Both the position numbers and the translations under genes were made by a program. Source: Candidatus Aenigmatarchaeota archaeon (GTDB lineage: Archaea; Aenigmatarchaeota; Aenigmatarchaeia; GW2011-AR5; JAGGXF01). Taken from it: DNA of 15,692 nucleotides. Location: assembly GCA_029932645.1 (NCBI GenBank), contig JAOZPR010000003.1, positions 28,131 through 43,822 of the forward strand. Direction: 5' to 3'. The notes beneath the pieces are model-generated. The model was given only the letters and a program-made list of their open reading frames with translations, was not told the DNA's origin and made no database searches. Below, one piece after another: positions 1 to 15,692 of this stretch; position 1 is the first letter of the stretch; every line of letters begins with the position of its first letter.

Positions 1-20
1 TTAATTATTTTATTATAAGC

Positions 21-45
21 GCATTTCTATACGAAAACAGGGGGT
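21..45 (+). promoter_or_regulatory. ORB-like origin recognition box 1 (Orc1/Cdc6 binding site) with G-string
   Basis: GCATTTCTATACGAAAACAGGGGGT: TTTC...GAAA dyad followed by a G5 string, resembling the archaeal ORB consensus (TTCCAGTGGAAAC...GGGG). Lies about 180 bp upstream of cdc6 and forms an imperfect inverted pair with 78-102. Confidence 0.7.
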
Positions 46-77
46 GAGGTCTGTTTAAAGCAAAATATATAAAGGCA

Positions 78-102
78 ACCCCAGTTTCGTGTAGAGAAAT
101 GC
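78..102 (-). promoter_or_regulatory. ORB-like origin recognition box 2 (inverted copy)
   Basis: Reverse complement reads GCATTTCTCTACACGAAACTGGGGT, an imperfect copy of box 1. The G-strings of the two boxes point inward across an approximately 32 bp spacer containing TTTAAAGCAAAATATATAAA. Confidence 0.7.
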
Positions 103-225
103 TTATATATTTTACAAAAGAAATAAAGGTAGTTTTAAATACGTTTTTAATAAAAATTATATGCTTAAAATATATGTTAGATTTATGTGTTTTATGGTCT
201 TTAATTGGTTTGTGGGGTGTTGGTT

Positions 226-1425
226 ATGGATGATAGTCTTTTTTCTTCATATCTAGACAAACCAAGCATTTTTAAAAACAAAAACATTTTAACAAGCAAT
301 TACATTCCGGATAAGATTGCGCACAGAGAGGAACAAATAAAACAGCTCGCCTCTATTGTTGCTCCAGCGCTGCGAAGCTATAGCCCAAACAACGCGTTTG
401 TTTTTGGTACGGTTGGCACAGGAAAAACAATAAGCGCGCATTTTGTTATGAACGAGCTTTTAACAGCTGCGAAAAAAAACAAAACAGTCCCTATTAAAAC
501 CATCTACATAAATTGCAAAATGAAGAAGGTTGCTGATACAGAATACCGCTTGTTTGCCCGACTATTGAAGGAATTTGATTGTGTTGTGCCAGATACAGGA
601 CTTCCAACAGATGTTCTTTACAGAAAATTTTTCGAACTTATTGATAAGCAAGAACAAATTATTATACTGGTTTTGGATGAGATAGACGCGCTGGTTAGTA
701 AAGTGGGAGACGAGTTTCTTTATAATTTAACCAGAATAAATACAGATCTAACAAAGGCCCATCTTGCAATAATAGGAATAACAAACGACTTGTCGTTTAC
801 AGATGCTCTTGATGCGCGTGTTAAAAGTTCGCTCGGCGAAGAAGAAATAATTTTTCCACCATATAACGCGCTCCAACTGAGAGATATTTTAATGGAACGG
901 GCTGCAGCTGGTTTCAATGATGGGGTCTTGGAGGAGTCTGTTATAAACAAGTGCGCGGCACTGGCTGCACAGGAGCATGGTGATGCTCGACGGGCAATAG
1001 ACTTGCTGCGCGTGGCTGGTGAGGTTGCTGAAAGAGAGCACGAAACAAAAATCAGCGAGAAGCACGTTGATATTGCAGAGCAAAGAATAGATTTGGATCG
1101 CGTGACCGAGTCGGTCAAGACACAGCCCAGACAATCCCAGGCTGTTCTTTATGCGATTATAAAAGCAGACTCAGACAAGTTAGGCAGTCTGTTGACAGGA
1201 GACGTTTTTGATAAATATAAAGAGATATGCACAAACAACGGACTCAAGATTTTGACACAGCGCAGGATTAGTGACCTTATAGCAGAACTGGATATGCTAG
1301 GTATAATACACACAAAGGTCATATCCCATGGGAGATACGGCCGCAGCAGGGAGATATCTTTGGCAATAGAGGGCACTGTTTTGGATAATGTAAAGAAGAT
1401 TTTGTTTGACAGATTTGGTGAATAG
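226..1425 (+). CDS. cdc6: Orc1/Cdc6 replication initiator (AAA+ ATPase plus winged helix)
   Basis: YIPDKIAHREEQ N-terminus, Walker A GTVGTGKT, YINC, Walker B VLDEID, DARVKSSL, FPPYNALQLRDIL, sensor-2 GDARRAIDLLR, wHTH TQRRISDLIAELDMLGII...GRYGRSREI. ATG at 226 preferred over TTG 205 because GGGGTG (214-219) is an RBS-like element. Confidence 0.97.
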   Translation: MDDSLFSSYLDKPSIFKNKNILTSNYIPDKIAHREEQIKQLASIVAPALRSYSPNNAFVFGTVGTGKTISAHFVMNELLTAAKKNKTVPIKTIYINCKMKKVADTEYRLFARLLKEFDCVVPDTGLPTDVLYRKFFELIDKQEQIIILVLDEIDALVSKVGDEFLYNLTRINTDLTKAHLAIIGITNDLSFTDALDARVKSSLGEEEIIFPPYNALQLRDILMERAAAGFNDGVLEESVINKCAALAAQEHGDARRAIDLLRVAGEVAEREHETKISEKHVDIAEQRIDLDRVTESVKTQPRQSQAVLYAIIKADSDKLGSLLTGDVFDKYKEICTNNGLKILTQRRISDLIAELDMLGIIHTKVISHGRYGRSREISLAIEGTVLDNVKKILFDRFGE

Positions 1426-1455
1426 CGGTAAATACTAGCCAATGGTGATGAATAA

Positions 1456-1860
1456 ATGGTTGCAACCCCTGTTGTCACATGCCTGATAAAGCATGAAGGA
1501 AAGATACTTTTATTAAAAAGGTCTGGTGCAGTGAGCACGTATCAGGGCAGGTGGGCCGGAGTATCTGGATACCTGAAAAACAACGAACGCCCAGAACAGC
1601 GGGCAATAAAAGAAATAGAGGAAGAGACGGGTCTGATCGGGTCTGATGTAATATTGAAAAAAACAGGAGATGTTGTTGAGGTTGTTGATACAGACCAAAA
1701 CAGAACCTGGTTGATTCATACCTTCCTTTTCGAGGCAACGTCGAATAAAATAAAGCTCAATGAGGAGAACGAAAGATACGTGTGGATCCGACCAGAGCAG
1801 CTTAAAAATTACAACACTGTTCCGGCGCTGGACAGGGTCTTCAAGAAGCTGCTCCATTAG
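1456..1860 (+). CDS. Nudix hydrolase
   Basis: Nudix box G-x5-E-x7-KEIEEETGL (K in place of the usual R), preceded by ILLLKRS...GRWAGVSG. GGTGAT RBS at 1444-1449. Substrate cannot be inferred. Confidence 0.9.
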   Translation: MVATPVVTCLIKHEGKILLLKRSGAVSTYQGRWAGVSGYLKNNERPEQRAIKEIEEETGLIGSDVILKKTGDVVEVVDTDQNRTWLIHTFLFEATSNKIKLNEENERYVWIRPEQLKNYNTVPALDRVFKKLLH

Positions 1861-1888
1861 ATGATAGGATGTTAGAGTGAGAGTATAG

Positions 1889-3112
1889 ATGAAGATGTTG
1901 ATCATGAAAAAAGACGAAATAGTTAATATTTTTTTGGATGCTGGCTTTTTGATTAGTTCTGATGCATTGGATTTTCTGGCTGCGGCCGACAAAACAGACG
2001 ACGACATCAAGGCGATGATAACTAAAATAAAAGATAAGACCAGCCCAGAAAAATTACCAGAAAAAGCCGTGATCATGCTCTCTGATATAAAACAACCTGA
2101 TGCGGGCGAAGGGGCAGACAAAGGCACTTCAGAGGCCAAAGATGAAAGCAAAGATGAAATAAAAATCATAAAAAATATTACTAAGAAGTTGGACGAGATT
2201 AAGACAGAAGACTTCCTGCATTTTTACCAGGACAAATATAAAAAAATGCAGAAAATCATACAAGGCAAAATTAAAGCGAATTTTGTTTCGATAAACAAGC
2301 TTGGTGGTTTGCGAAAAGAGGTTACTGTTATAGGCATAGTTAAGGATAAGAAAGAAAAGGAAGAAAAGCAGGTTCTTGAACTGGAAGACATGACAGGGGC
2401 TGTTCCAGTTGTTTTTAGTTCGGGGGTTGTTGATACAGCAAGCGTTGATTTGGATGATGTCATCGCTGTTCGTGGAATATCGGCAACCAGAGTAATATAT
2501 GGGAAAGAGATAATATATCCAGATATTCCACTACGTTCTGCTTCTTCTGGCTCTGGAAAGGCATGTTTCATTTCTGATTTACATCTAAACGAGGCACCAA
2601 CAACCGACATTAAAAAGTTTTTCAAATGGTTTTCACAAAGCGATATAAAGTATTTGTTTGTGGCTGGGGACATCGTAGACATGGCCGCATTTGAGAAGTT
2701 TATAGAAGAGTTTAATGGGAGAAAAACTTTTGTTATCATACCAGGCAACATGGATAATAATGAATATCCGGCCTTACCGATTAAAATACACGAGAAAGGA
2801 GAAAAAAGGAATATAGTATCACTAAGCAATCCAGCAATGGTTGAACTAAATAATATTAAAATACTACTTGTCCACGATTTTAATCTTAGTATGCTAAAGA
2901 AGCGGTATCTTGGAAAATCAAAAGATATCTTAGAAGAGGATTATCTTGTCTTGGATGAGGTGCCTGATATTGTGCACTGCGGCCATACACATGAGCCGTT
3001 CGTTAGAAATTATAAGTCTGTTACAATAGTAAACAGCGGTTCGCCGCTGACCGAGTTCAGGCCGGTTGTTGTCGATTTCAACACACGGGCAGTAGAACAA
3101 GTAAAGATATAA
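1889..3112 (+). CDS. PolD small subunit DP1 homolog (N-terminal helical domain, OB fold, calcineurin-like phosphoesterase), shortened and probably exonuclease-dead
   Basis: OB fold EVTVIGIVKDK...LELEDMTG...DDVIAVRG...YPDIP; phosphoesterase motifs ISDLH, AGDIVD, PGNMD, SNPAMV, LLVHD, EDYLVLDEVPDIVHCGHTH, VNSGS, in DP1 order. True start may be ATG 1895 or 1904. Confidence 0.92.
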   Translation: MKMLIMKKDEIVNIFLDAGFLISSDALDFLAAADKTDDDIKAMITKIKDKTSPEKLPEKAVIMLSDIKQPDAGEGADKGTSEAKDESKDEIKIIKNITKKLDEIKTEDFLHFYQDKYKKMQKIIQGKIKANFVSINKLGGLRKEVTVIGIVKDKKEKEEKQVLELEDMTGAVPVVFSSGVVDTASVDLDDVIAVRGISATRVIYGKEIIYPDIPLRSASSGSGKACFISDLHLNEAPTTDIKKFFKWFSQSDIKYLFVAGDIVDMAAFEKFIEEFNGRKTFVIIPGNMDNNEYPALPIKIHEKGEKRNIVSLSNPAMVELNNIKILLVHDFNLSMLKKRYLGKSKDILEEDYLVLDEVPDIVHCGHTHEPFVRNYKSVTIVNSGSPLTEFRPVVVDFNTRAVEQVKI

Positions 3113-3167
3113 TGAGATATAATAAAGATAAAGACATGTGAATAAAAAGACAATTCTTTCAATAAAC

Positions 3168-3175
3168 TATAAATA
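3168..3175 (+). promoter_or_regulatory. Possible TATA box for polB
   Basis: TATAAATA preceded by A-rich AATAAAC in the 180 bp DP1-polB gap; position and composition only. Confidence 0.3.
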
Positions 3176-3292
3176 TTTAGAGCGTTAAATTGTTTGTTGG
3201 GCCTGTGGTTTGTTGTACGTGTGTTTGTAATTATTATAGTTGTTATTGTTATCGTTTATTGTTGTCATATTAGTGTGTAGTGGGTTGGTCTA

Positions 3293-6025
3293 ATGGTTAG
3301 GTTACAGTTATTAGATGCTGATTATATCATAGCAGACAACAAGCCAATCATACGTCTTTTTTGTAAGACCGATACAGGAAGGACAGCCTGCGTTTTTTCA
3401 AAGGACTTTCGACCTTATTTTTATGTTTATGGCGACAACGAAAAGATAGTGGAGGTTTTAAATAAAAAATATTCTGACAGGGTGCATAAAATACAAGAGG
3501 CCAAGAAATTTTTTTCAATAGGTTATACGGCGCGCCCGACACACGTGTTGAAGGTGTTCACAAACGTACCTTCTGATGTGCCATTCTTAAGAGACGAACT
3601 GTTTGAAAAGTATCGAAAAATCGTTAAAAAAATTTTTGAGGCAGATATACTCTTCAAGTATCGTTTCATGGTAGATAACGGACTGGCGGGTATGTGCTGG
3701 TTTGATGTTGTTGGCGGAAAACAGTTTAGCAAAACTGTTAAGTGCCCGATTATTGAGGCAAAAACAATCAAGCCCGTGCGAGAAGTGAAGAATGCACCAT
3801 TGAAATATTTATCGTTCGATATTGAAGCAATATCCTATGATTATAACAGAATGGTTGATGAAAAGAGAGACCCCATTGTTATGATTTCTATGGCTTTTAA
3901 TCCTAGTTATCGCGGAAAGAAAACACTTGTTCTTGTTGCAAAGCAGGGCGCCAGAGAAAAAGACGTTGAAAATTTTTCCAGCGAGAAAGAGATGTTGGAA
4001 AGATTTCTGGCCATAATAGATGATTTTGATCCGGACGTTTTGACTGGTTATAATATTATTAATTTCGACATTCCATACATCTTGGAGCGTCTCGGAAGAA
4101 ACAATCTGCCGAAAAACTTTGGTAGAATAACTGATAAACCATGTTTTGTTAGGAAATTCGGTGCTTACCAGACCTGTACTGTTGTTGGCAGGGTGGTTGT
4201 TGACCCGTACCAGATTATCAAGGCAGACCCATTCATGCGTTTCAAGAGATATGATCTGAACACGGTTGCTCTTGAGATGCTGGGAGACGGAAAAATAGAT
4301 GTTGGTTATAAGGAAATGGTGAAGCTCTGGAATGGCTCTAGTGAAAAGCTTAGTAAGTTTATTAGGTATTCCCGTAAGGACGCTGACCTGGCACTCAAAA
4401 TATTATTAAATACCGACCTTTTGGGTAAATTTTTTGAACTCTCAAAGGTTTCTGGCCTTCTCTTACAAGACAGTCTTGGCGGTCAGTCTGCCCGTGTGGA
4501 AACAAGCTTTCTCCGGGCATGCGGAAAACGGGATTTTGTGATACCCACAAAGCCATCAAAGGCTGAAATAATTAAGCGGGAAACAGAGCGACAGAAAAAA
4601 GGCCTGAAGGGTGCCACAGTTCTCGAACCAAAAAAGGGGCTACATGCAGATGGCTGTGTTTTGGTTCTGGATTTCAAGAGCCTGTACCCATCACTAATAA
4701 GAACCTTTAATATATGCCCGACTTGCCTGATTACCAAGGACTCCCCAACAAATGTTAAAAAACACAAAACACCCTCTGGTTCATATTTTGTCGACGAAAC
4801 TGTTCGGAGGGGCGTTTTACCAAGCATACTTGAGAACCTGCTTGAGACACGGTTCGCAATAAAGAAGAAGATGAAAAAGGTAAGCGGAGAGGAAGCAAGG
4901 ATTCTGAATGCGAAGCAGCTCGCACTGAAAATCATGGCAAATTCTTTCTATGGTTACACAGGTTATCTTCGCGCGCGCTTATATGTCATGGATGTTGCCA
5001 ACAGTATTACAGCATATGGCAGGGAAAATATACAAAAGACAAAAAAGATAATTGAAGAAAACTTTCCTGTTGAGGTTATATATGGCGACACAGATTCTAT
5101 CTTTTTGAAGACAGACATAACAAATCTAGACAAGGCTGCCCAACTCGGGAAAAGAATTAGCAAGTATGTAACAGAGCACCTGCCAGGATATCTTGAGCTG
5201 GAGTTTGAAAAGGTGTACCGAACATTCCTGATACTTACAAAAAAACGCTATGCCGGCTGGAAATTTGTTGAGGTTGAAGGCAAGTGGAAAGACTCTATAG
5301 ACATGCGTGGTATAGAGACTGTACGGCGTGACTGGTGTCAGCTGGTTACTGATGTGATGAATCATATACTTGAGCTGATATTGAGGCACGGCGATGTCAA
5401 AAAGGCCATAGATTATGTCAAAACAGTTCTGCTGGAACTCCGACAGGGTAAGGTGCCTCTGGAAAAGCTAACGATTATAAAGGGCATCACAAAAACACCA
5501 TCTGCATACAAGGGTGTGCTCCCACACATAGAGCTGGCCAAGAAGCTGTATCGACGGGACCCTGTGCATGCACCACCGGTCGGTGGGCGGATAGGTTTTG
5601 TTATAATAAAGGGCAACCAGATGCTTTCCAAGCGTGCCGAAGACCCGGAATATGCCAAGAAACATGGTCTGTTAATAGACTCGAAATATTACATAGAGAA
5701 TCAAGTCCTACCGCCTGTTGCAAGGATTTTAAGTGCTGTGGGCGTCTCATCAAGCGAACTTCTTGGCGGTGGACAACAGGTTTCGTTGTCAGATGCCATA
5801 TCCGGAAAAAAACGCAAGCTAAATCATAAAATAAGTCTGGAATATTCTGGCAGCAGTAAAAGAGAAGAAAAGCCACTTGACAGCTGGGAAGAGTTTGTCT
5901 GCTCCAAGTGTAAGAAGTCATATCGCCGCATGCCACTTACTGGCCGATGTGAGTGTGGGGGCGAGCTTCTCATTGCGTATCATGGCAGCGTTTCCCGAAA
6001 GGTCAGAAAACAGGCCAAGAAGTAA
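3293..6025 (+). CDS. polB: Family B DNA polymerase (PolB3-like) with C-terminal DP2-like C4 zinc finger
   Basis: ExoI SFDIEA, ExoII GYNIINFDIPY, ExoIII YSRKDA; polymerase motifs DFKSLYPS, KQLALKIMANSFYGY, YGDTDS, KKRYAG, RGIETVRRDW, all intact. N-terminal DADY/RPYFY/EADILF as in archaeal PolB3. C-terminal extension with C870, C873, C886, C888. Confidence 0.97.
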   Translation: MVRLQLLDADYIIADNKPIIRLFCKTDTGRTACVFSKDFRPYFYVYGDNEKIVEVLNKKYSDRVHKIQEAKKFFSIGYTARPTHVLKVFTNVPSDVPFLRDELFEKYRKIVKKIFEADILFKYRFMVDNGLAGMCWFDVVGGKQFSKTVKCPIIEAKTIKPVREVKNAPLKYLSFDIEAISYDYNRMVDEKRDPIVMISMAFNPSYRGKKTLVLVAKQGAREKDVENFSSEKEMLERFLAIIDDFDPDVLTGYNIINFDIPYILERLGRNNLPKNFGRITDKPCFVRKFGAYQTCTVVGRVVVDPYQIIKADPFMRFKRYDLNTVALEMLGDGKIDVGYKEMVKLWNGSSEKLSKFIRYSRKDADLALKILLNTDLLGKFFELSKVSGLLLQDSLGGQSARVETSFLRACGKRDFVIPTKPSKAEIIKRETERQKKGLKGATVLEPKKGLHADGCVLVLDFKSLYPSLIRTFNICPTCLITKDSPTNVKKHKTPSGSYFVDETVRRGVLPSILENLLETRFAIKKKMKKVSGEEARILNAKQLALKIMANSFYGYTGYLRARLYVMDVANSITAYGRENIQKTKKIIEENFPVEVIYGDTDSIFLKTDITNLDKAAQLGKRISKYVTEHLPGYLELEFEKVYRTFLILTKKRYAGWKFVEVEGKWKDSIDMRGIETVRRDWCQLVTDVMNHILELILRHGDVKKAIDYVKTVLLELRQGKVPLEKLTIIKGITKTPSAYKGVLPHIELAKKLYRRDPVHAPPVGGRIGFVIIKGNQMLSKRAEDPEYAKKHGLLIDSKYYIENQVLPPVARILSAVGVSSSELLGGGQQVSLSDAISGKKRKLNHKISLEYSGSSKREEKPLDSWEEFVCSKCKKSYRRMPLTGRCECGGELLIAYHGSVSRKVRKQAKK

Positions 6026-6160
6026 AAGAAGTAAATAAAAGGCACTTTCTTAATTTATTGGATAACTCCTATTTAATTCTGAATATATCTTCAAAATATT
6101 GTTGTTGTGAAGCACGTGAAGTTGGCTGTGAATATATATGATGTTTTTCAGGTTCAACTT

Positions 6161-6181
6161 TTCCATAGGAAATAAGGGGGT
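6161..6181 (+). promoter_or_regulatory. ORB-like box 3 downstream of polB
   Basis: TTCCATAGGAAATAAGGGGGT: TTCC-n3-GGAAA dyad plus G5 string, close to the canonical ORB; intergenic between convergent genes. Confidence 0.55.
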
Positions 6182-6267
6182 TGCTGGTTTGAAATTTCGC
6201 TATTTTTAGTGGTGTGTGAACAAAATGAAGCAATATGAACATTAGTTTGTGGCGTGAAATTCACATA

Positions 6268-7464
6268 TCAGAACGTGAAGCCAGCGTAAAAAAGTATAGT
6301 AGGCAACAAGAGAACGCCCATTAGGTGCACCCTGCGCACTCTTGATAAATTCGGAATCATTCCCAGGGCTGCTGCTATTGCTGCTACCACAAACCCCCAG
6401 ACACCTGTCAATAATATAATCACAGACAATGTGAATACAAATACGGTTGCAGACAAGAGGGCGTAATTTATCTTTTTTAGGAGTTTCATTATATGAGAAG
6501 AGAGCTTTTGGGTAATCAAAACCGCAAACCCAAGAGACAAGAGACCGGTAAAAACTATGAACATGCAATCTGCGAATGAGAGTGTGCCCATAAAATAGCG
6601 TAGGGCTACTGCTGCCCCAGACCTGGCCTTGCCTATTAACCACAACGCGAGAAAAGAGAACAGCACATTAGAACCAGTGATTGCTCCTATAGTCACAAGA
6701 AAGGATTCTGCGCTTCCGCTGCTAAACAGCATGGCTGCTGCGCTCGGTCCTATACCAGGCAGCAGACCGGTTGTCATCCCACCGAAAGAACCCTTAACAA
6801 CACCATTAGTGATGGTCTGACCAGAGACAAAAAGTTCGTTTTCCTCTGTGGGTATCTTAGTTTTGTTTTTTATACTCACCAGAAGCATGCTAAGGCCAAA
6901 GAGGCCAGTGAGGAGCGGAAAAAGGACAAGATTCTGGTCTATAGGCAGCTTGCTGCTTGTCAGTCCAAGCAGCCCAGATAACAGAAAAAGTCCGGCTGCT
7001 GCAACCGGTTCTCTGTCTTTTAAAATAAAAAACAACACGATTCCAGACAAGATGATATGCAGGTTTGGCTGTATTATCATGTATATTTTGGGCACAACCA
7101 AAATAACCAGCGGAAAAAGAAGCAGTGAGAATATAACACCACCGAGCGCACCGATAATACCGAGGCGGACAGCGCCCAGGCCCTGCCCTTTCAGAAGCAA
7201 GCGGTGCCCTGGCAAAACACCAAGTTCCATACCAGAGTCAGGCACAGACAAAAATATTGTTGGTATGAAATTGACAACAACGTTTGTTACAGACACGGCA
7301 ACTATAAATGCTATGTATGGGTAAGGCGGGCTAGTGCCGGCAGCACCAACAAGGAAGCTTATCAGTAAAATACTCACAAGGTTCGGGTGTATACCAGGCA
7401 ATAGCCCGCAGAAAATGCCGACTATTATACCCAGTGCAGTGTAGAGCAGCACCTCTAAAAACAT
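6268..7464 (-). CDS. TctA/DUF112-family (tripartite tricarboxylate transporter-like) permease
   Basis: Highly hydrophobic 398 aa protein with the repeated GLLPGI motif (CGLLPGIHPN; TGLLPGIGPSAA) and FIPTIFLSVP...LPGHRLLLKGQG, typical of archaeal TctA homologs. Confidence 0.85.
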   Translation of the reverse strand: MFLEVLLYTALGIIVGIFCGLLPGIHPNLVSILLISFLVGAAGTSPPYPYIAFIVAVSVTNVVVNFIPTIFLSVPDSGMELGVLPGHRLLLKGQGLGAVRLGIIGALGGVIFSLLLFPLVILVVPKIYMIIQPNLHIILSGIVLFFILKDREPVAAAGLFLLSGLLGLTSSKLPIDQNLVLFPLLTGLFGLSMLLVSIKNKTKIPTEENELFVSGQTITNGVVKGSFGGMTTGLLPGIGPSAAAMLFSSGSAESFLVTIGAITGSNVLFSFLALWLIGKARSGAAVALRYFMGTLSFADCMFIVFTGLLSLGFAVLITQKLSSHIMKLLKKINYALLSATVFVFTLSVIILLTGVWGFVVAAIAAALGMIPNLSRVRRVHLMGVLLLPTILFYAGFTF

Positions 7465-7515
7465 ATTAATATTTTTATGTTCGCTATTATAAAGCGTGCG
7501 TGTAGTGTGATTCTA

Positions 7516-7674
7516 ATGCTCAGAAAGACAAAGAAAGCCGGGAAGAAAGGCGATTTTGACTGGGAAAAGGCTGAAAAAGACCCACTTATATTGTTTGTAG
7601 TGTTTTTTACCGAGGTAATGTGCGAGCTGGCGCGCGCAATCATCGAGCTTCTTTTTGGCGAAGAGCGGCTTTAA
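7516..7674 (+). CDS. Small hypothetical protein (about 52 aa, basic N-terminus, one hydrophobic segment)
   Basis: Internal ATG 7516 of ORF 7477-7674 is preceded by GTGTGAT (RBS-like). Fills the gap between the permease and NAC. No recognised family. Confidence 0.45.
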   Translation: MLRKTKKAGKKGDFDWEKAEKDPLILFVVFFTEVMCELARAIIELLFGEERL

Positions 7675-7712
7675 AACATATTAAGACAATTAAACTAAAT
7701 AGGTGATGTTGA

Positions 7713-8075
7713 ATGCTTGGAAAAATAAAAGAGTTAAAAAAGATGACAGAGCTCATGAAAGAGATGAAGATGAACATGCGGGAGCTCAAGGCGAAGCGTG
7801 TTGTGATAGAGTGTGAGGATAAAAACATAGTTATAGAAGAGCCAGAGGTCATCATAGCAAAGATAGTGGACAGGGATTCATATCAGATTACAGGCAAGGT
7901 TCATGAAGAGCCTGCCGGCGGCCCAACAGAAGAGGATATAAAAATGATAATGGATCAGACAGGTAAAGATAAAGAAACCATACTCAAAAAACTCAAGGAG
8001 CTAAACAACGATCTGGCGCGAACAATAATGGAGCTTAAAGACGAAGCACAAACGCAACGACCAAATGACAACTAA
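7713..8075 (+). CDS. nac: Archaeal nascent polypeptide-associated complex protein (NAC domain plus UBA-like domain)
   Basis: AKRVVIECEDKNIVIEEPEV...YQITG NAC barrel, then EEDIKMIMDQTG...NNDLARTIMEL UBA-like domain. AGGTGAT RBS upstream. Confidence 0.88.
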   Translation: MLGKIKELKKMTELMKEMKMNMRELKAKRVVIECEDKNIVIEEPEVIIAKIVDRDSYQITGKVHEEPAGGPTEEDIKMIMDQTGKDKETILKKLKELNNDLARTIMELKDEAQTQRPNDN

Positions 8076-8128
8076 TTATATAAGCCAGCCAAGACAATAT
8101 TTAAACAACATTTAAACAAGGTGATTAA

Positions 8129-8389
8129 ATGGTCAGAAAAACTAAAAAAGTCGCGAAAAGGCAGAGGAGAAAACACTTCCTGATGGATAATCCGCTTTCA
8201 CTAGCACTGCTCTTAATTGGCCTGGTAATTGTAGTTGAATCTCTTGGGACGATATGGTTGCTCTTCAATGCGTTTAATGTGAATATTTTTCAGTTTGCGT
8301 TCTGGACAGTGTTCTTGTTGTTCAATGTTGTCAAACTGATAGCCGGGCTCGTCGCGATTAAGGCCGGATACATGATGATAGAAAAGTGA
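8129..8389 (+). CDS. Small hypothetical membrane protein (basic N-terminus, about 2 TM helices)
   Basis: AGGTGAT RBS at 8119-8125; 86 aa with two long hydrophobic stretches. Confidence 0.75.
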   Translation: MVRKTKKVAKRQRRKHFLMDNPLSLALLLIGLVIVVESLGTIWLLFNAFNVNIFQFAFWTVFLLFNVVKLIAGLVAIKAGYMMIEK

Positions 8390-8419
8390 TATTGCCATAC
8401 TAAGAACACGGTTGTTGTC

Positions 8420-8480
8420 CCTTCTTTTTAGTTAATTTAATTAATAATAAAAGAAAAATATAAAAGAAAAATAAAAAAAC
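8420..8480. terminator. Probable bidirectional T-rich terminator region between convergent genes
   Basis: CTTCTTTTT on + after the 8389 stop; repeated TAAAAGAAAA/TAAAAAAA (T-tracts on -) after the 8488 stop. Confidence 0.4.
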
Positions 8481-8487
8481 AAGTGGC

Positions 8488-8805
8488 TTACTTAGAAGCC
8501 AAAGAATAAATCGCCTTTAGTGCCACGATTATGGCTGCTGGTGCTACTAATATCATTATGTTTCCTAGGATTGTCTCTAATGGTGCCCAAATAACACCCA
8601 CACTAGTTGATACTGAACCCGCCACAATCAAAGCGACTGCAGCTATTAAGAATGATTGAACTTCTTTGTCGGCAATGTTAAGGAAACCGACGATTAAACC
8701 AAGTAACACTAGCAATGCTGGTACCCATGTTGCTGTTATGAACGCTGTTAGAATCGCTATTAGTACACCAAGCAAAAAGGCGTAACTTCCCCATTTTTCA
8801 TCCAT
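8488..8805 (-). CDS. Small hypothetical membrane protein (about 4 TM helices)
   Basis: Hydrophobic 105 aa ORF (LGLIVGFLNI..KE...FLIAAVAL; VAPAAIIVALKAI). AGGAGTGTGG upstream favours ATG 8805 over GTG 8814. Confidence 0.8.
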   Translation of the reverse strand: MDEKWGSYAFLLGVLIAILTAFITATWVPALLVLLGLIVGFLNIADKEVQSFLIAAVALIVAGSVSTSVGVIWAPLETILGNIMILVAPAAIIVALKAIYSLASK

Positions 8806-8875
8806 GAAAACCACACTCCTTTTTAAAAAAGAGTAGAAAATCTTTTAAAGGTTTCTGGAGCCCTTTTTTATCCCT

Positions 8876-10453
8876 TCATTCGAGTAAATACTCGACTATT
8901 CGACCGAAGGCCGGTCTTGTGACAAGCACGCCAGCAAGAACACCTACGATTGTAGTAATGGCAAAACCGCGCAACATACCGAAGCCAAGCACAAGGAGCG
9001 GAAGCATAGCTCCTATGGTTGTCCCGGCAGCACCAAAGATCATGAAGAATGCTCTTTTCAACCGCTCCTTTAATGACCATGCCTTTTTCTCTCCCATTAT
9101 GGATTCATCTAAAATCATTATTTGACTGTCCACACCCGTACCAACAGCAGCAACAATACCTGCTATAGCGGCCAAATCGATTGTCCAATTAATTAGAACA
9201 GACGCCCCAAGAATTATTAGTACTTCAGACAAAGAGACAAGAATCATTGGTATGGCCAGCCTAAGCTTTCTATATCTGATAAAAACTATGAATGATACAG
9301 TAATGATTGCAGCCAATCCTGCTATCATCGCACTGGATAGAAACCGTGCACCAAGCCGCGGTGAAATTTCATCCATCTGCAGGATTTTTATTTTTGTTGG
9401 CAACGAGCCACTTCTTAATATGGACTGCAGTCTGCGCTTTTCTTCCATTGCTTCATCCTGCGTTTTAGCTCCGCCTGTTATCGCGGGCGTCGTATATAGC
9501 TGGCCTTTGAGGCCAGCAGCTATATTCAGCTGGTCCATTATTTTGTCGTCTAAATATAATTTTATTGGTTCTTCCAGATACTGCTCACTTCCTATACCTG
9601 TTTTGACCGGTATGTTTGCAGTCACCTTTTTGAATTTTTCAGCGCCTTCATTCGATATTAAGACCTGAAACCCCCAAGTATAACCGTTCTCAACAGGCCG
9701 CAGCCACGAGTGTTGGGGATCAAGATAAACCATTTGTATGTCTTTCCCAGTATACACCAGAGCTTCTACATAAGTTTCGTTCACGCGCTTGAATGCAATT
9801 CCATCCAGTTCAAATGTTTTGTTGATGTCAGTTCTAACATCAAATTTCTTATTATTAAATTCTATCTGGTCGTTTGTAATTTTTAGTGGTATATATGCCT
9901 CGAATTTTCCCTGGTGTTCCAAAAGTTTTATCAATTCTTCTTTAGTACCACCAGCTATCTCTATTTGTATGTATGCTCTGCCTTCGCTCCAGACCGGTCT
10001 GAACAAGGACTCCTTAAGGCCGTAGACATTGATTCTTGTCTGCATGGTTGTTATTATTGACTGAACCATTTCTTCTGTTGCGTTTTCTGGTTCTATGATA
10101 GCTCTTATACCGCCCCTAATATCCAATCCAAAATGCAATCTATTTTTTTCTGCCTTGATACCAGATACGCCCAGAGTTCCATTCATCTGATAAAACAACA
10201 GGCCTTTGTTTGTTTTCAGCTGCACTTCCCCGAAGTATGGCTTGCTTATAAGATTTTCATCAGCCAGCTGGCCATTTATCTGATAAATTTTATCGCCGCG
10301 TTGCAGGACATCAGTCAGCGGCGAGCTGGCATTAATGCTTGTTATGGAAATGCCTTGTTCAGAAAGTTTTGGGCTTATTGCCACGATAGCCATAACTACT
10401 ACAACAATCCACAATATTACTCTAAAATCAGTAAACAGTTTTTTCACTCTCAT
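8876..10453 (-). CDS. secD: Protein translocase accessory subunit SecD
   Basis: N-terminal TM, FGLDIRGG, RINVYGLKE, large extracytoplasmic domain, LRSGSLPT, ISPRLG, TIDLAAIAGIVAAVGTGVDSQI, LRGFAITT. Confidence 0.93.
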   Translation of the reverse strand: MRVKKLFTDFRVILWIVVVVMAIVAISPKLSEQGISITSINASSPLTDVLQRGDKIYQINGQLADENLISKPYFGEVQLKTNKGLLFYQMNGTLGVSGIKAEKNRLHFGLDIRGGIRAIIEPENATEEMVQSIITTMQTRINVYGLKESLFRPVWSEGRAYIQIEIAGGTKEELIKLLEHQGKFEAYIPLKITNDQIEFNNKKFDVRTDINKTFELDGIAFKRVNETYVEALVYTGKDIQMVYLDPQHSWLRPVENGYTWGFQVLISNEGAEKFKKVTANIPVKTGIGSEQYLEEPIKLYLDDKIMDQLNIAAGLKGQLYTTPAITGGAKTQDEAMEEKRRLQSILRSGSLPTKIKILQMDEISPRLGARFLSSAMIAGLAAIITVSFIVFIRYRKLRLAIPMILVSLSEVLIILGASVLINWTIDLAAIAGIVAAVGTGVDSQIMILDESIMGEKKAWSLKERLKRAFFMIFGAAGTTIGAMLPLLVLGFGMLRGFAITTIVGVLAGVLVTRPAFGRIVEYLLE

Positions 10454-10459
10454 ATTTGT

Positions 10460-11335
10460 TCACGCTTCTCTTGTTCGTTTCTCCCGTTTCTCAAACCACC
10501 ATCTTAGTATTCCTACGTTTGTGAGCCATGTTGTGAAAACGTCAACAACCAGGCCGATTATCAGCACATTTGCCATCTGTTTTAGTACAATCGTTTCGCT
10601 GAGTAGATATAACGCAGTCAATGCACCGAGCGTTGTTGCTGTCATGGTTAGCCCGGTCTTCATTGCTGATTTTATTTTTTCTTCTTTTGATCCGGTTGTT
10701 TTCAACAGCCGGCTGGTCAGTAAGATATCTGTGTCTATAGAATAACCTATTAACATCAACAGTGCTGCTAACACGCTTAGTGATAGCTGTATGCCAAGCA
10801 AAGACATGATTGCAACTGTTATTGTCATGTCTGAAACTGCTGCAAGCACAACAGCAGAGCTTGGCACAAGCGAACGGAAAAGCACAAACACAACAATAGC
10901 CATGAGCACAAAAGCAAAAAATATCGCCAGCTGTGCCTGGTGCCAAAACATCTCTCCTAGCGCAGGCCCTATTTGTTTGACAGAATAATCTTCTATGCTA
11001 ATAAAATCAAGTTTTTCAATAATCTCTTTCTCATCATATTCTTCAGGAACCTGTATTAATATGGTATTCGTAATACCACTTGCCACTCTCACAGTTCCTG
11101 CAGAGCCAACAACACGTTCTACAGCCCCGATGTCAACACGATCAGATGTTATTATGCTTATGAGTTTTCCTCCTGTCATCTCCACATCCTTCTCTATAAA
11201 GGAGCCTTTTGTTACGGTGTTCAACGCCAGAAAGCCGACAGAAAGCAGAAATATAACTATTGGTATGAACATCAATTTTTTCCAGTGTTTATTTAATATA
11301 TTCCATATAAACATGCTCGTCTGCCACCAAACCAT
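10460..11335 (-). CDS. secF: Protein translocase accessory subunit SecF
   Basis: DVEMTGG, IGPALG, LFRSLVPS, LAALLMLIGYSIDTDILLT, AMKTGLTMTATT. Ends 6 bp before secD. Start may be ATG 11314 (GGTGG upstream). Confidence 0.93.
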   Translation of the reverse strand: MVWWQTSMFIWNILNKHWKKLMFIPIVIFLLSVGFLALNTVTKGSFIEKDVEMTGGKLISIITSDRVDIGAVERVVGSAGTVRVASGITNTILIQVPEEYDEKEIIEKLDFISIEDYSVKQIGPALGEMFWHQAQLAIFFAFVLMAIVVFVLFRSLVPSSAVVLAAVSDMTITVAIMSLLGIQLSLSVLAALLMLIGYSIDTDILLTSRLLKTTGSKEEKIKSAMKTGLTMTATTLGALTALYLLSETIVLKQMANVLIIGLVVDVFTTWLTNVGILRWWFEKREKRTREA

Positions 11336-11564
11336 CTAAATTTACTAAATTTATTTAAGTTTATTATCTAACAATACTTTTAAACATTGTTTTTTAACAT
11401 TAAAAACATTATATATGGCATTGTGTTGCGGCGCTATATTGTGACATCATGTTTATTATGGCATCATCTTATACTATTATGTTATAACAGCGTGTTGTTT
11501 GTGTTTAGACAACAGACAAGATAACAGATAACATATTGAGGGAAAGAAGCAAAGAGGGATTGAA

Positions 11565-12680
11565 GTGGACTATGACATTGCTATCATTGGCGCTGGGGTT
11601 GCGGGAAGCCAGCTTGGTACGCTGCTCAGTGAGCGGCTCAAAGGCAAACGAATAGTCATATTCGAGCAGCTTGAAAAGCCAATACTTAAAGACAGCGGCA
11701 TCGTCTCAAGGGATATTGAAAAGTTCATCAAAACAAAAAAAATCAAAAAACTCATAAGGAAAAAAATCAAGAAGATGACGCTCTTCTCGCCAAATGGCAA
11801 AACAATCAATCTTGAAAACAAGGAGCCGTTTGCATACGCACTCAGGCGCATAGAATTTGCTAGGGCCATGAAAAGGCCGGTAGAGGACATGATAAAGTAT
11901 GAGCGTGTCTTGTCTGTCAAGCTTCGTTCAGACTGCTGTCTTGTCACGACAGAGCAGGACAAATATTTTGTCAGGCTTCTTGCTGGTTGCGATGGAGCAA
12001 ACTCTCTGACAAGACGTGCAATGGTTGAGAAGGGCATAACAAAACAACCAAAGCTTCTTCACGGTGCTTTTACACAAGGCAAAGAAACGCGCAAAATAAA
12101 GGTATATCTTAACAAGTTTTATTCTCCAGACTTCTTTGCATGGAATTTTTTTGGCGAGTGTGGCCTTGCTACAGCGCACAGACCAAGGGCTCATCTTGAT
12201 TATTTTCTTAAGAGGCAGGATGTCAAACCAAAGAGGATATTCGCGTCGCCTATCCCATTGGGTCTTCTAAAATCTTTCGCAGACCGATGCCTTCTCATCG
12301 GCGATGCTGCTGCTCAGGTCAAGCCGCTCACAGGCGGCGGTATTATATATTCACTCAAGGCAGCCACGTATGCTGCTAACACCATCGAAAAATCATTTTC
12401 CTTGGGCCGTTTTGATGCGGCCACACTAAAAGCATACGAGAAGGCATGGCGAGACGATTTTGGTAGCGAAATAAAAAACGGTCTTCGACTCAGGGCGATA
12501 TATCGCAAGATGACGAACAAACAAATAAATGAGCTCTTTGAGTTGTTCAAGGATGATGTAGAAAAGGTGTTTGCCAAAGAGGCAGTTAAGCGATATGATT
12601 ATCTCTCTGCTGCAGCTTCGGGCATACCAAAGAAAAAAATAACAAAGTTCATGCTCAAAAACCTAAACCTTTTGGCCTGA
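11565..12680 (+). CDS. Geranylgeranyl reductase-family FAD-dependent oxidoreductase
   Basis: Rossmann motif YDIAIIGAGVAG, GCDGANS, PDFFAW, and IGDAAAQVKPLTGGGI; GTG start with GAGGGA upstream. Confidence 0.85.
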   Translation: MDYDIAIIGAGVAGSQLGTLLSERLKGKRIVIFEQLEKPILKDSGIVSRDIEKFIKTKKIKKLIRKKIKKMTLFSPNGKTINLENKEPFAYALRRIEFARAMKRPVEDMIKYERVLSVKLRSDCCLVTTEQDKYFVRLLAGCDGANSLTRRAMVEKGITKQPKLLHGAFTQGKETRKIKVYLNKFYSPDFFAWNFFGECGLATAHRPRAHLDYFLKRQDVKPKRIFASPIPLGLLKSFADRCLLIGDAAAQVKPLTGGGIIYSLKAATYAANTIEKSFSLGRFDAATLKAYEKAWRDDFGSEIKNGLRLRAIYRKMTNKQINELFELFKDDVEKVFAKEAVKRYDYLSAAASGIPKKKITKFMLKNLNLLA

Positions 12681-12760
12681 TCTTTGTTCATCTTAACTTT
12701 TATTTTAGCTTAAAAATCTTTGCAAACAAATGTTTAGCAATAAAACAACAAAGTGGTTTC

Positions 12761-14161
12761 ATGGTAAAGAAAAAAATAAAAAAGCTAAAACAGCTCTTGG
12801 GGTTTATCAAAGACGAAAAGCTTAAGGAACAAGTGGAAGAAGAAGCTGGCCTAGAAAAAGAAGAGGGCATCAAGGTTGAGGAAAAATATCATCCAGAAAA
12901 GGACGAGATAGAAATAGACATAACAGGAGCACGGCATTTCTCTCATGTTTTGTCAAATTTCGTACAAAAACACTGGGCCAAATTGGCATTATTGCTTATC
13001 ATCTTGTTGGCGTTCTACATCAGAATTTTTGCTTTCAATTACCCGTACCTAATTAATATAGACTCATACTATTTTTACAGGTATATGGATTTCATCGTAG
13101 AGGACGGCGGAATACCGAACATCGATCCGTACATGCTTGCGCCAGAAGGGCTAAACACAGGAAGCATAGCCAGATTTTATATGTATCTTGGCGCGTACTC
13201 ATACATGTTTTTTGCTCGCCTGTTTCCTGGTCTGCAGCTGTGGCGATATCTTATATACTTCCCTGCAGCCATAGCAGCGCTTTGTGCTATACCAATATAT
13301 TTCATTGGTAAATATCTATTTGATAAAAAGGCAGGAATAATAGCAGCTTTTTTCTTGGTTTTCAACCCATTTAACATGACACGAACGCTTGGCGGGGATC
13401 CGGATTCTGATGGCATTGTTCTGCTAATGACACTAATACCAGTCGCGTTGTTTTTGGCAACCCAAAAGAATATTGAAAAGCAGGGACTAGGCAAACGTTC
13501 TGTCTTGCTGGCTGCACTTACAGGGCTTGCCTTGGCACTTTTCACGCACACATGGGGCGGCTCTTGGTATATGGTCTGGCTTTTCGCGGGTTTTGTGGCA
13601 GTCAAACTTATAGCAGAGTTCTTAATCCTCGGTGATACAAGAAAGGCGTGGAAACAGAACAAGAAAATCATCTCATCTTTCCTAATCATCATATTAATTT
13701 ATATTCTATTAATTGTCCCGTTCTTTGGTGTTAACAAACTTGTCGGTATAATAAATGCGCCAACAGGAGCTCTCGGGATGAAAGCAGAAGCCAGCAGGCG
13801 GTTTCCCAATGTGTGGGTTTCTATTGCCGAGATGATGTCGCCAGAGGGAGCAACTTTCTTTGACAAGATAAACACGATAGCAACGCGCGCGACAGGCATG
13901 CCGCTTGGCGGCATCGCCACAATTGTTCATCCGTTTTTCCTCGCTATATACGCGATGATTTATTTCATCGTTTCTTACATCAAAAAGAAAAAGCATCTTG
14001 ACAGTCTCATATTGATGTTTTTATGGTTCGTAGGCCCGCTCTACGCAAGCACTGTTGCCGTGCGTTTTGTTATCTTGTTATCAACACCGCTAATAGTTTT
14101 ATCCAGTATTGCTCTTGCAAAACTGTTTGATATTGTAATGGGGAAGGATCTTTTGGATTAA
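12761..14161 (+). CDS. aglB: Oligosaccharyltransferase AglB/STT3, N-terminal membrane half
   Basis: LAFYIR...NIDSYYFYR (first catalytic Asp), DPYMLAPEG, RTLGGDPDSD (DxD-type), TWGG, VSIAEM (TIXE/SVSE equivalent), AVRF; many TM segments; no WWD motif in this ORF. Confidence 0.88.
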   Translation: MVKKKIKKLKQLLGFIKDEKLKEQVEEEAGLEKEEGIKVEEKYHPEKDEIEIDITGARHFSHVLSNFVQKHWAKLALLLIILLAFYIRIFAFNYPYLINIDSYYFYRYMDFIVEDGGIPNIDPYMLAPEGLNTGSIARFYMYLGAYSYMFFARLFPGLQLWRYLIYFPAAIAALCAIPIYFIGKYLFDKKAGIIAAFFLVFNPFNMTRTLGGDPDSDGIVLLMTLIPVALFLATQKNIEKQGLGKRSVLLAALTGLALALFTHTWGGSWYMVWLFAGFVAVKLIAEFLILGDTRKAWKQNKKIISSFLIIILIYILLIVPFFGVNKLVGIINAPTGALGMKAEASRRFPNVWVSIAEMMSPEGATFFDKINTIATRATGMPLGGIATIVHPFFLAIYAMIYFIVSYIKKKKHLDSLILMFLWFVGPLYASTVAVRFVILLSTPLIVLSSIALAKLFDIVMGKDLLD

Positions 14162-14174
14162 AAAAGATGGTATT

Positions 14175-15446
14175 ATGAAAATAACAGATGAGGGAGTTGC
14201 ATCAGCCCTGCTTTGGCTAGTCAGTGTTATTTATCTGGCTGGGTTTACTGTTCCTATTGCTGGTCTCAAGATATCGCAGTTCCCCCTTCCTGTTACTATC
14301 GGAGCCATTCCATTCAGATGGTTGTTTTTGGTTTTTTATTCAATTGCATTGTTTTTCCTGTTTTCATGGGTTGAGATAAAGAACAAAAACATCCTCGCCG
14401 GACTGGTTGTGTTTTTTTCATTGCTATTATCTGTCTTGTTAGATTATAAATTGGTTATCGTTTTATTAGCTCTTGGCGCATACTTCCACTATAAAAAGAA
14501 GCCGCAATGGGATAAAATTTTAGTTATCCTTATTTTATTCTTCTTTATCTACATTCCAACAGTTGCCTCTTTTGACCAGTCATATGTTATTGCTGCCAAC
14601 CCGAGGGCGATATTAACGCCAAGTTGGTGGACCGCGCTGAACTGGATTAAGAACAACACGGAAGAGTGCGCGGTGGTTGCAACCTATTGGGATCCGGGAC
14701 ACTTCATAACAGGCATCGCGAGAAGGCCTGTTGTTTATGATGGCGGAACTCAGAATGCTCTTGCCCAATTTAATAAATCATCTGTTGATTTGAACTCCAA
14801 GGCATTCCAGGACCCGACCATGTTTACTATAGAAGGCAACACGGTTGTGAGATCGCGTATGAAGGACATGGCAACAACCCTGTTCACAGACGACGAAGAG
14901 CTTGCTTACGACATTCTTAAGCTATATCGTGGTAATTGCTCAGAAATGTATTATCTTGCTTCCTGGGATTTAATCGGAAAGTCTCAGTGGTGGTCATATT
15001 TCTCGACCTGGGAGCCAAACAAGGCCACAGGTAACAAATATTTTTATATTCCGTTGCAGTTGTCGATGAAAAAAGAAGGCGAAGACGGCTCTACCAATTA
15101 TGTTTTTTCGCTTGGCCAGAACCAAGCGATTGTGATAAACGAAAAAACAGCAGGCGGCCAAACAATTATGACACCAGTATTAAAGCAAGGTCCATCATTC
15201 ACAAAGATAAGCAAGCTATTCTACTTCGAAAACGGTAAGGCATTTATGCAGCAATATCAAGGTGCAGAAGTAGAAGGCATGGTTTGGCTTGACCCAAGCA
15301 AGCAGTCCCTATTTTTCATACCAAAGGAACTTGAGAACAGCATGTTCACGCGTCTCTTCTTCTTCCAGGGCCAGGGACTCAAACACTTTGAGTTTGTGAA
15401 CAACTGGGGCGGAGAAGTTAAGTTATTCAAGGTTAAGTTTGATTAA
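14175..15446 (+). CDS. aglB: Oligosaccharyltransferase AglB/STT3, C-terminal half (several TM helices plus soluble WWDYG-type domain)
   Basis: WWTALNWIKNNT...VVATYWDPGHFITGIARRPVVYDGGTQ, DLIGK (DK-type motif), NSMFTRLFF, EVKLFKV C-terminus. Confidence 0.88.
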   Translation: MKITDEGVASALLWLVSVIYLAGFTVPIAGLKISQFPLPVTIGAIPFRWLFLVFYSIALFFLFSWVEIKNKNILAGLVVFFSLLLSVLLDYKLVIVLLALGAYFHYKKKPQWDKILVILILFFFIYIPTVASFDQSYVIAANPRAILTPSWWTALNWIKNNTEECAVVATYWDPGHFITGIARRPVVYDGGTQNALAQFNKSSVDLNSKAFQDPTMFTIEGNTVVRSRMKDMATTLFTDDEELAYDILKLYRGNCSEMYYLASWDLIGKSQWWSYFSTWEPNKATGNKYFYIPLQLSMKKEGEDGSTNYVFSLGQNQAIVINEKTAGGQTIMTPVLKQGPSFTKISKLFYFENGKAFMQQYQGAEVEGMVWLDPSKQSLFFIPKELENSMFTRLFFFQGQGLKHFEFVNNWGGEVKLFKVKFD

Positions 15447-15692
15447 AGAACCACGAGTTAACCATTTCCACAGTGGAATATAACTTATTCCATCCTCTTT
15501 TTTTTCTATATTATCTGTTATTATAATCAGTGATTTCACTTTTGACCTGAATTTTTCCTTAAACCTCCTTAAAGATTTTATCTCCCGCTCATTTATTTTA
15601 TTACTATATGTAACATTTATAGCCAATAATGAGTTGTCATTATTTTTTATTATGAAGTCAACTTCGCTTTTTTCTCTACTTTTCCAGTAATA
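15423..15692 (-). CDS. 3' end (partial) of a DUF4143-type protein, usually the C-terminal domain of AAA_14 ATP-binding proteins
   Basis: Frame is open to the window edge: YYWKSREKSEVDFIIKNNDNSLLAINVTYSNKINEREIKSL...LIIIT...YIPLWKWL, the characteristic YW..EVDF..AI(Q/N)V..RE..IPLWKW pattern. Overlaps the aglB 3' end by 24 bp. Confidence 0.8.
   Translation of the reverse strand, partial: YYWKSREKSEVDFIIKNNDNSLLAINVTYSNKINEREIKSLRRFKEKFRSKVKSLIIITDNIEKKEDGISYIPLWKWLTRGSLIKLNLE

Follow-up and report, generated by a model that had tools for sequence, protein, structure and literature searches.

An aenigmatarchaeal locus encoding a family-B DNA polymerase with a DP2-type zinc-finger tail and a DP1-type B-subunit homologue lacking the catalytic histidine

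Gene content of the locus

The window, i.e., the whole stretch of 15,692 nucleotides of aenigmatarchaeal DNA that was analysed, contains the following features (positions are those of the window):

14..107, no strand: origin-like inverted repeat upstream of cdc6, arms at 14-36 and 85-107
205..1425, +: orc1/cdc6 replication initiator (Cdc6_C 89.4 bits, Cdc6_lid 88.4 bits, AAA domains)
1456..1860, +: NUDIX hydrolase gene between cdc6 and DP1* (NUDIX 56.7 bits)
1889..3112, +: DP1*, a shortened homologue of the PolD small subunit / B-subunit, 407 aa
2315..2515, +: OB-fold of DP1*, residues 143-209 (strands in the structure model)
2558..3100, +: phosphoesterase (PDE) domain of DP1*, residues 224-404 (Metallophos_2 at residues 226-387; structure model)
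2744..2755, +: motif III of DP1*, GNMD, residues 286-289, with Met288 where the catalytic His is expected
3293..6025, +: PolB catalytic subunit with a DP2-type tail, 910 aa
3629..4267, +: 3'-5' exonuclease domain of PolB, residues 113-325, motifs intact (DNA_pol_B_exo1 134.6 bits)
4478..5737, +: polymerase domain of PolB, residues 396-815, motifs intact (DNA_pol_B 392 bits)
5888..6001, +: zinc finger of PolB of the DP2 Zn-III type, residues 866-903 (DP2 models and solved DP2 chains)

The ORFs of 407 and 910 amino acids lie on the same (+) strand and are separated by 180 bp. A preliminary description of this DNA had recognised a DP1 homologue followed on one strand by an intact PolB with a DP2-like C4 end, with which both the coordinates and the domain matches agree.

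PolB has an intact catalytic body and a DP2-like tail

The 910-aa protein was identified as a family-B polymerase by its Pfam matches (PF00136, 392 bits; PF03104, 134.6 bits). The residues of the Exo I-III and Pol A, B, C and KKRY motifs are invariant in 108 PolB sequences, the window copy included. Invariant positions in this set are D176, I177, E178, N254 and D259, further on Y359 and D363, and in addition D460, F461, Y465, K546, G554, Y597, D599, T600, D601, S602 and K650-Y653.

The tail of PolB contains one C-terminal DP2-like C4 metal-binding motif, C870-x2-C873-x12-C886-x-C888, with a YRRxPLxG loop at 877-884, which fits the feature described as B6-aenigma1 or PolB-DP2CTD; a second Cys motif, as in a pair of CysA and CysB, was looked for in the tail, and the single C4 was found. 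All four cysteines as well as G884 are invariant in 108 of 108 PolB homologues, with conservation of at least 90% for P881 and L882 in the same set. Three DP2 models matched residues 865-903 with their C-terminal ends (E 3.2e-6 to 2.5e-5), and the tail also matched the Zn-III finger of solved DP2 chains (6knb_B residues 1127-1159, E 1.8e-5) and DP2s from within the phylum (37-46% identity, E about 3.5e-4). The C-terminal domain of Pol epsilon (5vbn_B) gave no significant sequence match to the tail (E 2.2). In the text of PMC12680538, the aenigmatarchaeal PolB tail is called a 'degenerate' DP2CTD with 'a different predicted structure'. Among the 120 tail homologues and the 120 DP1* homologues listed, all organism names are Aenigmarchaeota or Aenigmatarchaeota except 'archaeon GW2011_AR5'. 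One cluster member among the homologues is labelled Atribacteria.

DP1* has a DP1 fold and lacks the motif III histidine

The 407-aa protein, here termed DP1*, comprises an OB fold and a calcineurin-like phosphoesterase domain, both of which are present in the structure model (pLDDT 92.0) and in the fold and profile matches. Its nine best fold matches are DP1 chains of P. abyssi (E 1.2e-26), followed by the B-subunits of eukaryotic Pol epsilon, delta, zeta and alpha, and a profile built from 117 DP1* homologues matched PolD small-subunit chains only when run against the PDB (six of six matches, E about 1e-28). The Pfam matches are Metallophos_2 (67.2 bits), DNA_pol_E_B (31.8 bits, cut-off 29.1) and an OB fold; the NCBIfam models of the PolD small subunit matched below cut-off (best NF003118, 185.5 vs 445 bits), and so did a YfcE subfamily model (48.6 vs 56.25 bits). 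DP1* also carries a low-complexity insert of ~40 residues, its length being 407 aa compared to about 353-397 aa in relatives.

The five phosphoesterase motifs of DP1* read DLH, GD, GNMD, H and GHTH, therefore the sole replacement is that of the motif III His by Met288. Hence, the earlier claim that this DP1 lacks its catalytic His stands, as motif III is GNMD and not GNHD, whereas calling the protein 'degenerate' is too strong for a copy that keeps four of the five motifs. Neither a His at the motif III column nor GNH[DE] anywhere occurs in any of the 117 homologues (alignment A1), and their metal ligands drift, with N287 being present in 48 and H368 in 81 of the 117. The same sequences show no variation at E166 and D167 and at least 96% conservation at T169 and D189; these four residues of the OB-fold belong to the predicted docking groove. 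The H451A substitution in DP1 of P. abyssi yields an exonuclease-deficient variant (PMC6355029), and the corresponding chain 6hmf_A shows GNAD, A being H451A, in the second stretch of the HMMER alignment, which covers motif III. From its sequence, we infer that the DP1* copy of the window is nuclease-inactive. Since the metal-ligand motifs I, II, IV and V and the Asn of motif III are all kept, DP1* may bind metal and may have some residual activity.

Alternatively, DP1* may be an independent Mre11- or YfcE-like metallophosphoesterase or nuclease whose gene merely neighbours that of PolB, and not a subunit. The Metallophos_2 domain being the best Pfam match, the sub-cut-off YfcE match and the four motifs retained in the window copy would suit such an enzyme, and public records list the homologues as 'metallophosphoesterase family protein'. 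However, the profile search returned PolD small-subunit chains exclusively, the fold search ranked DP1 and then the eukaryotic B-subunits highest, and loss of the His in 117 of 117 sequences and drift of the metal ligands coincide with invariance of the groove residues E166 and D167. In addition, the linkage to PolB is phylum-wide, the complex prediction passes (see below), and two-hybrid binding has been published (PMC12680538), so that a free-standing enzyme is very unlikely.

DP2 is rare in the phylum

The genome harbouring the window (718,593 b, 43 contigs, 89.16% complete) has one DNA_pol_E_B match and one DNA_pol_B match. A search for DP2_N in this 89.16%-complete genome gave 0 matches, and a whole-DP2 model found the PolB tail (24.3 bits) and a 13.8-bit scrap on contig C9 only. 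Thus, the search suggested in the preliminary description for a DP2 or a second canonical DP1 returned neither; because the assembly is incomplete, DP2 counts as 'not found', which is not proof of its absence.

Within the phylum, 201 genomes were sampled. DP2_N was found in nine of them, i.e., all eight of one family (f11) and one further genome (G091), and in none of 28 same-order relatives. A DP1* match was obtained in 173 of the 201 genomes and in 27 of the 28 same-order relatives, a PolB match (E<=1e-20) in 199 of 201, and among the 150 top PolB matches listed most extend to residues 890-909, i.e., through the finger. The DP1s from DP2-bearing genomes have PGNHD in six of six cases compared to none of seven DP1* sequences in the same alignment, and the DP1s of f11 keep GNHD and exceed DP1* in length. 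These results supply counts for a clean complementarity of DP2 and the PolB tail.

It may be argued that the ~11% of the genome missing from the assembly holds a DP2 as the partner of DP1* and that the finger of PolB is incidental. An assembly of 43 contigs at 89.16% completeness would suit this view, as would G091, a non-f11 genome that holds DP2 as well as PolB. However, the DP1-DP2 pair of G091 is located on a contig of 3,058 b, and its DP1 is not of the DP1* type, because GNHD is kept. Also the distribution of DP2_N (0/28 and 9/201, eight of these from the one family with the longer, GNHD-containing DP1s) speaks against a hidden DP2, and we consider this explanation extremely improbable.

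The PolB tail is predicted to dock onto DP1*

The preliminary description had proposed that DP1* and the PolB tail interact, and the predicted complex passes. Three runs, for which own unpaired alignments and a zinc ion were supplied, neither being part of the calibration, yielded ipSAE values of 0.80, 0.81 and 0.81 compared to 0.00 for the best of three controls, scores that may reflect memory of, or likeness to, the solved DP1-DP2 structures of PolD. Of 157 solved complexes, 116 came up to the ipSAE mark applied, as did 2 of 215 mismatched pairs. In the runs, partner pLDDT was at least 62 and contact agreement at least 46%. The core of the predicted interface places PolB 878-884 against E166, D167, T169 and D189 of DP1*. 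It mirrors PolD of P. abyssi, in which the Zn-III loop (R1131/R1132, KxRRxP) sits in the electronegative groove between OB and PDE (PMC6355029).

The zinc finger might instead mainly serve in contacting DNA or another factor, such as primase or PCNA, with DP1* binding being secondary, and a contact between primase and DP2CTD has in fact been reported in Heimdallarchaeia (PMC12680538). However, the conserved RRxPLxG residues face DP1 both in PolD and in the prediction, and the same paper reports no PolB3CTD-primase interaction for Baldrarchaeia, leaving such a primary role with little probability. Docking onto DP1 and another role of the finger are not exclusive and can coexist.

The order cdc6-DP1*-PolB is conserved

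Among the 112 genomes in which both genes were listed, 81 have PolB after DP1 in the same orientation and no more than 1.5 kb away, and in 107 the two are located on one contig within 6.3 kb. Hence, co-occurrence and adjacency in relatives, proposed earlier as a check on the pairing, are both conserved across the phylum. Of 20 loci fetched from relatives, 18 have cdc6 immediately upstream of DP1* and in the same orientation. The NUDIX gene had no BLAST match in any of the 20 and does not belong to the conserved cluster. The linkage of DP1* and PolB points to co-expression of both subunits, and the place beside cdc6 may point to an origin-proximal location. A description of the cdc6/origin position of the pair, or of a DP1-PolB or cdc6-DP1-PolB linkage, was not found in the main text of PMC7544198 or PMC12680538, and the conserved order with its counts constitutes a modest addition of the present work.

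The inverted repeat upstream of cdc6 consists of 23-nt arms that are 78% complementary, each beside a G-run, and flank AT-rich DNA. Both arms are conserved blocks in a genome of the same genus (G038). A strict repeat-arm pattern found one matching arm in G038, one match with three mismatches in a further locus (L023, genome G126) and none in the other 17 relatives searched. Alternatively, the repeat could be the cdc6 promoter or overlap one.

The phylum-wide order might be the footprint of an in-situ event, in which a PolB gene would have recombined into the DP2 gene of an ancestral, origin-proximal cdc6-DP1-DP2 cluster, leaving only the Zn-III codons. The adjacency of cdc6 and DP1* in 18 of 20 loci, the phylum-wide DP1-PolB linkage and the homology of the tail to DP2 Zn-III are in favour; against it, in f11, which keeps PolD, neither cdc6 nor DP2 was located beside DP1 in any of five loci examined. 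We regard this scenario as rather unlikely; if true, synteny could allow reconstruction of the fusion that gave rise to a catalytic subunit of the eukaryotic type.

A putative two-subunit replicative polymerase

The locus very probably encodes a two-subunit replicative polymerase composed of PolB with a DP2 Zn-III tail and DP1* as non-catalytic B-subunit. Gene content, motif states, the lack of a detectable DP2, conserved linkage and the predicted interface come directly from the present analysis; two-hybrid binding within the phylum (PMC12680538) and the loss of exonuclease activity in the corresponding H451A mutant (PMC6355029) were drawn from the literature. The catalytic subunit would be a family-B polymerase that proofreads with a functional exonuclease of its own and has as its C-terminal tail the Zn-III finger of DP2, the PolD large subunit that has been lost. 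With its basic YRRxPL loop, this finger would dock in an acidic groove of DP1* that lies between OB and PDE. DP1*, in turn, would be a shortened DP1 in which the proton-donor His of the nuclease site is gone, and therefore a non-catalytic B-subunit. We infer that, like the eukaryotic B-subunits, it most likely acts as an adaptor that tethers other parts of the replisome. A PolB:DP1* heterodimer with PolB in the place of DP2, as first proposed from the sequence of the window, is supported by the complex prediction, the failure to find DP2, the conserved linkage and the published two-hybrid data (PMC12680538).

Comparison with known systems

The combination of PolB and an inactive DP1 in Aenigmatarchaeota is already known, having been published in 2020 and tested for binding in 2025. 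Kazlauskas et al. 2020 (NAR 48:10142, PMC7544198) described the B6-aenigma1 PolB, an inactive DP1 named 'Aenigma_GB_GCA_002789635-like' and loss of DP2 in Aenigmarchaeota, confirming the earlier suspicion that the fusion of PolB and Zn domain is probably not new. Binding was addressed in a 2025 Nat Ecol Evol paper by AlphaFold3 and yeast two-hybrid analysis, according to which DP1 of Aenigmatarchaeota binds PolB-DP2CTD and does not bind canonical PolBs, the two-hybrid pair being other aenigmatarchaeal proteins than those of the window (PMC12680538); these two papers thus answer the question of an earlier description or test of the pairing with an inactivated DP1. In Supplementary Table S2 of PMC7544198, two PolB fragments read like the window PolB and, on visual inspection, match it letter for letter across about 300 residues at the end, and in Table S4 the PolB match from an organism of the same label is filed under B6. 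The organism of an 892-aa orthologue (tail, E 7.8e-48) is filed there under B4 at a weak E of 8e-104, this being the only row with that organism's name among ~20 of the ~57 Aenigmarchaeota rows. The text of PMC7544198 is inconsistent on which lineages hold B4 and B6. As described there, B6-aenigma1 shares with the window the single DP2-like C-terminal metal motif, the inactivated DP1, the absence of DP2 and the lineage, and nothing of substance differs; the NUDIX gene, the insert in DP1* and the 180-bp spacer are local peculiarities. The window adds no new principle and confirms the published picture on one more genome.

With archaeal PolD (P. abyssi; PDB 6HMS, 6T8H, 5IHE), DP1* shares the OB+PDE fold (TM 0.63-0.67, 23-25% identity), and the PolB tail is homologous to DP2 Zn-III, with the same docking mode being predicted. 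In contrast to PolD, the window system has no DP2 catalytic body and places proofreading in the catalytic subunit, DP1* lacks the catalytic His, ~20 residues that follow motif II and some of the N-terminal region of DP1, and the PolB tail also appears to be without the helical bundle of the DP2 CTD. Baldrarchaeia likewise possess a PolB (PolB3) fused to a DP2-derived CTD, a retained DP1, no DP2 and two-hybrid-supported binding; by the descriptions given in PMC12680538, their CTD is full length and DP2/eukaryotic-like, whereas that of Aenigmatarchaeota is shorter and called degenerate.

Like eukaryotic Pol alpha, delta, epsilon and zeta (4Y97, 5VBN, 6TNY), the locus has a PolB as catalytic subunit with a Cys-metal tail, and as predicted here this tail would bind a second subunit of OB+PDE fold whose nuclease function would be lost; the folds of eukaryotic B-subunits match DP1* with E 1e-17 to 1e-20. 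Unlike the eukaryotic CTD, the PolB tail has one C4, no CysA and no Fe-S site, is too short for the helical bundle and matches DP2 by sequence, not Pol epsilon, and DP1* keeps metal ligands whereas the eukaryotic B-subunits have lost all active-site residues (PMC6355029). The locus shows the design of eukaryotic replicases in a present-day archaeon, with a PolB as catalytic subunit, a Cys-metal tail and a B-subunit of the DP1 type that is nuclease-dead. Published scenarios of how Pol alpha, delta and epsilon arose make use of this arrangement.

Gene order and the upstream region

The orc1/cdc6 gene, the 407-aa homologue of the PolD small subunit (DP1; the homologue is termed DP1*) and the PolB gene lie on the forward strand of the window, and the relevant features are:

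14-36 and 85-107: arms of an inverted repeat upstream of cdc6 (23 nt, 78% complementary)
205-1425, + strand: orc1/cdc6, ORF identified by domain matches
1456-1860, + strand: NUDIX hydrolase gene between cdc6 and DP1*
1889-3112, + strand: DP1*, ORF of 407 aa
3293-6025, + strand: PolB, ORF of 910 aa

The NUDIX gene was absent from all 20 relatives' loci fetched, including that of the same genus, and is therefore regarded as a local insertion. Both arms of the inverted repeat are conserved blocks in a same-genus genome. A strict arm pattern identified one arm in the cdc6-upstream region of that genome, a single match with three mismatches at one further locus (L023) and none in the other 17 regions. 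The designation as an origin thus rests on the adjacency to cdc6, the repeat itself and the retention of that repeat in a single close relative. A position at a replication origin is plausible; the conserved upstream block could equally represent the cdc6 promoter. The upstream side is incomplete, as the window begins immediately after a stretch of 100 N (contig C26, about 28031-28130).

The same stretch interrupts a conserved upstream gene trio (ORFs of 348, 391 and 96+ aa), which may correspond to the archaeal HMG-CoA synthase/thiolase/DUF35 set. Further downstream, the window contains an 86-aa ORF without Pfam or NCBIfam match (8129-8389) and, downstream of an STT3-like gene, a 423-aa ORF (14175-15446) whose sole match is a weak one to archaeosortase-associated STT3 (E 2.8e-4, 19.4 bits).

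DP1* is a PolD small-subunit homologue lacking the motif III histidine

DP1* matched an OB fold as well as Metallophos_2 (67.2 bits) and, above its cut-off of 29.1, DNA_pol_E_B (31.8 bits), and the NCBIfam models of the PolD small subunit were matched far below their cut-offs (best 185.5 vs 445). Its phosphoesterase motifs read DLH, GD, GNMD, H and GHTH, the exchange of the motif III histidine for Met288 being the sole replacement of a motif residue. In a homologue search, 228 of 7,381 candidate proteins reached E<=1e-3; among the 120 matches listed, the named organisms were all Aenigmarchaeota or Aenigmatarchaeota and the typical length was 353-397 aa. The greater length of DP1* is due to a Lys/Glu/Asp-rich low-complexity insert at residues ~50-94 (window 2036-2170; pLDDT <50 at residues 76-86).

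In an alignment of 117 homologues, no sequence had a histidine in the motif III column (0/117) or GNH[DE] anywhere (0/117). The other catalytic residues had drifted (N287, 48/117; H232, 85/117; D261, 100/117; H329, 104/117; H366, 94/117; H368, 81/117), and invariant columns occurred away from them, e.g., E166, D167 and R216. The profile of these 117 sequences matched six distinct sequences in the PDB, all of them PolD small subunits (E about 1e-28). The AlphaFold2 model of DP1* (mean pLDDT 92.0, pTM 0.79) was most similar in fold to DP1 chains of P. abyssi (E 1.2e-26, TM 0.63-0.67, 23-25% identity), followed by the Pol epsilon, zeta, delta and alpha B-subunits (E 7e-20 to 1e-16, 12-16% identity).

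According to the part of Raia et al. (2019; PMC6355029) covered here, the exonuclease-deficient variant of P. abyssi DP1 is H451A, H451 acts as proton donor, and metal binding is unaffected by the substitution. The structure of this variant (6hmf_A) displayed GNAD over motif III, in the second stretch of the HMMER alignment. As the H451A variant carries GNAD and H451 is the proton donor, Met288 represents a natural counterpart of the exonuclease-inactivating mutation, and we infer that DP1* of the window is catalytically inactive.

PolB carries a conserved DP2-like zinc finger

The neighbouring gene encodes a complete polymerase of family B, with scores of 392 bits for DNA_pol_B and 134.6 bits for the exonuclease domain; the last ~45 residues of this PolB include a C4 finger, C870-x2-C873-x12-C886-x-C888. 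Residues 865-903 matched the C-terminal end of three models of the PolD large subunit (DP2; E 3.2e-6 to 2.5e-5) and the Zn-III finger of solved DP2 structures (6knb_B 1127-1159, E 1.8e-5; 6t8h_B and 6hms_B, E 5.7e-4). The match of the PolB tail to the CTD of human Pol epsilon (5vbn_B) was not significant (E 2.2). The preliminary description of a DP1 homologue without catalytic histidine, followed by a PolB ending in a DP2-like C4 motif, was confirmed.

When the tail (residues 760-910) served as query, 179 of 443 candidate proteins reached E<=1e-3; the named organisms among the 120 matches listed were all Aenigm(at)archaeota, with the exception of 'archaeon GW2011_AR5'. Conservation was determined in an alignment of 108 intein-free PolB sequences. 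In the finger, C870, C873, G884, C886 and C888 were invariant, and P881, L882, G889 and G890 were conserved in at least 90%. Equally invariant were the exonuclease residues D176, I177, E178, N254, D259, Y359 and D363 and the polymerase residues D460, Y465, K546, Y597, D599, T600, D601 and K650-Y653, indicating that both activities are under constraint. Judged by this alignment, constraint on the finger equals that on the PolB active sites.

Between the polymerase domain and the finger linker, PolB contains a conserved G-x-G-x-Q-x-x-L stretch (residues 825-836, window 5765-5800; each of G825, G827 and Q829 is conserved in at least 90% of the 108 sequences). This stretch may correspond to the PCNA-binding box at the C-terminus of archaeal PolBs; if so, the finger would have been appended after the old PolB C-terminus.

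Many orthologous PolBs occupy open frames of ~1,300-1,800 aa in which the match is split into two or three pieces (at locus L007, 4752-8924; at locus L024, 5720-9658; in genomes G217, G218, G219, G225, G230, G210 and G176). Precomputed annotations of long PolB homologues include intein/Hint domains (PF14890, PF14528), and the sequences point to intein insertions near PolB residues ~556-600. In addition, some genomes of the same order encode an additional PolB (about 770-830 aa, 32-36% identity), which ends near residue 830 and has no finger (G117:C2:23981-26380, G153:C8, G166:C38, G106:C2:270935-273280, G037:C25:85225-87057, and others). No second PolB was seen in the window's genome, which gave one DNA_pol_B match.

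DP2 is rarely found together with DP1* and the finger-bearing PolB

The window's genome (718,593 bases, 43 contigs, 89.16% complete) was searched for DP2 and a second, canonical DP1, as suggested in the preliminary description. No match to DP2_N (PF03833) was obtained, and matches to the whole-DP2 model TIGR00354 were confined to the PolB tail (24.3 bits) and to a fragment on contig C9 that scored 13.8 bits within a frame of 55 aa. DNA_pol_E_B, like DNA_pol_B, was matched once. Thus, neither DP2 nor a second DP1 was found, which at 89.16% completeness does not prove their absence.

Among 201 sampled genomes of the phylum, this one included, DP2_N occurred in nine, namely all eight members of family f11, which keeps PolD, and G091; it occurred in none of the 28 relatives of the same order. 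The DP1* query matched 173/201 genomes, including 27 of the 28 relatives within the order (E<1e-74); other orders gave weaker matches, which often covered the OB region alone. The PolB query matched 199/201 genomes at E<=1e-20. Among the best 150 of these 199 matches (E<=4e-239), most reached residues 890-909 and none came from f11, in which the best E was 2e-44 to 2e-76.

The DP1 ORFs of the DP2-bearing genomes (five f11 loci and a G091 contig) measured 396-512 aa as called, two being cut by contig ends. PGNHD was present in 6/6 of these proteins, and the histidine was absent from 7/7 DP1* sequences in the same alignment. A ~20-residue stretch after motif II, present in the former, was absent from DP1*. 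The distribution among the sampled genomes and the motif states indicate that DP1 proteins without GNHD co-occur with PolBs that bear the finger, and that the two exclude DP2. The sole exception is G091, in which a DP1-DP2 pair is located on a contig of 3,058 b (L033, G091:C64:1-3058). In this only DP2-bearing genome outside f11, a GNHD-type DP1 adjoins DP2 and a finger-bearing PolB is also encoded; G091 represents either a binning contaminant or a lineage holding both systems.

cdc6, DP1* and PolB are linked in relatives

Among the matches listed (146 genomes for DP1, 150 for PolB), 112 genomes had both genes. Their arrangement is given below.

Arrangement of DP1 and PolB in 112 genomes (distances were measured from one matched stretch to the other, not from ORF to ORF)
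PolB following DP1 on one strand, at most 1.5 kb away: 81/112
On one strand, separated by 3.0 or 6.2 kb: 2/112
Reversed order: 1/112
On one contig but opposite strands, separated by 1.9-4.9 kb: 23/112
Different contigs: 5/112

In the opposite-strand genomes (e.g., G156, G035, G104 and G130) the DP1-like gene and PolB stay linked, and the arrangement is possibly a lineage-specific rearrangement.

In 18 of 20 loci of the same order, DP1* was immediately preceded by a cdc6 gene of the same orientation; cdc6 was adjacent on the opposite strand in one (L021) and absent from the locus in one (L008), and DP1* and PolB were direct neighbours in 15/20. These counts lean towards linkage, since the loci were taken from genomes with both genes on one contig, leaving out G134, G151 and G176, in which the genes lie on different contigs, as well as four short-contig genomes.

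An in-situ replacement of DP2 by PolB at a cdc6-DP1-DP2 cluster was also considered. As the f11 DP1 was found beside neither cdc6 nor DP2 in 5/5 loci, such a replacement is improbable. At one f11 locus (L025), an 809-aa ORF without match to the queries used directly follows the canonical DP1 (7772-10201).

Predicted docking of the finger to DP1*

The complex of DP1* with PolB residues 815-910 was predicted with a zinc ion included. The pair reached ipSAE values of 0.80, 0.81 and 0.81 vs 0.00 for the best of three controls, with a partner pLDDT of at least 62 and agreement between runs in at least 46% of contacts. The predicted complex thus passed a mark reached by 116/157 solved complexes and 2/215 mismatched pairs, a calibration that holds only roughly as own alignments and a ligand were used. 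Since DP1-DP2 complexes have been solved, the pass may reflect memory of this likeness rather than binding of the pair itself.

Mean conservation did not differ between the predicted interface (0.67), the catalytic residues (0.69) and all positions 96-407 (0.67). Individually conserved interface residues of DP1* were limited to E166, D167, T169, D189 and F112, for which no statistical claim is made. Taken with the co-occurrence, the exclusion of DP2 and the gene linkage, the predicted interface led us to judge as right the proposed pairing in which PolB takes the place of DP2.

Comparison with earlier descriptions and with PolD

Descriptions of the system are already in print, and experiments on members of the phylum have tested its key interaction. 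In the part of Kazlauskas et al. (2020; PMC7544198) covered, B6-aenigma1 PolBs are reported to carry a single metal-binding motif that most resembles the DP2 CTD, DP2 is missing from the majority of Aenigmarchaeota, and a group of inactive DP1 proteins co-occurs with these PolBs; the authors proposed that PolB replaced DP2 and that its own exonuclease afforded the inactivation of DP1. Table S2 of that study holds two fragments reading like the window's PolB, and Table S4 a B6 match for the organism bearing that label. Within ~20 of ~57 Aenigmarchaeota rows, the organism of a named orthologue is filed under B4 with a weak E-value; the text is inconsistent on B4 and B6 hosts, and KHO47493 and OIN85950 do not occur in the portion of the supplement covered. 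A later study (Nat Ecol Evol 2025; PMC12680538) describes, in the part covered, the aenigmatarchaeal CTD as degenerate and shorter and assigns the 'B6-aenigma2' sequences to Baldrarchaeia contamination. A cdc6-DP1-PolB linkage was not found in the covered main text of either article, the neighbourhood wording of the 2025 text concerning priL-priS and RFC. The present analysis adds counts that confirm the earlier descriptions, together with the conserved linkage of cdc6, DP1* and PolB.

The predicted interface comprises PolB residues 878-884 (RRMPLTG) and 892-906 against DP1* residues 102-117, 150-152, 166-171 and 188-189. In PolD, the Zn-III loop with R1131/R1132 (KxRRxP motif) lies in an electronegative OB/PDE groove, and in P. 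horikoshii a Zn-III peptide of 20 residues is by itself sufficient to bind DP1 at nanomolar affinity (PMC6355029, part covered). A tail consisting of the finger only is therefore plausible as a minimal docking module, and the predicted DP1*-PolB interface has the same geometry as that described for PolD by Raia et al.

Follow-up and report, generated by a model that had tools for sequence, protein, structure and literature searches.

How does a family-B DNA polymerase (PolB) that ends in a cysteine finger resembling part of PolD relate to the homologue of the small PolD subunit (DP1) encoded in front of it? This question is raised by a stretch of 15,692 nt of Candidatus Aenigmatarchaeota DNA, called the window below, in which cdc6, a Nudix gene, a DP1 homologue and a 910-aa PolB all lie on the + strand. 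We consider it very likely that the finger, of the type of the Zn-III site found in DP2, PolD's large subunit, binds zinc and docks the intact PolB onto the neighbouring, probably nuclease-dead DP1. The finger-PolB/DP1 arrangement is already published for Aenigmarchaeota, in 2020 and 2025 (PMC7544198, PMC12680538; these and all other papers are cited here from partial text). Small additions made here are a PIP-like motif ahead of the finger, which may already have been described, and a bare-finger tail in one family (f5). The features of the window are the following:

205-1425, + strand: orc1/cdc6, head of the cluster (Pfam Cdc6_C, 1.6e-25)
1456-1860, + strand: Nudix gene between orc1/cdc6 and the DP1 homologue (Pfam NUDIX, 3.3e-15)
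1889-3112, + strand: homologue of DP1 (PolD small subunit), 407 aa, likely partner of the finger (PDB matches)
3293-6025, + strand: family-B DNA polymerase, 910 aa (Pfam DNA_pol_B, 4.6e-117; exo1, 5e-39)
5777-5800, + strand: PIP-box-like motif Q829-x-x-L832, predicted PCNA-binding site
5801-5884, + strand: variable linker from the PIP-like motif to the finger, modelled partly with low confidence
5885-5995, + strand: four-cysteine finger of the DP2 Zn-III type, W865-S901 (C870, C873, C886, C888; R878, R879, P881), predicted to be all-beta

Positions 1-204 (upstream of cdc6) and 3113-3292 (between DP1 and PolB) are non-coding. At 12761-14161 and 14175-15446 an oligosaccharyltransferase is apparently split over two adjacent ORFs, with an STT3 N-terminal part (Pfam, E 1.2e-25) and another part that weakly matches the AglB core (Pfam, E 0.065). 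A search for related loci returned seven, the closest titled one (79% identity) from Ca. Aenigmatarchaeota.

Polymerase core, tail and finger

The PolB at 3293-6025 is the sole PF00136 match in the genome. Its conservation was read from alignment A1, whose 85 rows comprise the query, 21 locus ORFs and 63 of the 71 further proteins found with PolB residues 780-910 as query; P0071 and seven others (five with inteins, two partial) were excluded. The acidic residues D176, E178, D259, D363, D460, D599 and D601 are invariant (85/85 rows), and judged by such residues the exonuclease and polymerase sites are intact. Against the PDB, the scores for PolB of Pyrococcus and for human Pol delta are close, at 383 and 374 bits. 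Many PolB orthologues, including those of several genomes of the order, measure 1,298-1,808 aa and have insertions around query positions 547-600; five of them, P0013, P0017, P0018, P0024 and P0037, carry PF14890 (intein splicing). Some genomes of the order possess a second PolB with 32-36% identity (e.g. G058:C2, G061:C8, G060:C38), the match of which stops before the finger; no such copy was found in the genome of the window, which is 89% complete.

In the AlphaFold2 model of the PolB, built on A1 (mean pLDDT 91), the thumb is followed by two short helices (820-823, 832-837) and then by strands only (867-870, 891-896, 899-901), with the finger strands at pLDDT 87-88 and linker residues 855-858 below 50. 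No helix is modelled beyond residue 837, and the finger modelled in isolation forms the same strands. The last Cys is followed by 22 residues in this PolB and by 16-27 across the 85 PolB rows, versus 60-61 in seven DP2s. Model and residue counts together support the absence of the DP2 helices, which the first-pass annotation had described as short or absent; the helical bundle that flanks the finger in the full C-terminal domain (CTD) of DP2 and in the Pol alpha/epsilon CTD is not seen in the PolB tail.

Ahead of the linker, Q829 is conserved in 84 of 85 rows, and position 832 is L, I, M, V or F in all 85. PolBs without a finger terminate at this very position, in Q-x-x-L-x-x-F, the form of a PIP box. 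The genome possesses a PCNA gene, and Q829-x-x-L832 is predicted to be a PCNA-binding site. The first Cys comes 17-56 residues after Q829 over the 85 rows, and 41 residues after it here. In family f5 (four of six genomes read: G053, G048, G052 and G049; L139-L142) the tail consists of the PIP-like motif, a short linker, the finger and 3-7 residues after the last Cys, i.e. a bare finger. Split matches had suggested a separate or frameshifted finger gene in f5, a possibility rejected by the finger being in frame on its short linker.

The peptide EEFVCSKCKKSYRRMPLTGRCECGGELLI lies in frame at the C-terminal end of the PolB ORF. Its Cys codons start at 5900, 5909, 5948 and 5954 (C870, C873, C886 and C888), which confirms the C-x2-C-x12-C-x-C motif noticed at the end of PolB from the letters of the sequence. 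It is the one Cys4 motif of the tail, with just four Cys beyond residue 700. A six-frame translation of the genome (1.44 M residues) contains the loose pattern C-x2-C-x12-C-x1-2-C 12 times, and the DP2-type pattern with a Y/F-x-R-x-P...G core once, in the PolB tail. The four-Cys pattern occurs in 71 of the 72 proteins (query included) found with residues 780-910, a set biased toward finger-bearing proteins since the query region contains the finger. The single homologue that lacks the second Cys pair, P0071, has a deletion of about ten residues, either a real loss or an assembly error. In A1 the four Cys are invariant (85/85), G884 is found in 84 rows and P881 in 79; the loop positions 878-879 are both basic in 50 rows, with at least one basic residue in 67.

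Several searches relate this finger to Zn-III, the last of the zinc sites in DP2. The 81 C-terminal residues of PolB, compared with the PDB as a single sequence, match three DP2 sequences (E 1.5e-4 to 9.4e-4) followed by the next match at 0.072, so that DP2 chains are the sole matches below E 0.001. A 31-row finger profile matches DP2 at E 1.7e-8 and 1.4e-7, over a span of just ~30 residues, i.e. the finger itself, and the next protein at 0.002. Conversely, the 585-aa C-terminal half of a DP2 from a related genome matches the finger alone in the genome of the window (43% identity, E 3.7e-5). Pairwise, finger and DP2 share 16 of 39 residues, and identities range from 41 to 50%, the RRxPLxGxC loop included. 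The best Pfam match of the tail, zf-DPOE (E 0.022), is below the cut-off. Homology to DP2 Zn-III, as proposed at first pass, is thus supported by the sequence and profile matches, and in the profile comparison with the PDB the best match is DP2, not an unrelated zinc ribbon.

Fold searches do not single out DP2. With the finger model, Foldseek places three DP2 chains at ranks 1-3, with an rmsd of 1.0-1.1 A across 31-32 columns, at an E of just 0.03 and nothing reaching E <= 0.001; further down, at rank 42, comes a weak match to the Pol epsilon CTD (5vbn_B, E 1.3). A wide VIA-align search with a 50-residue model is uninformative: it returns assorted zinc ribbons at Z 2.0-3.5, with Nob1 first (Z 3.5), TFIIE-alpha also above DP2, and DP2 sixth (Z 2.3).

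The likely DP1 partner and the distribution of both systems

The DP1 homologue is the sole copy found in the genome, and its six PDB matches, the best at E 1.3e-19, are without exception DP1 chains. Its motif reads PGNMD, with Met288 where the catalytic His of GNH is expected; in P. abyssi DP1 this His (H451) is described as the catalytic proton donor (PMC6355029). None of 34 aligned DP1 homologues, made up of the query and 33 locus ORFs (late-start readings excluded), has a His in this column. The other metal ligands are kept in 19-28 of the 34 rows, Asn in just 7, and the homologue itself retains D230, H232, D261, N287, H329, H366 and H368. With most metal ligands retained, it is the one missing His that points to a probably nuclease-dead DP1.

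Among genomes of the order, 65 of 70 have a PolB match and 61 of 70 a DP1 homologue. Where both are placed, the DP1 homologue lies upstream, codirectional and within 2 kb of PolB in 46 of 58 genomes, a count from which we removed genomes with a distant PolB paralogue alone, as well as two DP1 matches that were partial or weak. Neither the genome of the window (0/1) nor any of the 70 order genomes gave a DP2_N match, while the control search was positive in 3 of 14 reference genomes; since the genome of the window is 89% complete, the absence of DP2 rests on the order-wide result.

Across the phylum the finger profile gives raw matches in 336 of 371 genomes, and in 94 of the 98 good ones among them; weak matches may be other zinc ribbons. 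Given this spread, a mis-assembly or chimera was rejected as the origin of the finger. In 150 rows of these matches, most fall on ORFs of ~870-960 aa, and in family f40 the match falls on DP2. DP2_N is confined to 17 of the 371 genomes, 16 of the 17 genomes of f40 plus G181. Family f40 (G354-G370; L069-L077, L079-L097, L101-L121) combines DP2, a DP1 with all motifs (PGNHD in 14/14 found) and a finger-less PolB (15/15 genomes with an assembled PolB end, two being cut by contig ends). It is a natural control that shows the reverse of the state with finger PolB, His-less DP1 and loss of DP2. All six f5 genomes have a DP1 homologue, and DP2_N was found in none of them. G181 contains both systems, a DP1-DP2 pair (L068, L122) alongside a degraded DP1 and a PolB that bears the finger (L078, L096, L123). 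Its DP2 contig may be foreign, by mis-binning or transfer, because its DP2 is just 36-39% identical to f40 DP2s; within f40, one DP2 compared with eight others shows 62-78% identity. As the genomes are related and the counts non-independent, the whole pattern may reflect one or two events.

Proposed docking of the finger and its alternatives

By analogy with PolD (PMC6355029, in part), the finger would bind zinc and its R-R-x-P loop would lie in the acidic groove that separates the OB domain of DP1 from its phosphoesterase (PDE) domain. In this scheme PolB would both synthesise and proofread, PCNA would be bound by the PIP-like motif ahead of the linker, and the sole task of DP1 would be that of an adaptor linking to the replisome, a role suggested by the binding of DP1N to GINS reported for Thermococcus (PMC9023282, in part). 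The pair of PolB and DP1 would then replace PolD as replicase, a eukaryote-like PolB plus B-subunit. A 20-residue Zn-III peptide binds DP1 with nanomolar affinity in P. horikoshii, as cited in PMC6355029. Published interaction labels name "PolB", and we infer the finger as the DP1 contact by this analogy. Two points speak against an interface that merely repeats that of PolD: DP2 helices add PDE contacts there according to the same source, and these PDE-contacting helices are missing here. As the basic pair at 878-879 is present in just 50 of 85 rows, the docking loop also varies more than strict docking would lead one to expect.

We lean slightly towards the bare finger of ~30 residues being the entire polymerase-side interface to DP1. 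If so, it would be the smallest known joint between a eukaryote-type PolB and its B-subunit, and its position after a PCNA-binding motif on a flexible linker would let PolB stay clamped to PCNA while DP1 connects it to the replisome. The bare-finger tail of f5 and the PolD-keeping f40 are useful material for testing whether the finger alone holds DP1.

A different partner for the finger, DNA or another replisome protein (primase, RPA or GINS), with DP1 bound elsewhere on PolB or not at all, appears improbable. The absent DP1-contacting helices and the variable Arg pair would fit it, as would reports that the Zn-III region of PolD also lines the DNA clamp (PMC6355029) and that the DP2 CTD binds primase too in Heimdallarchaeia (PMC12680538). 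It is opposed by the co-occurrence of finger PolB, His-less DP1 and DP2 loss, with f40 as the reverse case, by the P. horikoshii peptide, which binds DP1 on its own, and by the interaction data of PMC12680538, where DP1 bound only PolBs with a DP2-derived CTD. The suggestion of another partner made at first pass is weakened by this distribution and by the published two-hybrid results, and keeps some room with regard to the finger itself. Far less credible still is that the tail is an unrelated zinc ribbon, of the Nob1, RpoP or adenylate-kinase type, that came to resemble DP2 by convergence. The VIA-align ranks of Nob1 and TFIIE-alpha and the short matched stretch (~30-39 residues) are the points in its favour, against which stand the profile values for DP2 and the next protein (1.7e-8 vs 0.002), the 41-50% identity that extends through the RRxPLxGxC loop, and the strong genetic link to DP1. 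The sequence search of the PDB, the profile search and the search of the genome with the DP2 C-terminal half largely refute it.

Docking of a DP2-derived finger on DP1 would be compatible with two published routes of origin, and the direct acquisition from DP2 proposed at first pass is one of them. PMC7544198 proposes acquisition from DP2 zfIII by recombination. On the other route, to which we give even chances, the finger would function in the same way, and a full PolB-DP2CTD fusion like that of Baldrarchaeia would have been trimmed down to it. In PMC12680538 the Aenigmatarchaeota CTD is termed degenerate and both PolBs are grouped together, and its authors argue in the peer-review file that the full-CTD form is ancestral; the f5 tails, down to 3-7 residues after the last Cys, show that trimming happens. 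Besides the recombination proposal, the 85 rows with 16-27 residues after the last Cys speak against a trimmed fusion, none of those examined having room for the helices.

Comparison with known systems

By its features the PolB of the window fits the group B6-aenigma1 of Aenigmarchaeota. Kazlauskas et al. (2020) describe this group as PolBs mostly of Aenigmarchaeota with one metal motif closest to that of DP2, proposed to be a product of recombination from DP2 zfIII, in hosts where DP2 is mostly absent and DP1 inactive (PMC7544198, in part); in phylogeny the group is placed within B6, next to the Delta-like clade. The present PolB has a single C-terminal Cys4 motif closest to DP2 zfIII, its named homologues are likewise from Ca. 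Aenigmatarchaeota, and in its genome DP2 was not found and DP1 is retained with a degraded active site; there is no difference in kind from the group as described in those parts of the paper. The last ~320 residues of UniRef50_A0A256ZSH7 (Table S2 of PMC7544198) match those of this PolB by eye, finger included, and Table S4 assigns to B6 a PolB listed for an organism of that same name. One table row of that paper for the related organism AR5 is labelled B4, and P0021, under the AR5 name, has the finger despite this label; the table labels, as far as covered here, are not fully consistent.

Feng et al. (2025) describe the Aenigmatarchaeota CTD as "degenerate", shorter and different in predicted structure, and report the PolB-DP1 interaction in Aenigmatarchaeota by AlphaFold3 and two-hybrid (PMC12680538, in part). 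The two-hybrid source-data labels comprise two Aenigma DP1-PolB pairs from two named assemblies and name "PolB", not the finger. The phylum is named as DP2-less in the portion of PMC12680538 cited, whereas in f40 DP2 is retained together with a DP1 that looks intact. Among the literature matches listed, none describes a structure or a purified complex for the B6-aenigma1 group.

The system represents a present-day archaeal example of the exchange from which the eukaryotic replicases are believed to stem, a point already published (PMC7544198, PMC12680538): a PolB core replaces DP2, and the docking finger of DP2 and a disabled DP1 are retained. With the CTD of DP2 in PolD (P. abyssi 6HMS/6T8H, T. 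kodakarensis 6KNB; PMC6355029, in part) it shares the Zn-III finger and the K-x-R-R-x-P loop that docks on DP1. PolD differs by the flanking helices of DP2, a two-barrel polymerase core and an active exonuclease in DP1. The order in DP2 is finger, helices and PIP-like end, in contrast to PIP-like motif, linker and finger here, where the finger comes last. With the Pol alpha/epsilon CTD (CysB) and B-subunit of eukaryotes and with Baldrarchaeia PolB3 (formerly B6-aenigma2) the shared features are a PolB core and, for binding a DP1 homologue, a zinc module derived from DP2. Both of these possess two metal motifs and a helical bundle, whereas the present PolB has a single finger, with just four Cys beyond residue 700, and lacks a bundle.
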